Numbered from the stretch's first letter, positions 1-64,000 are shown. The stretch is 64,000 nucleotides of DNA from Gammaproteobacteria bacterium (GCA_049591615.1 JBAWFD010000048.1:213-64212); one strand, 5' to 3'. Numbers and translations: made by a program. The notes: generated by a model not told the origin, from the sequence alone.

Positions 1-758
1 TGAGCGGCCACCAACTCCCCCTTCCGTACACAAAGAGCCAGCAAAAGCAGGAAGGTCAGGAAGTTCTCGCGGCCCAGGTTCGGCGTTTTCTGCATGGCCT
101 CAAATAGTTTTTTAAGTTCATCGCGGTTCAGAGCGCGGGAACGTGGGGTTTCCTTACCGCCGGCATCAGCCATATCGAAATCAGCCGCAGGATTGTAGTC
201 TAGAATCCGGCGCTTGCGGCCATAGGCAAACATACCCTTGAGGTACGTCAGCGCGTCATTAGCGACGGTAGGTGCATGCTTTCTCAGTATGCCATCCAGG
301 ACGCGGTCAATATCGGCAGGTTTAACATCCTCGGCTGGTAGTCTGCCGATGATTGGTAGCACATGCTTGTCCAATACCTGTTTAACCTTGACGTGATATT
401 TCCACTTCGGGACGATGATGCGCGTATACCATTCAGAGGCTAGGGCTGTCATGGTGCTGCGCCGTTCAGCCTTCAGCGCTTCCTCGATGCGGGCGCGTTT
501 TTCAAGTGCGGGATCATGGCCACCATCAACTCGTGAACGGGCTGCGCGGGCAAGTTTTCGGGCGTGTGCAAGTGTGAGGTTCGGGTAATGTCCGAGGGTC
601 AGTTCACGCGCACGTCCACCGATGCGATAACGAAATGTCCAGCTCGCATGTCCACGCTTTGAAATGGTGAGGGTAAGTCCGTTGCCGTCACTTTTACCTG
701 CAATAGGATCGCCGGCAGTAATCCAATTCCGCACCTGAATATCTGTTAGTTTCGCCAT
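1..758 (-). CDS. int: P4/CP4-57-type tyrosine integrase, N-terminal ~252 codons only (gene continues beyond window start)
   Basis: This gene is not in the ORF track because it runs off the window. My translation from the ATG (complement of 756-758) is open all the way to position 1: MAKLTDIQVRNWITAGDPIAGKSDGNGLTLTISKRGHASWTFRYRIGGRARELTLGHYPNLTLAHARKLARAARSRVDGGHDP...NRDELKKLFEAM...FLLLLALCVRKGELVAA. It has the typical DUF4102 arm-binding N-terminus followed by the start of the core-binding/catalytic region. A GAGGG Shine-Dalgarno lies a few nt upstream. Confidence 0.85.
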   Translation of the reverse strand, partial: MAKLTDIQVRNWITAGDPIAGKSDGNGLTLTISKRGHASWTFRYRIGGRARELTLGHYPNLTLAHARKLARAARSRVDGGHDPALEKRARIEEALKAERRSTMTALASEWYTRIIVPKWKYHVKVKQVLDKHVLPIIGRLPAEDVKPADIDRVLDGILRKHAPTVANDALTYLKGMFAYGRKRRILDYNPAADFDMADAGGKETPRSRALNRDELKKLFEAMQKTPNLGRENFLTFLLLLALCVRKGELVAA

Positions 759-774
759 GTTTTCCCTCAGCGTG

Positions 775-846
775 TGTGTAGCTACGGAGGAGAAAAAATG
801 GCAATTCCACGTTCCGAAACCCGTAGCTACACATCTAGCTACACAT
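775..846. repeat. GTAGCTAC-core repeat cluster upstream of int: perfect 13-bp inverted repeat TGTGTAGCTACGG (775-787) / CCGTAGCTACACA (821-833) plus tandem TAGCTACACAT (824-834 and 836-846)
   Basis: Read directly from the sequence. The core GTAGCTAC is itself palindromic. The cluster lies 17-90 bp upstream of the integrase start. Confidence 0.7.
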
Positions 847-952
847 ACTCTAGGCGCTGGTGCTTGACGTTACAAGAGGATACCAGAGGCTAACTTACTG
901 TTTTATCAGGAAAGTGGTCTTTATGCTGGACAGTGCTGGACCCCACAAAACG

Positions 953-1819
953 CTATTCCAAGTTCTGCACCTGCTCGCGCATCTGTTCGATCAGCACCTT
1001 CAATTCCACTACGCGCTTGGTGACCGCAGAATCCTGGCACTTGGAGCCCAGTGTATTGGCCTCGCGGTTGAATTCCTGCATGAGAAAGTCCAGCCGCCGT
1101 CCCATGGCATCACCGCCCTTCAGGCTGCTCGTAAACTCGGCCAGATGGCTATCGAGGCGGTCCAGTTCCTCGGAAATATCCAGCCGCTGCAACAACAGCA
1201 CCAATTCCTGCTCAAGACGGCTCTCATCGACACTGAGCTTTAATTCATCGAAACGCGCCCGCAACTTGTGATGTAACTGTTCGCGGACTTGGCCGGTATG
1301 TTTACGTATCTCGGCTACGATCGCGCCGATCTGTCGCGCACGTTCGCGTAACAGGTTGGCGATGCGCTCGCCTTCATTCACGCGCATGCCGGTCAACGTA
1401 GCCAGGACCTGGTCAAGCAGTTTCAATGCATCAGCACTCACTTGCTGTACGTCGTGTCGCGGTTCCCTGACCACCCCCGGCCAACGCAGCAAGTCCAGGC
1501 CGTTGATGGGAGATGAACGGCTCAGCATTCCATTCATGCGCTCCGCAGCCTCGGCCACCGTTCGGGCGTGATGTTCATCCACTTCCAGCACCGTCCCGAC
1601 CCCAACCGCCGCCTCAAACCGCAACTGGCCGTCCACTCTGCCACGCCGCAATACTGCAGCAACGCGCTCGCGACATTCAGGCTCGAGCGCGCGCAGGTCC
1701 TCCGGCAGACGCAGGCTGATATCCAGATAACGGTGGTTGACTGTGCGCAATTCCCAGGTGAGGCTGCCCGAGTGGCCACGAGTCTCGCCGCGCGAAAATC
1801 CCGTCATGCTGCAGATCAT
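953..1819 (-). CDS. yicC: YicC family stress-induced protein (endoribonuclease-like)
   Basis: ORF 953..1879. The likely true start is the ATG at 1819, giving MICSMTGFSRGE..., which matches the YicC N-terminus (MIxSMTGFxR). The C-terminal DUF1732-like coiled region is present. Confidence 0.85.
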   Translation of the reverse strand: MICSMTGFSRGETRGHSGSLTWELRTVNHRYLDISLRLPEDLRALEPECRERVAAVLRRGRVDGQLRFEAAVGVGTVLEVDEHHARTVAEAAERMNGMLSRSSPINGLDLLRWPGVVREPRHDVQQVSADALKLLDQVLATLTGMRVNEGERIANLLRERARQIGAIVAEIRKHTGQVREQLHHKLRARFDELKLSVDESRLEQELVLLLQRLDISEELDRLDSHLAEFTSSLKGGDAMGRRLDFLMQEFNREANTLGSKCQDSAVTKRVVELKVLIEQMREQVQNLE

Positions 1820-1917
1820 ATGAAGAACCTTCCCCATGGGACACCGTGACGGCAAAGCAAAATGGTAAGCTAAATGCATAGCCAGCCGATACCCAGCCCA
1901 CCCAGCAGGGCCCTACA

Positions 1918-2655
1918 GTGAAAATTGAAACCGCCCAGGTCTCCCGCCTAGGTAATCGCAGCGAGAATCAGGACCGCGCCCGAATTGCGGCGTCCGGTAA
2001 ACACACCTTACTCATAGTAGCGGATGGTATGGGTGGTCATATCGGCGGTGATCTGGCCGCAGAAACCGCCGTCGAAACAGTGATGAAAGCGTTTCAAGAG
2101 ACAGACGCGATCTTCGAACCGACTGAATTTCTGCGCAGCAGTATCGTCGCCGCACATCGGGCGGTGGTTGCCTTGGGTGCGGAACTCGATCCGGATCTGC
2201 GTCCACGCACCACCATCACTACCTGCTTGATCACCGCCGGCATGGTTCGCTGGGCACATGTGGGCGATAGCCGTGTGTATTTCATCCGTGATCGGCACGT
2301 GCTGGCGCGCACCCGAGATCACAGTGCGGTAGAAATTCTTGCGCAACAGGGTTTGCTTGAGGATACCGATCTGTCCATGCATCCGCTACGTAATTTCGTG
2401 GACCAGTGCCTTGGCGGAGATTCGGAATTGCCAACAATCGATATATCAGATCCGCATCCGCTGCTGGCGGGTGATGTGGTGGTGTTATGTACCGATGGCT
2501 TCTGGGCGCCGCTTACCGATGTACAGCTGGCGCGGGCATTGGGTGAACAACTGGAACTGCAGGCCAGTCTGGAGGCGTTGGCCATGGAAGCGGAACTGCG
2601 TACCACGCCCGCGAGCGACAACATCACCGCTGCGGCGCTCCGCTGGCCCGGTTGA
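1918..2655 (+). CDS. PP2C (PPM) family Ser/Thr protein phosphatase
   Basis: GTG start. Motifs RSENQD, ADGMGGH and CTDG are typical of PPM phosphatases. Confidence 0.85.
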   Translation: MKIETAQVSRLGNRSENQDRARIAASGKHTLLIVADGMGGHIGGDLAAETAVETVMKAFQETDAIFEPTEFLRSSIVAAHRAVVALGAELDPDLRPRTTITTCLITAGMVRWAHVGDSRVYFIRDRHVLARTRDHSAVEILAQQGLLEDTDLSMHPLRNFVDQCLGGDSELPTIDISDPHPLLAGDVVVLCTDGFWAPLTDVQLARALGEQLELQASLEALAMEAELRTTPASDNITAAALRWPG

Positions 2656-2754
2656 TTCACTTCTAGTGAAGTGCTTTTTGGTGTGCATGACGCAGAGTGC
2701 GTCTTGCATGCGGATAAATAATCATTATCACCGATTATGTTTTGGAGTTCCTGT

Positions 2755-3471
2755 ATGCGCAGTCACGCTCGAGCCAATAACCAACTACGCCCGGTCACAT
2801 TCACCCGTAACTACACCCGCCACGCAGAAGGATCCGTGCTAACCAGCTTCGGTGATACCCGGGTACTGTGCACCGTGAGCGTGGAAGAGCGGGTGCCTGC
2901 ATTTCTGAAGGGCGCCGGAAAGGGCTGGTTGACGGCTGAGTACAGCATGCTGCCGCGCGCTACGCATATGCGCACGGAACGCGAGGCGGCCCGCGGCAAG
3001 CAGGCGGGGCGCACCCTGGAAATCCAACGCCTCATCGGGCGTGCATTGCGCGCCGTTGTGGACCTGCAAGCCCTCGGCGAACGTACCCTGATTCTTGACT
3101 GTGATGTACTGCAGGCGGATGGCGGCACGCGTACCGCTGCCATCACCGGCAGCTATGTAGCCCTGGTGGATGCTGTACGTGTGCTTCACAAACAGGGATT
3201 GGTCAAAAAAGATCCACTGCGCGGTGCGGTGGCAGCGGTATCCGCGGGCATCGTCAAGGGTGAGCCGTTGCTGGATCTGGACTATGCAGAAGATTCCCAG
3301 GCAGAAACCGACATGAATGTGGTCATGAACGATGCCGATGCGTTTGTGGAAATCCAAGGTACTGCGGAAACCCGTGCATTCCAACGCGACCAGCTGGATC
3401 AGTTGCTGGCGCTCGCCAGCGATGGCATTCGCACACTCATTGCTGCGCAATCCAAAGCGCTGGGGCAATGA
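2755..3471 (+). CDS. rph: Ribonuclease PH
   Basis: ORF 2737..3471. I prefer the start at 2755, giving [29 protein letters not shown]. It has RNase PH sequence throughout ([28 protein letters not shown]). Confidence 0.9.
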
Positions 3472-4067
3472 TGAAGGTGGTACTAGCCACTGGCAATACT
3501 GGCAAGCTGCACGAACTGCAGGCGATGCTCACGGACAGTGGCATCGAAGTACTGCCGCAACGCGCGTTGGGCGTACATGCAATTGAGGAAAACGGAGCGA
3601 GTTTCCTGGGAAACGCCCTGCTGAAAGCGCGTAATGCCGCCCGCCAGACTGGCTTGCCGGCGATTGCCGATGATTCAGGTCTGGAAGTGGATGCACTTGG
3701 GGGCGCGCCCGGAGTGTATTCTGCACGTTATGCCGGCGCCGAGGCCAGCGATGCGGATAAGCTGGAAAAACTCCTAAAGGAATTGCGCCAGGTGCCTACA
3801 AACAATCGCACGGCGCGCTTCCGCTGCATCGTTGTGTATGTACGTCATACGGATGATCCGATGCCTGTGGCTTGTGAAGGCATCTGGGAGGGCTGTATTC
3901 TTGAAAAACCTCGCGGCAGCAACGGCTTTGGTTATGATCCGGTGTTCCTGGTGCCTGGAGAAAATAAATCCGCAGCCGAACTCACTTCCGTAGAAAAAAA
4001 TCGCTTGAGTCATCGTGGCCAGGCTTTACGCAAGCTAGTGCAACAGCTCGCCACCCTGGATCCTTGA
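3468..4067 (+). CDS. rdgB: Non-canonical purine NTP pyrophosphatase (dITP/XTP pyrophosphatase)
   Basis: [15 protein letters not shown]...FGYDP...SHRG is Ham1/RdgB family sequence. The start overlaps the rph stop (ATGA). Confidence 0.9.
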
Positions 4068-5278
4068 TGCTGCCGACACGCATGCTTGCCGACCCGCCCC
4101 TCTCGCTTTACGTGCACCTGCCCTGGTGCGTGCACAAGTGCCCGTATTGCGATTTCAATTCCCATGCTATCAAGGGTGGCCTTCCGGAAGCAGAGTACGC
4201 GGCTGCGTTGCTGCGTGATCTGCAACAGGATCTGCCGCGCGTCCGGGGCCGACACCTGCAGTCCGTGTTTTTGGGCGGCGGTACGCCCAGCTTGTTCAGA
4301 CCGGAAACCATCGCGCTCATCCTGGATGAAGCCCGGCAATGCCTGCCACTGATCGACGGCGCTGAAATCACATTGGAGGCCAATCCTGGCACCATCGAAC
4401 GCGGACGCTTTGCAGAATACCGGGCTGCAGGCGTGACCCGCCTGTCCATCGGAGTGCAGAGCTTCAACACACTGCATTTGCAGATACTGGGGCGCATTCA
4501 TAGTGCCCAAGAAGCAATCAACGCCGCTGAAGAGGCCCATGCCGCCGGTCTGGATAATTTTAATCTGGATCTCATGTATGGATTACCACAACAGACCCTG
4601 GAACAGGCACTCATGGATATAAGAAGTGCGATCGCGCTTGCGCCTGCACATCTTTCCCACTACCAGCTCACGCTCGAACCCAATACGCTTTTTCATGCGC
4701 ATCCGCCTGCGCTTCCTGACGACGAGGTAACCTGGCAGATGCAGCTGGCATGCCAGGCGGTGCTCTGTAAGCAAGGCTTCAACCAATATGAGATCTCCGC
4801 CTATGCACGCAACGGCCGGCAGTGCGGCCACAACCTGAACTATTGGCGGTATGGTGATTATCTGGGCATCGGTGCTGGCGCCCACAGTAAATTAAGCGAT
4901 CTGCAGCAAGGCCGCATCCTGCGGCTGTGGAAGGTAAAGCAACCCTCGGCCTACTTGCGAACCGCAGGAACCGCCCAGGGTATCGGCGCCATCACGGATG
5001 TGGCAGAGGCAGACCGAATCTTTGAATTCATGCTGAACCGTTTGCGGTTGTATGAGGGTTTCAGCCCTGCTGACTTCGAGTTGGCCACGTGCTTACCCTA
5101 CGCCCGGATACACACTGCTCTGGAGCAAGCTCAAGCCTTAAACCTCGTGCAAAAGACCAGGGGCCGATGGCAGCCCACTCCGACCGGATATGCATACCTG
5201 AACGACTTACAGGCACGATTTTTACCCGAGGTGTCTACACCTGCCACCCCAAGACTACGCCCAACTGTAAGGGCATAA
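4064..5278 (+). CDS. hemW: Radical SAM heme chaperone HemW (HemN-like, coproporphyrinogen oxidase family)
   Basis: It carries the CxxxCxxC radical-SAM motif (HLPWCVHKCPYCDFNS) and a HemN_C-like tail. It sits in the conserved rph-rdgB-hemW order. Confidence 0.85.
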   Translation: MMLPTRMLADPPLSLYVHLPWCVHKCPYCDFNSHAIKGGLPEAEYAAALLRDLQQDLPRVRGRHLQSVFLGGGTPSLFRPETIALILDEARQCLPLIDGAEITLEANPGTIERGRFAEYRAAGVTRLSIGVQSFNTLHLQILGRIHSAQEAINAAEEAHAAGLDNFNLDLMYGLPQQTLEQALMDIRSAIALAPAHLSHYQLTLEPNTLFHAHPPALPDDEVTWQMQLACQAVLCKQGFNQYEISAYARNGRQCGHNLNYWRYGDYLGIGAGAHSKLSDLQQGRILRLWKVKQPSAYLRTAGTAQGIGAITDVAEADRIFEFMLNRLRLYEGFSPADFELATCLPYARIHTALEQAQALNLVQKTRGRWQPTPTGYAYLNDLQARFLPEVSTPATPRLRPTVRA

Positions 5279-5717
5279 GCCTATGCCTGGCCTTCACTCA
5301 GCAAGGTGAACGCTGCATCACTAAACCGCAATATGACAGGACCGACCGATGGCCTGTGCAATTCAAATAGTCAGTATTGAGGTGCCATTCTGCACCATGC
5401 CCCGCCACGGGTGCGCTGGCGGGACCTAGGTGGCGTGGCCTATTTGAAAACTCTGATCCCGGAAGGCTTGATTAGACGCGGGGTGGAATTCGTTGTGGCT
5501 TGCAGCGCCCAGGGCAAATACGCTGGCTGCGGTAGGATTGTTCGGCAAGCATTCTAGCCATCGATTCCATGTCCGCCAACGGATTGGATTTATACCCACG
5601 AACAAGAGGTTATGCACATCTGCTTGGCCGCAATATGAGCCGTGGAACTCTTGGGAGTGCTCCTGGGTTACAAAGCGCGTATTTTTTATAACTCATTGTT
5701 TATTAAGTATTTTAGTA

Positions 5718-5887
5718 TCTGGATAAGAATTCGCCAATTTAAAGCATCCTGAATCCACGTGGGCATTGCATTCGGTGCAGCAAGTTTAATCCACAGACTT
5801 ATCCACTGCTTTTGTTAACAACCCGGTTTAACCAATATTGTCAGATAGTTAAAGGCTATCAATGTCATGCTAGGTGACAAATCCACA
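5718..5887. promoter_or_regulatory. Cluster of DnaA-box-like 9-mers next to an AT-rich tract
   Basis: Four 9-mers are present: TCTGGATAA (5718-5726, 1 mismatch to TGTGGATAA), TAATCCACA (5787-5795, 1 mismatch to TTATCCACA), TTATCCACT (5799-5807, 1 mismatch) and AAATCCACA (5879-5887, 2 mismatches). By my count, 5681-5740 is about 22% GC. Confidence 0.35.
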
Positions 5888-6008
5888 CTAAGCCCTTGCT
5901 GGAGTGCAGATACCTGACATTAGCAGCCTGCGAGACTTGCTGCTCACTCGGGTGCGCGTTATCATGCGCGCCCTTCAAAATGTCTGAATTTCTAGAATCG
6001 AGGCTTGC

Positions 6009-6218
6009 ATGAAATCCGGTATCCACCCCGAATATAAGGAAATCACCGTGACTTGCAGCTGTGGCAACAGCTTCGTCACGCGCTCCACCTTGGGCCGGGA
6101 TCTGCACGTGGAAGTCTGCTCCAGTTGCCATCCGTTTTTCACCGGTAAACAGAAAATCGTGGATACCGCCGGTCGCGTGGATAAATTCCGCAAGAAATAC
6201 GCGCGCAAGTCTGCATAA
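6009..6218 (+). CDS. rpmE: 50S ribosomal protein L31 (Zn-binding type, CxC...CxxC)
   Basis: [22 protein letters not shown]...[13 protein letters not shown] is canonical L31. Confidence 0.95.
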
Positions 6219-6494
6219 TTGTTCGGTTTCTTGATCGGCCGTGAGCGCATGAAACTGCTCGGCATACATTTCATGTATGTACTGAATCCAGTCATTATCC
6301 TGATTTTTGTTAGGTAAGTTATGTGGGCCGCGATGATATAATCCATCACGCGGTGCCATCCCGGCTTACTCGAAGCCAGCCAAACGACACAGCCCCGTTC
6401 CTGCCGGATTCGCACGGCTATCTACACGGGGTTCTACGCCCAGCTCCAGTTGCGCCTCGAGCACCTATCCGGCAGCTGATAATGGATACCTAAC

Positions 6495-7790
<1,296 letters not shown>

Positions 7791-7818
7791 AACGAAGAAT
7801 TTGACAGTGCGCTGAATT

Positions 7819-7847
7819 AAGCGGCTTTAACAGCCGCTTTTTATTTT
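7819..7847 (+). terminator. Rho-independent terminator after gltA
   Basis: An 8-bp stem AAGCGGCT/AGCCGCTT with a 5-nt loop is followed by TTTTTATTTT. Confidence 0.7.
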
Positions 7848-7858
7848 CGCAGTGAAAA

Positions 7859-8476
7859 TTAATCGTCGCTAGCCAACAAAATATCGATTTCGCGTAACGA
7901 TGCGCGCCGCATGGGCTTACCATCCAACGGACTCGCAGGTGCTTCCCGGATGCCATCCACACGAAACACCGTGAGTTCGATGGGTGTGTTTCCAGCCACA
8001 AAACGATACACCGGGTACTCGTGCTGCACGCCAGCGCCCGACTTCAATTTGCGCGCAGAGACTTCATAGGGAATGTTTTTCTCCATGAGAAAAATAGCTA
8101 CATGCTCAGGCACATCGCTGAATACATGTAGATAAATGATCGCGTGGTCGGAAGCAGTGCCAGCGAGTACCGGCCCCACCAAGCGGGCATCGAAGCCATT
8201 GAGCATGCGCATGGCTTCACGTGCGGTCTCGCGAAGCTGGCGTACATGCAGGGGCTGTGAATCGGCTCGGAACAGGCGTTGGTGCGCAGCCAGCGCTTGT
8301 TCCACTTCGAGATTGGTGGGCAGGTGCAGACTGCGTGTATCGAAGCCCAAGCGTTCCGCGGCCTTGCGTTTGGCGAAACGGAAATCGCGTACCCCCTCCT
8401 CTGCCAGGATGCGAGCGGTCTCCTGTGCAAGCAAATGCCGCAAATCATCCGTATGCGGAAATACACGACGGGTCAT
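7859..8476 (-). CDS. Conserved hypothetical protein (no motif I can assign)
   Basis: A 205-aa ORF with coding-like composition that fills the gap between gltA and mrcA. I do not recognise a family. Confidence 0.55.
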   Translation of the reverse strand: MTRRVFPHTDDLRHLLAQETARILAEEGVRDFRFAKRKAAERLGFDTRSLHLPTNLEVEQALAAHQRLFRADSQPLHVRQLRETAREAMRMLNGFDARLVGPVLAGTASDHAIIYLHVFSDVPEHVAIFLMEKNIPYEVSARKLKSGAGVQHEYPVYRFVAGNTPIELTVFRVDGIREAPASPLDGKPMRRASLREIDILLASDD

Positions 8477-8521
8477 ACGTTTTTTAGGATGAATGCTTAT
8501 TAAAAAAGATTAGCATAAACC

Positions 8522-10984
8522 TCAGAAGATATCGGTACCGTTCGCCGGCTTTTTGGCCGGCGCTTTTGGCGGCAAATGGCCGGCCATGAAAAACTCAAAT
8601 ATGGAGCCAGGGTCGCTGGCGCTGACTAATAAACCAGTTTTGGGATCGATACGCGCTTGTACGATGCCGGGCGGTTCCACGAAAGGAACCTGGGGTACAC
8701 CTTGCAGCGCCGGCCCCATGAAATCCATCCATACTGGTAATGCTGCTTTGGCGCCTTGTTCACCATCGCCCAACGATTGGGATGGCTGATCGTTGCCGAC
8801 CCATGCCACCGTAACAATGTCATTGTTATAGCCATCGAACCAGGCATTTGACCAATCATTGGTGGTCCCAGTCTTGCCGGCCAGATCAGAACGGTCCAGC
8901 GCCTGGGCGGAGGCGCCGGTGCCGTACTTGATCACATCCTGCAGCATGCTGGTTATGAGCCAAGCGTTCTGTGGAGTGATTGCCTGTGGGGCGTATCGCG
9001 GCATTGGAGGCGGCACGGGCATGCCCGCTGCAGCGGATGTTATGGCGGTCGGGACCGTGGTCGGTGTAGAAATGTTTTTGCTGGCATCCAGATTGCAGCT
9101 ATCGCAGGCCACTTCAGGATTAGCCGCATACAGAACCTGGCCGGAACCATCGATGATGCGCTGGATGAAATAGGGCGTGACGCGGAACCCATGGTTGGCA
9201 AACACAGCATAACCGCGCGCCATCTCCAATGGGGTGAGATCGGCACTGCCGAGCGCTAGTGTCAGATTGTTGGGTAATTCGGATGCATCAAAGCCGAATT
9301 TCTGAGCATAGTTGATGGCATAACCCACGCCAATGCTTTGCAAGACACGGATTGATGCCAGGTTAAGGGAGTGTGCCAGCGCCAGCCGCAAGCGTGTCGG
9401 GCCGCTAAAATCCTGTTCATAATTGTTGGGTCGCCAAACATTGGCGAATGCTGGATCCTGAACCACGACTGGGGCATCGCTTATGACGCTCGCCGGCGTA
9501 AACCCATCTTCCAGGGCAGCTGAATAATAGAATGGCTTGAATGAAGAACCGGGCTGACGGTGTGCCTGGACAGCGCGATTGAACTTGCTCGCATCGAAGT
9601 CAAAACCGCCCACCAAGGCGGCAATGGCGCCGTCGAATGGATCCATGCATACCAGCGCGCCCTGGGCAGTCGGGACTTGCGACAAGGACCAACTGCCATC
9701 ACTGGCATGATCCAGGTAAACGACGTCGCCGCGCTTGAGGATGTCGGCGGCGATCTTGGGTGCTGCAGCCATAGCATTGACGCTGAGGTAACGCCGCGCC
9801 CATTCCAGTCCGTTCCAGTCGACCGACACCAAACCGGCACCATCCACATAAAACTGTGCACTTCGGTTTTCAACCTTGATCGTTAGGGCCGGAAATAGGC
9901 CGCCTATATGATCACGATTCGATAACAGTTGCGCCCAATCTGCCTGAGTGCCGTCTACGGTCACATTTACGTGCGCGACCGGCCCGCGCCAACCGTGCCG
10001 CTGGTCATAATCCAGCAAGCCTGCGCGTACTGCTTGCACAGCTAGCGGTTGCAGGCGGCTGTCGATGGTGGTGACTACTGAGTAACCGGCGGTGTAGGCA
10101 TCATCGCCATATTTTGCAGTCATGTAATCACGCACCATCTCCGCGAGATAGGGAGCATTCACTTGCGCCGCGGGCTCGTGATATGAAGCCGTCATGGGTG
10201 CGGTCATGGCCTGCTGGTACTCATCCTTGGTGATGTAACCATCGTCCAACATGCGCCCGAGCACATAGCCACGACGCACCAGCGCCCGTTGTTGATTGAT
10301 TAGCGGGTTATCGGTGGATGGCGCCTTGGGCAAGCCCGCGATCATGGCGAGTTGCGGCAAGCTCAGATGACTGACATCGGTGCCGTAATAAACCTCCGCA
10401 GCAGCTCCGACACCATAAGCGCGATTGCCAAGATAGATCTTGTTCAGATATAAATCGAGAATATCTTCCTTGCTGAGTTCACGTTCAATCTTGAGAGCCA
10501 GGAATACCTCTTTCAGTTTGCGTGTATAGGTTTTTTCCCGGGAAAGGAAGAAATTACGTGCCACCTGCATAGTGATGGTGCCGCCACCCTCGGATTTCTG
10601 ACCGGTAAGGACCAGATGGATGGCGGCACGCAAAAGACCGCGCAAGCTCACACCGGGGTGATCCCAATAATGTTCGTCCTCCGCAGCCACGAAGGCGTTC
10701 ACAACCAGCTTGGGTATCTGGTCATAAGTTAGCGGGATTCGTCGTTTTTCACCGAAAGCCGCCAGCAATTGGCCATCGCGGCTATAGACCCTAAGGGGTA
10801 CTTGCAGGTGGATATCCTTGAGCAGGGCTACCGAAGGCAGGCTTGGAGCCACCACTAGATAGGCAATCACCGCACTCAAAACACCCAAGCCAAAGAGTCC
10901 AGCCAGACCGCCAAGCACAACATATAGTGTTTTGAGTGAGCGACGCACGCGTTTCTCGTCTAAATGCTCGGGTGGAACTGCCAT
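8522..10984 (-). CDS. mrcA: Penicillin-binding protein 1A (bifunctional transglycosylase/transpeptidase)
   Basis: It has GT51 motifs (AAEDEHYWDHPG, GGTITMQVARN) and transpeptidase motifs SSFKP and KTGTT. It is divergent from pilM, as in many proteobacteria. Confidence 0.95.
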   Translation of the reverse strand: MAVPPEHLDEKRVRRSLKTLYVVLGGLAGLFGLGVLSAVIAYLVVAPSLPSVALLKDIHLQVPLRVYSRDGQLLAAFGEKRRIPLTYDQIPKLVVNAFVAAEDEHYWDHPGVSLRGLLRAAIHLVLTGQKSEGGGTITMQVARNFFLSREKTYTRKLKEVFLALKIERELSKEDILDLYLNKIYLGNRAYGVGAAAEVYYGTDVSHLSLPQLAMIAGLPKAPSTDNPLINQQRALVRRGYVLGRMLDDGYITKDEYQQAMTAPMTASYHEPAAQVNAPYLAEMVRDYMTAKYGDDAYTAGYSVVTTIDSRLQPLAVQAVRAGLLDYDQRHGWRGPVAHVNVTVDGTQADWAQLLSNRDHIGGLFPALTIKVENRSAQFYVDGAGLVSVDWNGLEWARRYLSVNAMAAAPKIAADILKRGDVVYLDHASDGSWSLSQVPTAQGALVCMDPFDGAIAALVGGFDFDASKFNRAVQAHRQPGSSFKPFYYSAALEDGFTPASVISDAPVVVQDPAFANVWRPNNYEQDFSGPTRLRLALAHSLNLASIRVLQSIGVGYAINYAQKFGFDASELPNNLTLALGSADLTPLEMARGYAVFANHGFRVTPYFIQRIIDGSGQVLYAANPEVACDSCNLDASKNISTPTTVPTAITSAAAGMPVPPPMPRYAPQAITPQNAWLITSMLQDVIKYGTGASAQALDRSDLAGKTGTTNDWSNAWFDGYNNDIVTVAWVGNDQPSQSLGDGEQGAKAALPVWMDFMGPALQGVPQVPFVEPPGIVQARIDPKTGLLVSASDPGSIFEFFMAGHLPPKAPAKKPANGTDIF

Positions 10985-11126
10985 ATATGCCTCAAACCTG
11001 CCTGTGCATAACTGTAAAAACTATATTTGATTTAATCATTTGTTGATATATATTGAAGCTGTAGATTAAGACACGGGGCCGGCTTTATAGGTCGGAAACC
11101 AAAGGTTAACGGAAGGATTTGAGAAC

Positions 11127-12209
11127 GTGCTAGACGGGCTGTTTAAGCGTGCGTCAAAACCTCTCGTGGGGATCGATATCAGTACTTCCTCAGTGAAGCT
11201 GATTGAGCTTTCCAAGAGTGGCAATACCTATAAGGTTGAAAGCTTCGCTGCCGAAGCCATGCCGTTCAATGCTATCACTGACAAGGTCATTATGGACCTT
11301 GATTCGGTGGGCAATGCGGTACGCAAGGTGGTCAAGCGGGCCAGCCCGCGTACCAAGCATGCGGCCGTGGCAGTCGGTGGCCAGGTTATGACCAAGACCA
11401 TCCAAATGCCAGCGACCCTGACGGACAAAGAGTTGGGTGAGCAAATCGAACTGCAGGCTGACCAGTATATTTCCCAGCCACTGGATGAGGTGTCTTTTGA
11501 TTACGAGATTCTCGGGGTCTCCAAAGCCGACCCGGACCTTATGGATGTGCGGTTGGTGGCCGCACGTCGGGATAACATCGAAAAATTACAAGCAGTGCTC
11601 GAAATCGCCGGCATGGACGCTTCCGTCATCGACGTAGAAGTCTACGCAGTCGAGAATGCCAGCAAATTGATAGCCCATCAAATGACAGACGAGGGCATCG
11701 ATCGCACCATCGGCCTAGTGGACTTTGGCGCCGCCACCACCACTTTCACCGTGCTGCATGACCGCCGCATCATTTATAGCTATAACACCGATTTCGGCGG
11801 CAAACAGTTAACCGAAGAAATCATGCGGCACTATGGTCTTACCTATGAGGAAGCCGGCAAGGCCAAAAAAGAAGGTGGCTTGCCCAATAATTACAAAATC
11901 GAAATCTTGGACCCCTTCGTGGACGACATGGCCCAAGCCGTGAATCGCTCGTTGCAATTCTATCAATCATCCACGAGTGAACATCAACATCTCGATCAGA
12001 TACTTCTTTGTGGAGGCTGCGCAGCCATTCCGGGCGCTGCTGAACGCATCACTGGCAAATTAAATACGCCCACCATCGTCAGCAACCCCTTCGGCAAAAT
12101 GAAGCTGTCATCGCGGGCGAAGTCACAATTTGTTGAAAATGAGGCCGCTTCACTTCTGGTTGCCTGCGGCCTAGCCCTACGGAGCTTCGACAAATATGCC
12201 AAGCATTAA
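11127..12209 (+). CDS. pilM: Type IV pilus assembly ATPase-like protein PilM
   Basis: GTG start. VGIDISTSSVKLIEL indicates an actin-like fold. It is the first gene of pilMNOPQ. Confidence 0.9.
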   Translation: MLDGLFKRASKPLVGIDISTSSVKLIELSKSGNTYKVESFAAEAMPFNAITDKVIMDLDSVGNAVRKVVKRASPRTKHAAVAVGGQVMTKTIQMPATLTDKELGEQIELQADQYISQPLDEVSFDYEILGVSKADPDLMDVRLVAARRDNIEKLQAVLEIAGMDASVIDVEVYAVENASKLIAHQMTDEGIDRTIGLVDFGAATTTFTVLHDRRIIYSYNTDFGGKQLTEEIMRHYGLTYEEAGKAKKEGGLPNNYKIEILDPFVDDMAQAVNRSLQFYQSSTSEHQHLDQILLCGGCAAIPGAAERITGKLNTPTIVSNPFGKMKLSSRAKSQFVENEAASLLVACGLALRSFDKYAKH

Positions 12210-12783
12210 TCTTCTACCCTGGCGCGAGGAACGGCGCAAGGCACGTCAACAGACATTTAATCTGCGTTTGGTGCTGTCGGCCATCGTCGGTATCGTGGTG
12301 TTGCTGCTTATATGGCTTGGTTTGAGTGCATCCATATCCAATCAAGATGCGCGCAACGCCTATCTGAAGGCACAGATCGCACAAATGGATCAGCAGATTG
12401 CAGAAATCAAGGATTTACAGCAAACCAAAGCTCGTCTGTTGGCGCGCATGCAAATCATCGAGCAGCTGCAGCAGAGTCGCCCAACCGAAGTACATCTGTT
12501 TGACCAGCTGGTCAAAACTCTGCCACCTGGTGTTTACCTGACACAAGTGTCTCAGAAAGGTAATCAAGTGGAAATTCAAGGGGTCGCGGAATCCAGTGCC
12601 CGAGTATCCACTTATATGCGCAACATAGATGCCTCACCCTGGATGGGAGATCCCAACCTGCAGGTAGTGCAAAAAGACCCGAAGGTGGATTTTGGCGTAC
12701 GCGCCCAACAGTTCAACGTCACAGCCAAAATCGTTGATAAGAGTGACGCTGACACGGATGCACAAAATGGAGGCAATCAGTAA
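12196..12783 (+). CDS. pilN: Type IV pilus assembly protein PilN
   Basis: INLLPWREERR N-terminus plus a single TM segment. The gene overlaps pilM. Confidence 0.85.
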   Translation: MPSINLLPWREERRKARQQTFNLRLVLSAIVGIVVLLLIWLGLSASISNQDARNAYLKAQIAQMDQQIAEIKDLQQTKARLLARMQIIEQLQQSRPTEVHLFDQLVKTLPPGVYLTQVSQKGNQVEIQGVAESSARVSTYMRNIDASPWMGDPNLQVVQKDPKVDFGVRAQQFNVTAKIVDKSDADTDAQNGGNQ

Positions 12784-13445
12784 TGAAGCTGGCTGACCTC
12801 AAAAATTTTGACTTTAATGAATTGCGCAATCTGGATTTCAAGAATCCAGGCGGCTGGCCGATGCCGGCCCGGGTTGTCGCCTATCTGGTAATTTTTGCAT
12901 TCGTAGTGCTCATTGGTTACTACTTCTGGTTGAGCGACGACAACGCACAACTGGACCAGGCACAGAAACAGGAGACGACCCTCAAGACAGAGTTTGAGCA
13001 GAAAGCAGCTGAGGCCGCTCACCTTGAAATATACAAAGAGCAGATTGAACAGATGAAACGCTCTTTTGGCACCATGCTGCGGCAGTTGCCCGGTCAGACC
13101 GAAATACCAAGTTTGCTGCAGGATATCTCCCAGACCGCGCAGATTGACGGCCTAAAACAGGATCTGTTTAAACCAGCCAATGAGATCAAGAAGGATTTCT
13201 ACGCTGAAAAACCTATCCAGATACAGGTTGAGGGCACTTATCATCAATTCGGCAAATTTGTCAGTGATATGGCAGCCTTGCCGCGCATCGTTACGGTGCA
13301 CGATATCAGCATCAAGCCCGTGGGTAACAGCAGTAATGGCGTCACCCTGGTCATGACCCTCACCGCCAAGACTTACCGCTATCTCGAGGATAGCGAACAA
13401 GTAGTTGCAAAGCCGGCTAAAGGCAAGAAGAAGGGTAAGCCATGA
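12783..13445 (+). CDS. pilO: Type IV pilus assembly protein PilO
   Basis: Assigned from its position in the operon, its single TM segment, its coiled coil, and its PilO-like C-terminus. Confidence 0.85.
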   Translation: MKLADLKNFDFNELRNLDFKNPGGWPMPARVVAYLVIFAFVVLIGYYFWLSDDNAQLDQAQKQETTLKTEFEQKAAEAAHLEIYKEQIEQMKRSFGTMLRQLPGQTEIPSLLQDISQTAQIDGLKQDLFKPANEIKKDFYAEKPIQIQVEGTYHQFGKFVSDMAALPRIVTVHDISIKPVGNSSNGVTLVMTLTAKTYRYLEDSEQVVAKPAKGKKKGKP

Positions 13446-13981
13446 GCAGCAACACACATCGTCACGCCTACACATGGTTCGCGGCGACCTGTATTGCGCT
13501 CATGCTGGCAGGGTGCGGAAATCGTATGAAAGATCTGCAGCAGTATGTTGCCCAGGTCAAAGCGCGTCGCGGTGGCCAGATTGCGCCACTCCCGCAAATC
13601 AAGCCGTTTGAAACTTACCTTTATGAAGATATGAACCTGCGTTCGCCTTTCATACCGCAGCTTGAAAGCTATGCGAATAACGCGAAAGGCTTGAATTCTT
13701 CCGGGCTACACCCGGACTTCAATCGGCCACATGAATATCTGGAACAGTTTCCATTGGATAGTCTCAAGATGATGGGCACACTCACTCTCAAGGGAACAAT
13801 GTATGCCTTGGTGCGTGACGGCGACGGTGTCGTACACAAGGTCACAGTGGGCAATTACATGGGGCAAAATTTCGGCAAGATTACCCAGGTTACACAGGCA
13901 GGCCTGGTATTAAGGGAAATCGTGCCGGACGGACAGGGTGGCTGGGTAGAACGGGATACTACCGTCCAGCTGGGCGGCTGA
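13442..13981 (+). CDS. pilP: Type IV pilus assembly lipoprotein PilP
   Basis: It has a lipobox (LMLAGC), and its position and size fit PilP. Confidence 0.8.
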   Translation: MSSNTHRHAYTWFAATCIALMLAGCGNRMKDLQQYVAQVKARRGGQIAPLPQIKPFETYLYEDMNLRSPFIPQLESYANNAKGLNSSGLHPDFNRPHEYLEQFPLDSLKMMGTLTLKGTMYALVRDGDGVVHKVTVGNYMGQNFGKITQVTQAGLVLREIVPDGQGGWVERDTTVQLGG

Positions 13982-14002
13982 TTTCTAGGCGAGGCAAGTA
14001 AC

Positions 14003-16231
14003 ATGAATAGCATACAGACACATTCACCTCATTGGGTTCACCGGACACTACTGGTATGTAGCCTGCTGTTGCTGGGACTCCTGACCATCCGCGCCGGACT
14101 AACAGCAGATGCCCCCAAGGGTAACAACCAGCTCCAGGCCATTACAGCTACCAAACTTCCTGGTGACCGGGTACAACTGCAATTCAAATTGAACGGTGCT
14201 GCGCCAAAGCCGCTCAGTTTCACTGTCGGACAACCCGCCCGCATTGCGCTGGATCTGGATGACACACGCCTGGCACTCAAAGATCGTGAGACTACCATCG
14301 GTGTGGGAAGCGTCAACAGCGTGATGGCGGCCGAGGCCGGTACCCGCACACGCGTGGTCGTGAACCTCACTTCATTGGTTCCCTATAACGTGGTTGCGCA
14401 GGGCGATAGCGTCTACGTACTATTGGGCGGCAACCCCAGCGACACTGCTGTGACACAGATTGATCCCGCCAGTCTAGAGCCAAATACCACAGCGCTGGCC
14501 GCAACCGCGGCCTCTGCAGCGGGCGCGTCGAACACAGCTACCAGCAATGCTCCTGCCGCGGGCCAGAGCATCACCAATGTGGATTTTCGCCGCGGTAACA
14601 ATGGCACCGGCAGGGTCATCGTTGGTCTGAGCACGCCATCAATCATCGGCAATGTGCATATGGATGGCGAAAATGTGGTGGTGGATTTTGCCAATACCGA
14701 GCTGCCGAAGAATCTGGTGCGGCGCATGGATGTCACTGACTTCGCCACGCCGGTACAGTACATTGATGCCCAAAACACACCAACGGGTGCGCGCCTCACT
14801 ATCCATCCCAACGGACAGTATGAAAAGCTCGCCTTCCAGAGTGACAACCTGTTCGCTGTGGAATTCTCGCCGGTATCAGCGCAGGCCGAACAGATAGCTC
14901 AGCAGAAACAATACTCCGGCCAGAAAATCAGCCTGAATTTCCAGAACATCGACATCCGCGCAGTGCTGCAGATTCTTGCGGATGCCAGCGGCAAAAATAT
15001 CGTGGTCTCGGACAGCGTGCATGGCAACATCACGCTGCGGTTACAGGACGTACCCTGGGATCAAGCCCTGGATATCATCATGAAAACCAAGGGGCTGGCG
15101 TCGCGTAATTATGGCAATACTTTGATTATCGGCACTGCCCAGGATATCGCCGCGCAGGAACAGGCGGAATTTGCCGCCCGCCAGAGCCTGGTACAAAGCG
15201 CGCCCCTGCAATCCGCATATATCCAGGTGAATTACGCCAAAGCCGCCGATCTGGCCGACCTCATCAAGGGCCAGGGCAAGGCTTCGCTATTATCTTCACG
15301 CGGAAGTCTCAGTGTGGATGCTCGCACCAACACCTTGCTGGTGCAGGACACTGCCGACAACATTGCTGATATCCGCCAGATGGTTGCGAAACTGGACATC
15401 CCCGTTGAACAGGTATTGATCGATTCGCGCGTGGTGGTCGCGCAAAACGACTATAACAGCCAGTTAGGCGTGCAGTTCGGCGCCAATGGCATCCGCCAGA
15501 CCAGCGGCGGCCTGATGACCGTGGGCGGGGATCTGACCGCCGCCAATACCCAGCAAACTGCCTTCAACCCGGTGGCCCCCGGCGTCCCGGTAACCGGCAC
15601 GCCGCTATTGAGTCTGCCTTCGCTCAATGATCAGCTCAACGTAAACGTACCCACGGCCAACCCGTTCGGCCAACTGGCGGTCTCGGTGTTGCGCCAGAAT
15701 TTCCTCGTGGACCTGGAACTGTCCGCCATGGCAGCCGCCGGCAAGGGCGAAGTGGTATCGAGTCCGCGGGTGATCACCGCCAACGGGCAGGAAGCCATCA
15801 TCTTGCAGGGTACGGAAATCCCCTATACCCAGTCGGCTTCGAGTGGCGCCACCACCGTGTCATTCAAGAATGCCGTACTCAGTCTGGACGTGACCCCGCA
15901 GATCACGCCGGATAAACGTATCTTCATGAACCTGGATGTGCACGACGACACCGTCGGTACGTATGTCCCTACGGCCAACGGCGGTTCGGTGCCCAGCATC
16001 AATACCCGCAATGTGAAAACCCAGGTATTGGTGAATGACGGCGATACGGTGGTGCTGGGCGGTATCTACGAAACCACTCAAAATACCACCATCAATAAGG
16101 TGCCGTTACTGGGTGACATCCCACTCATCGGTTGGTTGTTCCGTAATACCCAGGTGACCAACAACAAGGATGAGCTGTTGATATTCGTCACCCCTAAACT
16201 CATGACCCAGAATGCGATGCTGGGTGAGTAA
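14003..16231 (+). CDS. pilQ: Type IV pilus secretin PilQ (two AMIN domains plus secretin)
   Basis: It carries secretin C-terminal motifs (VPLLGDIPLIGWLFR, ELLIFVTPK) and N-terminal AMIN-like repeats. Confidence 0.95.
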   Translation: MNSIQTHSPHWVHRTLLVCSLLLLGLLTIRAGLTADAPKGNNQLQAITATKLPGDRVQLQFKLNGAAPKPLSFTVGQPARIALDLDDTRLALKDRETTIGVGSVNSVMAAEAGTRTRVVVNLTSLVPYNVVAQGDSVYVLLGGNPSDTAVTQIDPASLEPNTTALAATAASAAGASNTATSNAPAAGQSITNVDFRRGNNGTGRVIVGLSTPSIIGNVHMDGENVVVDFANTELPKNLVRRMDVTDFATPVQYIDAQNTPTGARLTIHPNGQYEKLAFQSDNLFAVEFSPVSAQAEQIAQQKQYSGQKISLNFQNIDIRAVLQILADASGKNIVVSDSVHGNITLRLQDVPWDQALDIIMKTKGLASRNYGNTLIIGTAQDIAAQEQAEFAARQSLVQSAPLQSAYIQVNYAKAADLADLIKGQGKASLLSSRGSLSVDARTNTLLVQDTADNIADIRQMVAKLDIPVEQVLIDSRVVVAQNDYNSQLGVQFGANGIRQTSGGLMTVGGDLTAANTQQTAFNPVAPGVPVTGTPLLSLPSLNDQLNVNVPTANPFGQLAVSVLRQNFLVDLELSAMAAAGKGEVVSSPRVITANGQEAIILQGTEIPYTQSASSGATTVSFKNAVLSLDVTPQITPDKRIFMNLDVHDDTVGTYVPTANGGSVPSINTRNVKTQVLVNDGDTVVLGGIYETTQNTTINKVPLLGDIPLIGWLFRNTQVTNNKDELLIFVTPKLMTQNAMLGE

Positions 16232-16427
16232 GCCTGTCATTGGGCAGTCGCATGATGCGGGAAAGGTGATACCGATTATGAACAGGCCAAGACTGGCCGA
16301 GGATTTCATCCGCGGTATGCTTAACGTCTTTAACCTATCAGACGTTCTTATCATCACGTCGCATGCGGTACAGCCTTAAATCCGGTGGTGGCATTACCTC
16401 CTTGGCTAGGAGATATTGCGCTGTTTG

Positions 16428-16988
16428 ATGAATCACGGCCCCCGCAGCACCACTGTAAACCGGCTGTTCCTCATCGGTCCCATGGGGGGCGGGAAAACAG
16501 CCATCGGACGTGAGCTCGCACGTCTGTTGGGGCGGGAGTTTCTGGATACCGACCATGAAATCGAGCGCCGTACCGGCGCCGACATCCCATTGATATTCGA
16601 GAAGGAAGGCGAGGCGGGATTCCGCCGGCGCGAACGGCAGGTCATCGCGGAACTCAGCCAGCGGCAGAATATCGTGCTGGCCACCGGCGGGGGTGCAGTG
16701 CTGGATCCTGCCAACCGCGCATGTCTGCAGTCCCGCGGATTCGTGATTTACCTCAAAGCCTCCGTCAATGCCCAGTACGATCGCACCGGGCGTAACCCAA
16801 GGCGTCCACTGCTCGCATCCGTGGATCGTGAGGAACGCTTGCAGAAACTATTCGCGGTCCGTGAACCACTTTATGAAAGCATCGCCCAGCTAACCATCGT
16901 CACCGATCACGGGCGGGTAAAGAAATTGGCACAGGATATCCAGCAGGAACTTGGAAACACAACGTCCCTGTTAGCGGACGCCGAATGA
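16428..16988 (+). CDS. aroK: Shikimate kinase
   Basis: Walker A GPMGGGKT is present. The ORF track starts at TTG 16416, but I prefer ATG 16428. Confidence 0.9.
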   Translation: MNHGPRSTTVNRLFLIGPMGGGKTAIGRELARLLGREFLDTDHEIERRTGADIPLIFEKEGEAGFRRRERQVIAELSQRQNIVLATGGGAVLDPANRACLQSRGFVIYLKASVNAQYDRTGRNPRRPLLASVDREERLQKLFAVREPLYESIAQLTIVTDHGRVKKLAQDIQQELGNTTSLLADAE

Positions 16989-17004
16989 CAAAGGTAGGGA
17001 TTTC

Positions 17005-18084
17005 ATGGCGACATTGACTGTGAAACTCGGGACCCACAGCTACCCCATCCACATCAATGCGGGGTTGCACGAACGTGCTGAACTGTTTTCAGAATACTTG
17101 CACAAGCATGCAGTTTGCATCATCACCGATGACAATGTGGCGCCACTTTACCTGCGCAAGCTCGCTCGGACTCTCAAGGAGTTTGCTCCCAGTCATCTGG
17201 TTCTGCCCCACGGTGAAATGCACAAGGACTGGCACAGCCTGGATAGCATATTCAGTGTCCTGCTGAAGCGCGCATTAGGGCGCGATGCGGTGCTGCTTGC
17301 CTTGGGTGGCGGTGTGGTGGGTGATCTGACCGGCTTTGCTGCGGCCTGCTATCAGCGCGGCATCAATTACATCCAAGTGCCGACCACCCTGCTGGCGCAA
17401 GTGGATTCCTCCCTAGGCGGAAAAACCGCCATCAACCATAAGGGTGGCAAAAACATGATCGGCGCCTTTCACCAGCCGCTGGCAGTGGTTGCCGACATCA
17501 ACACGCTCAAAACCCTGCCACCCCGTGAATTCCATGCCGGTCTAGCGGAAGTCATCAAGTGCGGCTTGATCTGCGACGAGGATTTCTTCCTGTGGCTTGA
17601 AGCCCATGTGCAGGAAATATTGGATCTCAACACAGAAGCTTGCCAGCACGCGATCCTGCGTGCTTGTGAGATCAAGGCCGAGATCGTTGCGGAAGACGAA
17701 CGCGAACAGGGCCGGCGCGCTCTGCTCAATCTTGGACATACTTTCGGTCACGCTATCGAGACCGCATTGGGCTACGGCGAATGGCTGCATGGCGAAGCCG
17801 TGGCGGCCGGCATCGGCATGGCAGCGGAAATGTCGGTGCGTATGGATTGGCTCAAGGCATCCGAATACCGGCGTATCTGCCGGCTGCTGGAACGTGCCGG
17901 ATTACCCAACAAAGCACCCGCCTCGCTCAAGCCCATGCAGCTCCTCACCCAGATGCGCAAAGATAAAAAAGTGCGCAAGCGCCGACTGCGCCTGATATTG
18001 CCGAGAGGCATCGGCCAGGCAGTGGTCAGCGAGGACTTCGATCCAAGGGTGCTCGGCAATACCTTGGCCGGCAAATCCATTTGA
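17005..18084 (+). CDS. aroB: 3-dehydroquinate synthase
   Basis: GGGVVGDLTGFAA and GHTFGHAIE motifs. It follows aroK. Confidence 0.95.
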   Translation: MATLTVKLGTHSYPIHINAGLHERAELFSEYLHKHAVCIITDDNVAPLYLRKLARTLKEFAPSHLVLPHGEMHKDWHSLDSIFSVLLKRALGRDAVLLALGGGVVGDLTGFAAACYQRGINYIQVPTTLLAQVDSSLGGKTAINHKGGKNMIGAFHQPLAVVADINTLKTLPPREFHAGLAEVIKCGLICDEDFFLWLEAHVQEILDLNTEACQHAILRACEIKAEIVAEDEREQGRRALLNLGHTFGHAIETALGYGEWLHGEAVAAGIGMAAEMSVRMDWLKASEYRRICRLLERAGLPNKAPASLKPMQLLTQMRKDKKVRKRRLRLILPRGIGQAVVSEDFDPRVLGNTLAGKSI

Positions 18085-19271
18085 ACGATTCGGTTTCAAC
18101 ACCTCGACTCGCCGCCTACGCTGCCCATGATGGATCCTCGCGAGGCCGGCAGTATCCTGAACCGGCGCCGCGCTATCGCAGTGAATTTCAGCGCGATCGC
18201 GATCGCATCATCCATGCGGGGGCCTTCCGTCGGCTCATGTACAAGACCCAGGTGTTCGTTTACGACGAAGGTGACTTGTATCGCACGCGCCTCACTCATT
18301 CCCTGGAGGTGGCACAGATTGCCCGTAGCGTAGCACTAGCACTAAATCTCAATGAACCGCTCACAGAAGCTATTGCTCTGGCCCACGACCTCGGCCACAC
18401 GCCCTTCGGCCACGCCGGGCAGGATGCCCTGAATGAGGTGATGCGGGATTACGGCGGCTTCGAACACAACCTGCAATCCCTGCGGGTGGTGGACTTACTG
18501 GAAGAAAAATATGCGGAATTTCCCGGGCTTAATCTCACTTTCGAAACCCGTGAAGGCATCCTCAAACATTGTTCCCTCATCAACGCAAAACAGCTGGGCG
18601 AACTGGGCCGGCGTTTCGTCGAGCACACTCAGCCCGGTCTCGAGGCCCAGATTACCAACATCGCTGACGAGATCGCCTATAACAACCATGATGTAGATGA
18701 CGGCCTACGTGCCGGCCTGATCTGTGTAGATGAGCTCATGGGTATCGAGCTGTTCCGTGAGCCTTATGCCAGCGTAAAGCAGCGTTACCCCGGACTTACA
18801 GCACGTCGCCAGATACACGAAACCGTACGGCGTATGATCAATGGATCGATAACCGATCTGATCGAGCAAAGCCGCGCCAATATCGCAGACGCCGCGCCCA
18901 CCAACATCGAGGAGGTGCGCGCATTGGCCAAGCCCTTGATCACATTCAGTCCCGGTGCTGGGGCCAAGAGCCGCACGCTCGCGCAGTTTCTACGCAAACA
19001 GCTTTATTTTCACCCACAGGTGCAACGCGCCGCGGGAAAAGCGGCACGCATCGTGCGTGAATTGTTCAATGTGTACGTCAATGAGCTTGAACAATTACCG
19101 GAAACTAATAGTGCGAATATGCAGCCTTGGGGTAAGGATAATGCTGACCTGGAACGTGCGCGTAGAGTCGCGGACTACATCGCCGGCATGACCGATCGTT
19201 ACGCCTTACGTGAATATCAACGTGTCACCGGCCAGGCCATTGGCAATGCAAGTTACATGGATTCCGCGTGA
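18081..19271 (+). CDS. dgt: dGTP triphosphohydrolase-like HD-domain protein
   Basis: FQRDRDRIIHAGAFRRL, THSLEVAQIAR and HDLGHTPFGH motifs. The TTG start overlaps the aroB stop. Confidence 0.85.
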   Translation: MNDSVSTPRLAAYAAHDGSSRGRQYPEPAPRYRSEFQRDRDRIIHAGAFRRLMYKTQVFVYDEGDLYRTRLTHSLEVAQIARSVALALNLNEPLTEAIALAHDLGHTPFGHAGQDALNEVMRDYGGFEHNLQSLRVVDLLEEKYAEFPGLNLTFETREGILKHCSLINAKQLGELGRRFVEHTQPGLEAQITNIADEIAYNNHDVDDGLRAGLICVDELMGIELFREPYASVKQRYPGLTARRQIHETVRRMINGSITDLIEQSRANIADAAPTNIEEVRALAKPLITFSPGAGAKSRTLAQFLRKQLYFHPQVQRAAGKAARIVRELFNVYVNELEQLPETNSANMQPWGKDNADLERARRVADYIAGMTDRYALREYQRVTGQAIGNASYMDSA

Positions 19272-19313
19272 TAGAATCGTTGCAATACAAACCTCGCTAA
19301 ACAGCATGCCGTC

Positions 19314-20030
19314 ATGCTCTCCAGTAACGCCATACCACCCCAGGAACGGCTGATTTTCGCACTCGATGTGCCTGATGCCGGCAGCGCACGGCAATGGGTG
19401 GGACAACTGGGCGACAGCGTGCAATTCTACAAGCTGGGACTGGAACTGTTCATGGCCGGCGGCTATTTCGAGCTGCTGGATTGGTTGATCTCGCAACACA
19501 AGAAAGTGTTTGTGGACCTCAAGTTCTTCGACATCCCCGCCACCGTGCAGGCTGCAGTACACCGCTTATCTCAACGTGGCGCTACTTTCTGCACCGTGCA
19601 TGGCAACCAGGCCATCATGGAAGCGGCGGCACAGGCCAAGGGCGATCTCAAAATACTTGCGGTCACCGTGCTCACCAGCCTGGATCGCGGTGACCTGGAT
19701 GATCTAGGTTTTCACTGTGATGTAGAGCAACTGGTGCTGTCACGGGCGCGCCGCGCCCTGGAAGCGGGCTGTGACGGCGTGGTCTCCTCAGGTAAGGAAG
19801 CTTCGCGACTGCGCGCATTCATTGACCAGCGTTTGCTGGTGGTGACCCCCGGCATCCGTCCGGTGGATAACCGCCCCGACGATGACCAGAAACGCGCCGT
19901 GACCGTGGAGCAGGCCTTCCGCAATGGCGCCGATTACATCGTGGTGGGCCGCCCCATCCGCAACGCGCCGGATCCGCATACCACGGCTGAAAATATCCAA
20001 CGCACCATCGCTTCGATATTTCCCAAGTGA
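19314..20030 (+). CDS. pyrF: Orotidine 5'-phosphate decarboxylase
   Basis: LIFALDV...FYKLG...VDLKFFDIP is the OMP decarboxylase signature. Confidence 0.9.
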
Positions 20031-21097
20031 ACGGCACGCTGCTGAAGAATGATCTGCTGCTACGCGCACTGTTGCGTGAACCCACACCACGCACTCCGGT
20101 GTGGATCATGCGTCAGGCCGGACGTTATCTGCCGGAATACCGTGAAATCCGTGCGCGCGCCGGCAGCTTCATCGACCTCATGTGCACCCCGGAACTGGCC
20201 TGTGAAATCACGCTACAGCCCGTCAACCGCTTTCCGCTGGATGCTGCCATCCTGTTCTCCGACATCCTCACGATACCCGCCGCCATGGGACTGGGTCTGC
20301 ATTTCGTGGAAGGCGAAGGACCGAGCTTCGAACACCCGGTGCGCGATGCGGCCGCTGTCAGCAAACTGGGCGTACCGGATCCAGAACAGGAACTGGCCTA
20401 CGTACTCGATGCTGTACGGCTGATACGCAAGGAACTGGCCGGACGCTTGCCACTCATCGGCTTCGCTGGCAGTCCCTGGACACTCGCCTGCTATATGGTA
20501 GAAGGCGGCACCAGCAAGGAGTTCGCGCGTGTCAAAGGCATGCTGTATGCCGAACCAGCCTGTTTGCACCAATTGCTGACGCTGCTGGCGCGCAGCGTCG
20601 CCCTATATCTCAGTGCACAGATCGCCGCCGGCGCCCAGGCGGTTATGCTGTTCGACACTTGGGGGGGCATATTGACGGGCCCCACCTACATCGAATTTTC
20701 CCTGCAATACATGAGCAGCATCATCGGCCAGTTAACGCGTGAAAGTGAAGGCCGGCGAGTGCCGGTGATCCTGTTCACCAAGGGTGGCGGCGCCTGGCTG
20801 GAATCCATGACGGAAAGTGGAGTGGATGCACTCGGTATCGACTGGACTCAGGATCTGGGCGTTGCCCGACGCCGCGTAGGTAACAAAGTGGCGTTGCAGG
20901 GCAATATGGATCCTGCGGCACTGTACGCAGACCCAAAACGCATTCGTGAAGAAGTCGAAAACGTGCTACAGAGCTTCGGCAAGGGCAGCGGCCATGTATT
21001 CAACCTCGGCCACGGCATCGCCCCCGGCGTCAAACCCGAACACGCCGCCACTATGATCGCGGCGGTGCATGAACTGAGCCCGGCCTATCACAAGTGA
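20027..21097 (+). CDS. hemE: Uroporphyrinogen decarboxylase
   Basis: [15 protein letters not shown] is the HemE signature. The gene has a GTG start. Confidence 0.95.
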
Positions 21098-21133
21098 CCG
21101 GATAAGGGTTATCAGGGCGGACGTCCATCTCAA

Positions 21134-22816
21134 TCAGTGTTGCTGTTTCTTGCGTTCCGCATCGCGTAATTCACGCCGCAGGATCTTGCCCACATTCGAT
21201 TTCGGTAGTTCATCGCGGAACTCGATGTACCTTGGACGCTTATAGCCAGTAAGTTCCTTATGGGCATATTCCCTGAGCGCCTCAACGGTAAGCGCCGGAT
21301 CTTTCTTTACAACAAATAGCTTCACCACTTCACCGGAATGCTCATCTTCCACCCCCACGGCCGCCACTTCGCGCACACCCGGATGCATCATCATCACATC
21401 TTCGACTTCGTTGGGATACACGTTAAATCCCGACACCAGGATCATGTCCTTCTTGCGATCGACGATATACACATAGCCGCGTGCATCGATGCGGCCCATA
21501 TCGCCAGTGCGCAGCCAGCCGTCGGCCGACAGCACCTTGGCGGTCTCGTCGGGACGGTTCCAGTAACCGCGCATCACCTGTGGACCTTTGAAACACAGCT
21601 CACCGACTTCGCCGATCTTGAGCTCGTTACCATCATCGTCGCGGATGGAAATATCCGTGGACGGGATCGGCAGACCGATGCTGCCGTTGTAGTCCTTGAG
21701 ATCCAGCGGGTTGATGCAGGCCGCCGGCGCCGTCTCCGTCAGGCCATAGGCCTCGACCAGAGTCACACCGGTGACCTGCTTCCATTTAGCCGCCACCGCC
21801 CGCTGCACCGCCATACCGCCGCCCAGCGAAATTTTGAGAGCGGAAAAATCCAGCTGCGCGAAAGCCGATGTATGCAACAATCCATTGAACAGCGTATTCA
21901 CGCCGGTGATGCCAGTGAACTTCACCCTGGACAGCTCCTTCACGAAACCCGGCAGGTCACGCGGGTTGGTGATCAGCACATTGTGTCCGCCGATCTTCAT
22001 AAAGGTCAGGCAGTTGGCGGTGAGCGAAAAGATGTGGTACAGGGGCAGCGCGGTGATGATGGTTTCCCTGCCATCCTCGAGATGGGGACTCAACCAGGCA
22101 TAGGCCTGCAGCACATTAGCCACCATGTTGCGATGGGTGAGTACTGCACCCTTGGCGACACCGGTGGTGCCGCCGGTGTATTGCAGGAAAGCAATATCCT
22201 CGTGGCCGACAGTCACCTCATCCAAGGTGTGCCGCCCACCCTGGGCCAGCGCTTCGCGCAATGAAACGGCACCTGAGATATACCAAGCCGGCACCATCCT
22301 CTTCACGCGCTTCACCACGAAATTTACCAGCGTGCGTTTCGGCAACGGCAACAGATCGCCGATCTGCGTAGTAACAACAGTTTTCACATCCACCTGCGGT
22401 AATGCTTCCTGCAGGGTCGCAGCGAAGTTCTCCACAATCACGATGGCATGTGCGCCGGAATCCTTGAGCTGGTGTTCAAGTTCGCGGGCGGTATATAAAG
22501 GATTGACATTCACCGCCACCATCCCGCAGCGCAGGATGCCGAACAGCGCCACTGGATACTGCAACAGGTTGGGCATCATGATGGCGACCCGGTCGCCCTT
22601 TTTGAGACCGGCGACTTTCTGCAGCCAGGCGCCGAATTCACGGCTCATGCGCTCCAAGTCCGCGTAGCTCAAGGTCGCACCTAGGTTGGAATAGGCCGGC
22701 AGCTCCGCATATCGACGGCAACTGTCCTCGAACACCGCCTTTAGGGACGAGAACTCATCCGGGTTGATCTCGGCAGGCACGCCTTGGGGATATTCTTTGA
22801 GCCAGATTTTATCCAT
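21134..22816 (-). CDS. fadD: Long-chain fatty acid--CoA ligase
   Basis: AMP-binding motif [14 protein letters not shown] and a C-terminal GKILRRELR. Confidence 0.9.
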
Positions 22817-22949
22817 GGAACCCTCACGGACCTAGGGAATAGGACACTCTGCGGTAACAAGGTATAGCAGCCATCTGGGGGCGGCAAGCAGGCGCCAACC
22901 CGCTTCAAGGTAGAATCTCATTTACCCCCGTGCTGCAGCAGGATGACGG

Positions 22950-23729
22950 ATGCAAACGAGTACCACGCGTATTGCCTGGATTACCGGTGGCGGCTCCGGC
23001 ATCGGGCAAGCTCTGGCCCTAAAGCTGGCTCGCGAGGGCTGGACGGTGGCCATCTCCGGCCGTCGCTTGGAAGCCCTGCAGGAGACTGCACGACAGGCGG
23101 CTGGCAACATACATACCTATCCCCTGAATGTGGGCGATCTCGCGGCCATGCGCCAAGCAGCTGCACACATCGAATCCGAATTGGGGCCGATCGATCTGGC
23201 GGTGCTAAATGCGGGCTTCGGCCGCTTCGTAAAGCTCGATAACCTGCGCGCCGAGACCTTCGCAGCGCACATGCAGGTCAATTACCTGGGCGTGGTCAAC
23301 GGCATCGACGCAGTGCTGGCGTCTTTCCGGCATCGGCAAGCCGGGCATATCGTGATCGTGGCGAGTGTCGCCGGCTATCGCGGCCTGCCGCGGACTGCGG
23401 CTTACGGCCCCACCAAAGCCGCGCTTATCAACCTTGCGGAATCACTGTATTTCGATCTGCATCGCGAAGGCATCATGATCTCGGTCTGCAACCCGGGTTT
23501 CGTGAAGACCCCCATGACCGCCGAAAACCGCGCGAGCATGCCGTTCCTGATGGATCTCGATGACGCCTGCGACGCGTTGTATCACGGCATCATGCAACGG
23601 AAATTCGAGATCGCCTTCCCACGGCGTTTCGTGCTGCTGCTGAAACTATTCCGTTGTCTTCCCTACACGCTGTATTTTCCCATCATGCGCGCCTTTACCG
23701 GCGTCAATAAGAAATCACACCATGGCTGA
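22950..23729 (+). CDS. Short-chain dehydrogenase/reductase (SDR)
   Basis: TGGGSGIGQA cofactor motif and YGPTKAA (YxxxK) catalytic motif. Confidence 0.85.
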   Translation: MQTSTTRIAWITGGGSGIGQALALKLAREGWTVAISGRRLEALQETARQAAGNIHTYPLNVGDLAAMRQAAAHIESELGPIDLAVLNAGFGRFVKLDNLRAETFAAHMQVNYLGVVNGIDAVLASFRHRQAGHIVIVASVAGYRGLPRTAAYGPTKAALINLAESLYFDLHREGIMISVCNPGFVKTPMTAENRASMPFLMDLDDACDALYHGIMQRKFEIAFPRRFVLLLKLFRCLPYTLYFPIMRAFTGVNKKSHHG

Positions 23730-24198
23730 AAAACCTACGGTTCATCATTATCATGCGGTCTGCAACTGGACAGGCAGCACCGGCGCGGGTTATGAAATCT
23801 ACGATCGCAGCCATCGGGTAAACGCGCCGCCGGCGCACACTGCTGTCGAAATGTCATCCGATCCGGCCTTTCGCGGTAAGTCGGAATTACTCAACCCGGA
23901 ACAACTGCTGCTGATGGCGGCGGCGTCCTGCCAAATGCTCTCGTTCCTGGCCATCGCGGCGCGCTCACGTCTGGACGTGGTGGAATACCGGGATCAGGCC
24001 GAGGCTTTCATGCCCGAGGCTGACAAACCAGTGCGCATCACGCGCATCATTTTGAAGCCACGGGTGGTTCTCAAAGGCGAGGTGGATGAAGAGCGCGTGC
24101 GCCAGTGCCTGCATAAAGCCCACGAACACTGCTTTATCGCCAACAGTCTCAAGACTGCCATGGAGATCGTCCCGGAGATCATCATCCGCCCTGCCTGA
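23722..24198 (+). CDS. OsmC/Ohr family peroxiredoxin-like protein
   Basis: It has the paired Cys contexts typical of OsmC (AAASCQML, HEHCFIANS) and overlaps the SDR gene. Confidence 0.8.
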   Translation: MAEKPTVHHYHAVCNWTGSTGAGYEIYDRSHRVNAPPAHTAVEMSSDPAFRGKSELLNPEQLLLMAAASCQMLSFLAIAARSRLDVVEYRDQAEAFMPEADKPVRITRIILKPRVVLKGEVDEERVRQCLHKAHEHCFIANSLKTAMEIVPEIIIRPA

Positions 24199-24223
24199 TG
24201 GCGGCTGCAGTAGATAGCCAACG

Positions 24224-24913
24224 CTAGTGACCGGTCAGCCAGGCTTGCAGGAAATCAGTGGATTGACGCGCCAGTGCGGGCGCTAGACGTACCGCATCCT
24301 CACGCAACTTCGCAGGTGATAGTCCATGCGAGCGTAACTCGCCCGTGTGGCCCACATACCACTGTTCGAGGCCTCTGGAGGTCACTTCCGGATGAAACTG
24401 CAGACCCAAGAGTGAACTACCCAGGGAGAATGCCTGATTCGGACACAGGTCGGTGGACGCCAGATGCCGGGCACCGGCCGGCAGATCGAAGCTCTCGCCG
24501 TGCCAATGAAACACCGGCTTGCTGAAATGCTGCAGCGAGGAATCTTGCCCGGCGTTGGTCAGGGTCAGGGATTTCCAACCGATCTCAACACTGCGACTTT
24601 TATGGATGCGTGTGCCTAGCGCATGCGCCATGAGTTGGGCACCCAGGCAGATGCCCAGCGTCGGGACCTGCTGTTTGAGGCGCAGTTCCAGCAGGCGCAG
24701 TTCATGCGTGAGGAACGGATAATCGTTCTGTTCATTGACGCCGAGGGGCCCGCCCAATACCACCACCAAATCCCACTGGGCCTGAGCGATACGTACGAAA
24801 TCCGCCGTGGGCGCATCCAGGTAGCGGACCGCATACCCGGATTCAGTAAGCGGCGCTTCCAGGCATCCCAGATCCTCGAAGGGCACATGGCGGATGGCGA
24901 GCAGTGATTTCAT
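24224..24913 (-). CDS. Class I glutamine amidotransferase
   Basis: Nucleophile elbow GICLGAQLMA and a C-terminal HPE motif. Confidence 0.8.
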   Translation of the reverse strand: MKSLLAIRHVPFEDLGCLEAPLTESGYAVRYLDAPTADFVRIAQAQWDLVVVLGGPLGVNEQNDYPFLTHELRLLELRLKQQVPTLGICLGAQLMAHALGTRIHKSRSVEIGWKSLTLTNAGQDSSLQHFSKPVFHWHGESFDLPAGARHLASTDLCPNQAFSLGSSLLGLQFHPEVTSRGLEQWYVGHTGELRSHGLSPAKLREDAVRLAPALARQSTDFLQAWLTGH

Positions 24914-25023
24914 ATGACCTATTTTAGCTGCAGCGATTGCTTTATCTGGCAGCCGGGATTATGCAAAGAACCTAGCGTGCTTAGACCGCGCACACGTTCG
25001 ACGGGCGGTCTTATACTGTTAGC

Positions 25024-25479
25024 ATGTCAGCCGCCCGCACGCACCTCTCCGCCGGGGTAGTGGTACTGCGCGATACGCAGGACGGCCGCCGTTTCCTGCT
25101 ATTGCGTGCCTACAGCTATTGGGATTTCCCCAAGGGCGCCGTGGAACCCGGCGAAACGCCGCTGCAGGCGGCCATCCGGGAAGTCCAGGAGGAAACCGGC
25201 CTCCACGATCTGGAATTCCAATGGGGCGAAACCTATCGGGAAACTGAGCCCTACAACCGAGGCAAGGTCGCGCGTTACTACCTGGCATCCAGCCGGGAAG
25301 AGGAAGTCACGCTGATGGCCAATCCCGAGACCGGCGTCCATGAGCACATCGAATACCGCTGGGTAAACTATGCGCAGGCGCTCAAGCTCGTCACCCCGAG
25401 GGTCAAACTGATCCTAGACTGGGGGGATACGCTTGCCAGTGAACAACATCCGAGAAAGGCTGGCGCCACGCGCGATTGA
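25024..25479 (+). CDS. NUDIX hydrolase
   Basis: Nudix box GAVEPGETPLQAAIREVQEETG. Confidence 0.8.
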   Translation: MSAARTHLSAGVVVLRDTQDGRRFLLLRAYSYWDFPKGAVEPGETPLQAAIREVQEETGLHDLEFQWGETYRETEPYNRGKVARYYLASSREEEVTLMANPETGVHEHIEYRWVNYAQALKLVTPRVKLILDWGDTLASEQHPRKAGATRD

Positions 25480-25498
25480 AGTAGCGGGACCAAAACGC

Positions 25499-26122
25499 TT
25501 ATTTCAACATGGCCACAAGTTTTACCCAAACGTTATTTAGCACTTGGTGCTCGGCGGGGGCCAGGGGATGCATGCCATCCGCCTGCAGCATCTCCCGATG
25601 CTGAGCCACACCCTCCAGCAGGAACGGCACCAGTGGTACGTGATAATCTTTTGCCAGCCGGGGATACACAGCCGCGAAACTTTGGGTGTATTCCGGTCCA
25701 AAATTCGGCGGTAACAATATCCCCAGCAGTAATACTCGTGCGCCAGCCTGCTTCGAGAGCACGATCATTTTCGCGAGGTTTGCCTGCAAGACGGTAACCG
25801 GCAGGCCGCGCAGGCCATCGTTGGCGCCCAGCTCTAGGATCACGATGGCGGGTTTATGCCGGACGAGTTCCACCGGCAGTCGCGTCAACCCCTGGGCCGA
25901 GGTGTCGCCACTGACGCTGGCGTTGACCACGCGGTAAGCATTGGCGCGTGTCTTGAGGCGCTCTGCCAACAACGCTACCCAGCCCTGGGAAGTTTCGATA
26001 CCGTAGGCAGCACTCAAGCTGTCGCCCATCACCAGGATCACGGGTGCTGAAGCCGCTCTGGCCGCGATCGATACAGAACAACACACCAGTCCGATAAGAA
26101 GGAATCGTTTCGATATGCCCAA
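25499..26122 (-). CDS. tesA: SGNH/GDSL arylesterase-thioesterase (TesA-like), secreted
   Basis: GDSLSAAYG, GANDG and DGMHP blocks. The track ORF runs to 26278, but that extension overlaps ybbA. I place the start at TTG 26122, which gives a signal peptide MGISKRFLLIGLVCCSVSIAARA. The exact start is uncertain. Confidence 0.75.
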   Translation of the reverse strand: MGISKRFLLIGLVCCSVSIAARAASAPVILVMGDSLSAAYGIETSQGWVALLAERLKTRANAYRVVNASVSGDTSAQGLTRLPVELVRHKPAIVILELGANDGLRGLPVTVLQANLAKMIVLSKQAGARVLLLGILLPPNFGPEYTQSFAAVYPRLAKDYHVPLVPFLLEGVAQHREMLQADGMHPLAPAEHQVLNNVWVKLVAMLK

Positions 26123-26807
26123 GGAATCTCCTGATACAGCGCTGCTGCGCACCGAGCGTCTGGGCAAACAGGTTACCAGCCCGGATGGCGCACTGACCAT
26201 CCTTGAGGATGTCTCGCTGCTGATCCAACACGGTGAATCGGTGGCCATCGTAGGCCCATCCGGTTCCGGCAAATCCACCTTGCTGGGTCTGATGGCGGGA
26301 CTGGATGTGCCCAGCAGTGGTCGTGTATGGCTGAACGGCGAGAATCTTGGTGCCCTGGACGAAGACAGCCGCGCGGCACGGCGCGCGCGCCAGATCGGAT
26401 TCGTGTTCCAGTCGTTTCATCTACTGCCCGGACTGACGGCGCTGGAAAACGTGATGTTGCCGCTGGAACTGAATACCCAACCGCACCCGGCGCAGAGCGC
26501 ACGCGCGGTGCTGGCGGCCGTGGGTCTCGCGGAACGCGCTGATTATTATCCGCAGAAACTCTCCGGCGGCGAGCAGCAACGCGTGGCTATCGCCCGCGCC
26601 TATGCCGGCGAGCCGCAGATCCTGTTCGCCGACGAACCCACCGGCAACTTGGACGCCACCACCGGCCATCTCATCATCGAGCTGCTGTTTCGCCTGAACC
26701 GCGAGCACCACGCGACTTTGGTATTGGTAACTCACGATACCGAGCTGGCATCGCGCTGTGACCGCATCCTGAATCTGCATGCCGGGCGGCTGGTGCCAAC
26801 CGCATGA
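26115..26807 (+). CDS. ybbA: ABC transporter ATP-binding protein (YbbA/LolD-like)
   Basis: Walker A GPSGSGKST, signature LSGGEQQRV, Walker B ILFADEP. Confidence 0.85.
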   Translation: MPKESPDTALLRTERLGKQVTSPDGALTILEDVSLLIQHGESVAIVGPSGSGKSTLLGLMAGLDVPSSGRVWLNGENLGALDEDSRAARRARQIGFVFQSFHLLPGLTALENVMLPLELNTQPHPAQSARAVLAAVGLAERADYYPQKLSGGEQQRVAIARAYAGEPQILFADEPTGNLDATTGHLIIELLFRLNREHHATLVLVTHDTELASRCDRILNLHAGRLVPTA

Positions 26808-29293
26808 TGCTGCTGCGTCTGTCTCTGCGACAGTTCCAGCGTGGTCTGCGCAGCGGTGAACTGCAGGTCATGGGCCTGGCACTGGCACTGGCGCTGGCAG
26901 CGGTCAGTGCCGTGGGATTTTTCACCGACCGTGTGCATACCGCGGTGCAGGAGCAGGCCGGCGAGAGCTTGGCAGCCGACCTGGTGCTGTCTTCGGGAGA
27001 ACCGCTGGCTGCGCGCTTCACACAGATTGCAGTGAAAGCCGGCGCGCGCACCGCGCAAGTGATGGATTTCCCCACGGTGCTGTTCAACGGCAATAACACG
27101 GTGCTCACGGATATCCATGCTGTCAGTCTGGATTACCCGTTGCGCGGCCGAGTGCGCGTCAGCGAACAGCCCTTCGGTTCAGCACATGTCGTTCATGGTA
27201 TTCCCGCAAGCGGCACTGTGTGGGTGGAAGCGCGTGTGCTCACCACTCTGGGATTTCAAGTGGGCGACACCGTGCAGATCGGTAAACTCAAGGCGCGCAT
27301 CGCAGCTGTGATCGCCTATCTGCCCGATGGTGGGTTCGGATTCTCGTCCCTGGCGCCTAAGGTGCTATTGAACTATGCAGACCTGCCGGCCACCGGCCTG
27401 GTGAACAGCAACTCGCGGGTGCGCTACCGCCTACTCATGGCCGGTAGTCCAGAGGTAATCGCCGGCCTGGAAAAAAATCTGGATAAGCAACTGCCCATCG
27501 GCGTAGAGATTCAGGATGTGCGCGACAGCCGCCGAGAGCTGGTGGAGGCCACCGACAGTGCGCAGCGGTTTCTGGCGCTGGCGGCGCTGGTGAGCGTACT
27601 GGTATCGGCTGTCGCCATGATCCTGGCGGCCCGCCGCTATGCTACCCACTCCACCGATACCGCCGCAGTACTCAAATGCTTGGGGCTTACGCGTAGACGC
27701 GTGCAGACCCTGCTATTGCTGGAGCTTCTGTGGTTGGGAATTTTGGCGGGTACTATCGGCGTGCTAATCGGATTCCTGGCTCAGTACGGTCTGGTGGCGG
27801 CACTCAAGGGTCTGTTGCCGGCTGATCTACCGACCGCCTCGCTTACCCCGGCCCTGTCCGCATTCGGGATCGGCATCGTCCTACTGGTCGGATTTGCGTT
27901 GCCACCACTCATGCGGCTCGGAGACACACCGCCGGCACGCGTGCTACGCCGTGATCTCGTGCCGCCGCCAGTGCGCACCTATGTGATCTATGCGGCTGCG
28001 ATATTCGCCACCCTGGCACTGACCTGGTGGCAGGTGCGAGAACTGCGCCTGACACTCTACGTGCTGCTGGGTCTGGTCATCACGGTCGCCGTGCTGGCAC
28101 TGGGCGCGCTGCTGTTACTGGCAGCGCTCCGGCCTTTGCGTCACGGGGCCGGCATCGGCTGGCGTTACGGCCTCGCCAACCTCAACCGTCACCGGCGCGA
28201 TGCGCTCATCCAGATGGTGGCCTTCGGCATCGGTATCATGGTGCTGTTGCTGCTGGGACTGGTACGCGGCAACCTGCTGTCGAGTTGGCGCACCTCGCTG
28301 CCGGCAGATGCACCCAACCAGTTCATCATCAACATCCAGCCCGATGAGCGCAGTACCGTACAGAATTTCTTCACCAGCCACGAGCTTCCTGCGCCCGCGC
28401 TCTATCCCATCGTGCGCGCCCGTCTCACCGCCATCAACGGCGTGGATGTCAGCCAGATCCATTACGCCGATCCGCGTGCCCAGCACATGCTCAACCGTGA
28501 GGCCAATCTGAGCTGGTCGGAAAACCTGCCCGCCGCTAACACCATCACCGCGGGCCACTGGTGGAATGCTACAGAAGCAAAACAACCGCTCGCTTCACTG
28601 GAAGAAGATTTCGCCAAGCAGCTCAAGTTGAATGTCGGCGATAGATTGACTTTCGATATCGGCGGTACGCCCACTGTCGTAAGCATCGCCAGCCTGCGCA
28701 ACGTCCGCTGGGATTCATTCCAGCCGAACTTCTTCGTGGAGCTTTCCCCTGGCGCACTCTCCGGCTATCCCGCCACCTGGATCACCAGCGTGTATCTGCC
28801 GCCGCAGAAAGCCGTCATATTGGCAAACCTGGTGCGACAACTGCCGTCCCTCACGATCTTCGATGTGGATGCCATCCTCCAGCAGGTGCGGCAACTCATG
28901 GATCAGGCTTCGCTGGCAGTGGAATACGTATTCCTGTTCACCCTCGGCGCCGGGATCGTGGTGCTGCTGGCCGCGGTGCAGGCCACCCGCGACGAGCGCC
29001 GCTTCGAAGCGGCCGTACTGCGCGCCTTGGGCGCCTCGCGCCGTCTACTACGCTCCGCCACGGCGACCGAATATGCGGCTTTGGGGTTCGTGGCTGGGCT
29101 ACTGGGCGCCCTGACCGCCTCCCTAGTAGCTTGGTTGCTCGCCAGCCGCGTGTTCTCGCTGGCCTATCACCCGGATTGGCGTGTATGGGCCACTGGCATC
29201 ATCGCCGGCACATTGATCGTCGGTTTGAGCGGTTTATTGGCGAATCGGCGCATCCTGAATACGCCGCCGGTGGAGACATTACGCGAGACTTAG
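26804..29293 (+). CDS. ybbP: FtsX-family ABC transporter permease (YbbP-like, two FtsX domains)
   Basis: 829 aa, multi-TM, coupled to ybbA by an ATGA overlap. The conserved tesA/ybbA/ybbP arrangement supports the call. Confidence 0.85.
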   Translation: MMLLRLSLRQFQRGLRSGELQVMGLALALALAAVSAVGFFTDRVHTAVQEQAGESLAADLVLSSGEPLAARFTQIAVKAGARTAQVMDFPTVLFNGNNTVLTDIHAVSLDYPLRGRVRVSEQPFGSAHVVHGIPASGTVWVEARVLTTLGFQVGDTVQIGKLKARIAAVIAYLPDGGFGFSSLAPKVLLNYADLPATGLVNSNSRVRYRLLMAGSPEVIAGLEKNLDKQLPIGVEIQDVRDSRRELVEATDSAQRFLALAALVSVLVSAVAMILAARRYATHSTDTAAVLKCLGLTRRRVQTLLLLELLWLGILAGTIGVLIGFLAQYGLVAALKGLLPADLPTASLTPALSAFGIGIVLLVGFALPPLMRLGDTPPARVLRRDLVPPPVRTYVIYAAAIFATLALTWWQVRELRLTLYVLLGLVITVAVLALGALLLLAALRPLRHGAGIGWRYGLANLNRHRRDALIQMVAFGIGIMVLLLLGLVRGNLLSSWRTSLPADAPNQFIINIQPDERSTVQNFFTSHELPAPALYPIVRARLTAINGVDVSQIHYADPRAQHMLNREANLSWSENLPAANTITAGHWWNATEAKQPLASLEEDFAKQLKLNVGDRLTFDIGGTPTVVSIASLRNVRWDSFQPNFFVELSPGALSGYPATWITSVYLPPQKAVILANLVRQLPSLTIFDVDAILQQVRQLMDQASLAVEYVFLFTLGAGIVVLLAAVQATRDERRFEAAVLRALGASRRLLRSATATEYAALGFVAGLLGALTASLVAWLLASRVFSLAYHPDWRVWATGIIAGTLIVGLSGLLANRRILNTPPVETLRET
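28994..29293 (+). repeat. Direct repeat copy A (the functional 3' end of ybbP)
   Basis: It aligns by hand to 30348-30637 at roughly three quarters nucleotide identity. Both copies end at a stop codon. The longest identical run is the 17 nt TTGATCGTCGGTTTGAG at 29213-29229. Confidence 0.85.
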
Positions 29294-30347
29294 CGTGGAG
29301 CAGTCACGAAATCACGCTTTACAGTCAAAGGCCGCTTCGGCACCCTACGGCGGTCATTCGGGAAGTCCAACCTAAATGCTCTTTCGACTCCGAGAAACGA
29401 ATAAAATGCTGACCGAAAAAAAACAATACTCCTTCCTCTGGGAAGATTATGAGTTGATCGATGCAGGCGGTGGGAAAAAACTCGAGCGCTTTGGCAAAAC
29501 AATATTGATTCGCCCCGAGTTACAAGCTTATTTTAAACCCGTAATGCCTCTTGCCAAGTGGAACGAAATGGCAAATTGGGAATTTGTGGAAAGTTCAAAA
29601 AGCAAAGGCGCTTGGAAAAACCTTCAAAACGATGAAAACGCTTCGCGTCAATGGGACATTAAATTTGAAGGTTTGCATTTCAATTTAAAATTGACCAAAT
29701 ACAAACACGTTGGACTTTTTCCTGAGCAAGCTTCCAATTGGAGATTCATAAAGGAAAACATCAATAACGATCATAAATTTCTTAATCTTTTTGCCTATAC
29801 AGGTGCAGCCTCCATTATTGCGAATAAACAAGGCGCCGAGGTATATCACGTTGATGCTGTTCAACAAGTGATCACCTGGGCGAAAGAAAACATGTTATCC
29901 AGTAACTTATCTGGAATAAAATGGGTCTTGGAAGATGCTTTAAAATTTGCGCAACGCGAAGTCAAAAGGGCCAACCAGTACAACGGAATCATCATGGATC
30001 CTCCTGCTTATGGCTTGGGTGCGAAAGGCGAAAAATGGATTTTAGAAGACAAATTACCCAAACTTCTAGAGGCAGGTTCAAAACTATTAAACAAAAGTGG
30101 CTTCTTGATCGTCAATACTTATTCTCCAAAACTGACCTTGAAATTGCTCGAAAGAATGGCCCTTCGCCATTTTGATCCACTAGACACCACTCTTTCAGAG
30201 TTATGGATAAAAGCCAAAACTGGCAAAGCTTTATTTTTTGGCAATATTCTGAAAATTCGGAAAAAATAAAACATACCACGGCAGATTCAACAATGAATTG
30301 CGACACTTGGAGGAGGCGAAAAAGACCTCGCTCGGTGTTTTGAATCC
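29294..30347. mobile_element. Putative horizontally acquired cassette (one gene, no recombinase) between the two ybbP 3'-end copies
   Basis: The segment is bracketed by diverged direct repeats. Its coding part is visibly AT-rich: sampled 60-nt lines gave 32% and 45% GC, against high-50s GC in the flanks. Confidence 0.45.
29406..30269 (+). CDS. Class I SAM-dependent methyltransferase, RlmI/RlmK-like catalytic domain without PUA domain
   Basis: MLTEKKQYSFLWEDYELIDAGGGKKLERFG...FAYTGAAS...IIMDPPAYG (DPPxxG-type motif IV). I prefer ATG 29406 over the track start at 29376. Confidence 0.8.
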   Translation: MLTEKKQYSFLWEDYELIDAGGGKKLERFGKTILIRPELQAYFKPVMPLAKWNEMANWEFVESSKSKGAWKNLQNDENASRQWDIKFEGLHFNLKLTKYKHVGLFPEQASNWRFIKENINNDHKFLNLFAYTGAASIIANKQGAEVYHVDAVQQVITWAKENMLSSNLSGIKWVLEDALKFAQREVKRANQYNGIIMDPPAYGLGAKGEKWILEDKLPKLLEAGSKLLNKSGFLIVNTYSPKLTLKLLERMALRHFDPLDTTLSELWIKAKTGKALFFGNILKIRKK

Positions 30348-30637
30348 GAGCGTTCTTCGAGGCTGCGGTATTGGGCGCCTTGCGACGACCGCTGTGTTCG
30401 GCCACCACTGCTGAATATGCTGCCCTGGGATGTTTGGCCGGACTGCTAGGCGCCCTGGCCGCTTCCCTGGTGGCCCGGCTGCTCGCAACCCGCGTGTTCT
30501 CGTCGCCCTATTACACCGATTGGCGCGTGTGTTTCATCGGCATTATCGCCGGAACCTTGATCGTCGGTTTGAGTAGATTACTGGTTAACCGGCGCATCCT
30601 GAACACGCCACCAGTTGAGACATTACGGACAACTTAA
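30344..30637 (+). pseudogene. Orphan 3' fragment of a ybbP-type permease gene (last ~97 codons, open frame but no 5' part)
   Basis: The translation IRAFFEAAVLGALRRPLCSATTAEYAALGCLAGLLGALAASLVARLL...NRRILNTPPVETLRTT parallels the YbbP C-terminus RRFEAAVLRALGASRRLLRSATATEYAALGFVAGLLGALTASLVAWLL...NRRILNTPPVETLRET. Copy B has a 3-codon gap. The track lists it as ORF 30371..30637. Confidence 0.8.
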
Positions 30638-30881
30638 ATTCGGATACGAAACGCAGTTAATACCTACAGCCACATTTCCGCTTCCGACTGCGATTTCAAC
30701 GGATTGATGCGGCCCTTCAAGCCACACTCTGGCACACATCGATGATGTATGCAGTTGCGGTGTCCATTTCATTGCCATGAGCTGGGAACTGGTCTCTCAT
30801 CTGAACCCAGCAATTGGTCCGTTGTTCTCGCAGCACGGGCCAAAGTGGCATTAACGAATGGGAAGTAGCGCGTATAATAGG

Positions 30882-31574
30882 TTACGCAAACTGCCGGCGT
30901 ACCACTCCTCCGAGCACATGAACGATTTCTTGCAGATGCTCTTCATCGAGTTCCTTCCAACGGAGCCGCCGCAGCAAAGCATGGCGTCCGGTGCAGAAGA
31001 TAAATACTTGCCCAAGCACCATCTGAACTTCAATTCCCACGCGACTATCGTCGGGGTGCAAGTCGCGTAATGCTCCGACCAATTGCGAGTACGTCGCGCT
31101 CACGGGTGCCATGAAACCCGTATACAGGATATCAAAGGCTTCAGTCGGCTGTATCTGTTCACGCATAATGAATAACCCGATGGAGACACGATCAGGAGAC
31201 AGACAGACAGAACGGATCATGCTCGTCATGAGCGCAATCAATAGTTCCACAAGCTCAGGCTTATTGGATTTCACCTGCCCAAATCGGCTATTGATTTCTT
31301 CAGTAGCCTGTAAAAACTCCGCACCGATCATCGAGACAATTTGTCGTGCTACGGCAAGGTAGGTCCCGTCTTTCGAGCCGAAATGGTAGGGGATTGCCGC
31401 CAGATTCACGCCGGCTTCGCGAGCCAGCGCCCGAGTCGATACACCCTCATGCCCATGGCGGCCAAACAACCGAAGCCCCGCGCTCAGCAGGCAGCGTCGT
31501 GTCTCGACGCCGCGCACATCGGTGGTTTCGGGAACAAAGTGGCGTTTGCTCGTTCGATGGCGCTTCAGGATCAT
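30882..31574 (-). CDS. TetR/AcrR family transcriptional regulator
   Basis: HTH sequence STRALAREAGVNLAAIPYHFGSKDG. The track ORF begins at TTG 31625. I prefer ATG 31574 (MILKRHR...), which leaves a 113-bp divergent promoter region. Confidence 0.8.
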   Translation of the reverse strand: MILKRHRTSKRHFVPETTDVRGVETRRCLLSAGLRLFGRHGHEGVSTRALAREAGVNLAAIPYHFGSKDGTYLAVARQIVSMIGAEFLQATEEINSRFGQVKSNKPELVELLIALMTSMIRSVCLSPDRVSIGLFIMREQIQPTEAFDILYTGFMAPVSATYSQLVGALRDLHPDDSRVGIEVQMVLGQVFIFCTGRHALLRRLRWKELDEEHLQEIVHVLGGVVRRQFA

Positions 31575-31612
31575 GATCTTGAAAGTAGGTTCATCAAAAT
31601 TTAATCTAACAG

Positions 31613-31648
31613 TTGACTTAATCAATCGAATGAATATTATACTATTCA
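31613..31648 (+). promoter_or_regulatory. Candidate sigma70 promoter (TTGACT-16 nt-TATTAT) overlapped by inverted repeat TGAATA-N6-TATTCA (31631-31648), a possible TetR operator
   Basis: Read from the sequence. It sits between the divergent TetR gene and the efflux operon. Confidence 0.35.
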
Positions 31649-31687
31649 GGAACCATATACAAATTACTTCTCGGAAGGAGCGCTGCT

Positions 31688-33241
31688 ATGATGCGCCAAT
31701 CCTGGTATCCCCGTTTCAGGCTGGCCGTAACGATCCTTTGTGCGGCCACTCTGACGTTGTCAGCCTGTGCGGCCGGACCCGATTTTCAGCCACCGGCCGC
31801 CCCGCCGGCCACGGCCGTGGCTGCACCTGCAAGCACGGCCACGCAAGCGACTCCGGTGCCCGGCGGTGGATCCCAGTGGTTCACACCTGGCATGCGGATT
31901 CAAGCGGACTGGTACCGATTATTCCAGTCTCCTGCCTTGGATGTATTGATTGCTAAGGCGCTTGAGAACAACCCCTCAATCGAAGCTGCCCAGGCGCATC
32001 TCCGCCAGGCGCGCCACGAGCTCGAAGCCGCCGACGGGGTTCGCTATCCCAGCGTCGATGCCCAAATCGGCGTCACCCGGGAGCGCAACAACGGCGCCAT
32101 CCTCGGGCTTGGGGGCCCGCAATTAGCCAATGTCTTCAATCTATACACGGCGGGGCTGTCACTCAATTACGACTTGGATCTCTTCGGCGCCAATCAGCGC
32201 GGCATTGAAGCGCAATCCGCCCGGGTCGAGTCTCAGCACTATGCCCTGCTCGGCACGTACCTGACCTTGATTGACAACCTGGTGGTGACCGCACTTAACG
32301 CGGCGGATATTGAAGACCGAATTACCGCCACGCGCCACATCATTACCAACGAGCAAGCCCAACTCAAACTGATTGCGGGGCTGGAACAGGCGGGCACCGT
32401 CTCGCATGCGGATGTCCTGCGCGCCGAGGCTCAGCTTGCCACTGTCAAAGCAACACTGCCGCCTCTTAGGCAAGCACTCGCTGTTCAGCACACGCAACTT
32501 GCGATCCTGTCCGGTATTGATCCAGGCGAATTCGCACCGCCCGCATTAAGTCTGAAGGACTTCACCTTGCCCCGCACCCTGCCCTACAGCGTCCCGTCTG
32601 AATTGGTACGCCAACGGCCCGACATTCTCGAAGCTGAGAGTGACTTGCATGTGGCGAGCGCTGAGGTGGGTGTTGCGACCGCTAACCTCTATCCTCATTT
32701 GACCTTGAGCGCGAGTTATGGTGTACAGGGCAATGACCGCGGCACGCTTTTCGATGCGCCGTCCCGGGTCTGGTCTATCGGCGGGTCTTTGCTGGCTCCG
32801 CTGTTCCATGGTGAAGCCCTGCATGCGCAACGAAATGCGGCAGTCGATGCTTATGACGCAGCCTACGCACAATACCGGGCGACGGTGTTGCAGGCCTTCG
32901 GTCAAGTCACTAATACTTTGAATGCCATTGACAACGATGCAGACGCGCTGCGCTCACAGCACGACGCACTGGTGGCCGCCCAGGCGAGCCGTCAGCTGGT
33001 TGAGGCCCAATACCGCGTCGGCGCCGCGAACTACCTCGATGTTCTGACGACCGAACAACAATACGATCAAACGGATATTGCCTATCTCGCCGCCTTCGGT
33101 GAGCGCTATGTGGATACTGCTGAGTTATACCAGACCCTGGGCGGTGGCTGGTGGAATGCCAAACCTAAGGAATCGATCGCAAACGTTGCGACCACAGTGT
33201 CGAACTCCACGCGGCCAGCGGCACGCTTACCTCAATCCTGA
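31688..33241 (+). CDS. Efflux outer-membrane lipoprotein, NodT/OprM family
   Basis: It has a lipobox (TLSAC) and two OEP repeats. It is the first gene of the OMF-MFP-MFS operon. Confidence 0.9.
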   Translation: MMRQSWYPRFRLAVTILCAATLTLSACAAGPDFQPPAAPPATAVAAPASTATQATPVPGGGSQWFTPGMRIQADWYRLFQSPALDVLIAKALENNPSIEAAQAHLRQARHELEAADGVRYPSVDAQIGVTRERNNGAILGLGGPQLANVFNLYTAGLSLNYDLDLFGANQRGIEAQSARVESQHYALLGTYLTLIDNLVVTALNAADIEDRITATRHIITNEQAQLKLIAGLEQAGTVSHADVLRAEAQLATVKATLPPLRQALAVQHTQLAILSGIDPGEFAPPALSLKDFTLPRTLPYSVPSELVRQRPDILEAESDLHVASAEVGVATANLYPHLTLSASYGVQGNDRGTLFDAPSRVWSIGGSLLAPLFHGEALHAQRNAAVDAYDAAYAQYRATVLQAFGQVTNTLNAIDNDADALRSQHDALVAAQASRQLVEAQYRVGAANYLDVLTTEQQYDQTDIAYLAAFGERYVDTAELYQTLGGGWWNAKPKESIANVATTVSNSTRPAARLPQS

Positions 33242-33285
33242 CGCCATCAAAGCTGGCAGATCTTCGGCGCATACGGGAGGTTTCT

Positions 33286-34506
33286 ATGTCTGAATCTCTG
33301 AAAGACACGACCAACGCATCTGCAAATGCGCCAGTGAACAACAACACTGCAAGGCGGCGCAAACCGCTGCTGATCCTCGCGGCCGTCGTGCTTTTGGCCA
33401 TCATCAGCTACGGGCTGTACTGGGCGGTGTGGGGACGGTTTCACACTGACACCGACGACGCGTACGTAAATGGGAATATCGTAACCGTGGCACCCCAGGT
33501 CGCTGGCACCGTCATACAGATTGATGCGGACGACACGCAACTTATAAATCGGGGTGATCCCCTAGTCCAGCTCGATCCTACCGATGCCAGAATCGCGCTG
33601 CAAAAAGCAGAAGCGAGTCTCGGTCAAGCGGTGCGGCAAGTACGCAGCCTGTATGCTAATGCCCGTGAACTGCACTCCGCCGTTCATGATCGCCAGATCG
33701 CGCTCCAGCAGGCACTCGCCGACTATCGGCGTGCCGAGGATCTGAAAAAGATCCGCGGCATTTCGACCCAAGATTTCCAGCACGCCCAGACCGCTTATCA
33801 ATCAGCCGAATCGGCGCTGAACCAAACCCAACATCAGCTCTCCGCAACTCTGGCGGCGGTTTCCAATACAACGCTCGAAACCCATCCAGCGGTGAAACTC
33901 GCTGAAGCCCAATTGCGCGATGCCTACCTTGCACTGAAGCGGACTACGGTGCTGTCGCCGGTTACCGGCTATGTGGCTAACCGCGCGGTGCAGCTGGGTC
34001 AACAGGTGACGCCCGGCACGGCGATGCTCGCGGTGATTCCGTTAAACGAAGTATGGGTGGACGCCAACTTCAAAGAAACCGAACTCGCCCACGTCCGCAT
34101 CGGCCAGCCGGTGCGTCTCGAATCCGATTTGTACGGCGGCTCGGCCGTATATCACGGCCATGTGGTGGGACTGGCTCCAGGAACCGGGAATGCTTTCGCA
34201 CTCCTGCCGCCGCAAAATGCGACCGGAAACTGGATCAAGGTGGTGCAGCGATTGCCGGTGCGCATTGCACTCGATCCCAAGGAATTCGTTCAACATCCGC
34301 TGCGTCTAGGACTCACCATGAACGTAAGTGTGAACACCCGTGATCAAGGTGGCCCGCTGCTGGCTCCCACGCCGGTCACCCGTCCGGATTACACGACTAA
34401 CGTCTATGAGAACCAGAGCACCGGCGTACAAGCCTTGATTCAAACCATCATCCGCCGCAATGCATCCACTGTCGCGCGGACCCGCTCGGTAGCCCGCCCT
34501 CACTAG
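33286..34506 (+). CDS. emrA: HlyD/EmrA-family membrane fusion protein
   Basis: It has an N-terminal TM segment, TDDAYVNGN, a coiled coil and a beta-barrel C-terminus typical of EmrA. Confidence 0.9.
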   Translation: MSESLKDTTNASANAPVNNNTARRRKPLLILAAVVLLAIISYGLYWAVWGRFHTDTDDAYVNGNIVTVAPQVAGTVIQIDADDTQLINRGDPLVQLDPTDARIALQKAEASLGQAVRQVRSLYANARELHSAVHDRQIALQQALADYRRAEDLKKIRGISTQDFQHAQTAYQSAESALNQTQHQLSATLAAVSNTTLETHPAVKLAEAQLRDAYLALKRTTVLSPVTGYVANRAVQLGQQVTPGTAMLAVIPLNEVWVDANFKETELAHVRIGQPVRLESDLYGGSAVYHGHVVGLAPGTGNAFALLPPQNATGNWIKVVQRLPVRIALDPKEFVQHPLRLGLTMNVSVNTRDQGGPLLAPTPVTRPDYTTNVYENQSTGVQALIQTIIRRNASTVARTRSVARPH

Positions 34507-34518
34507 CAACCGTGACCT

Positions 34519-36120
34519 ATGAGTACCGATAATCTCAGTGTAGCGGCAATACCCGCGCCGCGCGCCCAGATTAACCCGTGGCTGGTGGCCCCGGTAGTGG
34601 CCATGGCCGCCTTCATGGAGGTGCTGGACATCTCCATCGCCAACGTCGCGCTGCAACACATCGCCGGATCGTTGGCCGCGTCCGTCGATGAATCCACGTG
34701 GGTGCTCACCTCCTATACGGTCACCAATGTGATCGTGGTTCCCATCAGCGGCTGGCTTTCATCCGTCATGGGACGCAAGCGTTATTTCCTGGCGAGTATT
34801 GCTGGATTCACCGTAAGTTCCATGCTCTGTGGGCTTGCGCCGACCCTGGGGATCCTAGTGCTGTTCCGCGCTCTCCAAGGCATTTCCGGCGGCGGTTTGC
34901 AGCCAGCGTCCCAAGCGATTCTCTCAGATGCCTTCCCGCCTGCAAAACGCGGTGTTGCCTTCGCTATGTACGGCCTGGCGGTGGTATTCGCACCCGCCAT
35001 TGGTCCCACGCTCGGTGGCTGGATTACAGATCACATCGGATGGCGCTGGGTGTTTCTTATCAATATCCCGGTGGGAGTTATCGTGTTCACTCTGGTAGAA
35101 GCTCTGGTGCAGGATCCCGAGTACATGGTCAAGGCGCGCGCGGAGCGACGCCGACAAGGTCTTAGGGTCGATTACATCGGCTTTAGCCTTTTGGCTATCG
35201 GACTCGCCTGCATGCAGTTCGTGCTTGATCGGGGCCAACAGGACGACTGGTTCGCCTCCCACCTGATCCTAATTCTGGGCTCCGTGAGCGCAATCGGTCT
35301 AATCGCCTTCGTGATCTGGGAACTGAACGAACGCGATCCGTTAGTGGACTTGCACCTCTTACGAAATCGCAATTTTGCCATCGCCAATCTCCAGATGCTC
35401 GCCTTGGGCGCAGTGTTGCTCGCGAGCATTGTGCTGATACCGATCTATGTGCAGGAGCTCTTGGGTTACACCGCTACGGATGCCGGTCTGGTGCTAACGC
35501 CGGGTGGGCTTGCCCTGGTTCTTTTTATGCCCATCATGGGCCAGCTGGTGACAAAAATCGACGTGCGTGCGCTGATTGGATTCGGGTTTTTACTCGCAGG
35601 CTTATCGATGTTGTACGCGGTGAATTTCGACACCACCACAGCCTACAGCACGATCATGTGGAATCGAGTGATATTCTCCATCTCGCTCGCATTTCTGTTT
35701 ATCCCCATCAACGTCGCGGCCTATGCAGGACTGCCGATCGAAAAATCGAGCAATGCCTCTGCGCTGATCAATATGTCACGCAACTTGGGTAGCAGTATCG
35801 GCATATCACTCGCAACCGCGTGGCTATCGCGCCGTGCCCAGTACCATCAAAGCCTCCTGGTGCAGCAGGTTAACAACTTCAATCCCAATTATCACCAAGC
35901 GGTGCAGGGCTTGTCGCATCTGTTCGCTAGCGTATCCCAGGGTGCATCACAGGCGATGGCCAAGGCTAATGGCGCGATTTACGAGACGATCGTCCAGCAA
36001 GCCAACATGCTCGCATTCCTCGACGATTTCAAAGCTTTGGCGATCTGTGCGCTGGCTTTGGTCCCCCTGGCATTCCTGCTTAAAAAAGCCAGTGCAGCAG
36101 GTCCAACGGCAAGTCACTGA
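34519..36120 (+). CDS. emrB: DHA2-family (14-TM) MFS multidrug exporter, EmrB-like
   Basis: FMEVLDISIANVALQHIAGSL, GWLSSVMGRKRYF and ALQGISGGGL are MFS DHA2 motifs. Confidence 0.9.
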   Translation: MSTDNLSVAAIPAPRAQINPWLVAPVVAMAAFMEVLDISIANVALQHIAGSLAASVDESTWVLTSYTVTNVIVVPISGWLSSVMGRKRYFLASIAGFTVSSMLCGLAPTLGILVLFRALQGISGGGLQPASQAILSDAFPPAKRGVAFAMYGLAVVFAPAIGPTLGGWITDHIGWRWVFLINIPVGVIVFTLVEALVQDPEYMVKARAERRRQGLRVDYIGFSLLAIGLACMQFVLDRGQQDDWFASHLILILGSVSAIGLIAFVIWELNERDPLVDLHLLRNRNFAIANLQMLALGAVLLASIVLIPIYVQELLGYTATDAGLVLTPGGLALVLFMPIMGQLVTKIDVRALIGFGFLLAGLSMLYAVNFDTTTAYSTIMWNRVIFSISLAFLFIPINVAAYAGLPIEKSSNASALINMSRNLGSSIGISLATAWLSRRAQYHQSLLVQQVNNFNPNYHQAVQGLSHLFASVSQGASQAMAKANGAIYETIVQQANMLAFLDDFKALAICALALVPLAFLLKKASAAGPTASH

Positions 36121-36322
36121 GTTGCGAGCGACGCAATCACGTTAGCACGCCGTTATCCTGGATCGGTAACTGTATATGTGATCAAAGCACATATCCGCTC
36201 TTAAGGGAGGGGGTAATGCGGAACTTCTGTCGGCGATAATCACCCGTTGTTGGACAAAGATGAATGCCGGCTTCTGGATGGGTGCGTCCTATGGGGTTGC
36301 GCAAACACCCCTATCGGCCTAC

Positions 36323-36362
36323 GAAAAGAAACAGTCCTGCTGGGCATCTGTCTGCCCAGCAG
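36323..36362 (-). terminator. Rho-independent terminator after the MAPEG gene
   Basis: A 10-bp stem CTGCTGGGCA/TGCCCAGCAG (36337-36362) with a 6-nt loop. On the minus strand it is followed by TGTTTCTTTTC. Confidence 0.6.
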
Positions 36363-36373
36363 AGTTGCAAGTT

Positions 36374-36763
36374 CTAAAACAGGGAGATCAGAAGCAATAT
36401 CAATCCCACCAAACTCACGGCCCACGCCAGGGTACGCAGGTAGATGATGCCGGCCATGTAGACGAACAGATAAACCAGCCTCGCCCAGAAATACAGTTGC
36501 GCACCCCAAAGGGTCAGGCTGTCGTGATGATTCAAGACGGCCCCCAATAGGATCAGGGCTGCGAAGAACGGAAATGTCTCACGGAAGTTATGAAACGCCC
36601 GAACGGTGCGCCCACCGAGACCTTCCAGGGGTGGCATGATCTTATCGCGGTTACTAAACGCCCAGCTCATCCCGTATTTTTGTGTATTAAAGGTCGCAGC
36701 CAATAACATTTGTACCAACCCCAACACCACGGTGAACAACAGCATCTGCATTTCAGTATTCAT
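36374..36763 (-). CDS. MAPEG family membrane protein
   Basis: 129 aa with 4 TM segments. RAFHNFRETFPFF is MAPEG-like. Confidence 0.7.
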   Translation of the reverse strand: MNTEMQMLLFTVVLGLVQMLLAATFNTQKYGMSWAFSNRDKIMPPLEGLGGRTVRAFHNFRETFPFFAALILLGAVLNHHDSLTLWGAQLYFWARLVYLFVYMAGIIYLRTLAWAVSLVGLILLLISLF

Positions 36764-36912
36764 TTAGCACTCCCCATAGGTAGTAAATAACACGGGCATC
36801 GGAAGACCTGATAAGTGTTCCATAAATCCAAATCAGTATCGGCTTAAAACAACACGCTGCATAACGCTTTACTTATCAGTGGGTTGCGAGCCTTAGACTT
36901 TATGCAGATACC

Positions 36913-37869
36913 TTAGGCGACGCGATTGCGTTTCTCGCCTTTCTTGAAAGCTTCAATATTCAATGCCACCTCAGTGACCACGCGCTGACGTGCTTCACGC
37001 GTAGCCCAGGCGATGTGTGGCGTTATGATGAGATTTGGGATTCCGGGAGTTAATAAAGGATTGCCGTGCACTGGCGGTTCTTCGGAGAGCACGTCGATTC
37101 CCGCACCACCCAGCTTGCCGGCCTTGAGTGCATCCGCCAAGGCCTGTTCATCGACGATGCCGCCACGCGCGCAGTTGATGAGCAGTGCATCGGGCTTCAT
37201 GAGCGCCAACTCAGCCCCGCCGATGAGATCGCGCGTGTCCCGCAACAGCGGTACGTGGATGGTGAGCGCGTCCACCTGCGTCAGCAGTTCTTTAAGCGGT
37301 AGCCGGCCGGGGCGCTTATCCTCGGCATTGCGCGCGCCGATTAGTACCTGCATCCCAAAAGCTTCCGCCACTTTGGCCACCGCCTGGCCGATATCGCCGT
37401 ATCCCAGGATGCCGAGCTTCTTTCCGGCAAGTTCGCGGATCGGGTAATCCAGTAAGGTGAACTGCGGGGCGCGCCGCCATGCGTCCTGCTGCAAGAGCGC
37501 TTCATATTCCTTGAGATGCTGGGTGAGGCTCAGGATAAAGGCGAAGACCTGCTGCACCACCGACTGGGTCGAATAGGCTGGCACATTGCACACGACGATG
37601 CCGCGCTGCCGCGCCGTTTCCAGATCCACGTTGTTGGTGCCGGTGGCCGCCACGCACACCAGGCGCACGCGCTTTAACTTCGACAGGACTGGCGCCGCGA
37701 GTTTTACTTTGTTGGTGATCACCACTTCGGCATCACCCACGTGCGCACTCACCTGGTCCGTCGAAGTGACGTCGAAACAGGTCAATCCCGCCAACGCTTG
37801 GCGCAGCGGCGCCAGCTCCACGTCACCCTGGTGACTGACGGTATCCAGATCCAGAAATACGCCACGCAT
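36913..37869 (-). CDS. D-isomer-specific 2-hydroxyacid dehydrogenase (glycerate/hydroxypyruvate reductase-like)
   Basis: NAD-binding motif GILGYGDIGQAVA and catalytic region INCARGGIVDE...ITPHIAW. Confidence 0.85.
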   Translation of the reverse strand: MRGVFLDLDTVSHQGDVELAPLRQALAGLTCFDVTSTDQVSAHVGDAEVVITNKVKLAAPVLSKLKRVRLVCVAATGTNNVDLETARQRGIVVCNVPAYSTQSVVQQVFAFILSLTQHLKEYEALLQQDAWRRAPQFTLLDYPIRELAGKKLGILGYGDIGQAVAKVAEAFGMQVLIGARNAEDKRPGRLPLKELLTQVDALTIHVPLLRDTRDLIGGAELALMKPDALLINCARGGIVDEQALADALKAGKLGGAGIDVLSEEPPVHGNPLLTPGIPNLIITPHIAWATREARQRVVTEVALNIEAFKKGEKRNRVA

Positions 37870-37946
37870 CGGCCTATTCTCCCGTGACTGGGTGGCTAAG
37901 GTAAACTGCCGGGCACAATATAAAGCGTTGCGGGAAGTATCTTGTC

Positions 37947-38570
37947 ATGTACACGCCTGATTCTTTCAAGGTGGAAGAGCTGGCCCGCCTGCACGCGATG
38001 CTGCGCCGCTATCCCTTCGCGCTGTTATTGACAACGAATGCTGAAAGTATACAAGCGACCCATCTACCGTTCATGATCGATGCGGAGCGCGGCCCGCAAG
38101 GCACGCTGCTGGGGCATATGGCACGCGCCAATCCCCACTGGCAGCTCTTCGATGGCCGGCGTGAAGCGCTGGTGGTATTCACCGGGCCACACGCGTACAT
38201 CTCGCCGTCCTGGTACGCGGACAAGATCACGGTGCCCACCTGGAATTACGTCGCCATCCATGCACACGGCCGGCCGGCTATCGTCGAAGATAAACTGCGG
38301 GTGCGCGCCATGCTCGAACGCTTGGTGAGCGAACACGAAGCCTATGTGAATCCGCCCTGGAGCACAGCGCAAGCGGACGACTATGTGCAGCAGCAACTGG
38401 ATTACATCGTGGCCTTCGAGTTTGAGATCACGCGGCTGGAAGGCACGTTCAAGCTCAACCAGAACCGTTCACCTGCCGATCAGGAAGGCGTGGTGCGGGC
38501 ATTGGGCGGTAGCGACGATTCCATAAAACGCGAAATCGCCGAACTGATGCGCCAACGGCTAAAAAAGTGA
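37947..38570 (+). CDS. PaiB-family FMN-binding putative transcriptional regulator
   Basis: MYTPDSFKVEE...THLPF...GHMARANPHW is PaiB-like. Confidence 0.8.
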   Translation: MYTPDSFKVEELARLHAMLRRYPFALLLTTNAESIQATHLPFMIDAERGPQGTLLGHMARANPHWQLFDGRREALVVFTGPHAYISPSWYADKITVPTWNYVAIHAHGRPAIVEDKLRVRAMLERLVSEHEAYVNPPWSTAQADDYVQQQLDYIVAFEFEITRLEGTFKLNQNRSPADQEGVVRALGGSDDSIKREIAELMRQRLKK

Positions 38571-39041
38571 GCCTGCGTCGCTTTCAAGCTCCAGCAGTCT
38601 GCGTTTAATCTTGAGACCACCGCCAAAACCCGTGAGCGAACCGTCCGCTCCAATCACCCGATGACAGGGTACGATGATGGGGATCGGGTTCTGGCCGTTG
38701 GCCGCACCCACGGCACGCGAAGCCTTGGGCTTGCGGATGCGCCGCGCCAGCTCACCATAGGACCAGGTCTTGCCATAGGGGATGGTGCGCAGTGCGCTCC
38801 ATACCTTGAGCTGAAACTCGGTGCCCTGCGGAGCCAACGGTAAGTTGAACTCGCGCCGCGTGCCGGCGAAATACTCATGCAGTTGCGCAATCACTTTTTT
38901 GAAAGGCCGCGGATCTTCCTGCCAGTCCGGCTTGGGTTTAGTCGGATGGCTGCCATCCTGGAAACCTACCATCTGTAATCCGGTTGCATCGCCCGCCAGC
39001 AATAATTCGCCCACCGGGCTTGATAGGATGCAGTACTGCAT
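38559..39041 (-). CDS. ogt: Methylated-DNA--protein-cysteine methyltransferase
   Basis: Active-site PCHRVIG. Its 3' end overlaps the convergent PaiB-family gene by 12 nt. Confidence 0.9.
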   Translation of the reverse strand: MQYCILSSPVGELLLAGDATGLQMVGFQDGSHPTKPKPDWQEDPRPFKKVIAQLHEYFAGTRREFNLPLAPQGTEFQLKVWSALRTIPYGKTWSYGELARRIRKPKASRAVGAANGQNPIPIIVPCHRVIGADGSLTGFGGGLKIKRRLLELESDAGSLF

Positions 39042-39053
39042 ACGATTACCTCT

Positions 39054-40532
39054 TCATTTCACTGAGTGCTTGGGTTTCATCTGCGCGTCCGCAGCCGCGC
39101 GCCACAGAACCATGGCCGCATAGGCGCGCCACGGTCGCCAGGCTTCAGCGCGCTTCAGCAACGCGGCTGGCTTCAGGGATTGACCCTCACCTGCGGCGCG
39201 CAATAGCACCAGGTCACTGGCCGGAAACGCATCCGGATCACCCAGCGCGCGCATGGCCACGTAGTGTGCCGTCCAGTCACCGATGCCCTTGATACGGGTG
39301 AATCGGGTCAACAGCTCGTTGAGCGGAAGCCTGTTGTCAAAAGTCATCTGGCCTTCGAGCGCGGCCTGCGCCAATGAGCGGATAGAAAGTGCACGTGCTT
39401 GCGGCAAGCCGGTGAGTTTCGCTTTTGCCAACACCGCAGGTTGGGGGAATACATGCGTGAGGCCGAGTGCATTAGCACACTGCAAGGGTTCGCCGAAGTC
39501 TTGCACCAGCCGTCCTGCCAAGGTTGTGGCGCCGCGCACCGTCACCTGCTGACCGAGGATGGCGCGCACTGCCAGTTCGAAACCATCCCAGGCCCCCGGC
39601 ACGCGCAGGCCCGCATGCCGTTTTAAGTGAGGCGACAGCAACGGGTCACGGCGAAATGTCCGGGCGATGACGGCCGGATCGGCGGACACATCGAACATGG
39701 CGCGCAAGCGCGTCACGATCTGCAACAGTCTGGCCGGATCCGTGAAAACCACGTGCGCTTCCAGAGCGTTGGCACTTTTCAGCTGCTGCACTTCAAGCAC
39801 ACCCTGCCGGCCATCGAAGGCAATGCTGCGGCGATAGGTACAGTCCACGACCGCTTCCACACCTGGCGTGGCGCGTGCTGCCAGAAACGTCAGCAAGGAT
39901 TTCCAGTCATACGGCGGCCGATAAGCCAGCCGGAAAACGTACTCTCCGGGTTCCGTGGAAGACGATGCCGCTTTGTGCATATGCCGCAATTCCGTCGGCG
40001 TGCGTCCGTACAATTTGGAAAATGTAGCGTTGAAACGGCGGATGCTCTGGAAACCCGATGCCAACGCCACCTGCGCCATGGGCAGATCGGTATCGCTGAT
40101 CAGCTGTTTGGCGAAATGCAGCCTGCGTGTCTGGGCCACGGCTATGGGGGAAGCTCCGAGATGCTGCAGGAACAGCCGGTCCAGATGGCGCGGACTGACA
40201 CCCAGGCGCGTGGACAGGTTTTCCACGCTGTCCTCATCCAGTGCGCCTTCTGAGATCAGTCGCAATCCGCGGCTCACGGTCGCTGAAGTGCCGTTCCAGG
40301 CGGGGGTGCCGGGCGCAGTCTCCGGCCGGCAGCGCAGGCACGGACGGAATCCGGCTTCCGCTGCGGCCGCGGCCGTAGGGAAATAACGCACGTGCTGGCG
40401 TTTAGCACCGGGCGCAGGGCAAACGCAGCGGCAATAAATGCCGGTGGTGGTAACGCCGATGAAGAAACGGCCATCGTAGCGCGCATCGTGGGCGAGGCGC
40501 GCCTGTTCACAAGCCTTTTGGTCCAGTTGCAC
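39054..40532 (-). CDS. Ada N-terminal Zn domain + AraC HTH + AlkA (DNA-3-methyladenine glycosylase II) fusion
   Basis: Ada_Zn-like N-terminus (DARYDGRFFIGVTTTGIYCRCVCP...FRPCLRCRPE), AraC HTH (IRRFNATFSKLYGRTPTELR), and C-terminal HhH-GPD (IKGIGDWTAHYVAMRALGDPDAFPASD). GTG start. Confidence 0.85.
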   Translation of the reverse strand: MQLDQKACEQARLAHDARYDGRFFIGVTTTGIYCRCVCPAPGAKRQHVRYFPTAAAAAEAGFRPCLRCRPETAPGTPAWNGTSATVSRGLRLISEGALDEDSVENLSTRLGVSPRHLDRLFLQHLGASPIAVAQTRRLHFAKQLISDTDLPMAQVALASGFQSIRRFNATFSKLYGRTPTELRHMHKAASSSTEPGEYVFRLAYRPPYDWKSLLTFLAARATPGVEAVVDCTYRRSIAFDGRQGVLEVQQLKSANALEAHVVFTDPARLLQIVTRLRAMFDVSADPAVIARTFRRDPLLSPHLKRHAGLRVPGAWDGFELAVRAILGQQVTVRGATTLAGRLVQDFGEPLQCANALGLTHVFPQPAVLAKAKLTGLPQARALSIRSLAQAALEGQMTFDNRLPLNELLTRFTRIKGIGDWTAHYVAMRALGDPDAFPASDLVLLRAAGEGQSLKPAALLKRAEAWRPWRAYAAMVLWRAAADAQMKPKHSVK

Positions 40533-40627
40533 CGCTTTGTGCCTGTCAATACAGAAGAACGGTGCTCACCTTATACTCTTGCTGCCAGTCTGACTAGCCG
40601 TTTTCGGACATGGATATTTAGGACTCC

Positions 40628-40658
40628 AAATAAAAAGGCGGGTCGTTCGGACCCGCCC
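40628..40658 (-). terminator. Rho-independent terminator after the PrcB-like lipoprotein gene
   Basis: Stem GGCGGGTC/GACCCGCC (40637-40657) with a 5-nt loop. On the minus strand it is followed by TTTTTATT. Confidence 0.65.
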
Positions 40659-40687
40659 TGTACGTAGTTAGTAATATCAAACGTTGC

Positions 40688-41158
40688 TCAACCGCCGCAC
40701 GCAGGGGCTCTTTCTGATTGGGGATTGAAATTGACTGATTTCGTAGAAGCCGGAATCGTAGCGATCAGGAATGGTTCTGATTTGGAAACCTGTACGTGGG
40801 GGCAATTCTGTCCGGGTTGTATGCCATCAAATGTCACTTCGATATCAGCGCCAGAAGTGTCGACCTTGCTGATACGGATTCTAAAGCCACCGGTCGGCTG
40901 TTCACCGATGAATATAGCCAGCACCATATCCTTGGAGAAATCCACCACCGGTTTGTCCGGCGCGCCTGATTGATTTGCAAAAGCCTTGCTCCACATGGCG
41001 TCGAAATCAGCCTGGTTATGGATGTCTTGATACATCTGATCCTTGATATTGCTGTGACTGCCGGTGGCCAGAATATTGGCTCCGGAATCGCCGCCGCCCA
41101 TGCTGGCGCAGCCCACCATCAACAACGCAGTCACCGCTGAAAGAATCAGTGATTTCAT
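40688..41158 (-). CDS. Lipoprotein with PrcB_C-like domain
   Basis: The start at ATG 41158 gives MKSLILSAVTALLMVGCAS (lipobox). The C-terminal pattern MVLAIFIGEQPTGGFRIRISKV resembles the PrcB C-terminal family as I remember it. Confidence 0.6.
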   Translation of the reverse strand: MKSLILSAVTALLMVGCASMGGGDSGANILATGSHSNIKDQMYQDIHNQADFDAMWSKAFANQSGAPDKPVVDFSKDMVLAIFIGEQPTGGFRIRISKVDTSGADIEVTFDGIQPGQNCPHVQVSKSEPFLIATIPASTKSVNFNPQSERAPACGG

Positions 41159-41220
41159 GGAATTACTATTCACAACACACCTCCAATTTCGGTTAAGGCT
41201 CAATTGTACGCCACGCGATA

Positions 41221-41922
41221 TCAACGCGCCTGTTTCAACAGATACACGATGCTCACATCCGCGGTCACATCGATGCTGCCAGGTTCGTAGTCGGCTGCCT
41301 CAGACGTGGGCGCCGCCCGCCCCGACATCACCACAGGGCGCGGACTGAAACCAGAATTCTCGGTGATGCTATACACGGCACCCAGATCAACACCGGCGGC
41401 CCCGGCCAGCGCCAGTGCGCGCTGATGCGCATCATCCACGGCCTTGGCCAGCGCCTGCTGGCGCAATTGCGGCATGCCGCTGTGGTCCAGCGTGGTGCTA
41501 TCGACCGTATTGACACCCGCTTTTACCAAAGCGCTCACCAGATCCGCGTATAGCGGCAGGTCGCACAAGGTGATCTGGATACGCCGGCTCACGTGCTGGC
41601 CCATGAATATCTGGTTGTTGCCCTGCCAGCGGTATTCCGGCCATATGGAGATGTTGCCGGCACTGATGTCGCGTGCAGCGATGCCGAGTTTTTTTGCAGC
41701 ATCGATCACTTGCGCAGCACGGCGCTCGACATCGGCGCGCGCGTTAGCCAGATCCTTATCGGTTTTCTCGATGCTTATCGAAATATGCGCCATGTCCGGC
41801 ACCACGCTCAGAGTGCCATGACCGGAAACTTGAATATATGGCATCGCAGGCAGCGCATCCGCCAATGCCAAGGTGGGAATCAGCAGCAGCAAGGCGATGC
41901 AATTTCGGATGCTTGACGGCAT
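41221..41922 (-). CDS. SIMPL/DUF541 periplasmic protein
   Basis: The start at ATG 41922 gives a signal peptide MPSSIRNCIALLLLIPTLALA followed by YIQVSGHGTLSVVPDMAHISISIE, which is typical of SIMPL. The track ORF (to 42393) overlaps the upstream gene in another frame. Confidence 0.75.
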   Translation of the reverse strand: MPSSIRNCIALLLLIPTLALADALPAMPYIQVSGHGTLSVVPDMAHISISIEKTDKDLANARADVERRAAQVIDAAKKLGIAARDISAGNISIWPEYRWQGNNQIFMGQHVSRRIQITLCDLPLYADLVSALVKAGVNTVDSTTLDHSGMPQLRQQALAKAVDDAHQRALALAGAAGVDLGAVYSITENSGFSPRPVVMSGRAAPTSEAADYEPGSIDVTADVSIVYLLKQAR

Positions 41923-41930
41923 AGCCTGCT

Positions 41931-42935
41931 TCACTCGGCCAGGATATAGGCGAACATCAGCGGCGCCACGATGGTGGCATCGGACTCGATGATGAACTTG
42001 GGTGTATCCGCGCCCAGCTTGCCCCAAGTAATCTTCTCGTTGGGTACCGCGCCGGAATAGGAACCGTAGCTGGTGGTGGAATCGCTGATCTGGCAGAAAT
42101 ACGCCCATAAGGGTGTGTCCTGCCGCATATCCTGCTCTAGCATGGGTACCACGCAGATGGGGAAATCGCCGGCGATACCGCCACCGATCTGAAAGAAGCC
42201 CACGCCTTTGCCAGCGGAGTACTTCTGGTACCAGTCGGCGAGATACATCATGTACTCGATGCCGGTGCGTACCGTGTGTACATGCTGCACATCGCCCTTG
42301 AGACAATGGGCTGCGTAGATATTTCCGAGGGTGGAATCCTCCCAGCCGGGAACGATGATGGGCAGGTTCTTTTCCGCCGCCGCCACCATCCACGAATCCC
42401 TGGAGTCGATCTGGTGATACTGCTTGAGTGCACCGCTGCGGATGATCTTGTACATGAATTCATGGGGAAAGAAACACTCGCCCTGCTTGTCCGCAGCCCG
42501 CCATTCGCTCAGCACTGCTTTCTCGATGCGGCGGATGGCCTCGCCTTCCGGTATGCAGGTGTCGGTGACCCGGTTCAGGTGCCGGTCCAGCAGTTTCTGT
42601 TCCTCTGCCGGAGTCAGTTCACGGTATTTCGGTACGCGCACGTAATGGTCGTGGGCCACCAAATTGAAAATGTCTTCCTCAAGGTTCGCGCCAGTGCAGG
42701 TGATGATGCTCACCTGGTCGCGGCGGATCATCTCAGCCAAGGACAGCCCCAGTTCTGCGGTGCTCATGGCACCTGCCAGGGTCACCATCATCTTGCCGCC
42801 GGCAGCCATATGCGCCTTATAGGCTTCGGCTGCATCGATGAGCGCAGCTGCATTGAAATGCCGGTAGTGGTACTTGATGAAGGCCGCGACTTCATTGAAG
42901 TACTTGAGATTTGAACGGTTCTGCTGGTCAAGCAT
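41931..42935 (-). CDS. Deoxyhypusine synthase-like protein
   Basis: 334 aa with DHS family sequence throughout (GGKMMVTLAGAMSTAELG, TCTGANLEEDIFN, GGGIAGDFPICVVP). Confidence 0.85.
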   Translation of the reverse strand: MLDQQNRSNLKYFNEVAAFIKYHYRHFNAAALIDAAEAYKAHMAAGGKMMVTLAGAMSTAELGLSLAEMIRRDQVSIITCTGANLEEDIFNLVAHDHYVRVPKYRELTPAEEQKLLDRHLNRVTDTCIPEGEAIRRIEKAVLSEWRAADKQGECFFPHEFMYKIIRSGALKQYHQIDSRDSWMVAAAEKNLPIIVPGWEDSTLGNIYAAHCLKGDVQHVHTVRTGIEYMMYLADWYQKYSAGKGVGFFQIGGGIAGDFPICVVPMLEQDMRQDTPLWAYFCQISDSTTSYGSYSGAVPNEKITWGKLGADTPKFIIESDATIVAPLMFAYILAE

Positions 42936-42973
42936 CGGGCATCCTCAGGGTGGGCAAGGTCGGTCAATAGGCA

Positions 42974-43042
42974 GATTGTAGCGGGTCACTAAGCCGCTAC
43001 GGTAGATAGCTATCCAGAGGTCAGGTACATTCCGCTACAATC
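42974..43042. promoter_or_regulatory. Inverted/direct repeat set in the divergent promoter region: GATTGTAGCGG (42974-42984), CCGCTAC (42994-43000), CCGCTACAATC (43032-43042)
   Basis: Read from the sequence. The first element can pair with either downstream copy (7 bp or 11 bp). Confidence 0.3.
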
Positions 43043-43073
43043 TCCGCGGGTCATAACACACGGATATCTGCTT

Positions 43074-44399
43074 ATGCAAACCCAGCGCAGTCTTGGCCTG
43101 GCCACCACCACTTCGATCGTCATTGGCAACATGGTTGGCTCGGGTGTCTTCCTGCTGCCCGCATCCCTTGCACTGTATGGCATCTACAGCCTCTGGGGCT
43201 GGGGGTTCAGTACCGTGGGTGCGCTGCTACTAGCCTGGGTGTTCAGCAGCTTGTCGCGGCGCCTGCCGAAAGCAGGCGGCCCTTATGCCTATCCGCGGGA
43301 GGCGTTCGGCGATTTCGCCGGCTTTCTCATCGCCTGGATTTATTGGCTAAGTATTTTCGGCACTAATGCCGCCATCGCGGTAGCCTTCACCAGCTATCTG
43401 AGCACCTTCATTCCGGTGCTGGCTGCGGTACCGCTGGCGGGCGGTTTAGCCGCCATCGCTGCCGTCTGGGTGCTTACCGGGATCAACATCTGGGGCGTGC
43501 GCGCGGCTGGCAATCTGCAATTGATCACCGTGATCCTCAAACTCGCGCCGCTCTTGGCGCTGGCGGTATTCGGCATCTTTTATTTCGACCCGAAAGTACT
43601 CGCCTCGGGCCATCCCAGTGGCTCGCCGGTTTCAGCCATCAACACGGCGGCTGCGTTCACGATGTGGGCATTTTTGGGCCTGGAATGCGCCACGGTGCCT
43701 GCGGAGCATGTCAAGAACCCAGAGAAAACCATCCCGCGCGCAACCATGCTGGGCACCATTATTGCCGCGGCCTTTTACATCGTTTGCACCACTGTGGTCA
43801 TGGGAATCATCCCCAGCGCCACGCTGGCACATTCCAACGCGCCCTTCGCCGACGCCGCCAAAATCATATGGGGCAGCTGGGGTGGTTACATCATCGCGGC
43901 CACTGCCATGATTTCCTGTTTCGGGGCGCTCAATGGCTGGATACTGATGCAGGGACAGTTTCCACAGGCGGTGGCTAACGATGGCCTGTTCCCGAAATTC
44001 TTCGCGCGCGAATCCCGCCGCGGCACACCGGCGGTAGGACTGTTAGTATCGAGTGTGCTTGCCACCCTCCTGATCCTGATGAATTACAGTAATGGCCTGG
44101 TGCAGATGTTCAATATCATCCTGCTGCTGGCCACATTCTTCGTGCTGGTACCGTACATGCTGTGCGCCATGGCCGAGATCGTGTTGAGCCGCAATCAAAA
44201 GCACACGGCCAAATCGCCGGTACGTAATCTAGTGCTTGCCAGTCTCGCATTCGCCTTCGCACTGTGGGCTGCGGCCGGAACCGGCCGGGATTCGCTGTAC
44301 TGGGGCACGCTGCTATTGCTAGCTGGTATCCCGATTTACGTCTGGCAGAAACGTCAGCAGAGACTTGTCACTCGCACCGAGAGCAATTTAGCGCACTAG
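43074..44399 (+). CDS. APC-superfamily basic amino acid/polyamine antiporter (APA family, AdiC/PotE-like)
   Basis: The N-terminus SIVIGNMVGSGVFLLPASLA resembles AdiC/PotE/CadB. The protein has 12 TM segments. Confidence 0.8.
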   Translation: MQTQRSLGLATTTSIVIGNMVGSGVFLLPASLALYGIYSLWGWGFSTVGALLLAWVFSSLSRRLPKAGGPYAYPREAFGDFAGFLIAWIYWLSIFGTNAAIAVAFTSYLSTFIPVLAAVPLAGGLAAIAAVWVLTGINIWGVRAAGNLQLITVILKLAPLLALAVFGIFYFDPKVLASGHPSGSPVSAINTAAAFTMWAFLGLECATVPAEHVKNPEKTIPRATMLGTIIAAAFYIVCTTVVMGIIPSATLAHSNAPFADAAKIIWGSWGGYIIAATAMISCFGALNGWILMQGQFPQAVANDGLFPKFFARESRRGTPAVGLLVSSVLATLLILMNYSNGLVQMFNIILLLATFFVLVPYMLCAMAEIVLSRNQKHTAKSPVRNLVLASLAFAFALWAAAGTGRDSLYWGTLLLLAGIPIYVWQKRQQRLVTRTESNLAH

Positions 44400-44416
44400 G
44401 CCAAAAACCACCGCAA

Positions 44417-45064
44417 TCAGCTAGCATCCCATCCAAACCGACCGATTTGCGGGCTCTCGATTTCGATTCGATCACCCGGATTAAGCGGCCCCACGCCTGC
44501 CGGCGTGCCGGTGAATATCAGGTCACCCGGCAATAGTCGCCAATGACGGCTCAAAAACGCGATGATCTTGTCTACCTGGAACAGCATATCCTGGGTGTTG
44601 CCCTGCTGACGAAGAGCGCCATTCACAGTACAGCGCATGTCTATATTCTGTATATCCGACTGCGGTGACCAAGCTGTGAATTTACCGATGGCGGCACTGC
44701 CGTCAAAGGACTTGGACAACTCCCAGGGCGCGCCCGCCTGTTTTAATTTGCTTTGCACATCCCGCAGAGTGAGATCGATTCCTAAGGTTATGCCAGCGAC
44801 AAAGCTGACGGCTTCCTCCACTGGAATGTCAGCGCCCTGCTTGCCAATTACCACTACCAGCTCCATCTCGTGATGCACACTGCCTTGGCCTTTGGGCAGC
44901 TTCAAAGGTTCGCCGAGGGCCACCAGGCTGGTAGCCGGCTTCATGAAGATCACCGGTCCCGCAGGCAGCGCATTGCCCATCTCTTTGGCGTGTTCTGCGT
45001 AATTGCGACCCACACAGAAGATACGTCGTGGCACGGGTTTTGGTTCGAGGTAAGTGATCGCCAT
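44417..45064 (-). CDS. Fumarylacetoacetate hydrolase (FAH) family protein
   Basis: IFCVGRNYAEHAKEMG, HHEMELVVVIG and GDLIFTGTPAGVG motifs. Confidence 0.85.
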   Translation of the reverse strand: MAITYLEPKPVPRRIFCVGRNYAEHAKEMGNALPAGPVIFMKPATSLVALGEPLKLPKGQGSVHHEMELVVVIGKQGADIPVEEAVSFVAGITLGIDLTLRDVQSKLKQAGAPWELSKSFDGSAAIGKFTAWSPQSDIQNIDMRCTVNGALRQQGNTQDMLFQVDKIIAFLSRHWRLLPGDLIFTGTPAGVGPLNPGDRIEIESPQIGRFGWDAS

Positions 45065-45163
45065 GGAATCGTCTTAATTCAACCGGTTGATTGGAACTAG
45101 TATCCGAATATAGGGCGCATTCGCGCCAGGTCGCCTCGCAGTAACCTGTTAGCAACAGTAGTC

Positions 45164-46171
45164 TTAACCAAAATAGCTACCAATGGAATCTATGACCTTG
45201 GCTATATCGAAACTTCGTATGTCCAGATGCGTGACAAGTCTCAGATTTGGACTCGGAAGTATTAAGATATCGGCCTTCTTAAGATGGGCGGTGAGACCAT
45301 CCACCTGTTCCGGTTGAATGGAGGCAAACACCATATTGGTCTGCACAGTGGTGGGATCGATCTTGATCTGCGTGATGCCCGCCAGTCCTGCGGCGAGTGC
45401 TTCCGCATTGGCATGATCTTCAGCCAAGCGTTCGACGTGATGTTCCAGTGCATATAATCCCGCCGCGGCAAGGATCCCCGCCTGGCGCATACCACCACCC
45501 AAGATCTTACGCTCACGGTGTGCCTTATTTATGAGTTCACGCTTGCCCACCAGCACAGTGCCGACAGGGCAGCCGAGGCCTTTGGACAGGCAGATGGACA
45601 CACTGTCGAAATGCCGGGTAATCTCCCGCACCGGTACACCCAGTTTCACTGACGCATTGAATACCCGCGCACCATCCAGATGAATATTCAGTGCGTGTGA
45701 GCGAGCAAACTCCACTGCCTCTTTGATGTAAGTAAGTGGCAACACACGTCCGTTCTGGGTATTTTCCAGTACCAGCAACCGCGTCCGCGCGAAATGCGAA
45801 TCCTCGGGTTTGATGGCAGATGCGATCTTCTTCAGATCCAGGGTGCCATTTGTTTCGTATTCGATGGGACAGGGCCACAGGCTTCCGAGCACTGCCGCAC
45901 CACCGGCCTCATATTTGAAGCTGTGTCCAAGGCTGCCGATGATGAACTCCTCGCCGCGCTGACAGTGTGCCATGAGCGCAGCGAGATTGGATTGCGTGCC
46001 ACTTGGAAAGAAAAGACCGGCCTCCTGGCCGGTCATTTTTGCGAGCTTTTCCTGCAATCGATTGACGCTGGGGTCGTCACCGAAGACATCGTCACCTACT
46101 TCGGTTGCGGCCATGACCGCGCGCATCGCGCCTGTCGGCCGGGTCACCGTGTCGCTGCGCAGATCGATCAT
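45164..46171 (-). CDS. ltaE: Low-specificity L-threonine aldolase
   Basis: MIDLRSDTVTRPT...GDDVFGDDPSVN and the PLP-lysine region SICLSKGLG. Confidence 0.85.
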   Translation of the reverse strand: MIDLRSDTVTRPTGAMRAVMAATEVGDDVFGDDPSVNRLQEKLAKMTGQEAGLFFPSGTQSNLAALMAHCQRGEEFIIGSLGHSFKYEAGGAAVLGSLWPCPIEYETNGTLDLKKIASAIKPEDSHFARTRLLVLENTQNGRVLPLTYIKEAVEFARSHALNIHLDGARVFNASVKLGVPVREITRHFDSVSICLSKGLGCPVGTVLVGKRELINKAHRERKILGGGMRQAGILAAAGLYALEHHVERLAEDHANAEALAAGLAGITQIKIDPTTVQTNMVFASIQPEQVDGLTAHLKKADILILPSPNLRLVTHLDIRSFDIAKVIDSIGSYFG

Positions 46172-46241
46172 GGTGATTGCGCTAACCGCGCAGACCGTTA
46201 CTACTTCCTATCGTCCGGGATGAATCCAGCATCAGGGCAGA

Positions 46242-46826
46242 TCACTTGTCGCCGCCTGATGGGGGCTTCTGGGCGTTCTGGGTGTTTTGTGTATTCTGAG
46301 CTTTTTGCTGTTTCGCCCAATCCGCATCCAATGCAGCGGTCACGCCTTTGGTGACGTCGTATTTGGGGTTTGCAAACACCGCACCCGCGCCCTGGCTCAG
46401 GATGATGTCGTAGTGATGGGCCTTGCCATACTCTTCAATCACTTTGCTCAGTTCCTGTTCGATGGGTTGCAGTAATTCCTGGCGGCGCTGCTCCAGGTCC
46501 TGACGGCCCATCATCACGAACTGTTGCGCATCGCTCTGGCTGTCTTGATAGTTTTTCTGCAAACTCGCGTAGTTGCTGGATTTGCTGTCGGCCTTATCCA
46601 ACTGGTCTTTCAGCACTTGCATCTTCTGCTGCTTGTCTTTTAATTCACCCTGCAATTTTTGGGTGATGCCCTCCAGATCTTTATTGGCATCCTGGCCGGC
46701 CTGAGAGTTGCCGATGACTTCCTGAAGATTGACCACGGCGATGCGCGGCCCTTCCGCTGCCTGTGCCGCAGTGCTTGCAAATAAACCGGCCGCCAGCAGG
46801 CCAGCGACGAAAAATCCGTAACGCAT
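46242..46826 (-). CDS. skp: OmpH/Skp-family periplasmic chaperone
   Basis: It has a signal peptide and a Q/K-rich coiled region typical of OmpH. It is not adjacent to bamA or lpxD here. Confidence 0.75.
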   Translation of the reverse strand: MRYGFFVAGLLAAGLFASTAAQAAEGPRIAVVNLQEVIGNSQAGQDANKDLEGITQKLQGELKDKQQKMQVLKDQLDKADSKSSNYASLQKNYQDSQSDAQQFVMMGRQDLEQRRQELLQPIEQELSKVIEEYGKAHHYDIILSQGAGAVFANPKYDVTKGVTAALDADWAKQQKAQNTQNTQNAQKPPSGGDK

Positions 46827-46948
46827 GATGAAATACTCCTGAGAGTTTAATAATAGAATACCCCGCCGGGTGGCGGTTACATGGAACTTTAATCTTTCTA
46901 GGATAACGCATGCGGGGCAGTGCGGACTACCGAACTGCCCCGTAATTA

Positions 46949-47353
46949 TCAGCTCGGTGGACGCATATTCACGAATAGATTGATGACGAACAACAACACA
47001 CCCAGCACGATCACTGTCGAGGCCGCGGCCACCACTTTCTCGAGTTGTGGATGGCCTGCGAACATCAAAAACAGCGATGCCATGGCCACAGGAAAGGCCA
47101 GGTTATGCAACCAGAAATGCCACAGCCCCAGGCGGCTGCCGCCAGCCTGAGGGAACAGGTGGTAGATTACCCCCGCCAGCCCCATCGTGGCCCAGCCCAG
47201 CAGGTTGATGTGGGCATGTACGGGAGCGAACTCAAAATGATGATTGGCAGCCATCACCAGACCGAAAACCACGCCCGCGAGCAGATACAGAACCGCCAAT
47301 TTAATCCAGATTTGCGCCATACGCGCGCCGCGTGCTTCGATGTCAGCTGTCAT
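46949..47353 (-). CDS. Small 4-TM His-rich membrane protein (heme-copper-oxidase-subunit-I-like helix motif)
   Basis: The 134-aa ORF contains HHFEFAPVHAHINLLGW, which resembles His-ligand helices of oxidase subunit I. I cannot confidently name a family. Confidence 0.5.
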   Translation of the reverse strand: MTADIEARGARMAQIWIKLAVLYLLAGVVFGLVMAANHHFEFAPVHAHINLLGWATMGLAGVIYHLFPQAGGSRLGLWHFWLHNLAFPVAMASLFLMFAGHPQLEKVVAAASTVIVLGVLLFVINLFVNMRPPS

Positions 47354-47517
47354 TATAACTCCTTGTCTTAACTAGGAATTTCATCTATGCATGCACATTA
47401 CATGTACTTACAACCAGTTCGCGGATACAGCCTAACATAAGCCTGTTGATGAACCTGCTCGCTTCGCTAGTGTCATAATTGGACTCGTCCATTAAAAAAT
47501 CCCTAAGGAGCTCACTA

Positions 47518-50500
47518 ATGAATAGGTGCTGGCTATCCATCCAGCGGGCTGTTCTGTTCTCGGCGCTGGCCATCTTGGCCCTAGCGGCGGGCACGGCCCG
47601 TGCAAATGACACCCTCATGCGTTTCCCCACACTGCACGGAAATTCCGTGGTATTCGAGGCCCATGGCAACCTGTGGGAAGTGAACCGTAGTGGCGGCACT
47701 GCCCGCCGGCTCACCACCGACCCCGGTTACGACCTGATGCCGCGTTTCTCGCCGGATGGCCAGTGGATCGCCTTCACCGGCCAATACCAGGGCAACACTG
47801 ACGTATATGTGATTCCTGCCAGCGGTGGTGACGCTAAGCGTCTCACCTTCCACTCGGATGTGGTTGGGGATGCCCCCCTACGTTGGGGACCCGACAACAT
47901 GGTGGTCACCTGGACTCCCGACAGCAAAGACGTGGTATTCCTTTCGCGCCGCACGACTTTCAATTCATGGTTCGGCCAACTGTTCGAAGTGCCGGTTTCC
48001 GGCGGACTGCCGAGCCGGCTGCCGTTACCCAAGGGTGGCATGCTGACCTATTCGCCGGATGGAAATTCCATCGCCTATAACCGCATTTTCCGCAATTTCC
48101 GCACCTGGAAACGCTACAAGGGTGGCCTCGCTCAGGATGTGTGGCTGTATAACTTCGACACCAAGAAAAGCATGCGTGTCACCGATTATCCCGGTACGGA
48201 TGTGGACCCCATGTGGTACGGGCACCTAATTTATTTCCTCTCGGATCGAGGTCCGGCAGAGCGCCTGAACATCTGGGCCTATGATCTCAACACCAAACAA
48301 TTTCGCCAGGTTACACATTTCAAGGATTACGATATCGACTGGCCAAGCCTAGGCAACACCGGGCTGGTGTTTCAGGACGGCGGTGCACTTTATGTCATGG
48401 ATCTGCCCTCTGAGCAGCTGCACCGTCTGAATGTCGATGTCCCGGATGACGGCAGTCGCACCGGCCTACGCTGGGTAGATGCCTCCAAATACATCCAGAA
48501 CACCGATACCGCCGGCGACACCAACATCGATCTCTCACCGAACGGCAAGCGCGCACTGTTACAAGCACGCGGTGATATCTGGTCCCTCCCGAAGGAATAC
48601 GGCCCCAGCCGTGACCTGACGGATACTTCCAATGCCGAAGAGGAATACCCGGCCTGGTCGCCGGACGGCAAGTGGATCGCCTATGCCACAGACATCACCG
48701 GTGAAGATGAGCTCGCGATTCGCCCTGCCGACGGATCCGGGACGGAAAAAATCCTGACCGACTTCAAGACCGGTTATTTCTACGGTCCGACGTGGTCACC
48801 GGGCAGCGATAAGATCGCGTTCTCTGATAACGAACACCAACTCTGGTATCTGGACGTGAAGAGCCGCAAGCTCATCAAGGTCGCCGAAGATAAATACAAC
48901 GAGATGCACGACTATAGTTGGTCACCGGACGGCCGTTGGCTCACCTACAGCGTCACCGCGCCCAATCAGATGCGCCAGATCTATCTCTATAACCTGGCAG
49001 ATGGGAAAGCCACCAACGTCAGCTCATCCATGGAGAATGATTTCAATCCGGTGTTCGACCCCGACGGCAAATACCTGTATTTCATATCCGCACGTCATGA
49101 GAACCCCACCTTCAGCCAATCCGAGTTCAATGTGGCGACGCTCAAGATGTTGGGTGTCTATGTGGCCACACTGACCAAGGATCAGCCCTCGCCATTTGCA
49201 CCGCGCGATGATCAGGGTACGCTGGGCAAAGCCAAGGACAGCGATGCCAAACAAGCGCCATGGAAGCCGGGCGACAGTAACCCCATCAAAGTAGATTTGG
49301 ATGGGTTGATGGCACGCGCTGTGCCGCTGCCGATATCGGCCGCGAATATCTTTTCATTGGCTGCCACCCCAGGTCATGTGTATTACACCACGCAACCCAA
49401 CCAGACTATTGCCGGACCGTTACCGGGCGTAAAACCAGAATTGCATGTCTATGATCTGGCCAAACGCGAAGACAAAGTTCTGGTCACTGGATTGGCCGGC
49501 TGGACCCTGTCCGCCGACGGCTCCACTATTCTCTACGACACGCAGGACGCTAAGTTATTCACACAGGACGCCGCTCCGGACTCCAAACCCAAGCCACTGG
49601 ATACCTCGCATATGTGGGTGCAGGTTGATTCCAAGCAGGAATGGAACGAGATGTTCAACATGGCTTGGCGGCTGGATAGGGATTTCTTCGTGAACCGTGA
49701 AATGAACGGCGTGAACTGGGCGGCAGTACACACCCAGTACGAAAAACTCTTGCCGCTCATGGGCTCACGCGAGGATCTAAATTACCTGATCGGACAAATG
49801 ATCGGCGAGCTCAGCAATTCACATACCTATGTTGGCGGTGGCGATATGGCTTATGACATGCACCGCGCGCCGACAGGATTGCTGGGTGTGGATTTCGGCC
49901 TGGATAAGGATTCCGGCCGTTATTACTTCAAGAACATTTATCCCGGTGACAACACTCGTGAAAATTACCGCTCCCCTCTGACTGAACCCGGAGTGGACGT
50001 GAAAGCAGGTGATTACTTGCTGTCAGTAAACGGCCGGGAACTAAAGGCGCCTGCCAATCCCTACAGCCTGTTCACCGACACCGCCGATCAGGATGTTGAA
50101 CTCTCGGTCGCAGATAACAGCTCCGCCAAAAATTCGCGGACTGTGCTGGTAAAGACCATTCCCAATGAGCTCGACATCCGCTTGAAAGCCTGGATTGATC
50201 ACAACCGCGAGGAAGTGAACAAACTTTCCGACGGTAAGATCGGCTATATCTATCTGTCTGACATGGAAGCCCAGGGCATGGACCAGTTCATACGGCAGTT
50301 CTATCCACAAATAACCATGCAGGGATTGATCATCGATGACCGTTGGAACGGCGGCGGCTTCATTGACCAGATCGTGCTGGAGCGGTTACGGCGCATACTT
50401 GTCGGTATGAACAGCAATCGCGAAAGGATCGCTTCACCCATACCCCAGCAAGTAAGCGATAGTTACAAGGTTACGCTCATCAACCACTACTCCGCCTCGG

Positions 50501-50853
50501 ATGGCGACATCTTCCCCTACTTCTTCAAAAAGTATGGTTTAGGTCCGCTCATCGGTATGCGCACCTGGGGTGGAGTGCGCGGCATACGCGGTTATTGGCC
50601 ACTGCTGGACAATGGCTACATCACCATACCTGAAGGCACGCTCTACGGACTGGATTCACAGTGGGTCATTGAGAACCATGGGGTGGAACCAGACATCAAA
50701 GTGGATGATCTTCCGGAGGATATCATGCGCGGCTATGACGCCCAGCTGCACACTGCGGTGGATTACCTGATGCAGAAAATCAAGGCACATCCCTTGAATC
50801 TACCGCCACCGCCACCGCTAATCCCGGCCTATCCGCCACCCGGCCACGAATAA
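47518..50853 (+). CDS. Tricorn protease homolog (beta-propellers + PDZ + S41 peptidase), secreted
   Basis: I chose the start at ATG 47518 because an AAGGAG Shine-Dalgarno lies 8 nt upstream. It has a signal peptide and the N-terminus LMRFPTLHGNSVVFEAHGNLW is tricorn-like. A C-terminal S41-like region reads ASDGDIFPYFFK. Confidence 0.85.
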   Translation: MNRCWLSIQRAVLFSALAILALAAGTARANDTLMRFPTLHGNSVVFEAHGNLWEVNRSGGTARRLTTDPGYDLMPRFSPDGQWIAFTGQYQGNTDVYVIPASGGDAKRLTFHSDVVGDAPLRWGPDNMVVTWTPDSKDVVFLSRRTTFNSWFGQLFEVPVSGGLPSRLPLPKGGMLTYSPDGNSIAYNRIFRNFRTWKRYKGGLAQDVWLYNFDTKKSMRVTDYPGTDVDPMWYGHLIYFLSDRGPAERLNIWAYDLNTKQFRQVTHFKDYDIDWPSLGNTGLVFQDGGALYVMDLPSEQLHRLNVDVPDDGSRTGLRWVDASKYIQNTDTAGDTNIDLSPNGKRALLQARGDIWSLPKEYGPSRDLTDTSNAEEEYPAWSPDGKWIAYATDITGEDELAIRPADGSGTEKILTDFKTGYFYGPTWSPGSDKIAFSDNEHQLWYLDVKSRKLIKVAEDKYNEMHDYSWSPDGRWLTYSVTAPNQMRQIYLYNLADGKATNVSSSMENDFNPVFDPDGKYLYFISARHENPTFSQSEFNVATLKMLGVYVATLTKDQPSPFAPRDDQGTLGKAKDSDAKQAPWKPGDSNPIKVDLDGLMARAVPLPISAANIFSLAATPGHVYYTTQPNQTIAGPLPGVKPELHVYDLAKREDKVLVTGLAGWTLSADGSTILYDTQDAKLFTQDAAPDSKPKPLDTSHMWVQVDSKQEWNEMFNMAWRLDRDFFVNREMNGVNWAAVHTQYEKLLPLMGSREDLNYLIGQMIGELSNSHTYVGGGDMAYDMHRAPTGLLGVDFGLDKDSGRYYFKNIYPGDNTRENYRSPLTEPGVDVKAGDYLLSVNGRELKAPANPYSLFTDTADQDVELSVADNSSAKNSRTVLVKTIPNELDIRLKAWIDHNREEVNKLSDGKIGYIYLSDMEAQGMDQFIRQFYPQITMQGLIIDDRWNGGGFIDQIVLERLRRILVGMNSNRERIASPIPQQVSDSYKVTLINHYSASDGDIFPYFFKKYGLGPLIGMRTWGGVRGIRGYWPLLDNGYITIPEGTLYGLDSQWVIENHGVEPDIKVDDLPEDIMRGYDAQLHTAVDYLMQKIKAHPLNLPPPPPLIPAYPPPGHE

Positions 50854-50879
50854 CAACACAGGACTGTTTTCTGATTTAT

Positions 50880-50907
50880 GCGGCGGCCTTTGGGCCGCCG
50901 CTTTTTT
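50880..50907 (+). terminator. Rho-independent terminator after the tricorn protease gene
   Basis: GCGGCGGCC-TTTG-GGCCGCCGC followed by TTTTTT. Confidence 0.8.
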
Positions 50908-50942
50908 ATAAACCATGCACTACAAACTGATAAGGTTCTCTA

Positions 50943-51617
50943 TCAACTTGTCACATCGAGATGCACACGCCGGTGCCGGTAGATGAAATATGCGATGCCA
51001 GTTACACCCGTCACAACGGCTGGCCCAAGTAGTGCCAGATAATGCCAGCTGGCAAAGCACAGGCTGCCCATGATACCGCCCGCCACGAATCCGCCGAGCA
51101 ACCCACCCAGCAACAAAAAACGCCGTGATTCCACCCGCATGCCACGCAGCACATGGCCCAGAGCAACACCCAGGTCGGTGGTCACGCCGGTCATGTGCGT
51201 GGTGCGCACCACTGCGCTGCTGTAAAGGCTCACCATACCGTTCTGCAGACCCATAGCTGCGCTCAACAGATACCCGCCTGCGATCACACCTTGGTCGAGA
51301 TATTTGAGCGCGGCAAACAACAGCACAGCTTCGATGGTGAGCGCGGCACCGTAACGCCGCCCTAGCCGCAGAGTGCTTTGCTTCACGATGAATCCGCACA
51401 GCACTGCGCCCAAAAAGAACGTGACTACCAGCATCCCGGTATGCAGGGCTTCGTTGGCATCACGATGGACGAGACTCTCGCTCAGCAATGTCAGGTTGCC
51501 GGTTACATGGGAGATGGGATGGCTCAGGCCAAGCAGGCCGACGGTGTTCACAAATCCCGCTACTGCAGCCAGCACCACGCTGCCGATGAAAACCCAGCCC
51601 GGCAATTTATTGATCAT
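50943..51617 (-). CDS. YoaK/DUF1275 family membrane protein
   Basis: Six TM segments. AGFVNTVG...HVTGN is typical of DUF1275. Confidence 0.7.
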   Translation of the reverse strand: MINKLPGWVFIGSVVLAAVAGFVNTVGLLGLSHPISHVTGNLTLLSESLVHRDANEALHTGMLVVTFFLGAVLCGFIVKQSTLRLGRRYGAALTIEAVLLFAALKYLDQGVIAGGYLLSAAMGLQNGMVSLYSSAVVRTTHMTGVTTDLGVALGHVLRGMRVESRRFLLLGGLLGGFVAGGIMGSLCFASWHYLALLGPAVVTGVTGIAYFIYRHRRVHLDVTS

Positions 51618-51626
51618 GCATGTGTC

Positions 51627-52508
51627 TCAACTGTGAAGTTCTGAAAGCAGTCGCGCGATCAGATGTTGCGCCTGGTTAAAATAATGTCCGCCGAACAGGT
51701 TCAGATGATTCAACACGTGATAAAGATTGTAAATATCGCGGCGCATAGGATAGCCGTCATCCATAGGCCAGTTGGCGTTATAGGCTGAATGAAATTCCTG
51801 CGGGAACCCACCGAATAGTTCCGTCATTGCCAGATCCGCTTCACGGTCGCCGTAATAGACCGCCGGATCGAAGATCACCGGCTCGCCGCTCTCCGATACG
51901 CCCCAGTTGCCGCTCCAGAGATCGCCATGCAGCAAAGATGGCATGGGAACGTGTCCTGCAAAGAAGGCCGGCAGCTTTTCTAAAAGTTGGGCGCCCTGTG
52001 TCTGTATTTTTCCACGGTATCCATTCTCCGCCGCCAACCGTAACTGGAACCCCAAGCGATGGTCATGGAAAAATCTTATCCAGTCATCCGAACATGCATT
52101 GAATTGTGGTGTAGCGCCTATGAAGTTGTTGCGCCGCCATCCAAAACGCGTGCCCATGCATTGATGCTGGTGTGCCAGCGCCTCACCCAGTCGCACAGCA
52201 GACTGGCCGGTTTTACGATCCAGCTCTAGCCATTCCATGACCAGATACGCTTCACCATCCTTCTCGGCTGTTCCTAATACTTTTGGCACACGTATGGCGT
52301 CGGTATCTGTCAGCGCCTTCAGGCCATCGGCCTCTGCATTGAATAATTCCAGTGCATCAGCCTGGGTCTTCACGAACCATGAGGAATCGCCGCAGCTTAC
52401 CCGCCAGCTGGAACCGCCCACACCCTGACCCAGTGATTGCCAGTTGCATTCGGTACCCGCGCTGGCATCGCAGATAAGTAATTCGACAGTGGCGCGATTT
52501 GCGCTCAT
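51627..52508 (-). CDS. Fructosamine/ketosamine-3-kinase family protein
   Basis: LLHGDLWSGNW, GDREADLAM and FGG motifs. Confidence 0.85.
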   Translation of the reverse strand: MSANRATVELLICDASAGTECNWQSLGQGVGGSSWRVSCGDSSWFVKTQADALELFNAEADGLKALTDTDAIRVPKVLGTAEKDGEAYLVMEWLELDRKTGQSAVRLGEALAHQHQCMGTRFGWRRNNFIGATPQFNACSDDWIRFFHDHRLGFQLRLAAENGYRGKIQTQGAQLLEKLPAFFAGHVPMPSLLHGDLWSGNWGVSESGEPVIFDPAVYYGDREADLAMTELFGGFPQEFHSAYNANWPMDDGYPMRRDIYNLYHVLNHLNLFGGHYFNQAQHLIARLLSELHS

Positions 52509-52640
52509 GAACGTAGTTGACCGGAATCGGGCTCAAAAATGCAAGCATCTGCTCCTGGATGAAGAGGGATTGTTGCTGCAAGTTTGAATAAAAAACGAAT
52601 ATGAGCAAAATCCGCGCATTGGATGCGCAATGACTCGCGC

Positions 52641-53255
52641 TCAGGTGAGCAGTTGCGAGAGGCGCTTGTGCAAAGGGCTGGTGCGCGGGAAATGCGCCAG
52701 CAAGAATTCCATCTGGTCGGCCAGGATACGGCGGCCTTTCAGGAAAATGTATTCAGCATGGTTGGGCGTGAACGGCACCGCCAGCAGCTGCAAACCCGAT
52801 TCTTCCGGCGTACGCCCAGCCTTGTGGTTGTTGCAACGTTTGCAGGCTGCCACCACGTTGTTCCAGGTATCGGTGCCGCCGCGGCTCAGTGGCGTCACGT
52901 GTTCGCGCGATAGTTCACGCGCTGAGAAGCGCTGGCCGCAGTACATACACAGATTGGCGTCACGCTTGAACAAGGTATGGTTGTTGAGCGGCGGTACGTA
53001 ATGCTCACGTGCCTTGGCAAGCGCATGATTATTGCCGTAGGTGGCGATGATGGAATTGACATCGACCATGCTCTGCTGACCGGTTTTGGCGCAGATGCCG
53101 CCGTGCAGGCGGTACAGAAGCGTGCCGCAGCTATAAGCCACTTGCTCGAGGTAATACAGCTTGACGGCGTCTTCGTAACCGATCCACTCCAGCGGCATGC
53201 CCGCCGCATCGGTGCGCAATACTTCTTGGGAAAGTTCGTACACAACAGCAGCCAT
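52641..53255 (-). CDS. HNH endonuclease family protein
   Basis: CMYCG...REHVTPLSRGG...NVVAACKRCNNHK is an HNH motif with a Zn-binding Cys pair. Confidence 0.85.
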   Translation of the reverse strand: MAAVVYELSQEVLRTDAAGMPLEWIGYEDAVKLYYLEQVAYSCGTLLYRLHGGICAKTGQQSMVDVNSIIATYGNNHALAKAREHYVPPLNNHTLFKRDANLCMYCGQRFSARELSREHVTPLSRGGTDTWNNVVAACKRCNNHKAGRTPEESGLQLLAVPFTPNHAEYIFLKGRRILADQMEFLLAHFPRTSPLHKRLSQLLT

Positions 53256-53449
53256 AATGCCTCTTAAGGGGCGGATGTTATTGCAGAATTCATCTTAAAA
53301 AGCAACGCTAAGCCTTTTGGTTTAGGTGTTTTACACTCATCAAGAGTGGCAAAAAGCGGGGTCCGCGCTTAAACTGCACGCAGTCCCAGGTCTCCGCCAG
53401 GCCACGCCAGGCGCGGCCTGGCGGCCCATAACCACATCCCAACAACAAT

Positions 53450-54571
53450 ATGGCCATCAAGCTTTTCGTACCCAAAGAACAGGCGCACGGCGAACGGCGG
53501 GTTGCTATCTGCCCAACAGTGGCTGCCAAACTCAAGACCCTGAACGTAGAGCTGCTTATGGAGAGCGGTGCCGGCGTGTCGGCGGGCTTTCCGGACCAGA
53601 CTTTTGCGGATACGCGCTTCGTCAGTGGGGCCGAAGGTGCGGCCAATGCCGATGTGGTATTCAAGGTGCAAGCTCCATTGCCCGCCAATGTCGCGCATAT
53701 GCGCGCGGGTTCGATCCTCATCGGTCTACTGAACCCACATCGCAATCTCGATACTGTGAAAGCTTTGCGCGACCGCAAGGTCACGAGCTTCTGCATGGAA
53801 CTGGTGCCGCGCATCTCGCGTGCCCAGAGCATGGATGCGCTGTCTTCCCAGGCCGCCGCTGCCGGTTACGAAACCGCCTTGCTAGCCGCCGGCAAGCTCG
53901 GACGTTTTTTCCCCATGCTGACTACCGCCGCCGGCACCATCCGACCGGCGAAGGTGCTGGTAATCGGCGCGGGCGTTGCCGGCCTGCAGGCCATCGCCAC
54001 TGCCCGCAGGCTTGGTGCCATGGTTGAAGGTTACGACGTACGCGCCGCAGCGCGTGAACAGGTGGAATCGTTGGGTGCGAAGTTCGTGGATACCGGTGTA
54101 TCGGCCGAAGGTAGCGGCGGTTACGCGCGCGAATTGACCGCCGAGGAAAAACAGAAACAGCAAGAGGTGCTCGCCAAGCACGTTGCACAAGCTGACGCAA
54201 TCATCACGACCGCAGCCATTCCCGGCCGCGCTGCGCCGCGCATCATCACCCGGAGTATGGTGGATGCTATGAAACCGGGAGCCGTCATCGTGGACTTGGC
54301 GGCGGAATCTGGCGGCAACTGCGAACTGACGAAGCCAGGTGAAGACGTCCAGCACGGTAACGTGCTTATTAGCGGTCCTGCCAATTTGCCGAGTTTGCTG
54401 GCGGAACATGCCAGCGATATGTATGCCCGCAATCTGCTGAATTTCTTCACGCCGCTCATCAAGGACGGCCAGCTTGTGATTGACTGGAACGATGAGGTAT
54501 ATGCCAAGAGTGTGCTCACCCATGATGGCGTGATCAAACACGAAGTCACGCTGAAACTCCTAACCAGTTAA
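53450..54571 (+). CDS. pntAA: NAD(P) transhydrogenase subunit alpha part 1
   Basis: Alanine-dehydrogenase-like fold. VLVIGAGVAGLQAIATARRLGA is the NAD-binding site. Confidence 0.9.
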   Translation: MAIKLFVPKEQAHGERRVAICPTVAAKLKTLNVELLMESGAGVSAGFPDQTFADTRFVSGAEGAANADVVFKVQAPLPANVAHMRAGSILIGLLNPHRNLDTVKALRDRKVTSFCMELVPRISRAQSMDALSSQAAAAGYETALLAAGKLGRFFPMLTTAAGTIRPAKVLVIGAGVAGLQAIATARRLGAMVEGYDVRAAAREQVESLGAKFVDTGVSAEGSGGYARELTAEEKQKQQEVLAKHVAQADAIITTAAIPGRAAPRIITRSMVDAMKPGAVIVDLAAESGGNCELTKPGEDVQHGNVLISGPANLPSLLAEHASDMYARNLLNFFTPLIKDGQLVIDWNDEVYAKSVLTHDGVIKHEVTLKLLTS

Positions 54572-54583
54572 CCGAGAGCAGCC

Positions 54584-54885
54584 ATGATCGACGGATTTAT
54601 TGCCTTGTACATCTTCATGCTCGCGGCCTTCACCGGCTACGAAGTGATCTCGCGGGTGCCGGTGATTTTGCATACGCCGCTCATGTCGGGCTCCAATTTC
54701 GTACACGGCATCGTGCTGGTGGGCGCCATGGTGGCGCTGGGCAACGCCCAAAATCTGGCGGAACAGATCATCGGTTTCATCGGCGTACTGCTGGCCGCTG
54801 GTAACGTGGTAGGCGGCTACGTGTCCACTGAGCGCATGCTGGCCATGTTCAAGACCAGCGAGAAAAAGAAACCGGAAAGCCGCGC

Positions 54886-54889
<4 letters not shown>
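54584..54889 (+). CDS. pntAB: NAD(P) transhydrogenase subunit alpha part 2 (membrane)
   Basis: 101 aa with 3-4 TM segments, located between pntAA and pntB. Confidence 0.85.
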
Positions 54890-56286
<1,397 letters not shown>

Positions 56287-56307
56287 TCGGTGAAATGCTG
56301 TAGATTA

Positions 56308-56340
56308 AAAGAAACCCCCACTGCAGATGGGGGTTTCTTT
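56308..56340. terminator. Bidirectional rho-independent terminator between pntB and the DUF3106 gene
   Basis: A 13-bp stem AAAGAAACCCCCA/TGGGGGTTTCTTT with a 7-nt loop. T-runs flank it on both strands. Confidence 0.75.
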
Positions 56341-56363
56341 GTGCGATGGCCCAATAGGCTGAA

Positions 56364-56888
56364 CTAATAACGCGGCGGAGTCGAGTGCTGAGCACGCCAG
56401 TGCTCACGGAATTGCTGGCGTTGCTCAGGCGTCATGTTCTTCCAGCGCTGGCGCAACGCCTGGCGTTGTTCCGGCGATAACCGCTGGAACTTCTGGAACT
56501 GTTCGCGGATCTGCTGCTGTTCAGCCGGTGGCAACTTCTGGAAGGCTTGGAAACGCTGCCGGATTTGCGCGCGCTCCTCGGGTGACAGCTGACGCCAATG
56601 TTGCAGACGCTGGCGGGCGTGTTCGCGTTGTTCGGGTGTCATCCGCTCCCAACGGGCAGCCCCACGCTGCAGGCGCTGCTGACGTTCGGCGGGCAACGTC
56701 GCCCATTGATCCTTGAGAGGCGCGAGTATCTGTTGTTGCTGCGGCGTCAGACTGGACCAAGGGACCGATGACGCCGGTACGCTGGGCACTGCATTCGGCG
56801 CAGTGCCCGCTTGTGGATCGGCAAAAACCTGGGTGCTGGCAATCACCAACAGACCAGTCGCCAGCAGCATTATGCACGAGCGTCTCAT
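56364..56888 (-). CDS. DUF3106-type secreted repeat protein
   Basis: A signal peptide is followed by about seven repeats of an (L/M)(T/S/P)P(E/A)(Q/E)R...R...W/F unit. Confidence 0.75.
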   Translation of the reverse strand: MRRSCIMLLATGLLVIASTQVFADPQAGTAPNAVPSVPASSVPWSSLTPQQQQILAPLKDQWATLPAERQQRLQRGAARWERMTPEQREHARQRLQHWRQLSPEERAQIRQRFQAFQKLPPAEQQQIREQFQKFQRLSPEQRQALRQRWKNMTPEQRQQFREHWRAQHSTPPRY

Positions 56889-57166
56889 GGGCTCTGTTCC
56901 CCGCCGTCCTGATTGGGTGGTGGCTGCTTAGCGGGCGCTGGCGCTTTGCCCTCTTGGCGCGTCTTGTCCTGGGTGAGTTTACTCGGATCAATGCGCGCAA
57001 ACGTCATGGGGTCTATCCACGCACCATCGCTACCTTCCCAAGAACCGAGATATTCCAGCAACTCCGGGTCCACCTTAGGCGGCGGCTGGACAGTTTTTTG
57101 GTCAGCCGCGAAGGCTGGGGTAGTAAACAACAAGGCTGCCATCAACAACCAGCAGTGCTTAACCAC
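56885..57166 (-). CDS. Small secreted protein (unknown family)
   Basis: Its stop overlaps the DUF3106 start (ATGA). GTG 57166 gives MVKHCWLLMAALLFTTPAFA, a signal peptide. ATG 57142 is an alternative start, so the start is uncertain. Confidence 0.45.
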   Translation of the reverse strand: MVKHCWLLMAALLFTTPAFAADQKTVQPPPKVDPELLEYLGSWEGSDGAWIDPMTFARIDPSKLTQDKTRQEGKAPAPAKQPPPNQDGGEQSP

Positions 57167-57563
57167 TGTTGTTGCCTTCGGAATCACTCTGGGCTGCAGT
57201 CTGCTGCTGGGTTTGCAGCCAACGGTAGAAGTCCATGTCGGCATACATGTCCAGATTGTCATTCCCGAGCACGATGGACATATCTTCGTTATTGCTGCCG
57301 GTGGCAAAAGGTACTGCTGGTTGGGGACTCTGATTCCACCACAGAATGCCACTCGTGATCGCAATTAACACAGCCGCCATGACGCCAACCGGCAGAGCCC
57401 ATGGGCGGCGACGCCATAGGGGCGGAAGTGGTACGACGGATTCCACGGCACGTATACGGGCTTCACCTAAACGCGCCAGCATCCGATTATCAAGCCGCTC
57501 GAGGCTATCCATGAAGACCATTCGAGCCTTGTGGAGAAAAGTTGTCTCAGAATCTGCATGCAT
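57159..57563 (-). CDS. DUF3619-type membrane protein (putative anti-sigma partner)
   Basis: It lies immediately downstream of the ECF sigma gene, has a single central TM segment (WALPVGVMAAVLIAITSGILWW), and carries a C-terminal DMDFYRWL. Alternative in-frame starts are GTG 57572 and TTG 57575. Confidence 0.65.
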   Translation of the reverse strand: MHADSETTFLHKARMVFMDSLERLDNRMLARLGEARIRAVESVVPLPPLWRRRPWALPVGVMAAVLIAITSGILWWNQSPQPAVPFATGSNNEDMSIVLGNDNLDMYADMDFYRWLQTQQQTAAQSDSEGNNSG

Positions 57564-57568
57564 AACAA

Positions 57569-58081
57569 TCACCAATGTTCCCCCAAGGTCTGTCGCAGGC
57601 TGTGTACCGCTCGCGACAGATGGGTTTTGACGCTGCCTTGCGAGCAGCCCATGGACTTGGCAGTCTCAGCAACGTCCAGTCCCTCCAATATACGCAATAG
57701 GAAGGCTTCCCGTTGACGTCCCGGCAATGCCGCCAAGGCGTTTTCCAGGGCCTGCATGGCCGCGCGCTGGGCTAGCTGCTCCGAGGGGTCCCGCCCCGCC
57801 GGATCGGGGGCTGCTTCGATGGGATCCAGGGGATCGTCTTCCGCATCCCGCTGGCCGCCGAAGAAGCTCATGACCCGGTTGCGGACCGCCCGGCGGCGCT
57901 GGCAGTCGCGGATGCGGCTCTGCAGGATACGGTAGAACAGCGGCGCCCATTCATCCTGGGGACGTTGTGCATAGCGTTTGGCCAATTGCAGCATCGTATC
58001 CTGGACGGCATCGAGTGCGTCCTCTGGATTGCGCAGGGCCATCTGCGCGATGCGGAAGGCACGCCGCTCCACGCCGGCCAA
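57569..58081 (-). CDS. ECF-type RNA polymerase sigma-70 family factor
   Basis: Region 2 (ERRAFRIAQMALRNPEDALDAVQDTM...LFYRILQSRIRD) and region 4 (REAFLLRILEGLDVAETAKSMGCSQGSVKTHLSRA). The track start is TTG 58081. No in-frame ATG or GTG lies upstream before the stop at 58124-58126. Confidence 0.85.
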   Translation of the reverse strand: MAGVERRAFRIAQMALRNPEDALDAVQDTMLQLAKRYAQRPQDEWAPLFYRILQSRIRDCQRRRAVRNRVMSFFGGQRDAEDDPLDPIEAAPDPAGRDPSEQLAQRAAMQALENALAALPGRQREAFLLRILEGLDVAETAKSMGCSQGSVKTHLSRAVHSLRQTLGEHW

Positions 58082-58402
58082 AAATTGGTTCAGATGGGCT
58101 GCGGTATCCAGATGATCCTCGTATCAAACGGCTTCAAACTGTTTGCTGTCAATCGTCAAGCTCGGACACGGCAGGTCCGTACCACAGGCACCTAAAGGTT
58201 ATCATGCTCATCGCAAGGCGTGGATCAGGCAGTCATCTGCTACACAAACTGCTGGATCAGCGAACCGGTCGCGCAAGTGTTTGATTAAAATTACAACGCG
58301 TTGATTCCCATGAAAATTATCGGCGGACAAAAATTACCCAATCTGGCACCCCGCTGTCATATCTGCGGAATTAACCTGCTTGCGGACAAAGCATCCACAA
58401 GT

Positions 58403-58425
58403 TTATCCACAGAATATGTGGATAA
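58403..58425. promoter_or_regulatory. Perfect palindromic pair of consensus DnaA boxes TTATCCACA-N5-TGTGGATAA
   Basis: TTATCCACA is at 58403-58411 and TGTGGATAA is at 58417-58425, 13 nt before the priA GTG. A third, 2-mismatch box GCATCCACA lies at 58391-58399. Confidence 0.5.
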
Positions 58426-58437
58426 AAAAGCAGGCCA

Positions 58438-60645
58438 GTGAAATCCCAGCAGACTCATTACCTGCGCGTGGCGGTACCCTCACCGTTATACAGTCATTTC
58501 GACTATCTACCGCCTATTGACTGTGAAATAAGCGCGTTGCTTCCGGGCATGCGTATGCGGGTTCCCTTTGGCAAACGTCATGTGGTCGGCGTGCTCATGG
58601 AGATCGCCGCGTACTCGGATATCCCGGCCACCCGATTGAAGCGCGTGCACCAGGTCTTGGATGAAATTCCGCTGATTCCCGCCGACATGCTGGCGCTGGC
58701 CCGCTGGGCAGCAGACTACTACCATCATCCCATCGGGGAAGTGATCCAGATGTTGCTGCCAGTGTCATTGCGCCAGGGCAAAACCACTGACTTGCGGGAG
58801 TTTGACACATGGCGGATCACGGCTTGCGGCAGGCAAGCAGGTGCCGTCGCGCTCAAGCGTGCCCCCAAACAATCGGCATTGTGGCAACTGCTGGTCCGGC
58901 ATCCAGAAGGCCTGGATGCTGCAAGCCTGGATGACCATATTCAGAGCTGGTCAGCGCCATTGAAACTTCTGATAAAACGCGGCTGGGTGGAAAAGATTCA
59001 GCGTCCATCTGCGCACGCCGGCTTCTGGAAACCCACTGAGCGTGTTGTCCTCAATGCTGCGCAAGCAACAGCCTCGGAAAAAATCCGTGCGGCGCTGGGG
59101 AGCTTTCAAGCATTCCTCCTGGATGGAGTCACCGGCAGCGGCAAAACCGAGGTCTATCTCCAAGTCATCGCGGAGACGCTGTCGCGAGGTCGGCAGGCGC
59201 TGGTGCTGGTGCCGGAGATCGGGCTCACACCGCAATTGCTCGAACGCTTCCGCACCGGCTTCGGTACGGTGGCGGTGTTCCATTCCGGCCTGAGCGACGC
59301 TGAGCGACTAGCCACTTGGCTGGCGGCGCGTGATGGTCGAGTACCCGTGGTCATCGGCACCCGCTCGGCGGTTTTCGTGCCGCTCAAAAATCCCGGGGTG
59401 ATCGTGGTGGATGAAGAACACGACAGCTCCTTCAAGCAGCAGGATGGTTTCCGCTATTCGGCGCGGGACATCGCGGTGGTGCGCGCCCAGCGCCAGTCCA
59501 TCCCGGTGGTGCTGGGCTCCGCCACACCCTCACTGGAATCCCTGCACAACGTCAACCAGCTGCGCTATGTGCATGTGGAATTGCCAGAACGCGCCGGCAA
59601 CGCCCTGCATCCCAGCATGCGTTTGTTGGATATCCGCAGCCGACCACTGGAGGATGGCTTGTCCGATCTGCTACAGGACGCCATGCGCCGGCATCTCGAG
59701 GCCGATGGCCAGGTACTGCTATTCCTCAACCGCCGTGGTTATGCGCCCACGGTCATGTGCCATGCCTGCGGCCAGACTCTGCAATGTCTGCGCTGTGATG
59801 CGCGCCTGACGTTGCACAGCGGCCGGCGTTTGCAATGCCATCACTGCGGCGCACAACGCCCCTTGCCCGCACGCTGCGGAAAGTGCGGCAGTTCGGATCT
59901 CGGTCATTTCGGCCAGGGCACCGAGCGCATCGAACGCGCCCTCGAGCGCTTGTTTCCGGATACCGGCATCGCACGCATGGACCGTGACAGCACCCGCCGC
60001 AAGGGCAGTCTGGAAAACTTGCTGGATACCATACGCAGCGGTGAAACCCGCATCCTGGTGGGTACCCAGATGCTCGCCAAGGGCCACGATTTCCCCAACG
60101 TCACGCTGGTGGGCATCCTGGATGCGGATCAGGGTCTGTTCGGCGTGGATTTCCGTGCCAGTGAACGCATGGCCCAACTCATTGTGCAGGTGGCGGGCCG
60201 GGCGGGCCGCGCTGAGCGACCTGGCGAAGTGTTGATCCAGACCCATCATCCGGATCATCCGTTGCTCACGCATCTGGTACGCGAGGGCTACGCCAGTTTT
60301 GCCGCCGCTGCATTGGCCGATCGGAGACTAGCCGGATTGCCGCCTTATGCTGCCATGGCGTTGCTACGTGCCGAGGCGGCCACGGCATCTCCGCCACAGG
60401 TGTTTCTGGAAACGGCGAAATCCGCGTTCGCGCCCCACTGTGGTACACAAGTGCAGATCCTGGGTCCGGCGCCCGCACCTATGGAGCGCCGCGCGGGACG
60501 ATACCGCGCGCAACTATTGCTGCTCGCCAGCCAGCGCGCACTGTTGCAGCAAGCTCTGGCCACCGCGCTGCCAAGCTTGGGGACACTCAAGCCCGCGCGT
60601 CGCGTGCGCTGGTCGCTGGATGTGGATCCTGCTGATATGGTTTGA
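58438..60645 (+). CDS. priA: Primosomal replication-restart helicase PriA
   Basis: The N-terminus [18 protein letters not shown] matches the PriA 3'-DNA-binding domain. It has Walker [17 protein letters not shown], and a Cys-rich Zn region [17 protein letters not shown]...CHHCG...CGKCG. Confidence 0.9.
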
Positions 60646-60731
60646 AATACCCTTATCGCGCTTCTACGCGCACAGCCCAGACGGTAGAATTCAGTCCTGG
60701 TGTCGGCGCACGTCCTCGAGCAGGAATCTTT

Positions 60732-62417
60732 GTGAAACAACCGCTTGAAAACCTCCTGCAGACGACACTCAAAAAACTGGTTGGCGATCTCTTCCCGAAA
60801 GCTACGCTGCCAGCTGGCCCGCTGCTGGAACGCACGCGTGATCCGGCGCACGGTGACTTCGCCACCAACGTGGCCCTGATACTCGCCAAACAGGCTGGCA
60901 GAAAACCGCGCGAGCTGGCCCAGGCGATCATCGCGGCACTGCCTAGATCAGAGTTGGTCTCCAAAGTGGAGATCGCCGGCCCCGGCTTCATCAATTTCTT
61001 TCTGAGTGCGTCGGCCTATCACGAGCAGGTGAAAGCGATCCTCGCTGCAGGTGAGAACTACGGCCGCAGCGATTCCGGGAAAGGTCGGCGGGTCGGCGTT
61101 GAATTCGTGTCGGCCAACCCGACCGGTCCGCTGCATGTCGGGCATGGCCGTAACGCGGCGATCGGCGACAGTCTCGCACGTCTGCTGGAGGTGACCGGCT
61201 GGCAAGTGACGCGTGAATTCTATTACAACGATGCCGGGGTGCAGATAAATAACCTGGCACTATCGGTACAGGCCCGCTGCCAAGGCATCGCGCCGGAACA
61301 ACCCGGCTGGCCGGTTGATGGTTATCGCGGCGACTACATCGCCGACGTGGCGCGTGCTTACCTGGCTGGCGAGTCAGTCACCGCCGATGGCCATACCGTC
61401 ATAGGTAGTGGTGACGCCGAAGATCTGCAAGTCATCCGTCGGTTTGCGGTAGCGGCTTTGCGTCACGAACAGGATCTGGACCTGAAAGCTTTCGGCGTGC
61501 ATTTTGATGTGTACTTTCTGGAATCCTCGCTCTACACCGACGGCAAAGTCGAGGAAGCCGTGCGTGAACTCATCGCACATGGCCACACCTACGAGGAAGA
61601 CGGCGCCCTATGGTTGCGTACCACCGATTTTGGTGACGACAAGGATCGCGTGATGCGCAAATCCGACGGAACCTACACCTACTTCGTGCCAGACGTTGCC
61701 TACCACCTTTCCAAATGGCAACGCGGCTATCAGCGCGCCATGACTGTGCTCGGTGCCGATCATCATGGTTCGCTGGCGCGGGTACGCGCCGGTCTGCGGG
61801 CGCTGGATGCCGGTATTCCCCAGGATTATCCCGAGTATGTGCTCTACCAGATGGTCACCGTGATGCGGAGTGGCGAGGAAGTGAAGCTGTCCAAGCGCGC
61901 CGGCAGTTATGTGACGCTGCGCGATCTCATCGATGAAGCGGGTCGCGATGCTACCCGCTATTTCCTGGTGGAACGCAAGGCCGATTCCAAGCTGACTTTC
62001 GATATCGACCTGGCGCGTTCCCAGAGCAACGAGAACCCAGTGTACTACATCCAGTATGCGCATGCGCGCATCGCCAGCGTGTTCCGCCAGTTGGCGGAAA
62101 AAGGATTCACATGGGATGAGAAAAATGGCAAAGCCAGCTTGGCAAAATTAACGCAGGCCCACGAACAGGCGTTACTCGTTAGCCTGTCGCGCTTACCGGA
62201 GATCATAGACACGGCGGCGCGCAATCTGGAACCGCATCTGGTGGCCGCCTATCTGCGTGAGCTGGCCAACGACTTCCATACCTATTACGACGCGCACACC
62301 TTCATCGTGGATGATGCCGCGCTGCGCGATGCGCGCCTCGCGTTGATCGCTGCCACCCGTCAGGTATTGCAGAACGGCCTTAAGCTGTTGGGCGTATCAG
62401 CTCCGGAGCGCATGTGA
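60732..62417 (+). CDS. argS: Arginine--tRNA ligase
   Basis: HIGH-type motif [16 protein letters not shown] and a DALR anticodon-binding C-terminus. I prefer GTG 60732 (MKQPLENLL...) over the track ATG 60642. Confidence 0.9.
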
Positions 62418-62995
62418 TGGCCAAGGATTACAAACACAGTCCGAAACCCAAGGACAAGCCGCGCAAGAAAAATTCCGGTGTGCCGGGCTGGGGCGGGTTC
62501 GTCATCGGCATCATCGTGGCCGCCGTAATCATCAAGGGCGCGCCCATGGTGTGGAAAAAGGTCGAGCAGCGCATCAACCCTAATGGCCTGCAGCTGGTAA
62601 AATCATCGGTGCAGAGCGCCTCGAAAGCACCTGCTGCCAGCAGCACACCGGCGCAACCGCATTTTGATTTCTACAAGCTGCTGCCGTCCTTCCAGGTGGT
62701 GATCCCCAGCCAAGACAAGGAAACCCGCGCCGGTGACGTTCCAGGCCCGGTCAGCCAACCCGGCACTTACATCCTGCAGGTGGGTTCGTTCCAGAGCTAC
62801 GCGGAAGCCGACAAACTCAAGGCTAACCTAGCTTTGCTGGGTGTCGAATCCAGCATCCAACAGGTCAAGGTCAACAACGGCAGTGTCTGGAACCGGGTGC
62901 GCATCGGCCCCATCCAGAGCCTCTCTCAGCTTAATTCCTTGCGCGCCAAGCTGGCCCAGAATCATATTGAACCACTGGTCATCAAAACCAATTAA
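62414..62995 (+). CDS. SPOR domain-containing cell-division protein
   Basis: An N-terminal TM segment and a C-terminal SPOR domain ([25 protein letters not shown]...WNRVRIGP). Confidence 0.8.
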
Positions 62996-63020
62996 CGGCA
63001 TTATTGATATGGAATGGCGC

Positions 63021-64000
63021 TCAAACTTCAGTCTCATCCCCGCCCAGACTGCGGAAATCAATCCCCAGTGAATTGAGCTTGCGATACAGATGCGTGCGCT
63101 CCATGCCCACGCGTTCCGCCAGCTTGCCCACCTTGCCGCCGCACAGCTGCAGTTGCTGCTGCAGGTAGGCGCGCTCGAAATGCTCGCGGGCCTCGCGCAA
63201 GGGCATGGCCAGGAGATCCTGCTTCACCAGCGGTTCATCGGCAGTGTACGGCGTGAGCGCACTTTCCACTTCCTCCAGGGACACCTCACTCTCGTCGCCC
63301 AGCATCAAACAACGCTGCACCAGGTTCCTGAGTTCCTGGAGGTTGCCGGGCCAGGGATAATTGCGCAGGCGGTTCTGGGCTGCCACGCTGAAACGCCGAT
63401 ACTTGAGATCATCGCTGTCCGCCAGGGCATCGGTGTAATAGCGCAGCAATTCCGGCACGTCTTCACGGTATTCACGCAGCGGAGGAATGCGGATCGCCAC
63501 GGCCGCCAGGCGCTCATATAAGTCCGTACGAAAACGCCCGTCCGCAACGCGCGTTTCAATCTCCGGCCGCGCCGAAGACAGCCAACGTACATCCAGGGTC
63601 TGGGAAGTGTGTCCGCCGACACGTGTGTAACGTCCTTGCTCTAATACTTTCAAGAATAGATTCTGCGCCTCCGGCGACATGTCGGTGAGATCATTCACAA
63701 ACAAGGTGCCATCGCGGGCCTCATCCAACCATCCCGGTTCAATGTGTCCATCCTGCTCACGACCCAATAATTTTTCTTCGGTTTCTTCGGCACTCAAACC
63801 TGTGAGTGCCACATTCACGAACGCTCCTGCAGCACGCGGACTGATGGCGTGAATATGGCGAGCGATGCTCTCTTTGCCGCTACCAGGCTCTCCCACCAGC
63901 AGCACCGTGGATTCATGCGGCGCCACCCGCCGGCATTGATCACGCAATATCTGCATGGGCCGGCTTTTGCCCAAAGGATCCAGCGGTGATTGCGATCCGC
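63021..64000 (-). CDS. AAA+ sigma54-interaction-domain response regulator with Fis-type HTH, NtrX-like (GAFTGA-less); N-terminus lies beyond window end
   Basis: The frame stays open to position 64000 (...GSQSPLDPLGKSRPMQ). It has Walker A GEPGSGKE, RTDLYERL, PPLREYREDV and a C-terminal HTH AERVGMERTHLYRKL. The segment where GAFTGA is expected reads GREQDGHIEPG. Confidence 0.8.
   Translation of the reverse strand, partial: GSQSPLDPLGKSRPMQILRDQCRRVAPHESTVLLVGEPGSGKESIARHIHAISPRAAGAFVNVALTGLSAEETEEKLLGREQDGHIEPGWLDEARDGTLFVNDLTDMSPEAQNLFLKVLEQGRYTRVGGHTSQTLDVRWLSSARPEIETRVADGRFRTDLYERLAAVAIRIPPLREYREDVPELLRYYTDALADSDDLKYRRFSVAAQNRLRNYPWPGNLQELRNLVQRCLMLGDESEVSLEEVESALTPYTADEPLVKQDLLAMPLREAREHFERAYLQQQLQLCGGKVGKLAERVGMERTHLYRKLNSLGIDFRSLGGDETEV

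Follow-up and report, generated by a model that had tools for sequence, protein, structure and literature searches.

Phage 21 and e14 at icd, as well as ICESt/CIME at fda, are elements that supply a replacement gene end. Integration hotspots of bacterial chromosomes that are flanked by core genes were reportedly described by Oliveira and co-workers in 2017. 'Orphan' arrays similar to those of rhs are found at the cdiA and mafB loci. At rhs itself, C-terminal displacement with variable core fragments is known (Jackson et al. 2009, PMC2935791), and homology-facilitated illegitimate recombination (HFIR) has been proposed for T6SS effector displacement by effector-immunity modules in Vibrio cholerae (Kirchberger et al. 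2017, PMC5361080). The locus presented here lies in a window of 64 kb, by which we mean the whole stretch of DNA analysed. Two diverged 3' ends of a ybbP-like gene, copy A attached to the gene and copy B downstream of it, bracket a methyltransferase gene (Table 1). We regard the bracket, with a probability of roughly 0.6, as the footprint of a homology-anchored additive integration, i.e., an HFIR-like "C-terminal displacement". The kind of event was already known, the locus is new.

Table 1. Features of the ybbP locus, positions counted from the first nucleotide of the window.
Feature	Position	Strand	Basis or remark
GDSL/tesA-like lipase, divergent	25499-26278	-	Pfam Lipase_GDSL_2 9e-27
ybbA-like ABC ATPase, upstream of ybbP	26115-26807	+	Pfam ABC_tran 1e-34
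Intact ybbP-like permease, 829 aa	26804-29293	+	Two FtsX domains and MacB periplasmic domain (Pfam FtsX, MacB_PCD)
Copy A, attached ybbP 3' end, last 96 codons and stop	29003-29293	+	Repeat with copy B
U(A), ybbP-downstream motif, 'type 1' as in L002, L008, L042, L049	29294-29352	+	Alignment; nhmmer E = 5.7e-11 (29296-29366)
Low-GC cargo segment, one gene	29353-30355	+	40% GC
Class I SAM-dependent methyltransferase	ORF 29406-30269	+	Pfam Methyltrans_SAM 1e-14; PDB 2IGT 2e-49
Proposed illegitimate joint in microhomology patch TTCGAGGCTG	30356-30365	+	Cargo-to-ybbP switch; wider partial match 30348-30365
Copy B, putatively displaced ybbP 3' end, 93 codons and stop, decaying fragment	30356-30637	+	76% nt/aa identity to A
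U(B), ybbP-downstream motif, 'type 2' as in L017, L001-B, L048-B	30638-30706	+	nhmmer E = 2.5e-10
TetR/CecR-like regulator	30882-31625	-	Pfam CecR_C, TetR_N
Outer-membrane factor	31688-33241		Named from translation
HlyD-type adaptor	33286-34506		Named from translation
533-aa multi-pass membrane protein, probably MFS/EmrB-type pump	34519-36120		Named by eye from translation
MAPEG-family gene, conserved right flank	36374-36763	-	91% amino-acid identity to L001
2-hydroxyacid dehydrogenase, conserved right flank	36913-37869	-	81% amino-acid identity to L001

The two ybbP 3' ends and the segment between them

The neighbours of the host gene, an ABC ATPase gene and a divergent gene for a GDSL lipase, reproduce the tesA-ybbA-ybbP synteny of E. 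coli. NCBIfam YbbP matched it with E = 1e-160, but the score of 536 bits does not reach the curated cutoff of 999, and the gene is best called ybbP-like. The protein has 79-91% amino-acid identity to its relatives L001-L009. The gene is of full length with a conserved end, so that the putative replacement 3' end keeps it intact. A second full-length paralogue, which a sequence-only reading of the locus had considered as a possible source of copy B, was not detected in the window by tblastn with YbbP.

Protein-guided alignment of copies A and B revealed homology with one in-frame gap of three codons (9 nt). Its ungapped part, 29027-29292 and 30371-30636, forms a direct repeat of 266 nt with 76% identity and a spacing of 1344; no other direct repeat in the window reaches 70 nt. 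Local alignment gave 211 identical nucleotides out of 278 (76%), and tblastn of YbbP against the window aligned 96 residues of copy B at 76% amino-acid identity (E = 4e-23). Both copies are closed by stop codons, TAG at 29291-29293 and TAA at 30635-30637, respectively, and copy B has an open frame spanning 30344-30637; this copy also matches Pfam FtsX (6e-7) and NCBIfam YbbP (5.7e-7). These values bear out the sequence-only reading, which had seen a same-strand recurrence at about 75% identity with one 9-nt gap, a stop codon at the end of both copies and an open frame in copy B. The bracket is not an assembly artefact, since the independently made Logan assembly L041 agrees with it at 100% identity across 27064-31402.

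The differences between A and B fall 16, 9 and 44 times on codon positions 1, 2 and 3, i.e., they are mostly synonymous (pS 0.56, pN 0.116, dN/dS 0.12), and the distance between the copies is about that of either to relatives in other genomes. Such a bias means that each copy had its own lineage, in which it served as a functional end of the gene, in line with the earlier view of copy B as a once-functional ybbP end and not a recent duplicate made in situ. Separate lineages speak against an in-situ tandem duplication of the ybbP end with divergence and later insertion of the methyltransferase gene, an explanation that agrees with the same-strand direct repeats and with the pseudogene-like appearance of copy B. 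We consider it highly improbable, as dN/dS at this level of pS implies that both copies were under purifying selection while most of their differences accumulated. The A/B dN/dS in relatives of the same layout was 0.02 (L045), 0.11 (L048), 0.17 (L001) and 0.18 (L039); the value of L045 argues against duplication as well, and so does the observation that B copies are often nearer to the ybbP ends of other genomes than to their own attached end.

A motif of about 60 nt, U, trails ybbP in many relatives, and both stop codons of the window are followed by it. The sequences after the two stops had been called unrelated, which proved wrong. U(B) is 82% identical over 50 nt to the post-stop ybbP sequence of L017 and 77% to that of L001-B, while U(A) and U(B) are pairwise just 50% identical, a value not significant alone (284 of 2000 shuffles). 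They represent different subtypes, each common to different relatives, which is another point against duplication in situ. Because U follows both stops, the left edge of the foreign insert is, by this alignment, placed at about 29353, some 59 nt beyond the stop codon, and not at 29294.

The whole insert has 40% GC and the methyltransferase ORF 39%, as compared to 62% in ybbP and 59% in copy B. This ORF, with an alternative ATG at 29376, is the only substantial one between A and B, as expected from the sequence-only reading of a single low-GC gene without integrase, transposase or terminal inverted repeats around it. Indeed, neither a transposase nor an integrase ORF is present in the insert, no IntI1-like tyrosine recombinase was matched anywhere in the window, and no terminal inverted repeats were found at 29353/30355. 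A transposon or IS was rejected on the lack of transposase and terminal inverted repeats, and on a "duplication" of about 290 nt that is diverged. An integron cassette was rejected as well, with no GTTRRRY box seen by eye, no attC-like fold and no intI/attI in the window; attC was sought by eye and by folding, and the fold of 30262-30375 gave z = -1.5 and no compensatory pairs among three homologues. The cargo segment 29352-30365 is also found in L043, L044 and L129, with 88-90% identity and in other genomic context. The dN/dS among the methyltransferase copies is 0.19-0.30. The methyltransferase dS between the window and L042 is 0.24, well under the 0.55-0.64 of the ybbP next to it. Cargo and attached end may therefore not have one simple shared history, and later homologous exchange would be needed to explain this.

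Related loci and the origin of the attached end

A duplicated ybbP end brackets an ABC-2 ATPase and permease in L001, a ParE-type toxin with its antitoxin in L039, a BrnT/BrnA pair in L045, L046, L048 and L050, and the same methyltransferase as in the window in L042. In L043/L044 a GAF-domain gene shows the duplicated-end pattern around a DsrE-like gene, so that the bracketed cargo is of five types, four at ybbP and one at the GAF-domain gene. The sequence-only reading had considered tandem ybbP ends in relatives lacking the insert. In such relatives ybbP has a single end; next to it comes U (L003, L004, L008, L017, L049) or, at 41-59 nt, the dehydrogenase (L007, L018). Among about 80 more distant ybbP loci no second ybbP fragment was found.

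The displaced fragments start at different alignment columns (~40, 171, 181-187 and ~190-208), and no integrase or transposase was found inside the bracketed inserts of the window, L001, L039, L045, L048 and L050. Both observations bear on the possibility that the brackets are remnants of a site-specific integrative element, either of the phage 21/e14-at-icd type or integrase-less and cis-mobilisable, with an att site that includes the ybbP 3' end and its integrase lost or acting in trans. Such elements are recognised by the replacement gene end that they bring. In three of the four independent ybbP events, the fragment begins about 35 nt or less from a conserved block that is partly palindromic, CTGGCTGCTCGCCAG; this clustering could be compatible with a site-preferring process and counts against displacement by HFIR. 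In L048, a degraded integron-integrase (intI) remnant adjoins the displaced fragment. However, the bracket does not include that remnant, which points away from it, an integrase is missing from all five bracketed cargo types, and the differing starts leave no fixed core position. The window has no IntI1-like recombinase, terminal inverted repeats or attC-like fold to offer such an element, and neither a viral contig with a ybbP end nor a plasmid match was found. We therefore consider an integrative element unlikely, and find no support for the earlier proposal of a self-inserting element supplying a replacement end.

The direction of the exchange is best seen in L039. Its gene body (on L019 of the same bin, the link between L019 and L039 being by MAG binning) is 95.9% identical to L033 over 1728 nt, and the first 229 nt of L039 are 95.2% identical to L033, the attached last 133 nt just 81%. 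The displaced fragment retains L033-specific residues (ATRHVLSAPP) and is 83.5-87.5% identical. Judged by these identities, the comparison shows the downstream fragment of L039 to be of the native type and the attached end to be imported. For the window, synonymous distances to relatives do not tell the two copies apart, being saturated and without significant difference between A and B. Copy A has pN to relatives of 0.02-0.10, as expected of a functional gene, and a GC3 of 0.72, like the rest of ybbP. Copy B shows a non-synonymous excess against every relative (pN 0.09-0.18), a GC3 of 0.645, i.e., below that of copy A, the 3-codon deletion, and radical replacements, e.g., W to R. Based on these signs of decay and on the analogy to L039 and L033, copy B of the window would be the displaced native end, and copy A would have been imported with the cargo.

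Joints and the proposed course of integration

At the right joint of the window, the cargo homologues L043/L044 read up to TTCGAGGCTG and then diverge, while ybbP at the matching position reads TTCGAAGCGG; the two agree in 8 of 10 positions. This joint is the one for which microhomology is documented. Of the two mechanisms offered by the sequence-only reading, HFIR, with a crossover inside ybbP and one illegitimate joint, fits best because of the joint microhomology, the varying fragment starts in relatives and the lack of a recombinase, with the joint moved from 30347/30348 to 30356-30365. Between A and B, no identical stretch is longer than the 17-nt run TTGATCGTCGGTTTGAG (29213-29229 and 30557-30573), as had been noted, but the suggested role of this run as a crossover core is unsupported, because it lies in the part of ybbP most conserved in all relatives and the model needs no crossover there.

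According to this model, the donor would have been a related gammaproteobacterium in which ybbP was followed by U of about 60 nt and then by the low-GC methyltransferase gene. Upon entry of donor DNA into an ancestor of the present genome, its left part would have undergone homologous recombination inside ybbP, upstream of codon ~733, and its right end, just beyond the methyltransferase gene, would have been joined illegitimately, at the microhomology described above, to a point in the recipient ybbP some 282 nt short of the stop codon. The gene would have stayed intact because the incoming piece brought along a full ybbP end (copy A with U(A)), and the recipient's own end (copy B with U(B)) would have been pushed downstream and have been decaying since. 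No insert-borne recombinase would be required. The gene layout of the donor, the route of DNA entry and the linear or circular form of the incoming DNA are parts of the model that we infer indirectly, and the presence of the methyltransferase segment behind U in the donor is left without account.

The left breakpoint of L039 lies only 15-110 nt upstream of the fragment start, which is nearer than expected of a random anchor crossover and counts against the model. It would be accounted for by single-crossover (Campbell-type) integration of a circularised chromosomal fragment comprising the ybbP 3' segment and the methyltransferase gene. Such a circle would form in the donor by an illegitimate or repeat-mediated join, and one crossover with the resident ybbP end would duplicate the homology around the cargo; the joint microhomology could then be the site of circle closure. 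A circle/single-crossover model was proposed by Jackson et al. for rhs tips, and predicts this layout together with the variation in fragment length (PMC2935791). We regard it as a less probable alternative. It requires a circular intermediate, unsupported here, and predicts a donor-derived 5' part of copy B shared by recipients, whereas L045-B and L048-B differ from their first nucleotides on and their cargo is 98-99% identical. Crossovers would need to hit the first few bases of homology every time.

The variable interval and its relation to described systems

About a dozen relatives have the dehydrogenase behind ybbP, separated from it by anything between 41 nt and several kb. The content of 30882-36120 is window-specific and part of the same variable interval; its regulator, outer-membrane factor and adaptor gave no tblastn match in 40 related loci. 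The interval from ybbP to the dehydrogenase is best read as a hypervariable hotspot with rapid turnover in the clade, to which displacement by HFIR would have added the other cargo too. As the scar recurs in relatives with other cargo genes, we consider it a clear natural example of a known route of gene addition in bacteria.

The likeness to rhs is twofold. Firstly, detached 3' fragments, keeping a variable length of conserved gene sequence, lie behind an intact gene. Secondly, in the proposed model as at rhs, an incoming new end with its downstream genes displaced the old one, and the insert has no dedicated recombinase. However, the new tip at rhs is a different toxin domain, whereas the new end here belongs to a housekeeping permease and is orthologous and functionally equivalent to the old one; the payload at rhs is a toxin with immunity, here it is unrelated cargo (methyltransferase, toxin-antitoxin pairs, transporter); and rhs carries strings of fragments, the present loci one displaced fragment each. 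The T6SS loci of V. cholerae are similar, on the proposed reading, in that conserved upstream sequence provides the homologous anchor, the end without homology is attached by an illegitimate joint, what had lain downstream before is retained but shifted, and homologous recombination then spreads the structure among strains. The arrays of V. cholerae are explained by selection for immunity genes, whereas the retained fragment here is without evident use; the ybbP case adds the joint microhomology and the test for a selection signature. In phage 21 and e14 at icd, the diverged 3' end of the insert likewise keeps the target intact with largely synonymous differences, and the old end is a downstream pseudogene, but these elements have their own integrase and one fixed core site, while here integrase is absent and the joints vary. 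As in the core-gene-flanked hotspots, the interval from ybbP to the MAPEG-family gene and dehydrogenase holds different accessory genes in nearly every relative, mostly without mobility genes. For such hotspots a scarless double homologous recombination in both flanks is usually assumed, whereas the scar at ybbP would be that of a one-sided homologous event.

The repeated ybbP end and its joints

In the window, the ybbP-like permease gene is followed by a methyltransferase gene and then by a second copy of its own 3' end; the features of the region are listed in the table below. The attached end of the intact gene is referred to as copy A and the displaced end as copy B. The repeat had been proposed from a hand alignment in the sequence-only reading and was borne out by the computed one, which gave 76% identity over 266 nt without gaps. 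Homology reaches 29003-29293 versus 30356-30637 once one 3-codon gap is allowed. This was the sole long direct repeat in 64 kb, and the direct-repeat search found no further displaced-end scars in the window. The insert has a GC content of 40% versus 62% for ybbP, and an independent assembly, L041, was identical to the window over both junctions. Scans for promoters and terminators gave signals in the insert no higher than chance.

Features of the window around the repeated ybbP end
Feature	Position	Strand	Remark
GDSL/tesA-like lipase	25499-26278	-	
ybbA-like ABC ATPase	26115-26807	+	
ybbP-like permease, 829 aa	26804-29293	+	NCBIfam YbbP 1e-160, 536 bits, under curated cutoff
SAM-dependent methyltransferase	29406-30269	+	
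ybbP 3' fragment (copy B)	30356-30637	+	open frame from 30344
TetR/CecR-like regulator	30882-31625	-	
Outer-membrane factor	31688-33241	+	
HlyD-type adaptor	33286-34506	+	
533-aa membrane protein, probably MFS pump	34519-36120	+	named by eye
MAPEG-family gene	36374-36763	-	
2-hydroxyacid dehydrogenase	36913-37869	-	

The sequences downstream of the two stop codons had been taken as unrelated and the right joint placed at about 30347/30348; the observation itself was confirmed, and these two points needed small corrections. The ~60 nt that follow the ybbP stop, here called U, are kept in many relatives, and a version of U stands behind each of the two window copies. U(A), at 29294-29352, is like the versions in the related loci L002, L008, L042, and L049, and U(B), at 30638-30706, is like those in L017 and after the displaced fragments L001-B and L048-B. 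The duplicated unit therefore comprises the ybbP end together with U, which leaves 29353-30355 as the foreign segment. U falls into two or three subtypes (TGGA..AG..ACG...TACAG...GCT..CGACC) and lies directly 3' of ybbP in the window, L003, L004, L008, L017, L042, L045, L048, and L049. A role as a dispersed recombination site was considered and rejected, since an nhmmer profile placed U only directly after ybbP ends, with no occurrence elsewhere among the loci; no Rfam match was obtained. Its distribution makes U most plausibly a native part of the DNA downstream of ybbP, with a 3' UTR element or terminator region as possible roles. In L008, a ~110-nt insertion (L008:8491-8603) separates the ybbP stop from U; its ends are 15-nt inverted repeats (ACGTCTAACAAAATG ... 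CATTTTGTTAGACG) and CTTAG seems to be duplicated as target site, features that suggest a miniature inverted-repeat element.

The right joint was located with the methyltransferase segment, which occurs at 88-90% identity in another genomic context in three loci, L043, L044, and L129. The matches span 29352-30365 of the window, and their end at 30365 puts the joint at 30356-30365, within a patch of microhomology between cargo (TTCGAGGCTG) and ybbP (TTCGAAGCGG).

Displaced ends and their cargo in related genomes

Scans of genome and metagenome contigs, together with exact-protein look-ups, yielded 130 loci. Among the uncultured Gammaproteobacteria that form the window's clade, the interval from ybbP to the dehydrogenase gene ranges from 41 nt (L007) and 59 nt (L018) to 7.6 kb in the window, and its content is different in almost every genome. 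A second ybbP 3' fragment was found in this clade only where extra genes directly follow ybbP; where such inserts are absent, the genome has a single ybbP end, and none of about 80 more distant ybbP loci carried a second fragment. The cargo was an ABC-2 ATPase with its permease in L001 (fragment of ~165 nt with an in-frame stop inside), a ParE-type toxin and antitoxin in L039 (~110-135 nt), and BrnT/BrnA in L045, L046, and L048 (~150 nt, still intact-looking) and in L050 (truncated). L042 carries the methyltransferase of the window and a fragment as in the window, with deletions. Derived bases common to L042:1650-1871 and copy B indicate that one event lies behind both. Differences between attached and displaced ends are mostly synonymous in all of these pairs (dN/dS 0.02-0.18). 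In total, ybbP shows at least four such scars, each with its own cargo, and one more was found at a different gene.

The latter case concerns the same three loci that hold the methyltransferase in another context. L043:1-1112, L044:51-1411, and L129:240-791 hold, in this order, a GAF-domain gene, an oppositely oriented DsrE-like gene, a decayed copy of the last ~75 codons of the GAF gene, and the methyltransferase segment. The decayed end has two in-frame stops and 70% identity to the GAF gene, and the arrangement is the displaced-end pattern at a gene unrelated to ybbP. The L050 fragment (L050:9710-9802) is cut at its 3' side too, is frameshifted, and directly abuts the MAPEG region, so that the scar there has eroded further. 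The L042 fragment has lost the 3' tail of the cargo and 36 nt of ybbP, the 36-nt deletion lying between short TGGCC direct repeats.

The methyltransferase family is very large, with named members in Flavobacteriia, Crocinitomicaceae, and Methylococcales, and the nearest solved structure is 2IGT. Beyond the clade, the closest homologue (72%) lies on a contig of 40.6% GC. With dN/dS of 0.19-0.30, the copies evolve under constraint. Copies of either context are about equidistant, at dS 0.24-0.30, versus 0.55-0.64 for ybbP of the same genomes; between the window (29406-30269) and L042:786-1646 the value is 0.24, under half that of the adjacent ybbP, and copies in the other context give 0.28-0.30. 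The segment was thus moved or homogenised among lineages later than the hosts split. Most of the window's hotspot is occupied by the regulator, outer-membrane factor, HlyD adaptor, and probable MFS pump (30882-36120). The first three had no tblastn match in any of 40 related loci, which indicates that these genes are a separate gain in the window's lineage.

Origin of the attached and displaced ends

Copies A and B differ at 16, 9, and 44 first, second, and third codon positions, respectively (pS 0.56, pN 0.116). An in-situ duplicate with one copy decaying would be expected to give dN/dS near 0.5; the observed value of 0.12 indicates that the copies are not a local duplication. Their synonymous distance is as large as that of either copy to relatives in other genomes. 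Copy B has pN of 0.09-0.18 to every relative versus 0.02-0.10 for copy A, a GC3 of 0.645 versus 0.72, a 3-codon deletion, and radical replacements, all signs of decay. In a protein search, the nearest match to copy B besides the window's own ORF was at ~67%, a result of little weight, as the word filter of the search also missed copy A.

Polarity was clearest in L039. The ybbP body of its bin, L019, linked to L039 by MAG binning, is 95.9% identical to the related locus L033 over 1728 nt, and L039 itself is at 95.2% in its first 229 nt, versus 81% in its attached last 133 nt. The displaced fragment is 83.5-87.5% identical to L033 and has the L033-specific residues ATRHVLSAPP. Provided that the binning link holds, the cargo brought the attached end of L039 with it, and the fragment further downstream is what remains of the native gene end. 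Comparison of L045 with L048 agrees: between these two loci, identity is 96% for the attached ends and 98-99% for the cargo but 88% for the displaced fragments, and the U subtypes differ. By analogy with these loci, and because copy B shows decay, we infer that copy B is the native end in the window as well. Synonymous distances of A and B to relatives are too saturated (pS 0.38-0.70, only ~80 synonymous sites) to show polarity, and sliding-window identity of the window to L042 and nine other ybbP genes gave no clean mosaic breakpoint.

Route of integration and known systems

Two routes had been suggested from the sequence, a self-inserting element that supplies a replacement end and homology-facilitated illegitimate recombination. 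The latter is best supported, by inserts free of recombinases, variable fragment starts, and microhomology at the joint, which fit homology-anchored additive integration. No recombinase gene was found in any bracketed insert, and the start of the displaced fragment within ybbP differs among the four independent events. The self-inserting element found no support: besides the recombinase-free inserts, no ybbP end was found on viral contigs, there was no plasmid match, and no terminal inverted repeats were found at the window insert. Phage records gave distant matches to the methyltransferase only (~40% amino-acid identity). The proposal that a 17-nt identical run served as crossover core was likewise unsupported.

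In the favoured route, a homologous crossover would take place within ybbP, and the right joint would be made illegitimately inside the recipient's ybbP. Because the donor DNA would bring a whole gene end, the event would be harmless and able to persist. The fragment starts of three independent events (L001, the BrnT/BrnA group, and L039) lie within ~35 nt of one conserved, partly palindromic block, CTGGCTGCTCGCCAG, which reads CTCGCCAGCCGCGTG at 29136-29150 of the window and ...CTGGCTGCTCGCCAGCCGC... in ybbP of relatives. We read the clustering of three starts out of four as strand exchange that, with partners 15-25% diverged, halts at the final stretch of good conservation, with the joint made close by; a site preference could also account for it.

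A stronger form of site preference would make the clade's ybbP 3' end a dedicated capture site, where small recombinase-less cargo units with a ybbP "homing arm" insert beside CTGGCTGCTCGCCAG with the help of a trans-acting factor. We consider this very improbable; if true, cassettes would here be guided by homology arms, in a system separate from both integrons and integrative elements. Its factor could be tied to a degraded integron at the L048 locus. There, an integrase remnant (L048:1314-1655, minus strand) directly follows the displaced ybbP fragment and U; it has its N-terminal part fused to the C-terminal one (TIGR02249 match, 3e-33), and a weak HEPN-domain ORF comes next (L048:1807-2331). 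The clade's ybbP-to-MAPEG interval may once have been home to a chromosomal integron. The idea, arising from this remnant, that the window insert is an integron cassette was rejected, as no IntI1-like gene was found in the window and no attC-like boxes or fold at the insert.

Most accessory genes in chromosomal hotspots have no record of their arrival route. Here the displaced gene end, the microhomology at the joint, and the synonymous-only divergence preserve a record of the event, by which a foreign gene was probably gained, with the core gene unbroken, through one homologous crossover in the core gene and one illegitimate joint. Homology-facilitated illegitimate recombination is a rare process known from laboratory transformation. 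The repeated occurrence of the scar, at ybbP and at another gene, suggests that these uncultured Gammaproteobacteria of soil and freshwater owe it a measurable share of their gene gain. The value of the case lies chiefly in a clean natural footprint and a usable search signature; the latter, which might be applied to any genome, consists of an undisrupted gene and, behind it, a second, diverged version of that gene's 3' end, the two ends differing with a dN/dS far lower than 1.

The window is a new, well-documented case of a known event type at a hotspot, and brings no new kind of mobile element to light. Linear and circular variants of the incoming DNA are both compatible with the data. The same mechanism has been put forward for displacement of T6SS effectors (PMC5361080), and it has a parallel in the C-terminal displacement of rhs genes, which was suggested to involve a circular intermediate (PMC2935791).
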